Made by a program: the position numbers and the translations under genes. Source: Dimorphilus gyrociliatus (lineage: Eukaryota; Animalia; Annelida). From it: a DNA stretch of 64,000 nt. The notes below the pieces were generated by a model. That model was not told the origin of the DNA and did no database searches. It saw nothing but the letters and a program-made list of their open reading frames with translations. Positions within the stretch are counted from its first letter, which is position 1. Every line of letters begins with the position of its first letter. Shown here piece after piece: positions 1 to 64,000 of the stretch. The DNA lies in assembly GCA_904063045.1 (NCBI GenBank), contig CAJFCJ010000002.1:3405891-3469890 (forward strand), in the 5' to 3' direction.

Positions 1-2765
1 GTATTTAAAGGGGATTTTACATCGAAATATACTTGATCTATAGGAAATTATTGTTATCAAACAAGTATTATATGGATTTATATATCTTGATAAACTATAT
101 TATATAAAACAAAGAGAAAAATGTAATTGAGAGAACCTACAAAAGTTAAAAAATATCTGTTGTTTTATAAAATTATCATAGTTAGATACGCTAGAATAAT
201 CATATTGAGAGAAAAATTACAAGATTACTTAAATAGTTCTTTTTTAAAAATTGTCTTTTGTATTGTATAGAAGTCTATTCTTAAAAAACTAACAGTAAAA
301 AAGCTTTTACATTTCTCTTTTTTGAATTAATAATTTCAAACTGAAATATTTAAAAAAAAGATACACTATCACAGCTGTTACCTTCAAAGAATGCTTTATT
401 CAAACACGTAATTTTGTACATGAAATAACGGTTATATCTTAAGCTGAATATAAACATAACAATAACTTTACTAAGATTATAATGATTTGCTCTTCCTCTT
501 TATTTTGTCAATTTAAATTATTCTATTGCGTTTATAATATACATTTTTCTAAACAGCTGTTATTTTATTACACAAAAACACTGTCTAATATATATGAGAC
601 AGTTATTACATAAGCTATACTTATTTTATGGAGAACAATTGCATATTAATAATAATTACTTTTTACTCGGAATTATTCGTTGCGTGATATTTCATGAATA
701 ATTTTCTTCGAGTGCTTTACTAGAATTCTTTTATTTTCTCCAAAAAGGAAAATCTATATAATATTTTAGCTAATTATTAAAGGATGATTTCTTTTATAGA
801 TATTCTTGTTAAGAGTATTAATTGACTTTTTTATACTCATTTGAATAAATAGACTTAGTTGCTCAAAAGCCAAGTTAGTAGGTTTATTTTACTTGGAATG
901 AACTTAAAACATTGGGTTTGTTTTAAATATCGGTTATAAAGAGAAATGTTCTGTAACTTAGTTATATTGGCAATTTCAAAGATTAAAATCCGTGTAATAC
1001 TCATAAACAATCAGAAACATATGAAGTTTTCTTTGACGTAAGCAGATGGAGATAGAACTCGTCAAGTAACTCCTGTATTTTTCTCAGTAAGCTTTTTTTG
1101 TTAAATCACAATGAAAAGAGATACGGTATGTTTAATTTATCCGTAAACTTGAGTAATCTATAATTTTAAATGAAAATCAGTTCGTCATACGACCTAAAGT
1201 ATATGATGTCAGAGGTATGTTACTGTAAACTTAGTGTTGCATCCAGAACGAATGGAAAGCCTAATATATATCTATCTCAAGATTTGAAACATACTTAATG
1301 TTTTTAGTAAATCATTAGGTGGCGCTTTATGTCTTCGAAATGTTTTTTACAATGTTACCTGTTATGGCCATCTATTAGATTATCTAGTAATTAAACCATA
1401 TCACAATGAAGAGATAATCCTTTTTGAATAGAGACCAAATATAGGTCACGATAACCGTGACATTTTTAGTAAAAAGATATAGTAAGGGGAAAGTTTATAT
1501 ATAACATACACATACATACAGTATTTATATATAGAATATAAATATATGGCTCATTGAATGATGCTTTGCGAAGGTGCTAATTAAATAATAATAGCTGGTT
1601 AAATAAAACACTAATTAATCCCCGTGAGTTAAATTAGTCGCATTCAAATTTCAGATAATGAATCTAGTCATTTAAAGATCAAATTGGAAAATTTGGTGGT
1701 ACTCTCTGACCTTAAACAAAAACATTTAATTAAATAAACTTCACGTGATAAATAACAACTTCATATGTCAAACTAAACTAAACAAACGCTACCGATATAC
1801 TGTATTGTGAAATTTAGACTAAAATGTACAACAAATATTTTTGTAGATAATGACATACTCTCAGCTTTGTTAATAAAAAGTACACTAAGGTACACATTCT
1901 AAGAACAATAACTGACCTTAAAGCTAAAAATTAATCCTACTCTCAGATATTTAATTGAAGCGTACAATATCAAATTACAATTTAGACTATATTTATATTT
2001 ATAAGCAAACATTATTTTTCCTTTTAGGATTATATGTTTCTTTTGAGAAGATGAATCAATCTTTCAGTGCTGGTTTATAAAATCTTAACTAGATTGTTCA
2101 TCTTGGTAGGAAATATTACGATTTTCTTTCTAGCACTGATATTTTAAATTCGTTGTAGTTAAAGAATAAATAAGAAACTTTAAATTTATGACATAGCATA
2201 ACTAAGTGTTAAGGGCCATTTTTATAATATTACTCTGTAAAAATAGACAGGTATTTTTTTGTGTTTCAAACAAAAGCTGTTTATTGATTTTGTGACGACA
2301 TATGTATTAATATTTATGTGAATTCAATTAATTCCAGTTAATTTTATAACTGTTATTTTATTTTTGCCTTGAACTGGTCTTACTTAGATAATAAGGAAGT
2401 CACCATATTCTTGTCTTTTTTAAGGACTTACACGTTTTACTTTTATCAGTTGTTCTTTAAATTCTATTAAAAAAAACTAAAGATATGAACTTTGATCCAA
2501 CTTTTCAAGATGATTAAAAAAAACTATTTATTACTTACGAATACGTAATACAATTGAACTTTACACTTGCTATATATATATATTGACGTTAGATGGCGGT
2601 TAATTTTCTCTATGCAATAACTGTAGAGGGCGTTATAATCATATATTGTTTTGGGCATTAGTACGACTGCGCAGTTCGACAGTTCTTGCCGGTTTCCGAT
2701 AGATTGAGAAGGATTTGAGAAAACTTGAACTTGTGCTTAGTTTAGCTATAAGCTATTAGGCACAA

Positions 2766-2847
2766 ATGAGGATGAAGAAATTTGGTTTTAGTATCAAAAA
2801 GGAAAAAAATCCTACCCAAAACCATGAATTAAAGTCGCAATTACCAG
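2766..2847 (+). CDS. Candidate alternative first coding exon of the Smad gene (MRMKKFGFSIKKEKNPTQNHELKSQLP)
   Basis: ATG at 2766 with an in-frame TAG just upstream (2757-2759); 27 open codons +1 nt; donor CCAG|GTATTA; phase 1 matches acceptor at 3138; lies just downstream of a CpG-richer patch (2590-2700). Confidence 0.5.
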
Positions 2848-3137
2848 GTATTAAGGAATATCTTATATTAAACTGTCATCATTTATAAAAATCAGGTGTT
2901 AATTATCAACGTTAATATAGAATAAGCATTTTTTGGAAAGCATGAACTACACTTGCAGGAAGTATTTCCCAGAAAATCCCTTGATATAAAACTACCTATA
3001 TAGCTATATATCATTATATGTATATGTGATGTTTTGAGCTCTGTTAATAATAGACAGCTTCTAGACTCTGGCGCGATTCTATTTAATAAACGTCAACATT
3101 ATTTAGTACATAATGTATAATTTCATTTATTTTTCAG

Positions 3138-6600
<3,463 letters not shown>

Positions 6601-9600
6601 GCATGGAAACAAGCATCCATTTATTTTTTGCAAGAGCGTTTTTTCTCAGTGTTCAGTTGCCTGTAAAGTCTTTTTGCTTTTGTACTCGAATTTTTTTCCT
6701 TGGATATATTAGTCGTTTAATCAGACCTTTCGATTTTTCGATCTGATTTAAGAGCATAACATATTCAGGAGAATAGTAATTATAATATTTTAATAATTAC
6801 TTTTCATTTTTACGTAACGCATTTAACACGCAAAAAATGTTAACTTATTTCATTATAAAGAGTTTACGGAAGGAAAAACGTACATGTATTTTAGCCAGCT
6901 GAGTCGCTACATTTTCTTTTGTACAATTGCTTTCTGTTGCTTAAGAAGCCTCTTTAGAGGTCTATAACTTTGAATGCACTAAATTTGTTAATAATGAATC
7001 TTATAACAAGTAGCTTGTTTTTAATATGTGCGCAAAATAAATTTTTTGTAATTATAATATAGGATATTGTATAAGAGAGAAAAAGTAATTCTGTGGAGAG
7101 TGTAATCACAAGGTTTACTGCCAGCTTTGCTCTTGTTTCTTTCATCGCGCTTTCATGGAGAGCTCAAACTCTGCAATTGGTTATTAGACTTGAAAAAGTT
7201 TCGTGGAGAAAGAAAATTACAGAATGCATATGAATATATAATTGAAGAGTATGTGTTGCACTGATTAAATCGAGTTAAATTAACTAATCAACGATATATA
7301 TTCAATTAAAAATTTGAGCAAAGAAATCCAGCTGATATTAATCTCAAGAAAACCGTAAATTCTTTATCCTATCAGGCAGAAAGACGAACGCGAGGTAGAC
7401 CCGGTAGTGTAGTGCCATTTGAGTTAGCCTAATTTGGAATAAATGAATACTTGAAAAGTGCCATATGGATGAATGAGAAGATATCATTTAAACTTTCGAA
7501 ATATGAAAAGCTTTATTTATGTAAATAAATTTTGATTTATTATTTATCAATCTGTCCATATGTTATTAGTTGAATAATGTTTTAAGTATCAAAGTGTTCG
7601 TACAGTTTCATTCTGTCCTTAATCACAATTGTATATCGTTCATGCTTATAGTAATAGTTATGATTTGAGTGTTTGTGTTTTTTGTGTGAGAAAAAGATAA
7701 AATATGCTCGATTAGAGTAACCTCAATGTCATAATACAAAAGGTTTTCTAGTAAATTACTGCTGTTAGTGCACGTAAAAGAAATTTATCTAATCTATCGA
7801 CTTCCGACAAAGATATGTAAAAATTGTTTGTTCCCTGTAAAAGAAACCATTGAACCTATAATTGAAACTGAAAATGATCTGTTAACCATTTCGATAAATT
7901 GAATGTATTATTTAATATCTACCAAGTACAGTATCTTGCATCTCTAAATTTATCAGCTTAATCTATATTTGCCTAGTTTTTTATATGTTTGTCTTAAAAA
8001 CTGTACTCTCTTATTTTTTGTCAGTTTTTTTTCTGCAAAGTAAACATCTTTCAAAAACTGGCTGTGTCCAATTAATTACATTTTCCCCTATAAAATTAGA
8101 TACTATTTAGAAAAGAATAACAAAAAAAACAAAGTTAAAAGCAACCTTATGATTTTCAAAACACCAAGAAGTACGCCTTGAATTACAATAAATAGTCTTT
8201 CTTTTGTACTAATAAACATACAAGTTATTATTCGATTACTTATGGAAAGAGGATTAACAAAAAAAGGATCATTAATAAACATTAAAGCGTTTTACAAGAG
8301 AGATTAGTATCATCTTTTTCTTTCATAAATCCTGTAGGAGAAATTTAATTATAGTAATCATTGCCTTGCACTGACTACACATTTCAAGGTGTATAATATA
8401 TAATAAGCATCGAAAAGTAGAAATGATTTACAAGACTTTTACAGTTTCAATTTATAATTTGATCTTAAATCTTACATTAATATTAAGGTAAAAATATTCT
8501 TGATTCTTCCAGTACAGGATAACTGCAGTATTAACCTCATTATTAATAAAAAACTGAGGTAAATATAGAGGTTTACTATATATATAAATTATAAATGTAC
8601 AAATAAAGGAGAAAAAATCTAGGTTACATCTTATACTGCTTCTCCTAACGACCTTGAAAGAGATTTCGTTTCCCACAGAGTGTTTTATAACAGTAGTTTC
8701 AAGTACGTGTATTTTAATGGAAATTTATTTGAGAATAATTCTTTTTCTGTATTAACTGCAATTCCGTTTGGTTACATTATTATAATAATAACGCTTCTAT
8801 ATACTGCATATATAAAGTGTAAATTTAATATCCGCCAAGCATAGAATAGAATAGAAAACATTTTTTACAGTATTTATATACTGTATATTTATATAATCTA
8901 TTGCAGATTTTAATGAAGAATTGAAGCAAATGATTAAAATAAATCCCTTTCAAAAAGAATAAGATTTTGTCTATCATTTAGTAAATAGTAGAGGGGACAC
9001 TAAGAATGGTTTATAATATAAAACCTATATAAATTGACAAACAAGAAACAGTTTAAAAAGCTAATATAATATAGAGTTTCCTTTTTTCTTATCTAACTTC
9101 AAAATAGTAGTAAATCTTATGGAATAGGCGTAGTAGATAAAATTTATTGTTGAGGACCGACTAAAGAATACAATTGAATAGTTTGCTACTGTGAGTCTTC
9201 TTTTTATCAACAGTCAAGTGACGTTCAGTTTCCTTTAGAAATTTGTCCCTACCTTTCTTTTGAAGACAAACATTCAGCTGTGTTTTATCTTCTTTCTTCG
9301 CCTAGATATCTACAGATAAGGAAAAGAGGGAGAAATGGATTCTTATTAATTGTATTTTCTTAGTATGGGAGAATATATAGCTGGTGCTTTCTTTATTGTT
9401 ATCTTTATTTTGTATTTTTTTTGAATAATTATTAAAAATAGTAAACCTTGAGGCTAAATGTAAAAAGGATATTTATAATAAGCAAGCCTCTTTATTATCT
9501 AAAAGAGTAACGCCATCTATTGATACATAGAAATACAATACAATACAGTCTAACAATTAAAAGTTGTTATTGTATTTTTCTTTCTTTTATATAACAATGA

Positions 9601-12600
9601 AGAAGTTATTTTAGTTAAAACTGTTCATATTTAAAGTATTATTGTTTAAGTAAAAAGTTAGACTGTTAGTATATCTGTCTTCTAAATAGATTTATTAAAA
9701 ATTCCTTATTGCCAACAACTTCTTTTCGTATACTAAACAAAATATCCTACAATTGAACAGAGATAAATCTCTAATAGTGTTCTCTTTATTGTTGACCTAA
9801 GGAATTTTCTTTCAAAGAGTATATCCATTATTACACTTAATTTAACTCTTTTCAACAAATGAATCGAAAAAATCCTCTTATACGAACAAGAATTGAAAAT
9901 AGAAAAATAAGAATTTTTTGGATCTGTGTCAATAATTTTATTACTCGATATAGCATCATGCTTTACTATGATCTCATGATATTTATATATAAAGATTTAT
10001 AGTTGTCATAATTTTCAAGATAGTTCATAAGCTAAGTTAAATCTATTTATTAGCTCAAAATACAAAATATGTTGTCTTTTTTTTTTATAAAAACAACAGT
10101 ACTATAAATATTTAAAGGACTGGATGTAGATTTAATCTGTTGAATAGGTAATAAACGTATTTAATAAACAACAACAGTTTTTTAAGTGTTTCTTACTTAT
10201 TCAAATAGTTTAATAAGTTTAATTATTATAAATTTAAAAAAGACTGTAAGCTCGAGTCTGGTAAAAGGAGATGTAGTAATGGAAGCGAATGAAGGAGAAC
10301 TGATAATGAATAGACATGAGTTTACTTTTATTCGAATAAAAGCCACTCAGGAGTTAGAACTAAATAGAATAGATCTAAACCAGTCTACAGGGGAGAATGG
10401 GAATATTTCCTCTTTACTAATGTGACGGAAAGAAGAAATGTGTCAAGTTTTATTTAACATTTATGTCTTGCTTGAATGAGACAATTTAGAGACAGTCTGC
10501 ATGCAATGGCTTATATAGGCTCACGCTATACATTAAAAGACTTAAAACTGCAAAGAATCCTGATAGACATGTCTTTAAGTTTTAAAATATCTGACTTTTT
10601 TTGGATATAAAACAGGAAATATTTTGTCAATTTGCTATCTGAGGAGAAAATCGTGGATTTTTTTCGAAGAGAGATTTAGTCCCTTTCCCTTCCGTTTTCC
10701 ATGGAAAAAATCCTAATTTACATATTAGAAAGCTCTTATTCTTTGCTTTAATACTACTTAGTAATAAATTCAAGTATATGCTTATTATACAACATTTAAC
10801 AGAAGCTTGAAAAACACTTTTCAGATGCTTTTTTATCGCAATCTATCAGTTTTTTTTAATACTTATAACAGATATGTAGTAGATTTGGCGATTATCAAAA
10901 GGGCGTACACTCGATTGTATAACGAAGAAACTATCCTTGCTAGCAGCTGTAAAAATGAAACGTAGACTATAAAATTAGTTTTAGAATTGAAGAACTAAAG
11001 ATCGAATATAGAGGATTTATTGAATATTTAACAAGAATAAATTCGTTCGGTTATCTTTTTGTATTATCCTTATACGATTACAGAAAAGGGTGAATTTTTT
11101 CTATAATTCTTCAAATAAATGATAAAAGGTTATTATAGTTTTTGCTATTTAAGTTACTCTAAAAAAAACGGATAATAAATTAACTATATACAGTCTATCG
11201 CGTAGGAATTGACTAAAGTTTTTATCTCTTATCGTATCGGAATAATGTAATTTTAATTTGAAAGCTTACATACTAATACATTTTTCTATGAGCGATAAGC
11301 GTTTAAAAATTATTTGTAATATAATGATCAGCTGACTATTATTAAGAAAATATCATCGACCTTTTTATCATATAGAAAAATAAAGTTAGTTGAATAATAA
11401 CGCAAATAGAAGAAAAACAATAGCATATGATATACTGTTTATTTATCAGAAACGCTTTGTTTTCTTTATCAATGAAATATATACAAATGTATATACTGTA
11501 TTACATGATTATAATATGAATTATAACGATATATCGTATTTAAAAAAAAAGAATAAAACTTTATTACAAGAAAATAAATATGCTGTCTGTTCAATTAACT
11601 TTTTCTACAATCTCTGAAAAGCATTGATTATCAATGAAACACTTTAGATTAAAATTTTTTCACAAGGTTAGAAAAGTTTTAAATAAAAATCATTATGAAG
11701 TTTAAAAAGTCTTTTTCAAGTACCAAGTTAATATAGAAGTGAAGAATAAAACAAAACCTGGCTTGTAAATATTCTATATATACAAAAAAAAACATACAAT
11801 ATTAAACTTAAGACAATAATGTAATTTAATATAAAACAACATTCACTTAGTATGTTTAGAAGAGTTGAGTAGTAAAAATAATATAACAGATATATAGATA
11901 TTTACTATTAATAATTAAGATATTATATATATACTGTATAATATATATTTATATATACTCTGTGGAAGTTGAAAAGTAAAAAAAGAAGAGATACTTTCAA
12001 GTTCACATGAGGTAAATTGTTATTACAAATTTTTTTTAATATTTTTTCATTATCTCAATTATCTCTCTTAATCTGTAATTGATTTTTAGTAAAAATGATA
12101 AAGAAAAATTGATTCATTATCCAAGAAATATAATAGTTTTTTTTTTAACTTTTCGCTTTGCTTCTGTTTAAAAAGTTAGCAAATCCCTCTTATTTGACCT
12201 TTTTCTTTAGATAAAATTGTACATATATACTGAATATATACATTCTTTATATACACAACTAATCGTTTGTATATTTTTATCAAAATTTTGACCTTATTCT
12301 GTAATGTTAAAAAGATTGAGGGTAGGAATCAGCAATGAAGAGATAATGAAAGCAACGTTAATTGTTTAATTATTGTTTTAATATGTGTATCATATGCTAA
12401 TGCTTTTGTTTCTAGGGCTAATTATAAACAGGAGAATTTTATACAATGCCATGAGAAATCTTATACCGCTCTTTTTTTTTTATTCAGTTTTGTTCTACTT
12501 TAGAATACAGTTGGATGATAATTTAGAGAAAGTATATTCTTTAAATAAAAAAAAAAACGGTAAATATTACTAGATTTTTCTGGATTATGTCGATTATCCT

Positions 12601-12878
12601 CTGTAAAAGGTTCGATTCAACAAATTGCCTAAACTTTGACTTGTCTTTTTTAGTCACGTATCTTTCAGATAAAAAAAATCAAATAAAGGAGAATCAATTG
12701 ACAGATATAGCTCACACTCTTAATCGGAACCTTTATTTTCACATTTAATAACTTAGGAGTAATAAGACAAACGGAAAATCATAAAAAGATAAAATAATTC
12801 AAGCTAACTTGATAATTTTATTAAAGAGGCCAATAAATTCGTTATTATATACTTAATTGGTTTGAAACTAAAGAGCTC

Positions 12879-15800
12879 ATGGCTGACTTTGAACTCGATA
12901 AAGAAAGAATTAAAGGTTATGAAGACGAGGAAGATGGAGGAAGAGAAAAGGTTAAATTTAGCTTTGTTTATTTTATAATCGAACAATAAAATAAATTTAT
13001 GTTTAAGTGAACATGTGAAAGATATTATCATATTTATAGTAGGTCTATAAAATTTTTCATTTAAACCCGTTTTAACATATTGTTGTTGTTGTTCATTTTC
13101 ATTAATTATCATTTTTCATTTTTTCCCTCTCTTCCTCCTCCTCAGCAATCAGGAACTAGAAAAATGAAATTATTCTACATTATACTTCTTATAACAGTCG
13201 TTGTTGGTTTATCTCTGGTAAATGATATTTATTATTTAATTATTAATGTAAAACTTTATGTAATAGATAATTGACAATATGTATTAATTGTTAAACATTT
13301 TAATATTTTAAGCGTGTTTATCTTTAGTTTTTTATTATAAATAGCTAGTATAAATAATCTGTAAAATAAGAGATAAATAACTACGAAACATTTTGATGGA
13401 GATTGAAGTTACCAAGTAACAGTTTTTGACCTTAGTATTCAGTATGAAAACAGCTGTTATTAGCATATTATTTTAAGCGATTTATTCTATTTATTTCTCT
13501 ACTAATTAAGAATTTAGTATAGGTAAATAGTTTTATAATTGATAGGTTTCTTTAGTAGGAGACTATCTTTGTTTTGAATATATTTATGAATGAATCAAAT
13601 AATTTTGTAATTGACTGTGTTAAATAGAATTTGGGTAAAAAGAAAATAATAGCCATATAATTGCTTCTTACGCTAGAAAATATGGTATTTAGTGTAGTAC
13701 ATCTATATATATAGTGTACATAGATGTGATATAAAGAGAAAGGCAGAGACACAAACAGAGAATAGACAAAGATAGAGAAAAGAGAGAGAAAGGATAGATT
13801 TTGACATAAAGTAATACTTGGGTAAAATTACTAATTTCCATTTAATTCCGCAGTCCTTAGGCTTGGGACTTGGATTACCGAAGAGGGGAAGTAATACTAA
13901 CAATGAGAAAAAATGTAAGGCTTGGAATGGGAAAAGAGTCTTCTCTCACTCTAGAACGAATATTAATTGGCTGAATGGAGAGTGTCCAAATAGAATGGGA
14001 AGAAAAAATTGTCCAAGTCACATGAAATCTTCTCCTACAATTCTTATAAGTTTGGATGGTTTCAGAACCGAATATTTAAGTAGGAATGTAACACCGGCCA
14101 TACAAAAATTAGCAGATTGTGGCGTTAGGGCGGAGAGCCTGAGAAGTATTTATCCGACAAAAACCTTTCCCAATCATTATTCTATGGTTACTGGGTTATA
14201 TCCAGAGAGTCATGGTGTTATTGACAATAGAATGTGGGATCCAAAGACAAAAGATTTTTTTGCTTTGAATTTACCTACAAAAAATGACCCAAAATGGTAT
14301 CAGGGTCGACCTATTTGGTTGAATGCTCAAGATAATGGCAAAAGAGTTAAAACCTTTTTCTGGCCTGGAACTGACGTCGTTCATGAAGGGAAACTTCCTG
14401 ATGATTGTTATCAATATGATAGGTAGTTTTGTTATCATTACAAGTATTAGTGTTATTTTGTTTTCTTAAAAATGCAGACACTTTTTTTCTGCTTAAAAAA
14501 CAAGAAAATAGATTAATTTATTCAGAAAATGAATATTTAACTTGAACTAAAATTCATATCAGTGAAAATAGAGAAAAAACAACAGTATTATTATTAACGT
14601 ATCTTATATTAATATTAGTGTATCGTAATTTTAATCAGTTGGCATATTCAATTTGTTATCTTGAATCTCTGATAATAAAAATAACAGTTTCTGTGAAAAT
14701 GAAGACAAATTATAATCTTTTTTTCCAAATACAGTTCCGTTCCTTATACTGCAAGAATTGATCAGATTTTGGAATGGTTTAAAGATAAAAATTCGCCACC
14801 TGATCTGGTTATTGCATATTTTGAGCAACCGGATAGTGCCGGTCATGAATATGGTCCATTTTCGGAGAATGTTGTATCCAATTTAACAAGAGTTGATAAC
14901 CTTATTAATAGACTTATAAGTGGACTAATTCAGGAAAATTTAGAGGAATGCGTTAATATTGTTTTAGTTAGTGATCATGGAATGGCTGAAACTAAATGTA
15001 GTAAAACTGTTAATTTAAATGAATATTTGGACACGAGTAATGTCTATGTACATCAAGGTTCTTTTACAAGGATTTCTGGGAAATATCGGAGGGAGGGTGG
15101 AAAAGTTGTTGAACACAATGGTCTTTCTGACGAGGAGATAATGAACAAGATGAGTTGTAATTATTACAATAATACAAAGGATTGGTACTTAAATGCAATG
15201 TTAAAACAAGATTTACCGGTTAGAATGCATTATGTTCAACATCCTAGAATAGACAATGTTGTTGTTGACGTAGAAAATGGTTGGTATACTCTTTCGTCAT
15301 CGCAGTGTAATATTGCAAAAGGAGGGCACGGATATGACTATCTTGATGAGAATATGAAATCAATTTTCCTTGGTTATGGCCCTGGATTTAAGCAAGGCTA
15401 CGTAGGAGAAGAATTCAGTAATATAGAAATATATAATTTAATATGTAATCTACTGGATATTAAGCCAAACAATAATAATGGAACAGAGCATGCTTTAGAT
15501 CATTTTCTTTCCTCTCCAAAAAACGTTAGCGATATGATTGAACCTGATTTTCCAATTCATACCAATCTACCATCCGAAAATGAAATGAAAAAGAGACGTA
15601 TGAGTTCCAACTGTAGATGTTACGACAACGACACAGTTGACCAGTTTGATAAAGAGTTAAACTTAACCGAGTCGCAAGCTAAAGAAGTTATTAATAGAGT
15701 CTTACCTTTGGGGGAACCGTTTAGTAAAAGTCCGTATAAGAGACTAATTCAACGAAATTATGCTATTGGATATAAGGAAAGCCTTGAAACGCCTTTATTT

Positions 15801-18800
15801 GTTGCCTTTCAAGTATTGAAGCCTATTAACTCTATATTAGATAACGGCTCTAAGGTTAACGATTTGAAAAATTGTACCAGACCAGATGTTCGAATAAGAA
15901 CGTCCCGGTGTAACGTGGACAATTCAATGCTATTAACAAAGCTTTTTCCTCCAGAACTTTCTCCAAATTCAAATGACAATAATACTGATATCCGGACAAA
16001 TGCAGTGAAAATGAACAAGCAATTCGCAGACACTGTCTGGATACACCTTATTCGTTTGATTGAGGAATATGGAGAGAAATTTAACCTAATTAACGTTATC
16101 TTGGGTCCTGTTTTTGATAGCAACAGAGATGGAATAGTAGATGAAAGTCCCGCTGACGTACCAACACATTTTTATGCTGTTCTGTATGGGAATCTTACTG
16201 ATAAGATAGTATCTATCGTTATACCACACAAAGAGATTTCAGATTGTGTTAAAAAATATCCACTTATTGATTATTTTAAGAAGCATATAGTATCTTTGAA
16301 AGATCTCGAGTTGATAACTGGATTAATATTTTTTACTAAGCTAAGAAACGTACCGGAGAGACATAAGCGATTTGTACAATTACATAGCTTATGGGATGAA
16401 TTGGAGTGGAAAGATAGTAATTATAACTGCGAATTGTGCAAAAATAATGATAAAAGTACAAAACCCCTTCTTCTCATAAGTATTGATGGGTTAAGATCAG
16501 ATAAGTATGAATCTCTCGATAGTTTAGCAAAATTTTCGCAATGTGGAGTTCGGGCGAAAAAGATGAGATCAGTATTTCCATCAATAACATTCCCGAATCA
16601 TTATTCTCAGGTCACAGGACTTTACCCCCAGCATCATGGCATCATTGATAATGCAATGTATGATAAGGATATAGGAAAATTCTTTTACATCAGTTCTCCT
16701 ATAGCGAAAATTAGTGATTGGTGGAAAGGGGATCCAATATGGAATACAATAAGAAGAGATAACAAAACAGCTTTTACTTATTTTTGGCCAGGATCCGATG
16801 TTAGGATAAAAGGTTCCTACCCTAATGTTTATAAAATGTTTAACTCGTAAGTAGACTATTTTCTTCTATTTCCATATATGTAAACACGCATTTATCAGAG
16901 ACACAGATTGTATTTAAACTGAAAAATACTTTTTCTTTATTAGAGATGTGCCCAACAAGGAAAGAGTTCGTAATGTCATCGAATGGCTTGAAAGGGGTGA
17001 AGGAAAGTACGAAAGAGCTGATCTCATTACTTTATACTTTGAAAATGTCGACAAAGCTGGACATGATGGCGGTCCTCATTCCATCCAAGTTAAAGAAGAG
17101 TCTAAATCGCTTGATAAAGAATTAAAAAAAATTTTTAACTATATCTATAGAAAACGAAAGTGTGTTAATGTAGTTATAATTTCTGATCATGGAATGGCAG
17201 ATATTACATGCGATAATCAAGTTGTATTAAAAGACTATTTATCTGATTATGCTTTGAGTAAAATGAATGCATTTTATGGAACTGGAAGCCGTATAAGCAA
17301 TACATACACTAGAGGGCAGAATGGATCTTATTATAACATTCCTGAAAATGAAAGAATTCCACTATCCAAAATTAAAGCGAACTTATCAACTTGTCTAATT
17401 AAAAATCTTCAAAATTATAACAAAGAATTAGCACCAATACGCTTTCATTATTCACAATCAAAGAGAATTGAAGAACTATTAGTTTTCATCAACATAAATT
17501 GGTTGATAGGAGTGTAAGTGGGCATGAAGTTGAATTTGAATATAATAAAAAATTAATTAACGTTTCTTTCTAGAGTTAAAAAGGAATTGTGTCATCTCAA
17601 GGGCAATCATGGTTGGGATCCAACCGAAGATGACATGAAAGCCTTCTTCGCCGGGGTTGGACCAGATTTTAGACTAAATTTTACGTTTGATTATGAATTT
17701 GAAAATATTGAGTTATATAACTTAATAAGTGGTTGGTCTTAAATGTTTTAATGTATAGTAAATATGACTTTATGTTATTTCTTTTTTACATAGGCTTACT
17801 GAATGTTACCCCTTCACCAAATAATGGAACTGAAAATTCTCTATCTTTCCTTCTGAAAAATCCACCCAAATTGGACATTAAAAATGAAACTGAATCTAAT
17901 TATAATCCTACAGAATTTCCGGATTTGGCAACCTATACTTTAAGAATTAACAGAACAAACTGTTCAATTTGTCAGAACTTTACACATGATAGCAGTATGC
18001 TTGATATCTTGAATGACGAAAAACCTCAACTTATAGAGAAGCATATAAAGCACGGTTTACCGGAAATAACAGCTTTTCAAGAGAAACCAGAACTTCTCTT
18101 TCAGCAGTCCTTTGTAACGTCCTATTGGAAATTAATTTCCTATCCAGCAATGGTTGCAGCTCATTTGAATGTATCCCAAATTTCGTACAAAGAGAATTCT
18201 GATCGTAAAGATACGGATTTTTGCCCATATAAGATAGATTTTCGTCTAGAGAATGAAAAGACATGTTCTAGCTTTAAAGACCAACAGTTTCTTTTCCCAT
18301 TAAAGTGGACATCAGAACCCGATGAAGCAAAGTATCATACAAATGTAGTGGAGATGAATGAAGATTTCAAGTCGAGTAAGCGCCTTTCACATAATAATAT
18401 CTTAAACCTTTTGATTATTTATATTTTTTATTATATAGATACTTGGTCTGTTCTTTTGAAACAAGAAGTGGAAGATAAATTGATAAATAGTAAAGAAGAT
18501 TTGTACGTAATACTCGGAACAGCTTTTGATTACAATTACGATGGTTTGGCGGATAATTTAACAGAGATAAACTCAACAACACCATCCCATTACTTTTTAA
18601 TAACGCTAAAAGAAGATGTCAATTCTCGTTGGCATGGAAAATCATGGGTACTTCCTCACCTAAAATCATTTCCAGAGTGTATTGTAAGTTTTAAAACATA
18701 GTCATTAAATATATCATATTATAATTTCTATAAAACAATTTAGAATACATCCCACTACATCAGTGATCATCGGACAAGAATCCGCGATGTTGAACTAATC

Positions 18801-18878
18801 ACTGGAATGAGATTCTTAACCAATATTGATTATCAAGAAGGCCTCCTGTCAAGAATATCTTTAACATCACCAAGTTAA
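12879..18878 (+). CDS. ENPP: ENPP1/3-family ectonucleotide pyrophosphatase/phosphodiesterase, type II membrane, with tandem-duplicated PDE+NUC modules, ~1504 aa; exons 12879-12950, 13146-13217, 13854-14422, 14735-16846, 16944-17513, 17574-17731, 17794-18375, 18439-18683, 18744-18878
   Basis: All GT-AG junctions are phase-compatible, 4515 nt total. TM anchor LFYIILLITVVVGLSLSLGLGLGL resembles the ENPP3 anchor. Two sets of catalytic motifs: DGFR/TFPNH/DSAGH/SDHG/GGHG and DGLR/TFPNH/DKAGH/SDHG/GNHG. Two EF-hand-like NUC motifs: DSNRDG and DYNYDG. Confidence 0.92.
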
Positions 18879-19539
18879 CTAATTAACTATTTAATAATTA
18901 GTTTTTACATAAAATTTCTTTATATATTTTATACTTATGTACAGAGAAATTCCTTTATAACATCTTGTTTATAAACTTAAAGAGTTAATCAGATAATTCT
19001 TATTATAATCTCTTTATTTTCACAAAATACAAAATCTTTATTTTAAATTTTATTATTTAGATAGTTGTAAAAACAATATTTGCATTCAAAATCCCTTTTA
19101 ATAGTTTACATAGAGTTGAGTATAAACAAAAAAATTGAATATCCAATATCAATACTGTTTATACTTGAATATAAGTTTTGAATATTGGTATTGGAAGAAA
19201 ATATTGATTATATTTAAACAGTGATAACGAGGCCAATAGTATGGTCTAGAGTTCAAAAGCATTCCTTAACAATCAAGAACGTTAAAGGAAATTGTATCCA
19301 GATAATAGAAAATCGTAAAACATTCATAAATCTAAGAACGTATAAAAAATCGTGAAGAGATTAATAACAAGTTATTAATTAAGCAATTATATATGGTTAT
19401 TCCTGGAAGTCACACTTCCAACTTACAACAGGAAAAAACTTTTAAAAATAAATAATCATCAAAGTGAAACCTGTTCTCCGTTTAGTGGCAGACTAAATAA
19501 TTATACAATACAAAGACTAATTATTAACATTCATTGTAC

Positions 19540-20378
19540 ATGTTTTCATTTAAGTCATTTATGAAAAGACAAGACTCATCTACATCTTCATTTAGAAGGA
19601 AAATTAATGTTACTTCGAGGCTTAAAATAAAATTATTAGGTCATTTGGAAAATATTGACTGGGTCTTTTCCAAAGATATAATTCTGGGAAAGATTGAAGA
19701 GGAACAAGTATAAAAGCCCCTAAATTGTAGATATATATCCCAAGTATTAATGATTAATAACATTTCAGTTGATGTGCAATTTAAAGATTGTTGGCGGTGA
19801 TGATGATATAGCAGAAATAGCGCTTAACGATTTAGGTGTAAAGATTACCCCCGTTCAAGAAAAAGTGAGTAAAAGTTAACATTATAAATTTGCTATATCG
19901 AATAAATGAAATACGAATATTTATGGAGACATTTAATAAATCTAATATTAAAAATGTGTCATTTATTACGTTTGAACAATTAGATTGTATAAAGCAATAA
20001 TTACTTATATAGTATTTCATTAAATGATATAGTATTTGATTAAATTTTTTGTATAAAATTATTCTTTAAATAATTAATGAGCTGTCACATTATAGATTGC
20101 AGTTATTCGACATCCATTGAACAAAATACAAGCTATTATTTATTACATAGACTCCCTAAATAATCACAACGTTCTCATCCAAGTGAAAAACTCTGTTAAG
20201 AGTCTCTTTGATCTTATTCTATTGCAGTGCTCATCTCGAGTATGTTGAACAAAAATATATGAATAACAACATCTAACGACAACTTTTAATTATGTGATAT
20301 CTCTTTTTTTTATAATAGGAACAAGCAAATGCCGTAATAAAGAACGTCCAAATGAGCGTCGGAACTGTTCTTTCATGA
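19540..20378 (+). CDS. Small PTB/PID-domain protein, ICAP1 (ITGB1BP1)/CCM2-like, ~155 aa; exons 19540-19707, 19769-19864, 20096-20239, 20319-20378
   Basis: Four phase-0 exons with donors GTATAA, GTGAGT, GTATGT and AG acceptors. Translation ...KIKLLGHLENID...LGVKITPVQEKIAVIRHPLNKIQAIIYYIDSL...LQCSSREQANAVIKNVQMSVGTVLS aligns by eye to ICAP1 (RIKYVGAIEKL...GIKVS...LHRHALYLIIRMVCYDDGL...[25 protein letters not shown]). Start could be 19540 or 19561. Confidence 0.72.
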
Positions 20379-23240
20379 AAGGCGAATAAATAGCTTTATT
20401 AATGACTATTTGCCTTGTTAAATGCTATTGACGGCATTTCGATTTTTTTTCTATGGACGTTTAGACACCGTTCAGGACGTTTCACTAACGTTAAACTTAT
20501 ACCTTTTTGATAAATTAAAGTGATTATCATTTAAAAATTCCTATTGTTTTAGAATGAATTAAATAAATGGGTGAGATAAAGGACTTTTCATCTTTATAGA
20601 GTAATATCTATATTTAAATATATGCTATATAGAGCCTTATATAAATTTATTATATATACAGTATATATAAAGTATATATATTAGTATATATGTTTTTGCA
20701 AGTGTATTCTTTTTAATTACACATTATTTGAAATTAATAAAAAATTTTCATTCTAATGATCATAGAGTAATTCTGAGCTTTTATATTCTATTTACTCAGT
20801 TTTATATGTTGGATAGTAATTCTGAAGAACGACGTCGTTCTATTTTACAGAATACGATTTACTTTTTAATTCTCAGGAGGAAAGTTTCGACAATGTAAAG
20901 GCAATAGTAGCATCCAGAGGAAATTTTTCTGATTGATTGATTGAAATTTTTCCTCAATACTGGATATTTAACCTAATTAACTTAAAGAGGATTGATTTCC
21001 GTACGAGAATATAAGATTTTAGGAATTTTTGTTTCTTCGAAAGTATAACTTTATAAAGGAAACTCAATCTTTATTCTCGTTCGCTAAGGAAAAGAAATGG
21101 ACGACAACTATGATTTTTGACCTAGTTTTCTATGTAATACTCTCTCGAAAACAATTTTATTAGGAAGAGAAATATTTTTTACGATGTTCCCTTTTTACGT
21201 AATTAATCTGTAAGGAAGTTTCATTCTGTTGTAAATCTTTTAATATCCGCTACAGAATTAGGAGTTAGATCTGAAAATGTTCTCAAACATTCTACAAATT
21301 GATCAAAATCGCCTAAAATTCATTTAACTCAATCATTCTTGCTGCCGGAAAACTTTTCAATTATGAACTTCCGTTTGTTTACTTTCCTACTAATCCAACT
21401 AAACAATTCCTGGTAAGTTTGTCAAGATATATTTCATCTTGAATATTTTACACTGTTTTAAATGTATTCGCACGTATGAATAGACAAATCGAAATTTTTC
21501 CTCTTTTGTTTGTCAACTATGGTATTGTTGTCGAACATCCTTCCAGCCTCGCCTATAAATATGTGAAAAGAACGTGATTATTGTAGATCGTAATTTGAGT
21601 AATCAAAGTTAAACTTTAATACTGTTGATCAATATTTAGTTAAATAGGCCTACAGGTTTAGTACTATGGTTCCATTTTTATTAGTTTGTGTAATGTTTTT
21701 ATGCGGTACGGATAAAAATAAAACTTTTATCAACAATTTCGTCGTAAGTATAATATATTATTAATTAATTTTATATAAATAATCATTTATTTTAAAGAGT
21801 AATCGTATAGAATGCAATTGACTTAATAGGGATGTTGTTTTTGTCGCATATATGCATACATATACTGTATATATATTTTTATTTTGGTTGTATTGAACGT
21901 AAGAAAAGGGCTTAGACTATTGTTGAAAACTCTATAGAATTTTCTGTAAGAAATAGTAAAGCAGTCAAAAAGTTGCAATATACTTTCTTTTATTAACCTT
22001 CTATATGTAATACTTGCTTAAGTATACTTATCATATTTGAATAATCTAAAATAATTGATTACTTTCAATTATTTTGTTTATGAAGGAGCAATTGAAGATA
22101 GTAAAGAACTTAACCCAATATTTAAATGAGCAAAGTTGTTTTAAGATATTATCGACTAAAAAGAAACAAGAGACACACAGACAGAGACAGAGAGAGACAG
22201 GCAGACAGACCGATAAACATCAAAGTATATAGATAGAAAGACTAGGCAAAAAAAGGTAGCAAGTCGTTAATATGGTTTACCTAGTTGTTTATTAATGACT
22301 TAATGAGTACTTACTTGGCCTGGACACTTTGAATAATAGCACTTTACCAACTTCTTAACTGAAATAACGTTGTAATATTACAAAGAGTTGACTGTTTCGT
22401 TGTGGAAAAAAGTTGTAAAGAATAATTAAATATTTCAAAGGTAGTTGAAAGTTTACAAAAATATTTTCTCTACTTTTTAAAACTTGATAAAATAGAGAAT
22501 AAAGAAGTTTTAAAACTTTTATAAACATAGCGATAAACCTAAACAAATGATTCTAGTTCCTTATTGAAATTTAAATGTTTTAGAGGCAAATGTATACCTT
22601 AAATATACATATACATATATATATTTCAAATATATAATATATATTCCCTACACGTTTTAACGCCTATTTATTTTCCCATAAATGTCGCTACGCTAATCGA
22701 TTATATGATTTACGTAACTTTATTAAATGACGATATTGTTAAAACTAAAAAATCAATAAATAACCATTTTTGGCGTTTTCTTTCAATATTTGTCACGCAA
22801 AGTGGAACAATTAAATTGTTCTACCGTTACATTTTAGAACATATACGTAATTAGGTCGCCCAGCCGGTATCTACAGAAAATCATGTCTGCTTTAGTCAAG
22901 CGATATAATTAGACTTATCTATTTATAATTTAAAGTTGATAAACATCTCCTTATTATTGTTCAATTAATTTTTTCTCCCCTTACTATGTATTGCTTGAAC
23001 TTGTCTGCTCTTTTAAAGACATAAAGTGATGGATAAAAAATACATTTTAGCTAAATTGTTTTCTTTTTCCTTTCGTGCAAGAAGTTTAATTTTAATCCAT
23101 GAACTCTTTTTTTCTATATTCGAATCTAGGGGAAAAACGTCACGGGCAGGTAGACGCTGTCAATTAGACGCCTTAAGCAACGCCACCTGACGGGACATAG
23201 TCAACAAAAATCCTCTCCTCAGACGGCAACGAAAGTTACC

Positions 23241-23523
23241 ATGACTACTCACGGTGGGAAGAGTACAAGGAGACAGGACGTTCCTCGTTTGGGAACGTCA
23301 CTTTGGCCATCACCTAATGACCTTGACCTCTCTCCCAGAAAAGTTCGACCAGCTAACGCCTACGCCTTATTTGCTTTTAAACAAGATGTTAGAGCAGACT
23401 CAAACGGATTTGTAAGAGTAGATACTCTAAGAGACGGCGGAACAGCGAAAATGGCAATTTCCAAATCTGATTCGTTTGAAACCGGTTGCTTTGGATGTGT
23501 CTCAAAAAGAAAAGGACAAAAAG
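23241..23523 (+). CDS. Candidate distal alternative first exon of dystrobrevin (94 aa + 1 nt)
   Basis: ATG-initiated, GC-richer ORF ending at a strong donor AAG|GTATGA in phase 1, the same phase as dystrobrevin acceptors at 31162, 31341 and 32792; no other downstream partner gene found; CTCF-like motif 50 bp upstream. Confidence 0.5.
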
Positions 23524-23810
23524 GTATGATATTATCTTCTCCTTTAGTATTTGTTTCTCTAGTTTCCTCTCTTTGGTGTTTAAATTGCTATTAAGACAAT
23601 GTTGACCTTTCCGCAAATAAATCCTCATGGAAGAAGATGAAAAACTGCAATACCTGAATATTTTTCACGCTATAGAAGATATAAGTGCGAGAAAAATTAT
23701 TTTTCTTTGATGTTATACGCGCCTAGAATTCTAGTTCAGTTCGAATGGCTACTAAACAAGGTCATTTAAGAAGAGAATAAGATAGAATGAAAGAGAAGGA
23801 GAAAGAGAAA

Positions 23811-23900
23811 GAGAGAGAAAGAGAAAGATATAGGGTGGGGGGAGAGAGGGAGAGAGAGAAAGAGAAAGACATAGGGTGGGGGGAGAGAGGGAGAGAGAGA
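23811..23900 (+). repeat. Two-copy 41-bp purine-rich tandem repeat with G tracts
   Basis: gagaaaga(t/c)atagggtggggggagagaggg occurs at 23821 and 23862 (period 41). Confidence 0.8.
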
Positions 23901-25566
23901 ACGAAGAGTTGAGAGAGATAGAGTAAGTGAAAGAACCAAATTTATAAATGTACTTGATAGTGTTGAAACAAAAAAAGGAGACTATTTTAAGATTATTGTT
24001 TTTCATTATTTTTTAATCTAAAATTCTAATTGTAGTTTATTGTCTTAATCTCAAAAAGTGGTTTCTAACTTTACCTATTTTATTTATTATGCTCAATCTA
24101 TTTTTAAAAAAAAAAAAAAGAAAATTAGCTTTAGGGGAATGAGGACATTTTTTTGTCTGTGGTGATCCATTAAACGCAGTTTGTCTCTAACCGTAATTCA
24201 GAGTGTCTAACGCACCATAGAATTATATCGGATAGGGCACCAGTAAGTTAAGCATTCATCGTTCGCGTTGACAATTTGCCACTATTTTTAACAGATTTTT
24301 ATGTTAACAAGATTTAATATACAGCTGTTTGCAAAGACTAAAACAAAACCTGGATCATGTGACCAAAGCGTAATCAAATTGACAGAAATTTCCTTTAGGA
24401 GGCATTTTTTTACTCCTATGATAATACACAGTATGATAGGGTAGACCTTTTATCATTCAATTTATCTTTAAAAAACTGTTTAGAGTAATTTTAAGGTAGA
24501 CACATATTTTTAAAATATTAAAAATAAACAAATCTATTTATAATCGAATAAAATGATTTAAGGAAAATACGATATACTTAATATTTTTAATGGATAAACC
24601 GTAAAGAAGTAGTAGGTCGAGAAAATAAATGTAAACAAACATCCAAGAAGGGGGTGAGAGGGGTTGTAAAATCTTTTATTTTTAGACAAAAAGTACACGA
24701 AAGAAAGTTTCTTAGGTTTCTGATAGAGGCCGTATTTTTTTTCATTGGGGTAGATTAACGATAAAGGCATGACAGTCCACATCTAGTACATTCACATTCC
24801 ACGTTAGACAAAAGGGAACGATAGGAGAAGGAAGAATTTTAAATGAGAGAGAACAAAATACTTGTGTACTTACTCCTCTTTTCTTTTAGATGTAAGATAA
24901 GATAGTAGAAAAAAAGCTTAACTAATGAAAAAGCATTAATTTAACTGTCCATTTTTAAGGTTATCTAATTTTCTAAATGAAAAAAAATATTGTCTTTTTA
25001 TATAAATATTATTTCAAGATTTGTACGAAGTTTGCGTGCTTGTAGTTGTCACTAGATGACTAATGGTAAAAATTTTACTGTTTGATGTTTTACAAATCTG
25101 CGTCTAGTAATCATCACTAAGCTGAAATACGATCGATGTGAGAGTTATCAGCTGAATTAATGATTTTGACCTATCACAAAAATTTACGTTAAAGCAAATC
25201 AAAGTAGTATTAATTTTTCCATTCTTATCCTTTCTCTCCTTTAATTTCTTTTTTATTCCCTTTTAATTTAATTCTTCCGGGAATACCAACAGAACCGGAA
25301 GAGATTCTTGTTGAGTTTTCGTATAAAAAAAAGGTAAAACTTGAGCAAGGAACAGAGAGATTTACTTAAAAAAAAGACTAGGTATATCAATAACAATTTA
25401 ATGAAAAGTATATAGGAAGAAGAATTATATGCGAAAGAATGGAGGTTGTATGAGAGAAGAGAGAGTGAAATATATGCAGATATTTTTATAAAAGGAAAGA
25501 AGAGAATGAGATTTGAGAAGGAAATAGATTTATTTGTAAATTTTGGCTTACATATATTGCATATAA

Positions 25567-25574
25567 GATATACA

Positions 25575-25608
<34 letters not shown>

Positions 25609-25616
25609 TGTATATA
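25567..25616. repeat. (AT)n microsatellite bracketed by TACAGTA and TACTGTA, forming a near-perfect inverted repeat
   Basis: atatacagtatatat...atatatactgtatat read directly. Confidence 0.85.
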
Positions 25617-27899
25617 TATGTATACAATATTATAATTAATCAAAACGTGGCTACAAAATTTTTAGTATTTATTTATTCACGTATTAACGGAAATATATAC
25701 AGAAGATCTCTTGTTGGCTATGTACTCTTAAATACCTTACTACAAAAAGAGGGCATTGGTGGGTCTAGATCAGGCTTGCCCTAACGATATTCGCCAGCTG
25801 CGCTGGTTATGTAAATTTTTACTATTTCTATTTTTTTTTCTACCTTTTATCTGTTTTTTTTTTCTATTTTATTTATAGCATTTGATAAAAATAGAAAAAA
25901 AACACAAATAATATAGTCTGTGTTAAAAAAGAAGTAATTTAAAAGTCATTGTTTCCGTCTTAATTGGTAGGAAAAAAATCTCTATAAGGTGTAGATTATA
26001 AAGGATTCAGGCAAAGCTTTATAAACGCTCCTCACTTTACTCGTCGCCTTAAGCGTCTAATATTATTAGTACATATGATATTTTAACAATTAAAATATCG
26101 GAAAAGGTTAGGTGGTGATGAATTGGAAAGATTAATATATTTTCTTTGGGACGTTTAGTAGTTTATCAGTCTGTCGGATAAAAAACGAAAGCGTCATGTT
26201 AATGTTAAAAACGATGGGCGTTTCCTTAATTAATCTATATATCTTATTGACTTTTAAACAAGTATATTTGTTAATTAAATAGATATATTTCTTCCGGATT
26301 GCCGGTAAGATAATAAAGTTATAGGGAAATAAGAGAATTATACAGATTCTCTTTGTACTTTTCTTAACTCTCTTCTCATTCTTTTCACCTTTATTTCCTA
26401 CGGAAGAAACGTCAGGAAAATGTAATACTAGATTAACACATGGGACTAGAAATGTATGGCTTCGCCTTATGCATTCTCATTACCCTTAAAGAAAACAAGA
26501 TTGTCGGTCGACCTTGAATTTTCATCAAAGTTTAAGAGATGTTGAGGAAAGGAATGTCATATAGCAATATGTACTTGAAAATAAAGAAGTAGGGAGAAAG
26601 CAATGAAAAGTGATGTCGAGGCGTTTGATGTTTTATGATAGGCATATAACCTAAGTTTGTCACCGTTTGAATTAGGTCTATTTCGATGCGGACTAACACT
26701 TGATCGACTTCAGCTAGTCAAAGGTACAAACTCGATTTACGCTTGAATTATTGAAGCGGAGAAATAGGCAAAACTAGTCAGTTCGTTTTCGTCGATTGTT
26801 TGCATTGTTTGTTATTGTGAACCGGCGGCGTATGTTATTCTATCATTTTTTGCTTCAACTATTCCCGCCAGGAGTCAGGAATTAACGGTTATTTATTCAT
26901 GATTGGTATTACGTGATGATAGGCTGACAAACTAAATGGGGATGGACGTTTTTCGAGAGTTTCCAAGTTGATTTATCACATGCAAAAACTGTTGCTCTCC
27001 CCTATTCCCTCTTTAACATCTTTCCAAAACTTTTACTTGCAATTTTTCAAATAGATTAGAAGGAGTCAAAGAGATAAGCGAAAATTGAATAACTTGCATG
27101 CTGTATTTTATCCGCAACTTATTTCAGGTGTAAAGTGTAGACACAAATACAAACAAAAAAAAGCAGAGAGCTTTTCCCGATTTTTCACTGTATAATTTAT
27201 TGTATTCTCATAATAGAGTCGCGATGGATGTTTGTTAAATTTCAGTAAATTACTTTACGATGAAAAACTAGTAATTACTGCTTGACAAACTAGTTAGGAT
27301 AAAAGTGTGAACAGTGGAATTGATTTCTATCGCTTGGGAAATTGTCTCATATGTTTGATTTGTAATCGACAATGCAAAAATCTTTTGTAGCAAACTGTTG
27401 TTGATATATATGCAAACTGTTGTAAATGGATGGTGTGTAGGAGGCAGAACTAAACACGTTTTCTCGTTAAAAAGCGGTCCGCAAAATTTCATTCTTAACG
27501 GACCAGACTAAATAACATGACAAACTATGGTGGATGCATATATGCATAATTTTTTTGTAAATAAGCTACCCATAAGTGGCAGAAATAATTGCTTTAACCT
27601 CTTACGATAACAAGTTGCAGCTGTCAGGCACTTTTCTCTTCTAGTCTTGAAACTATTGTTTCGCTACTTTTGACAAACTGACTTGGTTTGACTATTTTAA
27701 GAAGGGACTAGACCGGATAATCGCTTAGAGATATACTAGTCCTCTAGTGTTTCTGCTGAAAAGATAGACAGTATTGAAAAGAAATGGCTCTTGACAAACA
27801 GGGACAAAGTACATCAGCTGGTAGTTTGCCCTATATAAATATGCTGTTAGGAAGAAAAATTTTTAGTGCCTCTACGAAGCGATACCGTTCTTGGGCGAA

Positions 27900-28050
27900 T
27901 CTTAAAACAGCAGTGAGTGGACATGCAGAACTACGGTAGGTGTCGCGTCTACAGATGAAAATAAACAACAGATGTCGCCAGTTGAAAATCGATTCGTACC
28001 TTTGATTCTCGCGCGAATCGAACTCGTACGCGTACGCTCAAAGTGCATCA
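27900..28050 (+). promoter_or_regulatory. CpG-rich putative promoter of the proximal dystrobrevin first exon
   Basis: Dense CpG (tcgcgcgaatcgaactcgtacgcgtacg, including the 12-bp palindrome CGTACGCGTACG) 100-250 bp upstream of ATG 28150 in otherwise CpG-poor DNA. Confidence 0.45.
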
Positions 28051-28149
28051 TTGAGATTTTCGCGGCTATCATTTAGTTCTTCTTAGAACAAAGACGTTTG
28101 TCAAATATTTTGGCAAACTTTAAATTATTTTTATTGGATATTATTAAAT

Positions 28150-28625
28150 ATGAAGGACACAGCATGTATGGATGTTAATCCGAAGAATATTGCTCAGTTA
28201 ATCGAGGCAATTGATGAAGAATTGAAGGAAGAAGGTAGTATATTTGTTGTCTAGCTGAAACTAGGAGACAAATCTGACAGTCTAACATACTTTCTAAGAA
28301 GATTATTGAAGCGATTAGTTAATATGCAACAGTAATTTAAAACAAACAATTATTCATGTTCTAGTATTCATAGAGATAAAATATCATAGCATACATATAT
28401 ATTTAAAATATGTGGAAAGCCAGCGGATTGACAAATGATCTTTAATATACAATTAGACAATTGTATATATCTGTTATCAATACAGAGAAATATATATATA
28501 TATATATATATAAACAATTACCAATATATTAATGGTTGCATGTATACGTATTTGTAATATGCATACATATATATATATATATATATGTGTGTGTATGTAT
28601 ATGCGTGTGAGTCTGTATGCGCGTC

Positions 28626-28661
<36 letters not shown>

Positions 28662-31600
28662 TGTCTGTGTCTGTGTATGTGGTATGTGATTTTAAATATG
28701 ATTGTCTATGTGTGATACTAGTTAGTTTGGCTATTTTGTTTATAGTAAAAACTTATTATAAGTTAGATTCTTATATTCATAATTTAATTTTATCTTAATT
28801 AAATATTATTAAAAGGGAATAATGGCGATTTAAATAATACTATTTAAATGTCTTACTTTATTTATATATTCTAATATGTTTGTTCCGTACAAAACTGCTT
28901 ATTTAAATATCATTAAGGCAATTTAAATTTATGAATACTATTATTTAAAAAGCTTAACGTTATTTTGACATACTAGATACGAACAAGAAAAAGTGCAGAA
29001 GTTTGTCTGTAAAACTTATTAGAGAAAATTTTGCTGGTGGAACTATAGGCCTTGAGTTGGCCTAGACGGTAGTGCTTTCATTTTTAACCGAACAGTCTGC
29101 TTATCGAGTCTGTTCTAAACAAGCCTAGTATACGATTAAATTGACCTTTTATAATAAAAATTACCAAAGGCTATAAGATATTAAGGGTTAAACTGAAAAT
29201 TGGGCTATTAAAATATAGATGGATGTATTAGGCTTAATAAGATAATTGGAAGGACTTTGTACGAGTTTGTTTTAGTTTAGGCGTTTCTCGTAAAAATAAT
29301 GAAAAAAGGTTGTAGGGGAGGGGGCTTGGAATTTATTTTTTCTGTTAAAACATGCTCTTTCTCTCCTCTGTCTGTCTGTCTATCTGTCTGTCTCTCTCTC
29401 GCTCTCTCTCTCGCGCTCTCTCTATGGATTCCAACCTCTATCCATCATCCATCTAACTATTTTTCGCTCTCCTCTATCTCTTTCCCTTTCCACTCTATAG
29501 AACCGGGGGGAAAGGTGGTAAGACGAGGTCACGAAAAGAAAGTATACAGGGAAATAGGTGGAAATAGCAAGGGGAATAAGAAATAGTTTTCTAGTTCTAA
29601 TCTATGTCTGTCAGTTCTCTTAATTATCAGCATATATGCGTTTCTAATGACGTATACCTGTCTATTACACCCTACTGCCCTCTTTATATCGAATAAAATA
29701 CCGAAATCGTGACAAAATTGTGGATATTAAAGTACCGTATTGTGATAAAACATTACAATTAGTAAACATAAACACATCGCATTAATCACATATATATTTA
29801 ACATATAAAGAGTTAATGATTTTATTTTAAATAATTATATCGTAATTTTGTAATTTATTAGAATTCTATTAGGCGAACGAAATGTTTATACTTGCAGTTT
29901 ACATTTAATCGGGTATACATATATGTATTTACCATACCCTATTCTACTTTCAAACTGATTAATGGGTAAAGGTTGCCTTGGCAAATTGTTTTTGGTTTTC
30001 TTATATATAAACCAGGTCTCTCTGTACATAAAGCCATTAGTTTATTTTCCTTTAAGTTAGTATAAATAGTTAACTAATTATCTTTTTTCAATACTTTAAC
30101 TTGATTATATTCTCTTATCTTTCAATATTTCACAATATACTTGTATGTTGTGTATTTTACGTTATATTCGTTTGTATTGTAGTTTGTCATATGATGAATA
30201 AATATAAGAACATGTTATCACTATATATTTCCACCCACGAAATATATTATTTACAGAGCTATTATTATAATTGTATCCTATTTTTCTACTTTGACCATTT
30301 GGTTTCTAGTGTTTGGTATATATATATATACTGTATATCCACTTTTCTACGCTCTAATTCTTGTTCTAATTAATTAAAAAAGTGATGTGTAAATCTAATA
30401 AAGTTTTGCTCTCGAGGAGTAGAAATCTCCTGTTTTATTATCAACGATTGCCAATAAAACTTTTAGAATAGTTTGTAATTTAAAACTGTGAAAGTTAATG
30501 ATTAATATCCATAGAATAGGAAGAATAAATTGTCATTTAACCCTGTACTCTTGTTACTCTCCCTTTATTGTAGACGGTTTTCAATATTAGATATAAATAT
30601 ACTATATATACACTACATATAAACTATGTGTTGAAATTAAAAGAATTTTTATAGCATACATAATTTTAAGGGAGGTCGTTAGGGAATTTTTTATCTATTC
30701 AAAAAGCTATACTCGTTTATAATTGGCCATAGTGCCAATTAATCCTTACGTACTTTGAATTAACGAGTGATGGACCAACAATTGATTCGGTGCAACTTAC
30801 CGATAGACGGCATCTAAATCGTCATTATAAACTCTTGTCTCTGCAGTCTTGTGCAATTGTTTTCTTAAGAGAAACTTTAGTTAGTTATAGTAATGGCGTT
30901 TAAGGGAGTAAGTTGGACGATAAAGTAAAATATTTTTCATCCTTTGAAGCATCCTATTTATTTTATCTATTCTATGGTTTTAAAAGTTTGCTTTTGAGTT
31001 AGAGTATTTCAATGACCTAAATAAATTTAAATGTTTATATAATATGTATATATAGTATATCAATACAAATATATAACTTTCATTTAAATTGTTTATTACA
31101 ATTCATTTTACTTACATATATATATATATATATATAATGTATATATATCTTTTTTATACAGATAAACTAACCGGCTTGGTTCCGGAAGTGACGAAATCTA
31201 ACGGCGTGCTATCTTGTACGTATAAGCTCATGTTTTTAATTAACGTGCTGAATTTTTACAGATGTTTTACTTTCTTTTTCTTTCTATTTCATTTACCAAA
31301 GATATTCTTCATTCACTTTTTTTGTATCTTTTATCCAAAGGTGACATCGACTCTAAACAAGAAATAGCCAAGGAACAGAACATGCCAAATGAAGAAGTCG
31401 ATCAATTTGTAGAATGTAGGATCAATTAACACTTTACCTAAATTCTTTTAACAATTCGACCTAATTTGTTTTTATATAGCTAAGCAAAATGCTAGCGAAA
31501 CTGCTTATGAGAATCGGTTGGCTGTAGTTTTTAAGGAGATTTTATCTGAATTATGTGAGTACTTTTTGCTGGTTTATGTTTTATATTACAAAAGTCAATT

Positions 31601-31856
31601 GTTTTTATTTTTATACAATTCACAAAGGGAAATAGAGGGCGAAAGAGAGAGTGAGGGAGAGGGAGAGAGTGGGGCGAGGGAAGAAGTAAGTGAGAGATAG
31701 GGATAGACCGCTATGTTTCATTTTTCTTAAAAATAAAAAAGAGTATTTAAATAGCCCTTATCTTAAAAACTTGGTAGTATTCTTTAACTTCTTTTTTATA
31801 GCATTGATGAAAAATAAAATAAAAAAAGAAGAAAAGATAATATGACCTTATGGCAT

Positions 31857-31904
<48 letters not shown>

Positions 31905-32045
31905 TTCTCTCTGACTTTCCCGTATCCTCTATAAGATTAATGCTTTTGAAAAGTTATTGATTTAATAAGTTATCTGTAAAAAGTTTAGTTGGATTTTTTC
32001 TATTAGTACTTGTATCTTCTTTTTTTTACAAAAAAAGAAGGAGAA

Positions 32046-32085
<40 letters not shown>

Positions 32086-35000
32086 AGAAAGAAAGAATGA
32101 GAGAAAAGACGTAAATTTAATTTTGTAATTAAATTATGCAGTATGTTGACATTTTTAAGAAAAGAAATATAAAATTTTCATTAATTATAAATAAAGCTGT
32201 CATATAGAGTCAAATATTCTCTCTTTTTTCGGGTTCATAAAATGGCCTTTGTATAAATATATTTAATCGTCAAGTTAAATATCGAATTATTCGGATAGAC
32301 ATAATCTTCGAGTGTCATAAATTCCCAATGGGAAATATTAGTCTTTCAACACCAGATGGTATCTTCTATTATGATAGATGAAAATATTATAAATACTTTT
32401 CATATTCACTCAGTTGTATTTTCTGGAGGGAGGAAAGAAAAATTGAAAATAAATTACTTAAGACTTAATTTATGTTTTTTAATGCAACCATTATAGATAA
32501 TGACTTTGGAATGAATAATTTCTGACATTTAACATTTATAGGTCATAATTCTTATTTATGATAGGTAAAGAATGAATATATTTTTTGTTTTTAATATATA
32601 TATATATATATATTTAAGTACATACATTATTTATGAATTCTTTTCACTCATGAGAAAAACATTTAGTGTTGTAATACAATAGAATATCTATACATAAAAT
32701 TGTGAACTAAACAGATAATCTTATAATCTTTTAATCTTCTAACATGTTTTTGATGTCTACTAAATATTTTTTCTATCTGTATTTCTTTCAGCTATTCATA
32801 ATTTTGATGCTATTAAGTTTGCTTCTTATCGTACGGCTTCAAAGCTACGTTACGTCCAAAAAAGAACTTTTCTTCACCAAATCGATATTTGGAACGTTAT
32901 TGAAGCGTTTCGAGAGGGAAATCTCAATGCTCCTGCTAGACCGGATATTTTATCGATAAACTACGCTATAAGCGTTTTAAATAGGTTATATAGTCAGTTA
33001 AAATTACGGTAAGTTTATTATTATTCATAAGTTGTAAGAATGGCTTTTAGGGGAAAAATCTATTCGCTTTGTAGAGTTCATTTTTAATTAATCGCATTAG
33101 TTCTATTAATCTTCGATATAAAAATCCAGATGTTGCTGTATATTTGAAAACAAAAGAGCAAAAGTCATTCAACAACATTTTGTTGATTTTCAATACTTTT
33201 CTCTCTTTTCTTTCGCTGTCTTATTTATACATAGAAGACAACAAAGCTATCTTTTTCCATTATTATCTTATATCGTAATATTTCAATAATCCTTTTCCAT
33301 TTTAATTAGGCTTATTTAGATCTATTAAAAAAAATATAAAAGAGTAAGGAATTTGATAAGGATATTAGAGAGTGAGATTTGGTGTTTACTTCTAATTAGA
33401 ATTGACGGAAACCAAGTGTGTAAGAGATTGCGCATGAGAAAATAAGATAAGATAAAATGTTGTTTTGGACAAGGAATGCTTTCTTTATAGCTAATCAGTC
33501 AATTTTTCCCAAAGGGAAAAAAAGAATAGAGTAAAAGGCAAGGGAATATTTTCACATATATTACCATTTTCCTTTATTAAAAATGGCATAAATAAGAAGG
33601 AGAAAGACAGACAGAGAGAGAGAGAGAGAGAGAAAGAAGAAAAGAGATAGTGAGAGAGTAGAATTTTAGTAGCAGTTTAATATGGCATAGAATACTGTAT
33701 AATGATATAAAGGCATGTTTTTAGAATACATTATACAAGTGTAATAATTTTTTTGAACAGCTGCAATAGTCATAATATCTTCAACTTGTCTAAAAGATGC
33801 TCATAAGCACCTTAACTTCTGCCTTTTATCGATTTTATCTCGATGAAACATATAAACTAAAAGAAATATAAAATGAAATATTGTATAAACGACAATATAA
33901 ATCATACATATTTACATATAAACTATATGTGTATAGTATGTATATTTAGACAGGTATATGTCTTTTATAGCATCAAAGTTAATTATTTACTTTTTTAGGT
34001 TTTGATTACACTTTGAAGCTGAAGAAAGACTTATTTAGTTTACTTCTTCTTTACCCAAAATCCATAGTAGGCTTAGGGAACATAGAGAATACTCGACCCC
34101 AAATAGGAAAAAGTTGTAAGCTAATGATAGGAAGATAATGTTGTATTAGTAGCCTACCTATTGATTTTCTTGAGCAAAGTGAAAAGATCCTTTTTCTATC
34201 TCTTTCTCGTTATTTAAATCAAGAAAGTAATGTTACTGCTTTGATGAATTATGAATTATTTAGAGAATAAGTAGACAAGTGAAGGTCAAGAATAACCTTA
34301 TGAACTTTAAGCAATTCTAATACTTTATTTATTTTAGATAAGGGAAAGAAACTATCAAATTCTTAGCTTTTTCAATTGTTGCATAATATTACGCTAAGGA
34401 ATGGACACATGCTGAAAGATTATTTTTTCTATAGAATAAGTTCTCTTTTGGACTTTTCACCGGAACAATGTATAGAAAAACTAGCATCTATACTCTACGG
34501 TGCTTTCGCCTCTCAGGATAATATCCTCCGTACAAATGCCTTTAAAGTCGGTTTAGTTTGTTTGTGCAATAGTAAATTATCGGATAAACTTCGATGTAAG
34601 TTTGTCTTTTTACTTTATCCTAGAGATGGCGTCGTCTAGGATGGCAGATGTCGCCAGCTTACCGGCTAATAAACATAAAACTCCCTCTTCACATGGAAAC
34701 TGTTAAAAAAGATTGATTTTTTCAGATCTTTTCACTCTGTGCGCCGATTCGGACGGCTCCTTAGATCGACATGCCTTCGATCAAGTTATTCAAGATTTAC
34801 TAGCCGTTCCCAGTTGTTTGAGAGAAGCACCTTCTTTCGGCTATTCCGCGGCTATTGCTGCTAGCTGTTTTGCAGAGGTAATAAAAAATTATCAATTATT
34901 CACGGCGCGTACAACTCGAATATTTCAACGAAAGATAGTCTAATTCATTATTCTTAATATTTGCTATAAAGTTCTGTAAAATATTCAAAGCTGAAACAAT

Positions 35001-38000
35001 AGTAAGTTTCAATTTTCAAATTCTACTAAAGGACATATTACTTTATATACAATAAGATATAAGGACATGGAAAAAATTTACTTGCGTTATCCTTCTTTTG
35101 TCTCTTAAAGTAAGGTCAGACACTGATTGATGCATATTTCTCTTTTCAATTAATATGAGGGAAATCAACGTAAATTCGAATGATTTTAGTCTGAAAACGC
35201 AAACCTAATAGATCTGAATAAATTAAATTTCACCCAATAAATTCTTCAATGATGTATATATTGTTGGGAATTTAGCAGCGTATCAATAACAGACTGTGTT
35301 AGAGAAGGTTAATACGGTATTCCAATTATTTGGAGCTCTGTAAGATTTAACTTATATTTTCGTGTCTTTCAGTATTACATATATTTGAAAAAAAACTAAC
35401 CTAATTATTTCCTTATTCCCTTTTTCACCCTGTCCAAGTAGGCTGAAAGTAGAGACTTACATAAGAAATGGCTGTTAATTTAGGATTCAGATAGAGTAAG
35501 GAAATAAATGGGTTCTTATCGAGATCTATTATCCGCTGATTGAAGTTGTAGCTTGATTTGAAAAGATAAGATTTCGTGTTATAAGATAAATTTTGTTGAG
35601 CTTTTCACAAAGAATGTCATTCTTAGAACGAGCACTTAACGTATAAATTATAACTGTATAACAAAACGATAACTTGGTTATTATTATCATTATACTATAG
35701 TCTACAATAGCTGGAATTGATTTATACCAATATATATATAGCTTGTACATTACAAGGTGATCTATTAAAGTACAGTAGTTGATAATTATTGCTAGAGTTA
35801 ATATAATATACAGAAGTACAAAATTATACGTTTACTTGGCAAATAAAATAGTTCTTGTGTTTCCTTTGTGTCCATTAGACGCATGGGCGAGAAAAAGTAC
35901 GTCCTGCAGCAAAAATTGAGCGTATCATAGGTTTTGTCAATATTTTAGTATAACAATTACTGACACGGCGATAATAAGCTAAATTACTTTTTATATTTCA
36001 TTGCAATTCTCTCTTTCTCTCTCTCTATTTTTTTTCTACTGTGTATAAAATATATTTCATCTATTTGGTTTTCTGATTCATTCTAATATACTTGATTCAT
36101 CATCCCTTCGTATGACTAAATTGATATCTTTAAGCTTACTCACTAAATATAAACTCGGTTGGTGTCATTTTGTTAAAATCTTTTTGAGAGATTTACTAAA
36201 AGGGAAAATTAGCTATTTCAGTTTTCCTTCTCCTCTTTTCTATACTTAGTCTTAAAAAAACTGTATTGTTACTTACTTAAAAAAAAAAAATAATTACTTT
36301 TATTGTTGGGAAAGACTCTAAAAATGTCTTACAGTTAACCCTTTATTGGACTGTAACGAATGGCATAGAAGCTTAGAATGACTGTACGGAAAGTGTTTAC
36401 CAATTTACGTAGGCTTTGTCGGCTCTTAAAGACTGTATACTGGAAAAAAATCATGCTTATTTGAGAAATCTGTCCACTTCTTCTCCCTCAATTCATTCCA
36501 CTCCTTTTCTATCAAGCCTTATCATCAATAACAAATCGAGAATTTTCAATACCGTTTCTTTCGTCCAATCATTAATTAAACGCAAGAAAATTTTTACTCA
36601 TGATATCGTTTCTAGAGTGTAATTATATCTGTCTCGGAAATAGACCATCTTTCAGTCATAAAAATGCTCAGTCACGTGACCTCAAATGAGGTAATCGATT
36701 ACAGCGAAAACGCCTATATAACGGACCGTCACTTTTTTCCTCCTTACAGCACCAGTCAGTTGATCTCCCGCAATTTTTAGAAACTCTCTGTACCTCAACT
36801 AACCCACCGCAATTTCTTAGTTGGTTACACGTACTTTGGCGGATTTCGTCTGCAGAAAGCGGTAATTAATTTATCTGTTTGCCAAGGTTCGTAATCGATT
36901 TATATCGATCTTTTACATTTTTTGCAGTTTCACACACGAATAGCGTCTGCCAAGTTTGTAATAGACGCGATTTTAACGGATTGCGTTATTTATGCAATAT
37001 ATGTAGTGGTAAATATACTCTATGTCAAAGTTGTTTTTGGAGAGGAAGAACTTCTAAGAATCACGAAGCGTCCCATCCAACAACTGAATTTCAAACATCT
37101 TCAAAAAAGTCTGAAAAATCACCAGTGAGATCTTTATCGAACTCTTTAAAAAGATCTTTCAGCTGTTCGTCTAGTAAACATCAACCGGTAGTTACTTTGG
37201 CTTCGGAATGTAATGAGAAGCGGGTAGACTTGACGCACGTCGTTCCAGCAACTCCATTACCTAAAATGATGAATGGCATAAAGGTATTACCCGAAGATAA
37301 GGCTGACGATGAACACAGACTTATCGCTAGATACGCCGCTCGTTTGGCTGCAGATGCTGAAAGACCGTCCAGATCAACTAGTGAATTAAATGCGGCGTCT
37401 ACTTGTAACCGGGCGCAGCGAGAACTGGTAGCCGAACTTGAGGCAAAAAATAAACAAATTCTCGCACAAATTGAAAGGGTAAGTTTTTTCTTTCTCTATC
37501 TATTTTTGATAAGATAAAATTAGTTTACAATTTTATATCTTTTAAAAATCCTTGTGGGAGAATTTTTTTAGAATACTGAAGATACTGTAAGAGTAAAAAA
37601 GTTACTAAAGCGTTTAGAAATAATAAGAGGTAGAGAGATCCACTCTTTCCGCCCCATCCCCTCCCTTTCTTTTCATTTCTATGCAAACCATTTTTCATGG
37701 TTTTCAAATTATTGATTACTTGAAGAAGAGAAAATCTAATTGTATGAAGTTGATCACGTGACTCTGACAAGTATCTTTCATCCGTTTTGTATATAGATTA
37801 GTTGCAAAACAGCCAAAACATACTAAGTCTTCAACTTCAGTTTGCCCTATACTCATTTAATCTTTTTAAAGCATTAACAAGAATGTTTAATTGACTATTT
37901 TAAAAGTGAAAGTATTCTCAGAGTGCAAAATTAATAACACTTAATTAACAGTAGGAGTACATAAATTAATTAGAAACAGTTTACTAAGTTCTTTTCATTT

Positions 38001-40955
38001 AGTATGAACAAAAACTGAATTAGAGTTCCTTCTATTCTTTTGCTCTGTCAGTTTTACAACCTATTGTTGAAAGATATAAAAGTTTCTCACACATACATAC
38101 AAACATTTTCTCTCTCTCTCTCTCTCTCTCTGACACACACACACACATACTCTCCCTTTCTATTCTTCTTATAAGTTCTCCTTTCTTATTCATAGAGTAA
38201 TCTACTGTATTTCTTTCGGGTCAATTAACATGGCTTTGAGCTTCCTTAGTAATAGAATTGAAAGTTTCCTTCCTGTAATTCCAATCTAAATATTTCTTTT
38301 ACGGAATAAGAACAAAATTGGTATTTGATCTAGTAAACAAAACTAATATTTCCATATTTTTCTTTAAAACAAGCTTGTACAAGTAGCACTTGAAATCTTA
38401 AAAATGGAAATATTTCTAAAGATCGATAATGCAAAATAATTGATTGAAATTTCCATTGAGATAATCTCAGTTATTTCTTTCAACTAATCGATCGATAGTT
38501 TAAAATTTTTCCTATTGCAAGTTTATATACATATATTTTTTTTTTACTCTTTTCCCTTTTTCCCTTTTTTCCTTTTTTTTTTCCTTTTTCCTTTTTTCCC
38601 TCTCTTTTTATTTTAATATGGGATTTCGAGTCCATTACACGTTTCGGCTTAGTGTTTTTTTTTCTTCTATTTTTAGTAATTCCCCAATTGATTTAAAAAT
38701 ATTTGAGATCTATAAAAAAAATATGTTTCTATGAATTATAGTGTATTTTTAGAGATAATAATAAAAATTGTATATAAATTCGAATGTGATCCATTAATAG
38801 TGAATGTAAAAATAGTGTCTTATAGGTAAAGAAAAGTATGTTTTCTCATGATAAGATCCAGTTAATTAATTGATTTCAATGAAAATTACTTTTAGTCTCT
38901 TCTCCTTCTTAATATTTTATATTATTGAATTACTTAAATTGAATCATCCATATTGGCTTAGAACATTAAACATTACCATGGTTACCAATGGATTTAACTT
39001 AGAATACTAAGAGAAGACAGCCTTTAATCTATAGGATATTAAATAAAGAACAGAAGGTAAAGAAAGAATTGTCAGATAATAGATGATAATACAAAATATA
39101 TAAATCATAGAATAATGACTCCCTTTCCTTGAAAGAAAAAAAGGTAAAACAATCGATGTAAGAATGTTTTATTGGCGTTTCACAAAGTATTATTCGTAAG
39201 GAATTGACATATTTCTCCGATTTTTGTTTTGTTCTTTTCCCATTTCAGATTTATTATATTTTATTTGGAAACTATTGAAAAACTATATAAAAGGTTTAGT
39301 AAGAATATAAGAAAAATTCTAATACATATAATAAAACAATTTAAAAATTCTTTGATGATATTGAAAACGAAAGAAAACAGTAGGATTTTCTTAAATGTTT
39401 ACATTCCTTAGGTTTTTTTTTATTAAAGTTTTCTAGTTGAAGATTGTTACCAACCTCCTTACTTTCGCATCAATACTAAATGCAATGTAAAAGTCGATGG
39501 TGTAGACATAAACGCAATATAAATGGGTTAAGACAAACGAGTTTTAGTGCGAATAAAGTTAGTACATTTTAGGTACAGTTCACACTGAAAAAGGTAACTT
39601 TAAATTATTATTAAAGTATATTTCTTTATAAATTCAACTGTTAAAATAGAGTTTATGTAACATTTTTCACTCTTATTCCATAAATTAAATACTTTTATGG
39701 CTGTTTTAAATTCAAAGTCCCATTTAAGTTCTTATAAGCTTCTTTATTATTATTTGATAATTTTACATGAATATTAAATTCTTAGTTATTTGTCACATAG
39801 TAGAAGACCTTTCAGCTCTTTCATTTCCTTTCATTTCCCTTTTGATTTTCTCTTCTTATCAAAGGCTCTTTTTTTCTTCTTTTTATTCTCTTCTTCATTA
39901 TTTTTACCATTTTTATAATGTTTATAGTATTGTTTGAATATTATATACTTGACATTTTAAACTTAATAGTAACGAGAGTAAGGCTGTAAATCTTTTAGGC
40001 TTACAAACATTAATCCCTTACGCAGTTGCATTAGAAATTCTTTTGTAAAAATATAAATAATTAATGAAGATTTTTCACTAGACTGACACGCTTTAAAAAG
40101 GTCAGTAAATTCTCGCCAGAGATACTCGAAGTAGCGAATTTTTAATGATGCATCTCAGTAGGAAAATATCTTGTTTTTATAAGATATCTATGATTTAAGA
40201 ATATACAGTAGTTGAGAGGTTTCTTTTCTTTTCTTCTTATCTTGAAACATGTACACTTTCGGTGATATTCCAATGAATATATATTAGCTATTTAAAAGTT
40301 TTAACGAATGTTTTTATTGATGAGATTTCTAAATTTTTCTCAGGTTAAGAGCGAAGCAAATTCTGATCCAAATCCAACGCTACTAGCAGAACTACGAATT
40401 TTAAGGTCGAGAAGAGATGAGTTGGAAAATCGAATGTGTGCTCTGCAAGAGTCCCGCCGAGAATTGATGATACAACTGGAAAGCTTGATGACACTGCTGA
40501 AAACTTCCCCAAGTCATAGTCATGGAAGTCAATCGAATGCTGGCCATATGTCACCAAAATCACCCGTTAGGTCAGAAGGATCGAGATCTTTACGAAATGA
40601 CCTTCTCCTAGCTGCTGATAGTTTGACAAATGCTATGTCTAGTTTGGTCAGAGATTTGCATTCGGGAGAGTCCGACGAGGAAGATGAAGAAGACGAAGTC
40701 AATTGGATGAAGGAAAAAGAATATGAAGAACAATTTATGATGGAACTAGCCGCCAGGGAAGCACCGCCTCAGGAAGAGAAAGAATTGTACGACAATGAAC
40801 CCTCAGCTTTAGAAAGGAATGTTCTATTAGAAGATTTACAAACAAAAATAATATCAGACGATGTAGAAACAGATGCAGAAAGTTATATAAGGACAGACGA
40901 TGATGATGATGGAACTGATTGGGAAGAAGCAATGAGAAGATGGGTAAATCGATGA
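28150..40955 (+). CDS. DTNB/dyb: Dystrobrevin, ~672 aa; exons 28150-28234, 31162-31215, 31341-31415, 32792-33008, 34435-34595, 34726-34877, 36750-36861, 36928-37478, 40344-40955
   Basis: [33 protein letters not shown] (dystrobrevin EF1), EAPSFGY, ZZ finger CQVC...YLCNIC...LCQSCFWRG...H...H, syntrophin-binding [17 protein letters not shown], two coiled coils, no WW domain. Spliced length 2019 nt, in frame. The first three small exons are less certain than the rest. Confidence 0.9.
28490..28680. repeat. Compound (AT)n/(GT)n microsatellite region
   Basis: (TA)n at 28490-28512 and 28568-28585; (TG)n at 28626-28652. Confidence 0.9.
31861..32082. repeat. (CT)n ... (GA)n inverted repeat in a dystrobrevin intron
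   Basis: Left arm (CT)21-ATTTCTC (31861-31909), right arm GAGAAAT-(AG)17 (32041-32082); about 42 bp complementary including the interruption. Confidence 0.8.
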
Positions 40956-43900
40956 GTAGAATAATTATGGATAAAAAATTTTTTTTAACATTCTCCGTTT
41001 CAAAGTGAAAAAATTTTCTTAACTGGCTTACACACAGAAAAGTTGTAAAGCTATTTAAATATAAAAAACATGCATTTTTTTTTGTTTGTGATAAAAAAAG
41101 AAAAAGTACGTGTTCGTCTATGTAATATAGGAATATATGAAATAAAATCCAATCAAAAGAAGTATACTCTATACAAAAGTATATGGAACAAATATAATGC
41201 TATATAAATTTACTTCCGTGTTAACAATGTTATTTAAAATAGGAAATATACATATTATGTTTAGGTTATGTAAAAGAGGACAACGCCAAAAAGACTTATC
41301 TCAGCTCAACGTTTCAGTGATAAATTATTATTAACATTATACTTGACAGGAAAAGGCAATGCTCTGAATCAAGGATAAAAGAGTAAAATTTCAGGCTAAC
41401 TGAACCCAATGACATTGCTTAATATAGCGTGAATATAAGCAAGTTTTGCTTAGAAAATTTTACCGTTTCCGTTCTATATCACCTTCTGTCGATTTCTTAA
41501 CAAATTAGACTAAAGAATACACTTAATTAAAAATCATCACCTGTTGGAAAAAGTCTTTTCAAAGTTTGTAGCATATTTTTATTTGCCAAGCGTGAAGCTC
41601 TTCTTTATAAAATCTAACAATGATTTCTTAATGCTATTTTTACACTTAAGCGTCATTTTTTCCAAAGAATTCTTCATTAAATAGGTAGATAACTGCGGAG
41701 ATAGCAAATACACTTTTTTTTTATATAAAAACATCTATTGTAAATTTTGTGTATGTAAACGGGAGAAAAATGGAATATCAGGTCCCTTCTGCAACAAAAT
41801 TTTACCCTTTTAGGTCCAGTGCTCTCGGAGAAATTTCCTATTAAATAAAATTACTAAAAACGTGAATCTACTCGGAAATAAGTAAAAATTCCTTAGAGTT
41901 ATATTAGCTTGTAAATTTTAAGAGTAAATTCTCTTTCTATTTTGTTATTTTCCCTTTAATGACAAGTCAATTTTTTTCCAATTCGTTTGAAGCTTTCATT
42001 CGATACGACAGAATACAATAAGACGACGATGCGACGATGTTTATTTACTATACAAAGATTTTCTCATGGCTAAACTTATCAAAAGCTCTTTTTTTCACTG
42101 TATATATTTGTATTTATTAACTTTTTAATTCTGTATCATAATTTATTCAATATATTTTCTTTTAACAAACTTTCATTCTTTTCCTCTACTTTAAAAGAGT
42201 AATTGACATTCAATCCAATAAATTAAATCTAAAAGAGAGTAAGTGTTTCTCAGTTGCAGCAGATATTGGTTAATAAATGATTTATTAATGAAACCATACA
42301 GACGATTGATATACTTTATATTACTTTATATTTGTATAATTTATGTATTAAATGATGTACTGTATTTTTGTCCACAAGTAAAATGTAGGTGAAAAAGAAA
42401 GATTAATACTAATAAAATATTTGAATAAAAAATAGATAATACCTTTTCTCTTTATTTAATTTATTTCCGTTTCTTAATTAAGATAAAATAGATTCTTTAG
42501 CATTTTTTTCCTTTGATGCAATACTAAATTATTTAAGTAGTAATTAGATAGATTGAATTTTGTATACATATCTATACGCTTTATCTATATGTATATATAC
42601 TGTATATATATTAATATAAATCATATATGTGATAACTCAACTAAAAAACAAAAAAGAAAGTTTAAACCAAATGTCACATCATATCCGATTTATGATAAAA
42701 GATATTTATATAGACTTGTTGGCTTGCTGTTTTTCTTAGCAGCAATATTCTGATTATATTATCACTGGCTTGAAATATTACATAAAAACTTTTATATGCT
42801 ATATATCATACAGTTTATATTTAACATATCTTCTCAATTAGCCACATTATTCTCTTTCAAATCTTTAAAGATGCACTTCCCTTATTGTTGATTTCATTAA
42901 GTATCAATACTTTAATAGATAGATAATCTTATTATTAACTTTTCTAATAAAAATCTGAACTAGGCTATAATTCCCTTTATAAAATTACATTTATTAAATA
43001 ATTTATCTTAAGAAGATGAGCAATTTTGGAAATTAATTAACTATTTGCGTTTCTTCATCTCTTTAATTGGAAATTTAATCTTTTGGATTTCGTTGTTTAA
43101 TATATATTGCTCTTCATCTATATCTCCATTTAATTTAGTGCTAATGACTTAAAAATAAGAAAGAAATACGAGAATTATTTTTATTGTTATTACAACGAAG
43201 AGACTGCTTTATCCCAATATTTTAATTAGCTAAGGCTTCTTTTTCTCATATCCTTATAATCTTATTAGCAGTAGGGATTTTTAAGCAGAAAAAAATCAAA
43301 GTTCTACTCGTATACTGTATAAGCAACAGATTTATATAAATTAATATATATGTATATATATACTGTATACTGTGTATTGTATTTGTATTTAACTGGCAGG
43401 TAAGAGATATTAGTTTGTTGTTTTTCACTATGAATGTTTTCTTTGTATAGGATTGAGGAAATAATATAAAATAAAAGTAATAAAATAGGTAAAATAACCC
43501 TAAAAATTAATATATAATTTAATATATAAAACAATTTCGTTTTAAGAATAGATTGTTAGACTCAGAAAATCGAATACAGAAAATTAAATATTTAAATGAA
43601 GGAAAATAAAGGCTGATGAAAAGGGAAAATATATTGTTTATATGCACAGTCTATGCATAAAGGTTGTATGAATACTCAACAAAGGACATTTACCTTTGAA
43701 TAATCTCTATTTATTCTCTCTCTCTCCCTCTCTATCTATCAATCTATCTATCTATCTCTCACTCTCTCTTTGTCAACAGGTGAACGTTCAATTGCATATT
43801 TTCATACATTATTTAAACCATAATATTTTATAAAGGTGACCTAAATAAAAAATAAATACCTGTAGAGAAAGCTAAACTTTAATTTGAAAAAAAAAACATT

Positions 43901-45955
43901 AACTCGTAATAGAACTTTGTAATATAATATAGAAAAAGTAACCCTACTTCACTTTTAAAATAAGAAATATATGCGAAATGAGTATTTGTAATTGTTTTTA
44001 CCTTGTTTATTTTCATTCAGTAATTACAATTTTTTTATTTAATGAAAAGCAAGTTTTATTCATTTCATTAAATAAATTTACAGTGTGAAAAATTAATGTC
44101 TTGCTTTTTATACAGCTGTATAAAATGTATTCTGTTTTGTACTTGATAGAAAGATAGATAGAGAAAAAAAATAAATTTATTTAGTTTGTCAAGTACCACA
44201 AAAGATGAGGTCATAGATGACAGTAATAAAAAAATTTCCCTTCCCTTTTGCCGACATATCATTTATTTTAGCTTATGCTTAGTTAAATAAAATAGAAAAT
44301 GTATAAATGTCCATTCTACATATTCATTTCCTACTGATTTTATGAGTTGTTTTCTTTTTAATTATTTTTATTCTTAAAGATTCGGAAGTTGTTACTGTTG
44401 CTTTTAAAATTGCAGCCGGGAAATAAAAAGAATATTATTAATATATACATGTATATACCGTATACATACAGTATAGTTGCATTATGTAAAAGGTATTTGT
44501 TATTCTCCTCATAGACACTAGATGACACTATCGTCAAAGGTTATTGACAAGTATGCTTTTCCATCACCCTGTATATCCTGTATTACTGAATTTCATTAGC
44601 TGTCTAAAAGGAAGAGATTGGATTTAATCGTGAATGTAAACGTTTATGGGAGAATCGGTTACTGTCAAAACAATTTTGCAGTTTTTGTCTATATGACTAC
44701 TGCAATAAAAAATAAGTTTTATAATTCAACAAATTATCACTATAAAAAAAAGACTGCAATTAATGTTACGTCAACGAGGCTACTTTCGGAAGATGTTAGA
44801 AAACATTCTTGTAATTAGTAAAAGTATAATTGTAAATGAAGACTTATTAAATTGCAGTTGGAGGAAATTTGTAGCTAAGGTCACAAAAATTAAGAATTCT
44901 GAGACCTACAGAAATATTCCTGGTTATTTAACCTAACTATATGACCTATCATTTCCGAAGAAAATTTGTTCTTTATCATATAAGAGCTTACTGGATATAA
45001 AGCTAGAACAGAAACATTATTTTGCAATTATTGTTGTTTAGCATTATTTTTCCTGTGATCTCGTAAAAAATAGGTGCTTGAGAGAAAAAGGACAAAAAAG
45101 ATAGACTGTAAAAAGAACGCATGAGCGGGAAGGAGGGAGAAGAAGAAGGGGAAGAGGTAATGGGGAGATTGACAGAGAGACGGAGATTGGGAGACGAATC
45201 ATTTTATAAAAGAGGCACAAAGAAAGTAATTAAAATTCGAACTCTTTCAATAATCCCCTTGCCCTCTATCATTCTCGTACTGTCTCCTCTACTTTCCCCT
45301 GTGTTCTATTTGGGTTGTTTTACTCTGAATTGTCGATCGATTCCCTTTCAACCAATTCCCTATTCCCTTTCTTTCTCATTCTAGTTTTTTCTCTCTATTA
45401 CGAAAAAAATCTCTAGACTAAAAAGAGAGCAGTGATACTAAAGAAGAATAGTATACTGTATAAACAGGATAACTTGCATCAACAAAATTCTTTCACATTG
45501 ATCCAAACAAACGCTTGTGTTTATCACATCCACAAATGCGTAAAGAGAATAAACATAATAAAATGTTGACCTTAGTTATTTATCTACCCTTTTTTGTAGG
45601 CTCATATAAATGTATACATAGACTGAATATTAGCATACACAAATTATATCTAAATACTTTGTATACAGTATATATATAGCGGAAATATATACGTCTGTAT
45701 CAATTTACGATAACAATTACGAATATATTGAATGAAGTATACGAAAATAGGAATAATAAATATTTTATATTTATCAATAATTCGTCTTTTATTCATATTA
45801 TATTATCAAAATTTATTTTAGTTTGGAATTTATAGCGTCTATAAATCGAACATTGAAATAGAACAACAAAACTAGTGTATTTTTTTTCCATAGTCTTCTA
45901 TTTACATCTTGAACAGTTTTCATAATTTGGTATTTGAAATAGAAATTTTTAGAAT

Positions 45956-48900
45956 TCAACCTAGTGTAGGCCTATCGTCGTAGAGAGTTGGAGCTTGAAC
46001 AATTATACCAAAAGTACCAACAATACAGGCTGCTGAGAAAATCCAAAGGAAGAGACGATCAAGAACCATAGCAACGAATTGCCAATCTTGTTTTATCTAT
46101 TAGAATGGAAATGAATAAGTACATCTCTGTATTAGTATGTTAATTAATTTTATATTTTTAATGATTTAATAAATAATTAATTACTCTATTAAATTCATCC
46201 TGTTGCTTTAAGTGTTCTGCAATGAAGCCAACACCGATCATGGCTTGTATGGCATTGGCGGGTAAATTGGAAGAATCTTGAAGTGGTTGCTGATATTCCT
46301 CCTCCCTTACATACATTAGATTATCTTGATAAGGCTGCTTCTCATAATCAAAATTTCTTGTCTCCAATCCATCACCCCTCCTGACTGTCACCCGCCGATT
46401 ATTTTTTATTTCGTAGGCTGACATGGGCCTCCTCATTAACAAAAGTTTGGGTAAAACTTGCAGGAAGAGCTCCCTTATCCAAGGACTCATGACATGAGTA
46501 CTTGGACTCCGAAAGTGCATGTTTAACACAAAAACTGTCACTATAATTGAACAAGTCACTAGTACCATTGTAAAAAGCAGATATTTTCCAATTAAAGGAG
46601 TTGCTAAAGAAGTCGGTGGATTTATTTCAGCAACAAGCAGTAAAAAGATGTTGAGAGAATTTAAAATTGTAATACCCATAGTAATCTTCTCACCAGAATT
46701 GGCTGGTATGTAAAAGACTAATAGCGTCACGCTACAGATGGCGACACATGGTAAAATAAGATTTACTGTATAAAAAAGTGTTTTCCTTCTTATCGTAATG
46801 TTAAATTTTATGTCTGGAAATGGTTCGCTGCAGCAAGGGTAATATTTTTGATATTTTCTTGCAGGAACTGCCAGTAGATCCCACTCTGTACTTGAGTAAT
46901 AATCTCCAAGATCTATACCTCTTTCAACGACATCCAAGTCGCTCTGTTTTTCGGATAGCTCTTTGTGTTTTACATCCACAGAATAGCCATCGTAGCTCCA
47001 GCTTCCAATCTTCAAAGTACACAATTGTTCATCGAATGGAAAAAATTCGACATTAATTGGACAGAGAGATTTGTAAATTGCTGGTGGTTTCCATACTACT
47101 CTACCCGTATTATGCACTGTTGCTTTTGTTTTTAATTTGACAGTAAAATTTCCATCTGCCGAATTATATAATACAATATCAGGCAACCATAATTTCTCAG
47201 ATGGAACATATATACGAGTAACTCCTCCATATTCTTCTGGTCGCCATTGAAGCTTGTAGTCTGTCCACTCTTGTTCCAACCAGACGTTTGTCGTCATAAT
47301 TTGATTTTTTTCATCCTGTAAAACGAGAAAAAAATGAAACATCAAAGTATTGTTTAATAAAAGAATAAGCTAAAGACGAAGATTATACAAGTTTGGTGAG
47401 AAATTACAATATAAAACGTTTATATTACTCTCTGGCTATCAATCGTCTCCCTATTTTCACTTGATAAACCTAACAAGTAACGTTTAAGGGATCAAAACAG
47501 TTGACAAGGTAGAAATTAAAACATCATTTTTATTTATTACAATAATTATTTCACTAATGAATACAAGAAAATTTAGTAGTAAATAGAAAAAAAGAGAGTT
47601 CTTTCTAATTTATTATATGGATTTCTTTTACGGCGAATATCTATATATCTATTGTGAAAATTTTTACAAAGCAAACATCAAATACCATAATCCCTTTTTA
47701 TTTTAGTTAAAGTATTAAAAATCATACATTTTCATCTTTTTTTCTGTCTTTGCCTTTATATTAGTATATATATATATAAATTTTATATTGACTATATATA
47801 CAAATTTACATATATACTGTATATATACTTTGTATATACACTATTTATATATTCTTCTAATATTTTCATCTTCATAAGGCTTCTAGCTATTTTTATGATT
47901 TTATTTCTTTTCTAGTTGTTTTCTTTTTGGATTTTTTTCTCTATTTTTCTTTTAGTTTGCCGGTACAGAGCTCCTATTGATTTCTGCGACCCAATTTCTT
48001 CAAAGCTACACGCTACTATGTCTGTCTCGAATCTCTTCCAACATCCTCTGCCAGCCTAACTGTTTATCTATCAATTTATAGTACCCTAATCAAACGTAAA
48101 AGAGAGGACAATAGTTTATCATCATTACAGCAAATATTGATTTCCTTTTATCAATAAATCAATGAAATGTCCACGTGAATTTGTCAATTATCCAGCTGTC
48201 AAATGATTTCTGTCAATTCGTACAACATGGGAAAAGCAAGCATTCCTAACTATATTGAATATATGATTTATTTAGACTGAAGGACGCTATCCGTTTGAAG
48301 CTTATAATAAGTATTTTTTCCTTTACTTCATTTAAACAATCTTTTGTTCTTTTGAAAAAAAATTTCGTTTCCTTTTGCTTTTCCTCTTTCCATTTTCCCA
48401 TTTTCCGTTTCTTCTCTTCGATCGATAATTAAATTATTTTATGCTTCAGAGAAGGAAAAACTTTTATACACCTTAATTAATATTTTTAATTTTCCCTTTT
48501 ATTTTTCAATTAGGAAAAACAATATACTATCTATAGTGTTAGAAGTATAGACTGTGCACACTGTGTATCAATGTATACAGAACACTGTGTATACGAGTAT
48601 AAATATATACAAGTTTTCTATACGAGTTTGCTCTCTCTATCTCCCTCTCCCCTCTCTCTCTCTCTTTGCTAACTGGTGACTAGTGATATTCAACGGCAGT
48701 TGCTGTGAAATATCTGCTTTCTATCATTTACGGTAAACTAGAGAGATTTACTGATACAGAGATTTGAAAGAATTGCAATATTATTCGATTATTAATTTAT
48801 CAATAGCTATTAAATCATAATCGATTTTAGCAAACTAAACATACTTTTTTTTTATATTTATTAGTTTGTTTTTAATTAAATAGAAAGTATAATATTTAAC

Positions 48901-49900
48901 TTGACACACAGCTGAAAGAGCCAACTTTTCTATCTAGTTTCTCGTAAATCTCTTAGTCTTTTTGCGATGAAAGTATATTCGTATTCGCATTTGTAATTAT
49001 AAATGGCTATCGAATGGTTTATTTTATCTATAGAAGAAACGTATTATTAACGGAAATCTCTTTTTCTTTACCGTTTCTCTCCATCTATTTCTATACTAAG
49101 AACTATTTATTTCTAAAAAAAAAATTAATGAAGAGAGAATTTAAGGGGAGTACGCTTGGATAATTTAGGCGAGAAACCTCCGAGTTAAAAGGTCATAATA
49201 GTAATAAGGTTTTTCCCGCTTTTCGTGACTTCCTTATTAAAACTTTTCTGGGTCATTTTCTGTTCTTAAGCCCCCGCTTTAAGCGAGGAGGAAAGCATTA
49301 CTAATGGAGGTTTAGAATCGATTTACATTCTAAACACGTTCAAGGGTCTCCCATCAACACTTCTCAAGGGAAGACACGAAATCAACTCTAACCAATTTGG
49401 ATATTTGTTTGTTACATTAAAAACTGTAAGAATTGAAAGTAGAGTCAATCGCAGGCTTAATCCGTAATGATAGTATAATTTTGCAGTACTTTATATACTC
49501 CAGACTGGAAAATCGCCTTAAATAGCCGGCCGCCTGGAGCAGATAGGTAATTCAATAAATAGCGAGCTTTTAAGACAAACTAACATTATCGATTGATACG
49601 CTATTCCAGAACGAGGAACCGCATTGCAGTATTTTGTAGTCGGTAAAACTTTTTTACACACGTTTCCGTGGCAACGGAATTAGACAAGTCGACCTAGTTT
49701 TTTTTCACACTTACCACATCAATAATCTGAGTCAGCCGTAGCCCGAGGGAGACGGTTAGAGTATCGGTTGAATTATCAACTGGTCGTATTAATTTATTGT
49801 ACTTTTTACTTCCTAGTAGCTCATCATATAAACGTTTCGCATCTGGAGACGCCCGACAGCCGAAAATCGTTAGCAAAGTCAAGAAAACGACGCTGGCCAT
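45956..49900 (-). CDS. CHRNA: Nicotinic acetylcholine receptor alpha subunit, 485 aa; exons 49900-49715, 47315-46185, 46096-45956
   Basis: Signal peptide + [10 protein letters not shown]; Cys-loop [15 protein letters not shown]; loop A YNSADG; loop B WSYDG; vicinal cysteines YPCC; GEK before TM2; TM4 [17 protein letters not shown]. All introns phase 0 with GT-AG. Confidence 0.96.
49662..49675. promoter_or_regulatory. RFX X-box-like element in nAChR intron 1
   Basis: GTTTCCGTGGCAAC versus X-box consensus GTHNYY-AT-RRNAAC (one mismatch in the spacer). Confidence 0.3.
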
Positions 49901-51378
49901 GTTGCTTTGCAGGCGTTTTTCCAGATTTTCCAGTTGCTCGACTGAAGCGTCATCTGCGTTTCACTTTACCCCATCTGGCGGTCGCTGCACTCTTAAGAGT
50001 TCGTTATACCCGTTTTCTTTGTATTTTATTAAATAGTAATTGAAAAATAAATTAATACTTTATAAATAATTTAAGACCAATAATTACAGTTTAGTATAAA
50101 CCACATATTTATTTATGTTTTCCAAGAACTTTGTTCTTATCATTTATAATAGAAATTTCAAGTACAACACGTGTAGATAATTTAAATTGAAAAGACCAGT
50201 TCAATTCAGTTAATGATTTCCTCTAAACAGAAATTATTTGCTCAAACAGACTCTTAAAATCTTTAAAAAGATGTAAACTTAAATGAATTATTCATTTAAT
50301 GAATGATAATTAAAAGAGAGCGTAGTAGTGATATTTAACAAGCTGTCTTAAGAAAATATTAAAGAGACAGGAAACTTTGCCAAGGTGACGTCACTGCTTA
50401 AAAATTAAAGAATAGATAATATTGTTTTTTTTATTAGTAAAGCTATTTACTCCGATAATTTGGGTAACTGCCTGAAAGGAAAGCTAGCCTTGGGTTTGTA
50501 GAGTAGTAGTAATAGCCTTGGTATAGAATAAGTAGAATATAATAAAATACTTCCATATTACATAAATGTACTTCAAGTTTGCATTATTGAGTTATTTAAA
50601 TGGAGATGTTTTGGAACTAGATTATCATTTTTATTGATCATTAAAATATTAACATATCAAAAGGAAAGTGGTTAAAATTATTGCTCTTATCGATTCTCAA
50701 TTTATCATAAGTATTCATTTTCCCAATTAAGATAGCTTTTTGGTGGAAAGCTTTCGATTTAGTATCTTTTTTTCGCAATTTTGGTTGATCGATAGGGTTA
50801 TATCGAGTACTATTATAAATCCCAGTTTCATGCAGCTGTCGTTTCATATTCCCAAGCAGCTAAAAATTATATAAGCTGAATTAATCAGTTATAGAGCTGA
50901 TTAAACTATTATAAACCATTTAAGGCAGTGCACTTTTGACTGTTGATATTAACAAAATTTTGATGATTTATCGAGAATTATCTCTATATCTGCTGCCTTT
51001 CCGGCTTCTTCCCCAATTGTTTATTTGATAAAGAGAATTATGGATTTTACCGGATGAGAACTACTAAAAGAGCATTAAACAACGGATTGAAATCTTTGCA
51101 AGTACCGATTAACATTTCCAGTTGAGGCTCTATTCCTCGTCAGGGCCTTCAGCTCTCTTCCTGTGTAGAAATTATTAAAGTTCGTTTAGAAAACATTATC
51201 CGAAGCGCCATCTGCCATATAAAACTAGAACGGCAATCTTCAGGAAAACATTCAATTAATCTCTCTCATTATCCGAAGCTTTACTAGGCGTCGCCACTGT
51301 CTGACTAAGGAAACTTTTCGCTATTTTACCCCGAAACGAGCGCTTTTGTAGACACATAAACAATAAAAAGAAGGAAGT
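49901..51378. promoter_or_regulatory. Divergent (bidirectional) promoter interval between nAChR alpha and neuroligin
   Basis: The two start codons are 1.48 kb apart, head to head. Contains a full CRE palindrome GTGACGTCAC (50385-50394), an E-box CAGCTG (50833) and a CTCF-like GCGCCATCT (51205-51213). Confidence 0.6.
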
Positions 51379-54361
51379 ATGTTGGAAGAAAGAACATTTA
51401 CTCAACTCCTTCTCCTGATATTTTTTGAACATTCAACCAATTGTGCCAAGGCGTCAAAGTCTGTTTTGCTACCGTATTTAACGAGGACGAGATTAGGACC
51501 AGTTAGAGGAACTCGTACGACTTTAGATAATCTTGGACAAGTTGACACGTTTATCGGTGTGAGGTACGCTACGACAAGGGGTGGATCGCTTCGCTTTATG
51601 CCTCCTACAACCTATTCAAGTAGGTTTGAAGAAGTTGAAAACCTTAATGGTTTCACTGGGTGTCCACAACGAAAACTGGATTTTGAAAAGCTACTAAAGA
51701 AGACACCCAGTAGAAGGGTTAAGGAGCTCGATAGAATCCTTTTAGCATTCAAAAACCAGGCTTTTATCCCAGTCGAAGATTGCCTGACCTTAAACATATT
51801 CCGGCCTGCCTTGGGTTAGTTCTTACTTTTATTTCTCTCTAAAGAGTTGAAACAGGTGTAAAATTTAACTGTTTTTTATTTTGTTTTCCGAAATTTAAAA
51901 GAGGACTGATGAGTTTTTCCAAATTGTTGAAGATGTAAATTAGATTTATCTATATCCTAACTAACGTAATAAGCATTAAAACATACTAGCCATTTAAAAA
52001 AGTAAAAGACCATTGTACAAAGTATATTTTTTGCAAAAATTAGAACAACGAATCATAAAAAAAATCATTATTCTTCTAAAAAGGATAGGATTAATCCTTT
52101 AAAAATCCATGCAACCCTTTTTCCAATTCCCTAACTTTCCTAAATTACCAATTTTTCTTAATCAGATTGAAATGTACAACGAAATAATTGTCCCGGTTGC
52201 ATGTTCCCTTTACTATAATTTTTTTTTATCAGACGATACAAACAGGTGTTACAGTTGGACATTGTGTTTGTTTTATAAACTGCAAAATTTTTTAGACTAA
52301 GGTCAATATTTCGCCCCCTATGCCCCAAGCTCACAATCTCAGAGTTCATCGTTAGATTACATTGTTTATTATCTTTAAAAAAAATTGATTTATCAAAATG
52401 TATGAATTATTATTTTTTAAATAGAAAATAATACAATTTTTATTTTTAACTAAAAAAATTTTATATCAATAAATAGAAAATCAGATTTATTCTTAAGCTA
52501 AAATGAAAAAAAAACTATCTAAGAGGGATTTAATACTTTTTTTCTATTGGCTAACGTCATTTTGGCGCCGACTATTTAATTTTTTATTTGAGATAGAAGG
52601 TTAGTAGAGAAAGGGAGAGAGCATGAAGGAGTAGAAAGATTGGAATAATTGGATGAAGTGACTAAGAGCTTTCCTTTTTTTTTGTATTGAAATGCAACAA
52701 TAAAGCTGTCCCAAACCGGTCAGGGAAGGCGCAAGGGTGGACGAAATCGAATATCAGATACAAGCAATTCAGATAGGGTTTTTATTCCCTCGGCAAAATT
52801 TGGCTCTCTTTTTGTTGCTACGACGAAAGCGGAGGATTTAAATTGAGATGATTTAATGGCCGACTTCTGATTCGTATTTTTAATAGGCAAAGGCACTTTT
52901 GATAAATTAAAGGGTCTTCCAGAAAACCTGAAACTGTTCCTCTGCTTTTCATTTTTCAATGGTTTCCCTGTCAATTCTATCTCCTATCTAAAAAAATTTC
53001 CATTACTTTTGGATAGCTCTAAACAATCAAAGAACAACTAACGATCCTTTCCTTAAATCAATAAGTAATAGCCTTGCATTTTTCTTTTTGGAATCGTTCA
53101 TATTTAATACATTTCTTCCAATATAATTATAATTAATAAGCATGATTGTCTATTTTTTGTTGCTAAAGAAAAAACTTATTCTTTCTTGTGTAGAGAAGAA
53201 AGAATCGTCTATAATTTAATTAAAGACATCTACCCAACATTATCCAATAGTTAATTGTTATACAGTATATCTTACAACGTTTATATTTCTATATTTCTTA
53301 TTTTTAGCAATTGATAAGGAATATATGAATGAGTAGAAAGTAGTTAATCGATAAGCTTCTACGTTTGATTACACTTTATATCTTTTGACCTTCACGCCAA
53401 TTCTCAATTAGAGATCGAAGCCCTTGTGTATTTCTAAGCAAAATTCTACTATTATGATATTTATTGAGAAATTCGAGTGGCAATATCGTATTTCTTAAAT
53501 AAAATAACATCATTTCTTCTATTAAAGCTTTTCATATTTTATAGAAAAATATTAACTCATAGCAGAAGGCAATGAGAAATATTCCCCTCTTTGAGTGAAC
53601 AACACAAAAGGGATGTAGTAATTCATTCAACAGTATCAAAAATTGAATATCCCACTCTCAATGTATATTTGTAGCCAAATTAGAATTATAGGTTAAAATC
53701 TAAAAATTTTGAATAAAAGTCATGTTAATTTATCTCTATCCTCTTTTGAAACTTCTCCTCTAATCTAAATATTCATTCCTTTTTCGTATATGAAAGTAGA
53801 GAAAATTCTCTCTGAAAACAATAATAAATTTGATTATATATGACAAACACCAAAAAATTGTTGCGTATTTAACGGTTTGTTAGGTGAGAAATCGGGAAGA
53901 AATACACTAAAACGAGTACAAAGGATAATTATCACTTAAAATGGTTGTGGATTTTTTTTTAACCAAAATCATTTAGCCATAATTAAGATTAACAATGTAA
54001 AAGGTTGAATTTTATAAGATACTATCGTGATTTTGTAGAAAATTTCAATAAATGACTTTCAAATTTTTTTAAAATTCAATATTAACCAATCAAAAACGAA
54101 TGTAGTCCGAATAATTTGACCAATAGTCGCCGATTCCATTGCCTACTTAATTTACTCATTCGTATTGGCAGGCAATAATCAAATTCGAACAAGGGAATTT
54201 TCCTTCTATTGTATACGACATATACGTTAGACAGGGCTGAGACGAAAAATCCGAAATTTAAACAAATCAATAGAGTAAGAAAGGTTGTAGTTGCAACTGA
54301 GAATAGACTTTTAGAATGAGACCGATAGAAAAAGCGTGGAGTATATATATATGTGTGTTTT

Positions 54362-54392
<31 letters not shown>

Positions 54393-57300
54393 GAAGATAG
54401 GGGAATGGGGGTTTTCGGTAGAAAAATATAAAAGCAGAAAAGAGGAACTTGACAGGTTGTATTGCAGGAAGTATTGGGAAATTTACTTTTTCCCTTCTTG
54501 TGTCATCAAAAAAATTTATGTCTCGTTCGATAATATTCAATAAAACCGACACATTTCGTCTGTTTACTTTAGCGGCCAAAGCTCTATTTGCGCTCATCAC
54601 GTGCTCTTTTCTCTAGTCAATTTTATCTCCTGTGCTTTCAGGAAGATTTCTAGGATTTTATTATATCTTTTATATATTTTTTACTTATTTATAGATTGCA
54701 TATAAAGATAGAACCTGTTTTTCCTTAAAAGATGTTTATATCTATTTTTATATAATCGTTTCTTTTTCGCATCTTTGAATCTCTTCCTTCTATAGGCTCC
54801 CACAGTTACAGTTACTTTGTCTCTCCCCTGTCTCCTTCTCTGTCTTTCCGCCACTCTTTTCTATCTTTTCTTCTCTCAACGCAGCAAAGTATGATAAGAA
54901 ACGAAGGCAAAAAGTAATTTCTAGCAGTAGAATGAAAAGTTCTTGGCTCTTTTTGACATTTCATCCATTTATCAATCATCTGTTTGATGATGACATTCCT
55001 TTGACTGGTCGTTTTTCAATTTTAAATGACAGTGTGACTAGGAATGTTTTTTTTCTTTGTTTGTCAAGAACAATTTATGTTGTACTTGTATTGATTGAGT
55101 CCATTATTATAGCCTACTAAAATCATAACTTAATATTTTCGAGAGATTTATCGGTCAACGAATTTGTGTTTCTTCGTTTCGAAGAACAAGTTGTTTTTTA
55201 TGTAGACATCTACAGATCTAAAAAAAAATTCGATTTGGCTTTTAAGTCTCTAATGCAAATTCAAACTAATTAAAGAAAAACAGTCGAATAATTTCAAAAA
55301 GTTATTTTTAGAATATTTACTATTTAAAAAGCAATCCACGTCTACCAATATTCACACTTTAACTCAATACTTATTCTTCTGATATATAGTTTATTACTTT
55401 AGATAAAATAAAGTCATTCTAACAGATGAGAGCTTTCTTAAATCAAGTCCATTAAGAAATACGCTCCCTATCACTTGAGATATATGATAGTTGCATTAAA
55501 TTGGATATTCGTGTAAAATTTCAACATTTGCATTTAATACCTTTACCAAAATATGTAATATCATCATTCTACGAAGGTATTTCAACTTGGGAATTGGAAA
55601 CTTTACAAAGAATTTTATAAAACTTGTTTTTATTATAAATTACCGTATAATTAACAATTTTTATATAAAAAGATTATTTCTTCCATTCTAATGTTAGAGT
55701 AATTCTAACTGTTAAGTTTCTATACAAATATTTATTTAAGGAAAGAAATAACAGCTGTTATAAAAAGTGAACATTTTTTTTAAGTACTTTTCAAGATTAT
55801 TCACTGTGTGCGTTCACATATTCTCTAGTCGTATAAATATACTATATACATAAACAAGTTAGATCTGTACATGTGACAGTTGTTGTACGAAATTCTTTTT
55901 TTTGTAGCGTCATCTGTTAATTAGTTTTGTAAGAATGTAGCAAAAAAGAAAAAGTGAAAAAAAAATAGATCAAATAATAAGAGTATTAATAGAATGGAAC
56001 TGCTATAATTAGGGGATAGAGGAAGAAGGAGAGGGAGGGAGAAATTAGTTAGATGTAGAGGAGAATTATTTGTAAATATTTTTATATTATTAAAAGAGAA
56101 CAAAACTATTTTGTTTTATGAGATATGAATTTTTCAAATAAGGTTATTCCATGATTGCGTGAAAGATTCTAATCAAAGGGGGAAGCTCTGAATAATACCT
56201 CTTTTAAACCCTTAATTAAATGAGAAAAAAAATTCTTTTGGGAGTCGTCGACCTTCACACATAAATATTTAATATAAATAGGCGTCATTTTCAATTCTTT
56301 TTATTATTAAATTAGGTCAAACTGTTTGTAATTACTACTGTAAAGATTTTGTTCTAAAAGAAAGCTATATAAAGAAAAAATATTAATTCAAACAGACAGA
56401 TTAAACTGGCTCGAGACGACTATTACATTTTTATTAAGATAAGTTATATTTCAGTTTTTATTATAGAAAAATGTTTGTAAGAGGGCTTGTCGACTCTCAA
56501 CACAAGATGACTTAGATTGGCTACAATTACTTCCTCCGACAACAATCGATAGGATAAAAAACTATTCTTTAGAGTTTTCTTTTCATACTTATATTTATTT
56601 TCTTAAACTGGAAAAAACCTTACAATTTATAAATATTTGTTGATTTTCTTAGTAAAAAAACAAGTATAAACAGTCCGTATATGTAGTTTATAAAGATATA
56701 AACTAAATAGCTGTTTATCATTTGCTGATTGCTGATAAGTTCAATTGCTTATTGACAATTTCTTCTTACAACAGGAAAAAATGAAACGAAAAGATTTCCG
56801 GTTCTTGTATTTTTACATGGAGAAAATTACGAATATGGCTCAGCAGATAATTACGACGCGTCAATCTTATCCGTCAAAGGAAAAGTCATGGCGATTACGG
56901 TCAATTACAGGCTAGGAGCTTTGGGTGAGTATCGTCAAAGTCTACCGACGCCTGGGCGTCTCATGTTTATTAACCTCTACAGTGGAAACGAGATAAATCG
57001 TTAAAAGGCTATTTTTCAAATTCGCTTTCTCATTATAAAACAAACATCTCACTTAGGCCATTCATTCATCCTTAGGAAAACATTTAATCGCCATAAAACC
57101 CTCTTTGAAACGAAACCAGAGAGAAAATATATAAAATACCAATATTGTTCAATCGTGGTTTGACAGTAGCAAACAAACGAGATATTGTAAATGATTTTCA
57201 TTCATGGAATTTTTCCAATTCTTAATAAGTATAATGCTTTTGAAGAGGTTATCTATAAAGGAATACATAATATTCTTAGAAATCCTATAAGTTGTAATAA

Positions 57301-60300
57301 AGTACAGGGATATAGATGAAACATTTTAACGCTCAAGGTAGAAATAGCGGAAGAAATAGGAACGTTTGTAAATTAGCTGACTAGGACTGTTTAATTGAAA
57401 AAAAAGGAAAATGGAAAGTGTAGGAGAATATTCCGTCCAATTTATTCTCTTTGCTTCCTATTCTCCCACTTCGATATCTCTCTCTGCGTCTTTGTTATCT
57501 TACGACTCCTTTACTTCGTTTTGTATTACTTAGTTCCTTTCATTTGTATACAATGACACAATTTGATGAAATTTTACAGTTTGATTTTGATTGCGGGGCA
57601 AATAAGATTCCTTTCGCGATTGACCAAAGGAAATAAGTAATGATAGGAGTAAAACTGCAAAAAAAAAAGAGAAAAAAAGAAGAGTTGTCGGAGGGATTTC
57701 CAATTTCATTATCAATTTAATAATGAAAAAAAGTTTCTCTTTATGTTTATATATTAGTATATAGATATTTTTCTTTATTAATCATCTCATGCTATTCTCT
57801 TCTTCTCTTAGAAATAATCGACAATCTCTATTGGTTTTAAACCCAAAATTCCTCCTTTTTTATTTTCAAATCAAAGCAAATTTGTAGGTCAAAACAATTA
57901 TCCTTTAGAAAAGTTAAACAAGCATATATTTATCAAGTTAAAATACCATTAAATAGGATTAAATCATTCGCCTTGGAACTAGCTTCGACACTAAAAATCG
58001 TTTTTACTCATCTATTATTGGTATAAAAACTTTTAAATGTAAATTGTTGTCGTTTGGCTGCTGATAGTCTTCACGAGTCGAAATTTATTTAGATAAAAAT
58101 TCCCAAATGGTTAATCTAATAATAAAGCCATTTTTACTATTTGAAGAATAGTTATCAGTTTTTAATAGGAAGGAAAAAGTTTCTCTCTATAAGATGCTTT
58201 TTAATAAATCTGAAACCTAACGATATTATGAAAAAGCCGGATATCTCCGTAGATATAACTTTTTATTGTGCTGTTAATCCCAGGGTTTGCAAGTACTGCT
58301 AACGGCGATGCTCCCGGAAATTATGCTCTCTTAGACCAGCGAGCTGCACTACATTGGATTCAAGAAAATATCGGCGATTTTAATGGTGATAGAAATCAAG
58401 TAACATTAATGGCTCATGGTTACGGAGCAGCTATGGCACATTTACTTTTGATCTCACCAGTTCTAAGCGGTTTTTTTCCATTCCTGATTTTTTCGCTTAA
58501 TCAACCGCAATTCACTAGGCTTTCTTTTCTATTCTATAGGCAAGAATCTACTGCAACGCGTCATATTGCAGAGTGGTAGTGCATTTTCTCCTTGGGCAAT
58601 ATCCGACCAACCATTGCAATATATAAACCGTCTTGGTGCAGCCCTCAATTGTACTAAGAATTTAGTTCGATGCCTGAAATCTAAATCGTTCAAAGAGCTG
58701 ATTGATTCTGAGATTCTTCACCCGAAGTACTTATCTGGCTTTGGACCTGTTCTTAATCATAGAGCTCTGTTTCCTGAAGATTTAGAAAGCTTATCTGGTA
58801 AAGAGACGTTCTTGGACCGTGTACCAATCTTAATAGGATTTACAGCCAACGAAGGAGATGCCTATTTCAATGATAAACAATTGAAAGATGGCGTTAGCGT
58901 TACTGATAAGTCTCGAATTCTTCGCACGTTCGTTCGAAACATTTTCCGATATCAACGGCAAAAAATTTACGAATTGCTAGTGGAAAATTATGGCCTAGAT
59001 AAGTCTGATGACCCAGTAAAGTTGCAAAGATCGCTAATGGAACTAATTACGGACGGTCTCTACATTTCTCCGATTCTCCGTTTGCTGTTATATCGTAAAC
59101 GAAAGAAGTCTACATATTTATACGTTGTTTCCAGGAAAAGCGCGGGACATGGCACAGATCTACCTTTAGTATTTGGTGCTCCACTACATCCTGGTAAGCT
59201 TTTGTTTATTACTCTCTTCTCTAAAACAAGATATAAATTCCATAGGGAGTTAATGTCTTGAAAATAAGCACCACCTTTAATGCTCTAAAGATACCCGCAA
59301 ATTCCCATTTTAAAGTTGTAAATTCATTATCAATTTCTTCGTCGCAAATTTTTTTTATGTAACTTCTGAAAAAAACCGATAAGGCATTGGGATTTTGGAA
59401 TCTAGCAGCTACTCGCCTCTCAAGGGTAGAATACTTAAAAACTGTGATAAACGATGTCTTTCACGCATCATGGAGGACAAACATTAAGAATCTTTGACAT
59501 GATAATTAGCTTTCTAGAAGTTTGTTTATTTGAATCTGCTTTAAGATGATCGAATAATTTTTAATCTGTAGTCCAACCTCAATTTTCTTTGAAGATGATA
59601 CATGAGTTTTAGGCTAAATTAAGATCTATCGCGTGAAAAGTATTTTAATAATCAATAATATTAACAATTTAATTAAATTGTGCTTAATTAAAGCAGTCAT
59701 GTGACAATTGAGATAAATTTAGATTTTATCAAATAACATTCATTCACTTAAGTGTACAAGGACGAAGGTTATCTGTGTAAGGAATATCGCAATCGAAAAG
59801 TTACCGTACCATGCTATACTTCTATATATATTGCCAATTTGCTTATAAAATTTATTGTTTTTTAGCTCTATTTTTTTCCGCTAAGTGATAAATTAGAAAG
59901 AAACGTTTACAAAATAGTAATTGAATGTATCAAATCCTTTTGCTCCTTAGGTATCGATCCATTTGGTAACAACATTGATAACAATGGTACTCCGATCAGC
60001 GAGGCTGTAGTTACTTACTGGACGAATTTTGCAAAAACAGGGTAAGTGACCTGTTAAAGCTATTTATGAGGCTGGGTAAATTGATTTCAAGCATATTGCA
60101 GAGATCCGAATAGACCAGCCCCTCTAGACGTCTATTGGGAGCGGTATGAAAGAGATCAACCGACTCATTTGGATATAGGTGACTATATTTTTCTAGTTTG
60201 ACTTTTTTAACACAATACATAATATGATAGCTCTTGAGAATAATATTTATTTGATTTAAGCTTAGGCCTAAACATGGAAAAAACAAAATTTTCATAGAAA

Positions 60301-61055
60301 AATAACAACTAGATTATTGTTATTTAACAGGTAACAAGTTGGAAATGAAATTAGGATATTATAAACCCTCAAAAATGACTCTATGGCAAAAAGAGATTCC
60401 AAAATATCATAAGCCAAATGATTTATCACAGAAAATGCATTTACTAGATAATTTTCAAGATAGTTCTACCTTTGAAAAAGAAGGAACAAAGAAGCTGGAT
60501 GTGTACTTTCCTCCACCACCTATAATGCCATTAAAACCGAAATTTAATTCAAGTTCTACCGAAACTTCTAACCCAAAGAGTCCTTCTGAGGAGCTTTTTA
60601 CACCTGCTACTATCAAAAAGTTGGGTAATCTTCCAAATTTTTTATCAACAAGCACAGCGTTTGCTCAGGAAACTGCACCAAAATCTTCATTCGCCTTTTC
60701 AGTGACCGTTGCAGTCGGTTGCACTTTGTTATTCTTTAATATAATAATATTTGGCACCTTTCTCTACAAGCGGCGTAGATTATCAAGAGATTTAAGGAAG
60801 AGACGAAGGCAATTGGAGGAACGCGAAAAAGTTGCTAATTCCTCAGCTAATGAAAGCGATGCTCTCACAATACTGCCAGAACCAATAACGCCATCTAGGA
60901 GATCTCAGGCGGTGTCAAACTCAAATCATGTTCCATTATGTAGATATCCTCCTCCATTTGGATTTCCAACTCTGAGTAGAACAACTGCAATTCCAAGGTA
61001 CGAAGACGGTGTAGAAGATACTTATTGTACAACAAAATCTGCCACCGCCGTTTAA
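51379..61055 (+). CDS. NLGN: Neuroligin (catalytically dead cholinesterase-like adhesion protein), 772 aa; exons 51379-51814, 56775-56924, 58284-58469, 58540-59193, 59951-60041, 60102-60178, 60331-61055
   Basis: Esterase-family motifs EDCLTLNIF, PVLVFLHGE, VNYRLGALG, GNYALLDQ, YWTNFAKTGDPN. Nucleophile elbow AHGYGA lacks the catalytic Ser. Single TM (VTVAVGCTLLFFNIIIFGTFLY) and class I PDZ-binding C-terminus (ATAV). Spliced length 2319 nt, in frame. Confidence 0.9.
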
Positions 61056-61582
61056 CAAATAAAAGAGTATTAAATATGCATGAAATGGTGCTTGTTCTTT
61101 GTTTATGCGTACTTTTTCCCCTTATAAGATAGTACATATCAATCTGTATCATTTTTTCATAGCTGTATGCATTCAATGGATAAAGAAAAAGAGAGAGAGA
61201 GAGAGACAGCTGTTGGACAAATTATATCTTTTACATTTAAAGTATTTCTATTCATTTTTATGATAGATAAGACTTTTGATAATAAAAATGTATTCATTTT
61301 ACTTTATTTTATGTACGTGTCTTTTACGCATACCACATAATTATTCCTATTAACAATTTCATAAAAGTCTTATTTATTTGTTTTTTTTAAGCAAGTAATT
61401 ATTTAGACTTTGTGAAATTTTTAATGATTCATCATAGGCAACTTGATCAAACATTAAAGACTGGTGTATAAGCTGAGGTAGAGAGACATTAGCATGGAAA
61501 ATTATAGTTGTCAGCAAATCATAATAAGAGATAATATTCAAGAAATAACTTTTATTTTACATAAAAAAGCTATTCAGGAATA

Positions 61583-62896
61583 TTAATAAATTTTATATTT
61601 CTTTGAATAGCTCTGACATTCTCTACGGATTCTTTCGCCATCTAGTAAGAAATCATTAATATGCTTGTAAGATGTCTTATTTTTATGTGAATCTGCAAGA
61701 TATTTCGTAAATATTTCATCGCATTCATCGTTATATTCCATGTTTACTTGTTTGTAAATTTCTCTCAAGATTTCCAATGGATTTTGTACTAAATCTTTAA
61801 AGTTAATATCAATAGCTCTTTGGAATGAGCAATTTTTTATTTCTTCTATAGATCTCCTCAAATCATATTTTCTTACCTCTTTCAAGTATTTTTCTGTTAA
61901 AAAGTCGCTAATAAATTTAACGTTTCTCGAGAGTGGACTTTGAAATAATTTTGAATCGTATATTGTCAAATTTGTTATAGATGAGATGACTTGTTCTACG
62001 TTTCGGTGAATTGTTATAAATTGAGCATCTTTAAAGACTGTGAATAGGGCTTTCAAATTTACATTCGAATTTAAATGGTGCATTAAGAGAAATCTTCTAT
62101 TTTTCATATTCTGTTGAAATGCTATTGCCTGAAGAGACCTTTTAATACTTTTGTAAATTTTTATATGATCATCGAATTTGATTTTCTCAATAAACTTGGA
62201 ATATTTTGGTAGGTTTAGCATTTTTGGAATCAGAACGAATATTCCTTCAGCTTTTAAAAGATTTGCCAATTCCTCTGGATCCTTCATTGTTGTACCATGG
62301 GCAGCCATTATTTCTTTAGAGCCTACCAAGTATCTTCGGAATTTTAAAGATTTGTCAAAGTTTAAAATTGTTTTTTCATTAGTTTCTGTTGTCGGTTCTT
62401 CAGGAAAAGGAATAGACGAAATCATTTCCCATAGAGCAGGAGCTTTCCACCTTTTATCTTTACTCATAAGAAGATGTAGAAAAGTGCTGCCAGTCCTTGG
62501 TAGAGTTATAATAAAAACTGGCTTTTCGAACGGAACATCTTCAATTTCGGGATGGACCTCTACGGCTTGAATTATTTTATCCTTATTTATCAAGCTTGAA
62601 GTAATTTCAGATTTCAATCTGATGTAGCCTGAAAGGCTAATCTCTCTCTTTTCATCTATTTCATTGAATAAAATTGTTAGTGCTTCTTGAGTGTGTTGTT
62701 CTCTCTTTAGTAACTCTTTTAGGCTATCTGGTAAAGAGGAGTAAAATTCTTGAAAGGAGAAAGAATTGAGTCTTATTCCAAAAAAAGTGAACATTGAAGC
62801 ATCAATAAAATCAGAAAATCTGATAATCAATGAATGAAAGATAAAAATACATCTTTCAATAAACGAAGCCAGTAAATTCGTGGAATAGTCTTCCAT
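61583..62896 (-). CDS. Sulfotransferase (Sulfotransfer_3 / bacterial Stf-like), single exon, 437 aa
   Basis: 5'-PSB loop PVFIITLPRTGSTFLHLL followed by D...WE; 3'-PB-like IHRNVEQVISS; C-terminal DINFKDLVQNPLEILREIY pattern typical of this family; uninterrupted ORF. Confidence 0.82.
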   Translation of the reverse strand: MEDYSTNLLASFIERCIFIFHSLIIRFSDFIDASMFTFFGIRLNSFSFQEFYSSLPDSLKELLKREQHTQEALTILFNEIDEKREISLSGYIRLKSEITSSLINKDKIIQAVEVHPEIEDVPFEKPVFIITLPRTGSTFLHLLMSKDKRWKAPALWEMISSIPFPEEPTTETNEKTILNFDKSLKFRRYLVGSKEIMAAHGTTMKDPEELANLLKAEGIFVLIPKMLNLPKYSKFIEKIKFDDHIKIYKSIKRSLQAIAFQQNMKNRRFLLMHHLNSNVNLKALFTVFKDAQFITIHRNVEQVISSITNLTIYDSKLFQSPLSRNVKFISDFLTEKYLKEVRKYDLRRSIEEIKNCSFQRAIDINFKDLVQNPLEILREIYKQVNMEYNDECDEIFTKYLADSHKNKTSYKHINDFLLDGERIRRECQSYSKKYKIY

Positions 62897-63174
62897 TATT
62901 TTTCAAAAGAGATATAAACTGCTAATAAACTAAATTGCACTACCTGATAGCTATAACACATATGTGGAAATGGATAGCTATGGGTCCGATAATAATCCTG
63001 ATCAATGCAGTATCATTTAAATATTTTTTATAGTTATTACTTTTACTCTATTCAATTAGTGTCATTATTAAAATATGTTGCCGTGACTATTACCATTTTC
63101 CAATAAAAAACGATATAATAATATATTTAAATAAATATTCAATGTAATAATTTATGTGACGTTAGCAAAAAAAG

Positions 63175-64000
63175 CTAGCAATATTCTTCATTTGTTGCTA
63201 AATTTAATACAAATAAGCTAACATCTTCTTCAACGGCTAGCGTGTACGCATTAAGAATGTCATTTGAAATATAAGTTTTTGACAAACTGCACCTTTTATG
63301 TCTTTTTATATAAGATCCACTTCGACAACCACTTAATTCTTTACATAGACGAGAGCAATTAATAATATTTGGTACGTTTTCGTGAATTTTATTAAGGTAT
63401 GTGTTTTGAATAGTTCTTTTAGCTGTCTTAACGATAAAAAACATTTCTGGCAGTAAAAATTGAAAAGGATTAGAATTTATTAGAATAGTTTTAATAATCT
63501 AAATAATGCTTACCCTTTTGATAATCTTCAATAAAATAAGCATACTCATTACAAATTCTTAGATTTACATTGTTTGCTATTAAAAGGACAGAATCAGTAT
63601 AAATTGCCGATTTGCAGTGGAAGGTAAATGTTGCTGGCTTTTTAGGATATATAGTCATTTTAGTTTCGCTACAGATGCTTACTTCCGTGTTTGTTGTGCT
63701 AGTTATTTTCAGAGTAGACGTCCAATATAAATCACTAAACATTTGAAATCCGATCGCTGTTATATTGTAGTATCCATCAAAGTACATACTTAAACTCTTT
63801 CCGTGGTGAAGGGATTGACAATCTTCTCGAGGGTATACTTGTGAATTAGAAGTTAGCTTTCGATATGTACTGTTTATCACTCTTTCTACTTCAAAAATGA
63901 ACAATTAATTAGTTATAGTTAACTCGCAATATATAACTAATACCTCCAAGTGTACTGTCGGTTACGTTTAGCCCAAAAACCACAACCTCGCAAACCCTAA
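63175..64000 (-). CDS. 3' part of a probable extracellular protein: F5/8/fucolectin-like beta-sandwich domain(s) + PAN/apple domain; exons (>64000)-63944, 63885-63514, 63446-63175
   Basis: Phase-1 GT-AG introns of 58 and 67 nt link the ORF-track pieces. RVCEVVVFG and LRICNEY resemble the 'CEVEV' end of F5/8/FTP domains. The last exon has the PAN Cys pattern CSRLC...GCRSGSY...CSL. Gene runs off the window. Confidence 0.6.

What the first reader, a model, noticed from the sequence alone, without database searches (positions are those of the whole stretch)
12879..18878. Double-barrelled ENPP: two complete catalytic PDE + nuclease-like modules in one membrane-anchored chain
Seen: the architecture is cytoplasmic N-terminus - TM - PDE1 - NUC1 - PDE2 - NUC2 (~1504 aa). 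The NUC1-to-PDE2 junction (...LHSLWDELEWKDSNYNCELCKNNDKSTKPLLLISIDGLR, ~16380-16495) lies inside one uninterrupted 2112-nt exon, so it is not a splicing artefact. Both PDE domains keep the catalytic Thr, the Asn and all six zinc ligands. Known: characterised ENPP1/2/3 have one PDE + one NUC module, hydrolyse extracellular ATP, and ENPP1/3 also cleave 2'3'-cGAMP. I know of no described two-module ENPP (not searched). Inference: a covalent pseudo-dimer or two-step ecto-nucleotide processing enzyme.
Basis: partly seen in the sequence, partly recalled or inferred. Interest (0 to 1): 0.85.

Follow-up and report, generated by a model that had tools for sequence, protein, structure and literature searches.

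The report
Multi-module tandem ENPP ecto-enzyme family
A small marine worm makes a real, spliced cell-surface nucleotide-cutting enzyme with two complete catalytic units in one chain; annelids, molluscs and a priapulid have 2- to 4-unit versions that I found described in no paper, and the units probably prefer different substrates.

Summary
Observation confirmed. The 9-exon gene (12879-18878) encodes 1504 aa, identical to Dimorphilus gyrociliatus DgyrCDS1695: TM-PDE1-NUC1-PDE2-NUC2. One 4937-nt spliced contig from an independent study carries all eight predicted splice joints, so it is neither an assembly join nor two genes. Both PDE domains keep the Thr nucleophile, the Asn and six Zn ligands, and both fold confidently as ENPP1/3. 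It is not a Dimorphilus oddity. About 35 database organisms or samples have the design: two modules in annelids and Priapulus, mostly three or four in molluscs. None of my literature searches found it described. The modules are old (about 33% identical) and match leech modules by position. New lead: module 1 keeps the lysine before the nucleophile, whose loss (mouse ENPP1 K237A) abolishes ATP but not cGAMP hydrolysis; module 2 has Ile there. 20 of 25 multi-module chains mix Lys and non-Lys modules, though these chains are related. Best reading: two independently active, differently tuned nucleotide pyrophosphatases on one membrane anchor; no activity was measured. The scan had not noted this on other DNA of this genome. 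New variant of a known kind; interest 0.55.

The parts
12879..12950 (+). Exon 1: ATG and cytoplasmic N-terminus (aa 1-24)
   Evidence: RNA joint skipping 195 nt in run X2
13146..13217 (+). Exon 2: most of the type II transmembrane anchor (TM about aa 30-57, continuing into exon 3)
   Evidence: hydropathy; joint in X2 and X3
13854..14422 (+). Exon 3: end of TM, short stalk without SMB domains, N-half of PDE1 (D116, K151, catalytic T152 at about 14163, N173)
14735..16846 (+). Exon 4 (2112 nt): rest of PDE1 (D271, H275, D318, H319, H436), lasso, NUC1 with EF-hand-like motif, junction, N-half of PDE2 (D822, I855, catalytic T856 at about 16587, N877)
16300..16496 (+). NUC1-to-PDE2 junction, 65 aa from the last NUC motif to the PDE2 DG motif; 64-79 aa in all multi-module relatives where it could be measured
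16944..17513 (+). Exon 5: PDE2 middle (D978, H982, D1023, H1024)
17574..17731 (+). Exon 6: PDE2 (H1144)
17794..18375 (+). Exon 7: end of PDE2, lasso 2, start of NUC2
18439..18683 (+). Exon 8: NUC2 with EF-hand-like motif (aa 1408-1417)
18744..18878 (+). Exon 9: end of NUC2 and stop codon

Best explanation
A type II membrane ecto-enzyme built by an ancient internal duplication of the whole ENPP1/3 catalytic unit (W..C..CP pre-segment, PDE, lasso, NUC). Shown: gene, transcript, domain order, conserved catalytic residues, predicted folds, and orthology of both modules to leech modules. From family knowledge: each PDE uses two Zn ions and a Thr nucleophile to release a nucleoside 5'-monophosphate; each NUC is a catalytically dead, Ca-binding stabiliser of its own PDE. 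Inferred: both sites work independently with different preferences. Module 1 (Lys151, Arg174) is the NTP-to-NMP+PPi site. Module 2 (Ile855, Ala878; His982 kept) is poor at ATP but cleaves other diesters or anhydrides such as cyclic dinucleotides, NAD+, ApnA or nucleotide sugars. One anchored chain would thus clear a broader pool of extracellular nucleotide signals at fixed stoichiometry.
For: Full catalytic sets in both modules, also in a related species with 74-81% PDE identity in both modules. Introns 3 and 4 sit at the same aligned codon (238 and 942), the mark of a genomic duplication. Modules are 32-34% identical; a Dimorphilus-only duplication is rejected (AU p=0.039); m1 and m2 group with Helobdella and two transcriptome proteins by position (SH-aLRT 95 and 99). 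AlphaFold: pLDDT 89.7, pTM 0.86 for PDE1-NUC1-PDE2; 87.2 and 0.84 for NUC1-PDE2-NUC2; top Foldseek hits are ENPP3/ENPP1. Mouse ENPP1 K237A abolishes ATP but keeps cGAMP hydrolysis, and H362 is needed for cGAMP (bioRxiv 10.1101/2021.05.04.442665). Module 2 has Ile/Leu at that position in all five annelids of this clade; 20 of 25 multi-module chains mix Lys and non-Lys modules.
Against: No activity data. The Lys position is variable: only 25 of 50 single-module homologues have Lys, and Xanthomonas NPP has Leu yet hydrolyses ATP. The 20/25 count is kin-correlated and amounts to about two independent lineages; Owenia and Priapulus are Lys/Lys. Some mollusc modules have lost catalytic residues, so duplicates can drift into non-catalytic roles. 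K237A was measured in mouse ENPP1 lysates and may not transfer.
Confidence: 0.5

Rival explanations
1. Dosage or avidity: both modules are roughly equivalent broad-range NPPs, and duplication just puts more active sites on one anchor and extends reach from the membrane.
For: Module number varies from 2 to 4 with recent re-duplications (Liolophura m1/m2, Mya m1/m2, Littorina m2/m3 are sister pairs); Owenia and Priapulus are Lys/Lys; a Leu enzyme can still cut ATP.
Against: [quoted passage not shown]
Confidence: 0.25
2. Coupled two-step processing: one site makes the substrate of the other (e.g. Ap4A to ATP + AMP at module 2, then ATP to AMP + PPi at module 1; or cyclic dinucleotide to linear pApG to monomers), with channelling between rigidly packed sites.
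For: pTM of 0.86 and 0.84 exceeds what freely linked modules should give (about 0.64 and 0.70 from the largest rigid part; my inference); junction length is conserved at 64-79 aa.
Against: Coordinates and PAE were not available, so the distance between sites is unknown. Single-module ENPP1 already handles these substrates alone (PMC8808174). Three- and four-module chains fit a relay poorly.
Confidence: 0.1
3. One module is mainly structural, allosteric or a nucleotide-binding scaffold (a covalent stand-in for the ENPP1/3 homodimer) with little turnover.
For: Degenerate modules exist in Octopus (m1, m2), Dreissena (m2), Mactra (m3) and Patella (m1). ENPP1/3 dimerise through TM cysteines or SMB domains; this protein has no SMB domain and no TM cysteine.
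Against: In Dimorphilus, its relative, Owenia and the two annelid-like transcriptome proteins both modules keep the catalytic residues, with equal conservation of PDE1 and PDE2.
Confidence: 0.1
4. One module is an autotaxin-like lysophospholipase D.
For: Family precedent (ENPP2).
Against: Both modules keep the insertion loop (FWPG.D to the Tyr340-equivalent) that the ENPP2 sequence lacks; deleting that loop is what gives lysoPLD activity (PMC8808174). Best structural matches are ENPP3/ENPP1.
Confidence: 0.03
5. Assembly or annotation artefact joining two tandem genes.
For: Such merges occur: the Caenorhabditis auriculariae model P0150 has a second TM between its two halves.
Against: Junction inside one exon; spliced contigs cross it in two runs; single-ORF transcript contigs in two other samples; the junction is also within one exon in Owenia and Priapulus and in a related species.
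Confidence: 0.02

Closest known systems
Vertebrate ENPP3 / ENPP1 (and snake venom PDE)
   Same: Type II TM anchor; PDE + lasso + NUC unit; Thr nucleophile, six Zn ligands, Asn, insertion loop, Phe/Tyr nucleotide slot, EF-hand-like motif. Best PDB sequence hit ENPP3 E=2e-122; Foldseek TM 0.87 by target.
   Different: Two catalytic units in one chain (3-4 in most molluscs); no somatomedin-B domains; incomplete lysine claw (module 1 K/R, module 2 I/A); about 33% identity.
ENPP2 / autotaxin
   Same: PDE + NUC unit and catalytic chemistry.
   Different: ENPP2 is secreted, has SMB domains and lacks the insertion loop; here the chain is anchored, the loop is present and there are two units.
Single-module invertebrate ENPP1/3-like proteins (auto-named 'venom phosphodiesterase-like'; Lineus, Tubulanus, Owenia paralogue, Branchiostoma, chelicerates)
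   Same: TM-PDE-NUC without SMB; nearest single-module kin.
   Different: One module only. None that I know of is biochemically characterised.
Xanthomonas NPP (PDB 2GSN)
   Same: PDE fold; Leu before the nucleophile, like module 2; degrades cGAMP and ATP.
   Different: Bacterial, PDE only, no NUC, no anchor.

Membership tests
ENPP (NPP) family, alkaline phosphatase superfamily | PDE domain (PF01663) with Thr/Ser nucleophile and two-Zn site of seven residues | tested here: met
   Both modules; definition in PMC8808174
ENPP (NPP) family | Hydrolyses nucleotide pyrophosphate or phosphodiester bonds | not testable with these tools
   Needs an enzyme assay
ENPP1-3 subgroup | PDE followed by lasso loop and nuclease-like NUC domain with EF-hand-like Ca motif | tested here: met
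   Twice over; structure match to ENPP3/1
ENPP1-3 subgroup | Two N-terminal somatomedin-B domains | tested here: not met
   No PF01033 at E<=0.1; only about 50 aa between TM and PDE1
ENPP1-3 subgroup | One PDE-NUC unit per chain | tested here: not met
   Two units
ENPP1/ENPP3 | Single-pass type II membrane anchor | tested here: met
   One hydrophobic segment at aa 30-57 after a charged N-terminus; topology is predicted, not measured
ENPP1/ENPP3 | Insertion loop and Phe257/Tyr340 nucleotide slot | tested here: met
   Module 1 F/Y, module 2 F/F; loop present in both
ENPP1 | Lysine claw K255/K278/K528 | tested here: not met
   Module 1 K/R, module 2 I/A; third position not alignable reliably
ENPP1/ENPP3 | His for cGAMP hydrolysis (mouse H362) | tested here: met
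   H275 and H982; necessary, not sufficient
ENPP1 or ENPP3 orthology | Groups with vertebrate ENPP1 or ENPP3 in a tree | tested here: not met
   Vertebrate ENPP2/ENPP3 form their own clade (99) apart from all invertebrate modules; ENPP1 itself was not in the tree; co-orthology is the likely relation
ENPP2 / autotaxin | Deletion of the insertion loop forming a lipid pocket | tested here: not met
   Loop present in both modules

The most novel reading that the evidence does not exclude
An undescribed family of tandem ENPP arrays (2-4 units) in annelids, molluscs and a priapulid, in which each chain couples an ATP/PPi-generating unit to one or more natural 'K237-less' units specialised for extracellular cyclic dinucleotides: nature's separation of ENPP1's two jobs (purinergic/mineralisation and cGAMP-STING damping) into modules of one rigid chain, possibly evolved more than once.
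Probability: 0.2. Interest if true: 0.8.

Novelty: new variant of a known kind. Interest (0 to 1): 0.55.

Why it matters
All characterised ENPP1-3 enzymes have one catalytic unit. A conserved 2- to 4-unit design across oysters, mussels, scallops, abalone, octopus and annelids has gone unremarked under names like 'uncharacterized protein'. If the units split ATP/pyrophosphate production from cyclic-dinucleotide clearance, the family gives natural substrate-selective ENPP modules. It would also give a direct handle on extracellular nucleotide signalling in invertebrate immunity and on pyrophosphate control in shell-forming molluscs. An ENPP with a nuclease domain rose 4.6-fold in zebra-mussel plasma after poly I:C (PMC7148315); whether it is this protein is not known.

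Tried and rejected
Assembly or annotation merge: rejected. Dimorphilus-specific duplication: rejected, AU p=0.039. Autotaxin-like module: rejected by the insertion loop. Single versus repeated origin: not resolved. The free tree puts the two Priapulus modules together (96) and most mollusc modules together (92), but one clade of all last modules is not rejected (p=0.21 without, p=0.073 with Priapulus). The test for annelid first modules including Owenia did not finish, and the careful bootstrap searches did not finish, so supports are SH-aLRT from quick trees. Trees used a subset of rows; Hydra, Patella m1 and C. auriculariae m2 were left out, and a suspect stretch of the Priapulus model (aa 258-365) was removed. 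Literature: nine searches found no description of a multi-module ENPP; subscription journals are not covered. Full-length searches used the database protein P0033, which has its own reference.
Full report
Observation. The window is AT-rich compact animal DNA. This is identical to DgyrCDS1695 of the annelid Dimorphilus gyrociliatus (P0033, CAD5112474.1). Profile searches give PDE 108-501, NUC 544-797, PDE 814-1210 and NUC 1252-1502. Both PDEs keep the Thr nucleophile, the Asn and six Zn ligands, and both NUCs keep the EF-hand-like motif. The spliced model was searched exon by exon by reference; the joined step was left out, and full-length work used the database protein P0033.

It is one gene and one transcript. 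The NUC1-PDE2 junction lies inside the 2112-nt exon 4. In run X2, from an independent study, one 4937-nt contig shows all eight predicted splice joints without mismatch; X3 has a 2397-nt contig from inside NUC1 to the 3' end; the DNA run X1, which may be the assembly's source, is continuous over 12879-17874. Contigs cannot exclude shorter isoforms.

It is a family, not a one-off. A related species has the same long exon (69% identity) and the same layout. Owenia fusiformis is colinear across the junction. Searching with a 2199-aa scallop protein, which limits candidates to long proteins, and mapping domains gave about 35 organisms or samples with repeated PDE-NUC units. Two units occur in Dimorphilus, Owenia, Helobdella, two single-ORF transcript contigs of unnamed species that group with Helobdella, the Patella model and Priapulus. 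Three occur in bivalves, a chiton, octopus and several snails, and four in Haliotis, Mya and Littorina. The junction is 64-79 aa wherever it could be measured and matches the normal W..C..CP pre-PDE segment. In Owenia and Priapulus it also lies within one exon. Nemerteans, chelicerates, deuterostomes and cnidarians gave single-module proteins. The Caenorhabditis auriculariae two-PDE model has an internal TM and is probably two merged genes.

History. The two Dimorphilus modules are 32-34% identical and share an intron at the same codon (238 and 942), so they arose by genomic duplication. The duplication predates the Dimorphilus-leech split: first modules group together (95) and second modules group together (99), and a species-specific duplication is rejected (AU p=0.039). 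Whether annelids, molluscs and Priapulus share one event is unresolved. The free tree suggests repeated expansion (Priapulus pair 96, mollusc modules 92) and recent re-duplications within molluscs, but positional orthology of last modules is not rejected (p=0.21 and 0.073).

Structure. AlphaFold gives pLDDT 89.7 and pTM 0.86 for PDE1-NUC1-PDE2, and 87.2 and 0.84 for NUC1-PDE2-NUC2. The best Foldseek and sequence matches are ENPP3 and ENPP1. A pTM above the share of the largest single module (about 0.64 and 0.70) suggests a defined packing between modules.

Mechanism. From established ENPP chemistry (PMC8808174), each PDE should release a nucleoside monophosphate using its Thr and two Zn ions, and each NUC should stabilise its PDE. 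Both modules keep the insertion loop and aromatic slot, so neither is autotaxin-like. They differ at the lysine claw: module 1 has Lys151 and Arg174 at human ENPP1 K255 and K278 (numbering); module 2 has Ile855 and Ala878. In mouse ENPP1, K237A at this position abolishes ATP hydrolysis but keeps cGAMP hydrolysis, while H362, kept in both modules, is needed for cGAMP (bioRxiv 10.1101/2021.05.04.442665). Module 2 is Ile or Leu in all five members of this annelid clade; bivalves typically have Leu, Val, Lys in modules 1-3; 20 of 25 chains mix the two types. I therefore favour two active sites with different preferences (0.5). Against this: half of single-module homologues also lack the lysine, Xanthomonas NPP has Leu and still cuts ATP, Owenia and Priapulus are Lys/Lys, and the chains are kin. 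Rivals are simple dosage (0.25), a channelled relay (0.1), a structural second module (0.1), lysoPLD (0.03) and artefact (0.02). Whether Dimorphilus makes cyclic dinucleotides is unknown; earlier scan notes describe several cGAS-like genes in this genome, some apparently dead (unchecked).

Comparison and novelty. It works like ENPP1/ENPP3 and belongs to the ENPP family by its PDE domains. It fails the ENPP1-3 definition on SMB domains and on unit number, and it is not a one-to-one orthologue of a vertebrate ENPP. My literature searches found no account of multi-module ENPPs, the family review lists none, and the scan had no earlier ENPP note in this genome. Databases do already hold the architecture under uninformative names, which lowers surprise. 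Verdict: real, conserved, apparently undescribed variant of a known enzyme family with a cheap, decisive test; interest 0.55.

Noticed in passing
P0310, P0327, P0309 (Octopus and a related transcriptome), modules 1-2: Cephalopod 3-module ENPPs have lost the nucleophile and/or Zn ligands in modules 1 and 2; only module 3 is intact. Dreissena m2, Mactra m3 and Patella m1 are also degenerate: pseudo-enzyme modules kept in the chain.
   Followed up: partly
P0291 Haliotis, P0292 Mya, P0293 Littorina: Four PDE-NUC modules in about 2950 aa; Mya m1/m2, Littorina m2/m3 and Liolophura m1/m2 are recent internal re-duplications.
   Followed up: partly
L005:10001-54250 (Priapulus caudatus): The two-module ENPP seems split by annotation: a 1009-aa model stops inside PDE2 and a 403-aa PDE+NUC model follows about 1 kb later.
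   Followed up: partly
P0199, P0314, P0316 (Armadillidium, Trinorchestia, Hyalella): Peracarid crustacean ENPP-like proteins with a degenerate active site and a 400-740 aa insert between PDE and NUC.
   Followed up: no
P0150 (Caenorhabditis auriculariae): 1520-aa two-PDE model with a second TM at about 780-807: probably two tandem genes merged by annotation.
   Followed up: partly
L002:30382-60102 (Owenia introns): Six genes nested on the opposite strand inside the ENPP introns: two sulfotransferases, two GPCRs and two short Tox-ART-HYD1-domain genes.
   Followed up: no
window:15586-17874, run X6: A 2024 coral metatranscriptome holds short pieces about 98-99% identical to this gene, one spliced: a Dimorphilus-like worm in that sample.
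   Followed up: no
window:5869-6600, 36879-37517, 46158-47345, 61583-62896: Neighbouring ORFs: Smad MH2 domain, ZZ zinc finger, nicotinic-receptor-type channel, sulfotransferase. No functional link to the ENPP seen.
   Followed up: no
window:17044-17064 (PDE2, aa about 975-982): Module 2 reads 'VD..GH' at the Zn1 Asp/His motif where most ENPPs have 'PD..GH'; the two annelid-like second modules, Branchiostoma and Xanthomonas NPP share the Val.
   Followed up: no

Follow-up and report, generated by a model that had tools for sequence, protein, structure and literature searches.

An annelid clade of alpha-type nicotinic acetylcholine receptor subunits with asparagine at the 9′ position of the pore helix

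Nicotinic receptors and the 9′ gate

In textbooks, the gate of Cys-loop receptors is the leucine at position 9′ of the M2 pore helix, and introducing a polar residue there is the standard route to hypersensitive, non-desensitising channels. Muscle and alpha4 receptors with Ser, Thr or Ala in place of the 9′ Leu show higher agonist sensitivity and less desensitisation. Binding is coupled to gating in the region of the linker between M2 and M3. Within the pore, the hydrophobic girdle of 9′ Leu and 13′ Val presents an energy barrier (PMC3820380). The L247T mutation of alpha7 dramatically reduces desensitisation (PMC3281115).

Human alpha4, alpha3 and alpha6 subunits form heteromers, and hydrophobic replacements of 9′ Leu occur naturally in several subunits. 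Vertebrate beta3 carries Val at this position, as does vertebrate alpha5, while insect, nematode and nemertean subunits carry Ile or Val. The 9′ position is therefore not strictly invariant, and these variants work inside heteromers as hydrophobic residues. Among the database matches to the gene described here, Val is found in Silurus beta3a (P0030), and Ile or Val in 22 others.

The relatives closest to this gene, both by score and by identity (57–66% identical), form a spiralian group annotated as "acetylcholine receptor subunit alpha-like" with Leu at 9′. They are alpha-type, share the domain plan of the present gene and its orthologues, and occur in the same genomes. Examples come from Dimorphilus (DgyrCDS5376, here L002), Owenia, Lottia, Lingula and Lineus. 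Among the named matches, all those from Owenia have Leu at 9′. The M2 helix of the group has the near-universal protostome form.

Two orthologues from the leech Hirudo verbana, nAChR4 and nAChR6, have been listed with their expression in a transcriptome of the central nervous system (CNS), where the pore was not discussed (PMC6054404). In that study nAChR6 is the most abundant nAChR transcript of the leech CNS (PMC6054404); protein P0005 of the present set was equated with it through its UniProt name. Jiao 2019 mentions neither M2 nor leucine nor the pore, and a paper on Alvinella Cys-loop receptors leaves the gate residue unmentioned. A search for papers on annelid pentameric ligand-gated channels returned nothing relevant. 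The wider literature search found no paper describing the annelid clade set out below and none containing its M2 motif.

Gene structure

The gene lies in a window of 64,000 nucleotides, the whole stretch of DNA analysed, from the genome of the miniature annelid Dimorphilus gyrociliatus. It occupies positions 49900–45956 of the minus strand and encodes an alpha-type nicotinic acetylcholine receptor (nAChR) subunit of 485 codons in three exons (Table 1). The gene is intact: both introns have GT and AG borders, all junctions are in phase 0, and the reading frame is open across the three exons.

Exon 1 ends in the residues IIDV, followed by a GT donor at 49714–49713. It matches positions 2–40 of the Pfam model Neur_chan_LBD and is 67% identical to residues 11–68 of the Paralvinella orthologue P0001, ending at the same residue. 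Exon 2 is preceded by an AG acceptor and followed by a GT donor, and it matches the ligand-binding and membrane-region models with E-values of 5.9e-63 and 4.7e-51, respectively. Exon 3 matches positions 202–232 of Neur_chan_memb, the TM4 end of that model, and is 89% identical to residues 462–507 of P0001. The exon borders of the Paralvinella orthologue are exactly those of the Dimorphilus gene. An exact look-up of the product of the genomic open reading frame in exon 2 found no record.

Table 1. Positions of gene parts and functional residues, numbered from the first letter of the window
Feature	Position	Strand	Details
Exon 1	49715..49900	-	Start codon (49900-49898) and signal peptide; ligand-binding domain (LBD), first 40 residues
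Intron 1	47316..49714	-	GT...AG borders read
Exon 2 (377 codons)	46185..47315	-	Remainder of the LBD; TM1-TM3; most of the cytoplasmic loop
Cys-loop (Cys-x13-Cys)	47019..47063	-	Exon-2 residues 85-99
Loop C, Tyr-Pro-Cys-Cys	46830..46841	-	Vicinal cysteines diagnostic of an alpha subunit
M2, -1′ Glu to 22′ Asn	46620..46691	-	From the gap-free alpha4 alignment and the diagnostic-column analysis
9′ codon AAT (Asn)	46659..46661	-	Position of the conserved gate Leu
12′ codon AAC (Asn)	46650..46652	-	Thr in the sister group
M2-M3 linker, Ala-Thr	46599..46604	-	Exon-2 positions 238-239; Val-Val in the sister group
Intron 2 (88 bases)	46097..46184	-	GT...AG
Exon 3	45956..46096	-	End of the MA helix; TM4; C-terminus; TGA stop 45958-45956

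Family membership and the binding site

The product has the two domains of a Cys-loop pentameric channel, Neur_chan_LBD and Neur_chan_memb, with four transmembrane segments. Its Cys-loop contains the FPFD core, and both cysteines of the loop are kept in the orthologue group that shares the 9′ Asn (hereafter the Asn-9′ clade) and in its sister group. The Dimorphilus subunit has the residues of the aromatic box with one exception: Tyr in loop A, Trp in loops B and D, and the first of the two loop C Tyr. Across the clade, the loop C Tyr and the vicinal cysteines are present in 54 of 54 members and the loop B Trp in 43 of 43. The second Tyr of loop C is replaced by Phe in Dimorphilus, a change that conserves the aromatic character and that recurs in the clade (Tyr in 39 members, Phe in 15). 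These residues suggest that the subunit binds acetylcholine on its principal face.

The pore has the residues of a cation-selective channel. The GEK motif and the −1′ Glu are present in all 54 aligned members and the 20′ Glu in 50 of 54, and the Pro-Ala-Arg motif of anion channels is absent. An earlier reading of the DNA, made from the letters of the window, had called the gene an alpha-type nAChR subunit, and its YxCC loop C, Cys-loop and GEK motif bear this out. The canonical gate is the one family feature that is missing, as Asn stands at 9′ and Ile at 13′ where Leu and Val are expected. Judged by its residues, the Dimorphilus gene is thus an nAChR family member in every respect apart from this gate.

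The solved structures nearest to the gene are those of the heteromeric alpha4, alpha3 and alpha6 type (phmmer, about E 1e-106 to 1e-99), and the best match of exon 2 is human alpha4 (CHRNA4, e.g., PDB 8ssz chain A; E 8.5e-106). The sequence-only reading had taken alpha7 as its comparator, a choice that does not hold because alpha7 scores lower, at E 4e-88. The subunit falls in the branch of the heteromer-forming alpha2–6/beta2–4 and insect alpha/beta subunits and not with alpha7. An alpha7-type homomer was accordingly rejected as the default assembly. The Dimorphilus gene and human alpha4, alpha3 and alpha6 have in common the fold, the Cys-loop, the YxCC of loop C, the GEK −1′ ring and the 20′ Glu. 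They differ within the pore: the 9′, 12′ and 13′ residues are Leu, Thr and Val in alpha4 but Asn, Asn and Ile in Dimorphilus. Relative to alpha4, the Dimorphilus subunit also has 22′ Asn, Ala-Thr in the linker and 12 extra residues inserted ahead of loop F, and its second loop C Tyr is replaced by Phe.

A remodelled pore helix shared across annelids

M2 lies in the minus-strand translation of positions 46500–46850 and aligns without gaps to M2 of human alpha4 (phmmer against solved structures). The alignment confirms Asn at 9′ and 12′, as first read from the letters. The 9′ codon had been given as AAT at 46661–46659 of the minus strand, and this is the codon found there. No Leu codon can be turned into it in fewer than two steps (CTT to AAT by way of ATT or CAT), and a single-base error at this site had been judged improbable for that reason.

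The same reading had proposed a survey of orthologues for 9′ Asn, and this survey shows that the residue is not private to the Dimorphilus gene. Asn is present in every one of the 54 aligned clade members from species other than Dimorphilus, and its codon is AAT or AAC at each of the six orthologue loci for which DNA was read; this excludes chance and a base error. The same M2 was found in 23 of the best 120 whole-exon matches and in 38 further matches to the transmembrane region. In total, it occurs in about 60 protein clusters, a few of which differ by one or two conservative residues. Outside the clade, the 9′ residue among the matches is Leu, Ile or Val, with the exception of one apparently mis-modelled protein.

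Named members of the clade include proteins from Paralvinella and Ridgeia, two paralogues from Helobdella, and Hirudo verbana nAChR4 and nAChR6. The M2 motif, of the GEKITM type, is identical in Dimorphilus, Paralvinella, Ridgeia, Helobdella A and Hirudo nAChR6, while that of Hirudo nAChR4 differs solely at 4′ (Ala for Gly). Overall identity to the Dimorphilus subunit is 66% for nAChR6 and 62% for nAChR4; within TM1–TM3 it rises to 96% and 86%, respectively. The taxonomic range of the clade is given as five named genera and the Dimorphilus genome, because most members come from ENA, JGI or Logan contigs. The full-length proteins P0002 and P0015 lie on contigs of about 2 kb, which can only be spliced transcripts. 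A query of the Protein Atlas returned only generic clusters of vertebrate nAChR and 5-HT3 receptors. Dimorphilus has one clade member and leeches have two paralogues.

The clade differs from the Leu-9′ group at 21 diagnostic columns, 10 of which fall within M2 or the M2–M3 linker. Eight are in M2: 3′ Leu to Met, 6′ Ser to Thr, 9′ Leu to Asn, 12′ Thr to Asn, 13′ Val to Ile, 15′ Phe to Leu, 18′ Leu to Val, and 22′ Ile to Asn. The other two turn Val-Val of the linker into Ala-Thr. The 12′ residue is Asn in 51 of the 54 aligned members, Thr in two and Leu in one, and across the clade it is more variable (Asn, Thr, Leu, Ile) than 9′, where the few members with a changed residue include Thr (ACG). 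The 13′ residue is bulkier than Val in 50 of 54 members, and Leu is invariant at 16′ and 17′. Whether Asn or Thr, the 9′ residue of the clade is polar, unlike the hydrophobic Val and Ile of other natural variants.

As far as the alignments reach, Asn has become fixed at 9′ in this old group of annelid orthologues and forms part of a co-ordinated remodelling of M2 and the M2–M3 linker. Its recognition as a clade feature of annelids is new here.

Phylogeny and selection

The clade does not owe its grouping to the pore residues. With the M2 columns removed, it was monophyletic in a careful tree (UFBoot 98, SH-aLRT 99; 27 clade rows including the Dimorphilus gene). The Leu-9′ spiralian alpha-like group fell beside it in an 88-row quick tree (SH-aLRT 87), a node that the careful tree did not resolve. 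A Leu-9′ sister paralogue, L002, is kept in the Dimorphilus genome. A relative with Val at 9′, P0163, has a next best match of 63% and no named orthologue, and its position inside the clade was not resolved in the careful tree; a series from Leu through Val to Asn is therefore not claimed.

In TM1–TM3, 85–93 of 118 codons differ between species, and only 3–5 residues differ, which indicates strong purifying selection. Synonymous sites are saturated and the protein is nearly unchanged. Where dS could be computed, dN/dS was 0.01–0.04; the raw codon and residue counts are reported alongside because the Nei–Gojobori pN is inflated by multi-step synonymous paths at Leu and Ser. The unusual pore, unchanged in every letter from leeches to deep-sea vent worms, is thus a selected design rather than an error.

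Taken together, these comparisons show at the level of sequence that the clade arose by duplication from a Leu-9′ alpha-like subunit, underwent a single rebuilding of M2 and linker, and then came under purifying selection.

Consequences for gating

The favoured account, which we hold to be probable with some reserve, is that the clade represents an annelid-wide alpha subunit with a remodelled and then frozen pore that biases a heteromeric receptor towards opening and serves as a main neuronal subunit. The Dimorphilus gene is the single representative in its species of this cation-selective family. The family derives from duplication of an ordinary spiralian alpha-like subunit with Leu at 9′, after which the pore helix was rebuilt once, through the eight M2 changes and the linker change, and held by purifying selection. 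The subunit would bind acetylcholine on its principal face and assemble with Leu-9′ subunits into heteropentamers, as in its nearest characterised relatives, an assembly predicted only from its phylogenetic position. Such a pore would have two or three Asn in its 9′ ring. Their polar side chains may weaken the dewetted hydrophobic girdle by which 9′ Leu and 13′ Val shut nicotinic pores. The receptor would then be more sensitive to acetylcholine and desensitise more slowly or less fully. Closed-state stability sufficient to prevent a constitutive leak would probably be regained through the bulkier Ile at 13′ and the changed coupling linker. The abundance of nAChR6 in the leech CNS suggests a main neuronal subunit rather than a rare oddity.

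The sequence-only reading had predicted a channel that fails to desensitise, is hypersensitive or leaks, or else a subunit with a modulatory role. The predicted hypersensitive, slowly desensitising channel takes its direction and size of effect from engineered single mutants in other backgrounds. Those mutants (alpha7 L247T; muscle and alpha4 L9′ Ser, Thr or Ala) resemble the clade in placing a polar residue at the gate. They are single changes in a Leu-adapted pore, whereas the clade acquired its Asn naturally and long ago, and seven further M2 changes have become fixed with it. The physiology of the L9′ mutants is not directly transferable because these seven residues, including 13′ Val to Ile, have changed as well, and they could compensate fully for the Asn.

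Full compensation is the strongest competing explanation, although we regard it as rather unlikely. In this case, the co-fixed 13′ Ile, 6′ Thr, 3′ Met, 15′ Leu, 18′ Val, 22′ Asn and linker Ala-Thr would move the gate to, or rebuild it at, 13′, 16′ or 17′. Gating and desensitisation would be much like those of Leu-9′ receptors, and the Asn might serve conductance, divalent-ion handling or block, for example. The concentration of 10 of the 21 diagnostic substitutions in M2 or the linker suggests a co-adapted package over a lone gate change, and the 13′ position, so often bulkier in the clade, is the second ring of the girdle (PMC3820380). The invariant 16′ and 17′ Leu fit a gate at that level, and a strong gain of function is unlikely to be tolerated by a main CNS subunit. 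Against this, the polarity of 9′ itself appears to be kept, with Thr among its replacements, while 12′ varies more freely. To our knowledge, every engineered polar substitution at 9′ shifts gating.

A homomeric or constitutively open channel is improbable. Five Asn at 9′ would abolish the hydrophobic gate, and the channel would either conduct cations tonically or act as a receptor of extreme sensitivity for volume transmission. Homomers would be permitted by the principal face, which is complete, and by the Trp that a complementary face carries in loop D, and alpha7 with five polar 9′ residues displays the strongest gain of function (PMC3281115). However, the subunit belongs with heteromer-forming relatives and not with alpha7, and the very strong conservation of the acetylcholine-binding residues argues for ligand gating. 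A leak channel is the least likely functional option because a clade member was reported to be the most abundant nAChR transcript of the leech CNS (PMC6054404), and a tonic cation leak from it would probably be harmful.

That the 9′ codon was misread in sequencing or assembly, or that the gene is a pseudogene in drift away from Leu, is effectively refuted: the Dimorphilus codon is known from assembly letters alone, but the three-exon frame is intact with canonical splice sites, all 54 orthologues have the same Asn in independent assemblies and transcriptomes, and synonymous saturation with a nearly unchanged protein marks purifying selection.

Implications for gating models and annotation

With the biased heteromer as the preferred reading, the clade offers a polar gate change that was made by evolution, fixed with defined neighbouring substitutions, and kept across annelids in what is apparently a major CNS subunit. 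A broader proposal, tentative and held at somewhat less than even confidence, is that the principal neuronal nAChR alpha subunit of a whole phylum lacks the canonical 9′ Leu gate. Its pore might then be shut elsewhere, at 13′/16′–17′ or at a −1′/2′ constriction, or its receptors might be highly sensitive, weakly desensitising and fit for cholinergic signalling of a slow or volume type; a ring of Asn in the middle of the pore could also bind divalent cations. If this is true, nature has been testing the hydrophobic-gating model in this clade for half a billion years, with ready-made compensatory mutations. The clade provides a natural system for locating the gate when 9′ is polar, and 13′ Ile, 6′ Thr, 12′ and 22′ Asn, and the linker Ala-Thr are candidate compensatory residues that can be tested by reversion. 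It may also offer a starting point, at the molecular level, for explaining unusual cholinergic responses of the leech and other classic annelid preparations. For annotation, the clade proteins are at present labelled "hypothetical" or "putative nAChR", with the pore unremarked.

Gene Structure and Subunit Identity

The minus-strand gene encodes a 485-residue protein that, judged from its sequence, has all the defining features of a nicotinic acetylcholine receptor (nAChR) alpha subunit apart from the gate leucine. The Pfam domains Neur_chan_LBD and Neur_chan_memb lie in the correct order over three exons; exon 2 runs through the ligand-binding domain and TM1–TM3 into the cytoplasmic loop, and an 88-base intron 2 precedes exon 3. 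Searches used the exons one at a time; exons 1 and 3 align over their full length with P0001, the full-length protein of Paralvinella palmiformis, which confirms the splice model. The G+C content of the window is 29.6%.

In a phmmer search of all solved structures, human alpha4 is the top match (8.5e-106), followed by alpha3, alpha6, beta2, and beta4, then muscle alpha1, and then alpha7 (3.6e-88). The gene is thus a heteromeric-type alpha subunit, and the alpha7 comparison made in the sequence-only reading was inaccurate. With Lys as 0′, its M2 aligns without gaps to that of human alpha4, which bears out the earlier reading of both 9′ and 12′ as Asn and the stated position of the 9′ codon. AAT is also at least two steps from any Leu codon, as the sequence-only reading states.

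Positions of features in the window
Feature	Position	Strand	Content
Exon 1	49900–49715	minus	ATG start, signal peptide, end ...IIDV, then GTAAGT
Exon 2	47315–46185	minus	377 codons, DEKNQ to ...EFNR; preceded by TTTTACAG acceptor, then GTAA
Exon 3	46096–45959; stop 45958–45956	minus	MA helix end, TM4, C-terminus
M2 9′ codon	46661–46659	minus	AAT (Asn)
M2 12′ codon	46652–46650	minus	AAC (Asn)
Insertion relative to human alpha4	~46930–46965		12 residues (exon-2 residues 117–128)
Intron 1 tract	47807–47842		low-complexity sequence
Esterase exon	51367–51816	plus	carboxylesterase family (Pfam COesterase 7.8e-14)
Open frame	40305–40952	plus	216 codons

The insertion relative to human alpha4 falls between beta8 and beta9, before loop F, and a segment of comparable length occupies this site in the Paralvinella and Hirudo orthologues. 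In most other annelids, the M2-bearing genomic open reading frame (ORF) begins just before ...SADGNFTVK or at MTKAT (P0008–P0033; loci L031, L035–L038), which suggests an intron within the ligand-binding domain, after loop A. Dimorphilus has a single 1131-base exon from DEKNQ to the cytoplasmic loop, suggesting that its compact genome has lost this intron.

Distribution of Asn-9′ Subunits

The orthologue survey for Asn at 9′ proposed in the sequence-only reading finds this residue common to an annelid clade including Paralvinella, Ridgeia, and leeches. Among the 120 best matches in an exon-2 homology search, 23 share the M2 of the gene exactly or almost exactly, including both Asn residues (9′ and 12′). 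These include proteins of Paralvinella (73% identical overall) and Ridgeia piscesae, two Helobdella robusta proteins, and Hirudo verbana “putative nAChR 6” and “nAChR 4”; many of the others are ENA, JGI, and Logan products. The remaining 97 cover molluscs, brachiopods, nemerteans, Owenia, rotifers, arthropods, nematodes, and a fish beta3. Except for one mis-modelled protein, all of these carry Leu (74), Val (12), or Ile (10) at 9′. With scoring restricted to TM1–TM3, a second search adds 38 Asn-9′ clusters, a small Thr-9′ group, and one Val-9′ sequence pair. Many of the ENA, JGI, and Logan “proteins” come from prokaryote-style ORF calling that captured the large exon in genomic contigs; P0002 and P0015 are full-length, spliced proteins from contigs of ~2 kb and are therefore transcripts.

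Among the best loci compared in the D. gyrociliatus assembly (77.9 Mb, 349 contigs), the gene is the only Asn-9′ subunit, present in one copy, and 13 of 16 recognizable M2 segments have Leu at 9′. The next paralogue, L002, is 66% identical with an ordinary Leu-9′ M2, and the annotated D. gyrociliatus protein DgyrCDS5376 (P0052) aligns to it without a mismatch across a single intron-sized gap, which identifies the genome as that of D. gyrociliatus, a miniature annelid. Locus L018 (G000:C19:104199-104927) encodes a divergent Cys-loop subunit whose selectivity motif is P-D-R and whose 9′ residue is Ser; this polar residue sits in a fast-evolving orphan subunit, whereas the gene is a highly conserved core subunit.

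Natural non-Leu 9′ residues in nAChR subunits are known. However, fish beta3 (Val) and insect, nematode, and nemertean subunits (Ile or Val) retain a hydrophobic residue, unlike the polar Asn of the gene. No description of the annelid Asn-9′ feature was found in the literature searched, whose coverage was not exhaustive, and the feature is provisionally considered undescribed.

Phylogeny of the Asn-9′ Clade

A quick tree of 88 sequences recovers the Asn-9′ clade (SH-aLRT 95) beside a spiralian Leu-9′ “alpha-like” group of Owenia, the Dimorphilus paralogue, nemerteans, molluscs, and Lingula (SH-aLRT 87), a node that the careful tree does not resolve. The careful IQ-TREE search used 49 rows with the M2 columns removed to avoid circularity. 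All 27 clade rows, Asn-9′ except for one Thr-9′ and one Val-9′, stay one group (ultrafast bootstrap 98, SH-aLRT 99); order within the clade is poorly supported, and the Val-9′ member P0163, for which no named orthologue was found, is placed neither basal nor derived. Named members belong to Dinophilidae, Alvinellidae, Siboglinidae, and two leech families. All four Owenia matches are Leu-9′ relatives, which suggests that the clade arose after the split from Oweniidae.

Leeches have two paralogues, with Helobdella A grouping with Hirudo nAChR4 and Helobdella B with Hirudo nAChR6. Because they pair across genera, the duplication is older than the Helobdella–Hirudo split. Both pairs (P0003/P0007 and P0006/P0005; loci L036, L037) retain Asn at 9′ and 12′.

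Remodelled Pore and Retained Sites

Between 54 Asn-9′ sequences and 18 sequences of the “alpha-like” sister group, 21 columns are fixed differently. Among sister-group and ecdysozoan sequences, the M2 columns concerned otherwise hardly vary, and the pore-lining stripe (-1′, 2′, 6′, 9′, 13′, 16′, 20′) changes from E/T/S/L/V/L/E to E/T/T/N/I/L/E.

Columns fixed differently between the Asn-9′ clade and its sister group
Region	Columns	Change
M2	8	3′ L>M, 6′ S>T, 9′ L>N, 12′ T>N, 13′ V>I, 15′ F>L, 18′ L>V, 22′ I>N
M2–M3 linker	2	VV>AT
TM1	2	
Loop C end/beta10	1	T>K
TM3	1	I>V, exon-2 position 251
Post-TM3	1	I>V, position 287
Near MA helix	1	E>Q, position 372
Extracellular domain	5	four directly after loop A

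The clade keeps the binding site, with the loop B Trp in 43/43 sequences and the loop C Tyr and Cys-Cys each in 54/54; every spliced sequence has the loop A Tyr and the loop D Trp. At the second loop C Tyr, 39 members carry Tyr, whereas 15, among them the gene, carry Phe. The cation motif is also retained (GEK in 54/54, 20′ Glu in 50/54). Thr occurs at 9′ in a few members, whereas 12′ varies among N, T, L, and I, so the property conserved at 9′ seems to be its polarity.

Six orthologue loci were compared at the DNA level over 118 codons, from pre-TM1 to post-TM3. Between the window and Paralvinella, Ridgeia, two Helobdella genes, and P0037, 85–93 of these codons differ but only 3–5 amino acids do, a codon-level pattern that shows very strong constraint on the remodelled pore. 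Among the other species, dN/dS is 0.01–0.04 where dS is still measurable. These comparisons rule out error, contamination, and pseudogene decay. The observation is confirmed, and in place of “one odd codon” it now describes a conserved class of annelid receptors whose gate is polar and remodelled.

At 9′, orthologue loci use AAT or AAC. Within the clade, the Thr-9′ relatives P0160–P0162 and P0164 (locus L033) use ACG; at 12′, P0160 has Asn and the other three have Ile. The Val-9′ clade relatives P0163/P0206 (locus L034) use GTG, with Thr at 12′ and the linker Val-Val retained. Both sets come from metagenome-derived contigs.

Proposed Gating and Expression

In the closed nicotinic pore, rings of 9′ Leu and 13′ Val form a hydrophobic girdle that serves as an energy barrier (PMC3820380), and in alpha7 the polar 9′ substitution L247T is reported to reduce desensitization dramatically (PMC3281115). 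Asn at 9′ would lower the girdle barrier at whatever place in the pentamer the subunit takes. Mixed pentamers with two or three Asn in the ring are expected, because the gene belongs to a heteromer-forming branch and all annelid genomes seen keep its Leu-9′ sister. The subunit is probably functional, ACh-gated, and heteromeric, with gating biased toward opening or less desensitized. The bulkier 13′ residue and changed coupling linker look like compensation that would keep the pore closed at rest; that such compensation is complete, leaving gating unbiased, is conceivable though less likely. A homomeric or leaky channel is very unlikely.

Evidence that a clade subunit is expressed in relatives of Dimorphilus is good. 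Hirudo verbana nAChR6 is reported as the most abundant nAChR transcript in the leech CNS (PMC6054404), and P0005, a clade member with an identical M2, is equated with leech nAChR6 through its UniProt entry name.

Neighboring Features

The esterase exon, of cholinesterase or neuroligin type, is open and oriented head to head with the receptor gene, whose start codon is ~1.5 kb away, so that a cholinergic-type esterase fold adjoins a nicotinic receptor gene. The 216-codon frame on the plus strand has no Pfam match; its product contains a heptad-like segment and a strongly acidic tail, and may resemble the C-terminal coiled coil found in dystrobrevin/dystrophin-type proteins.
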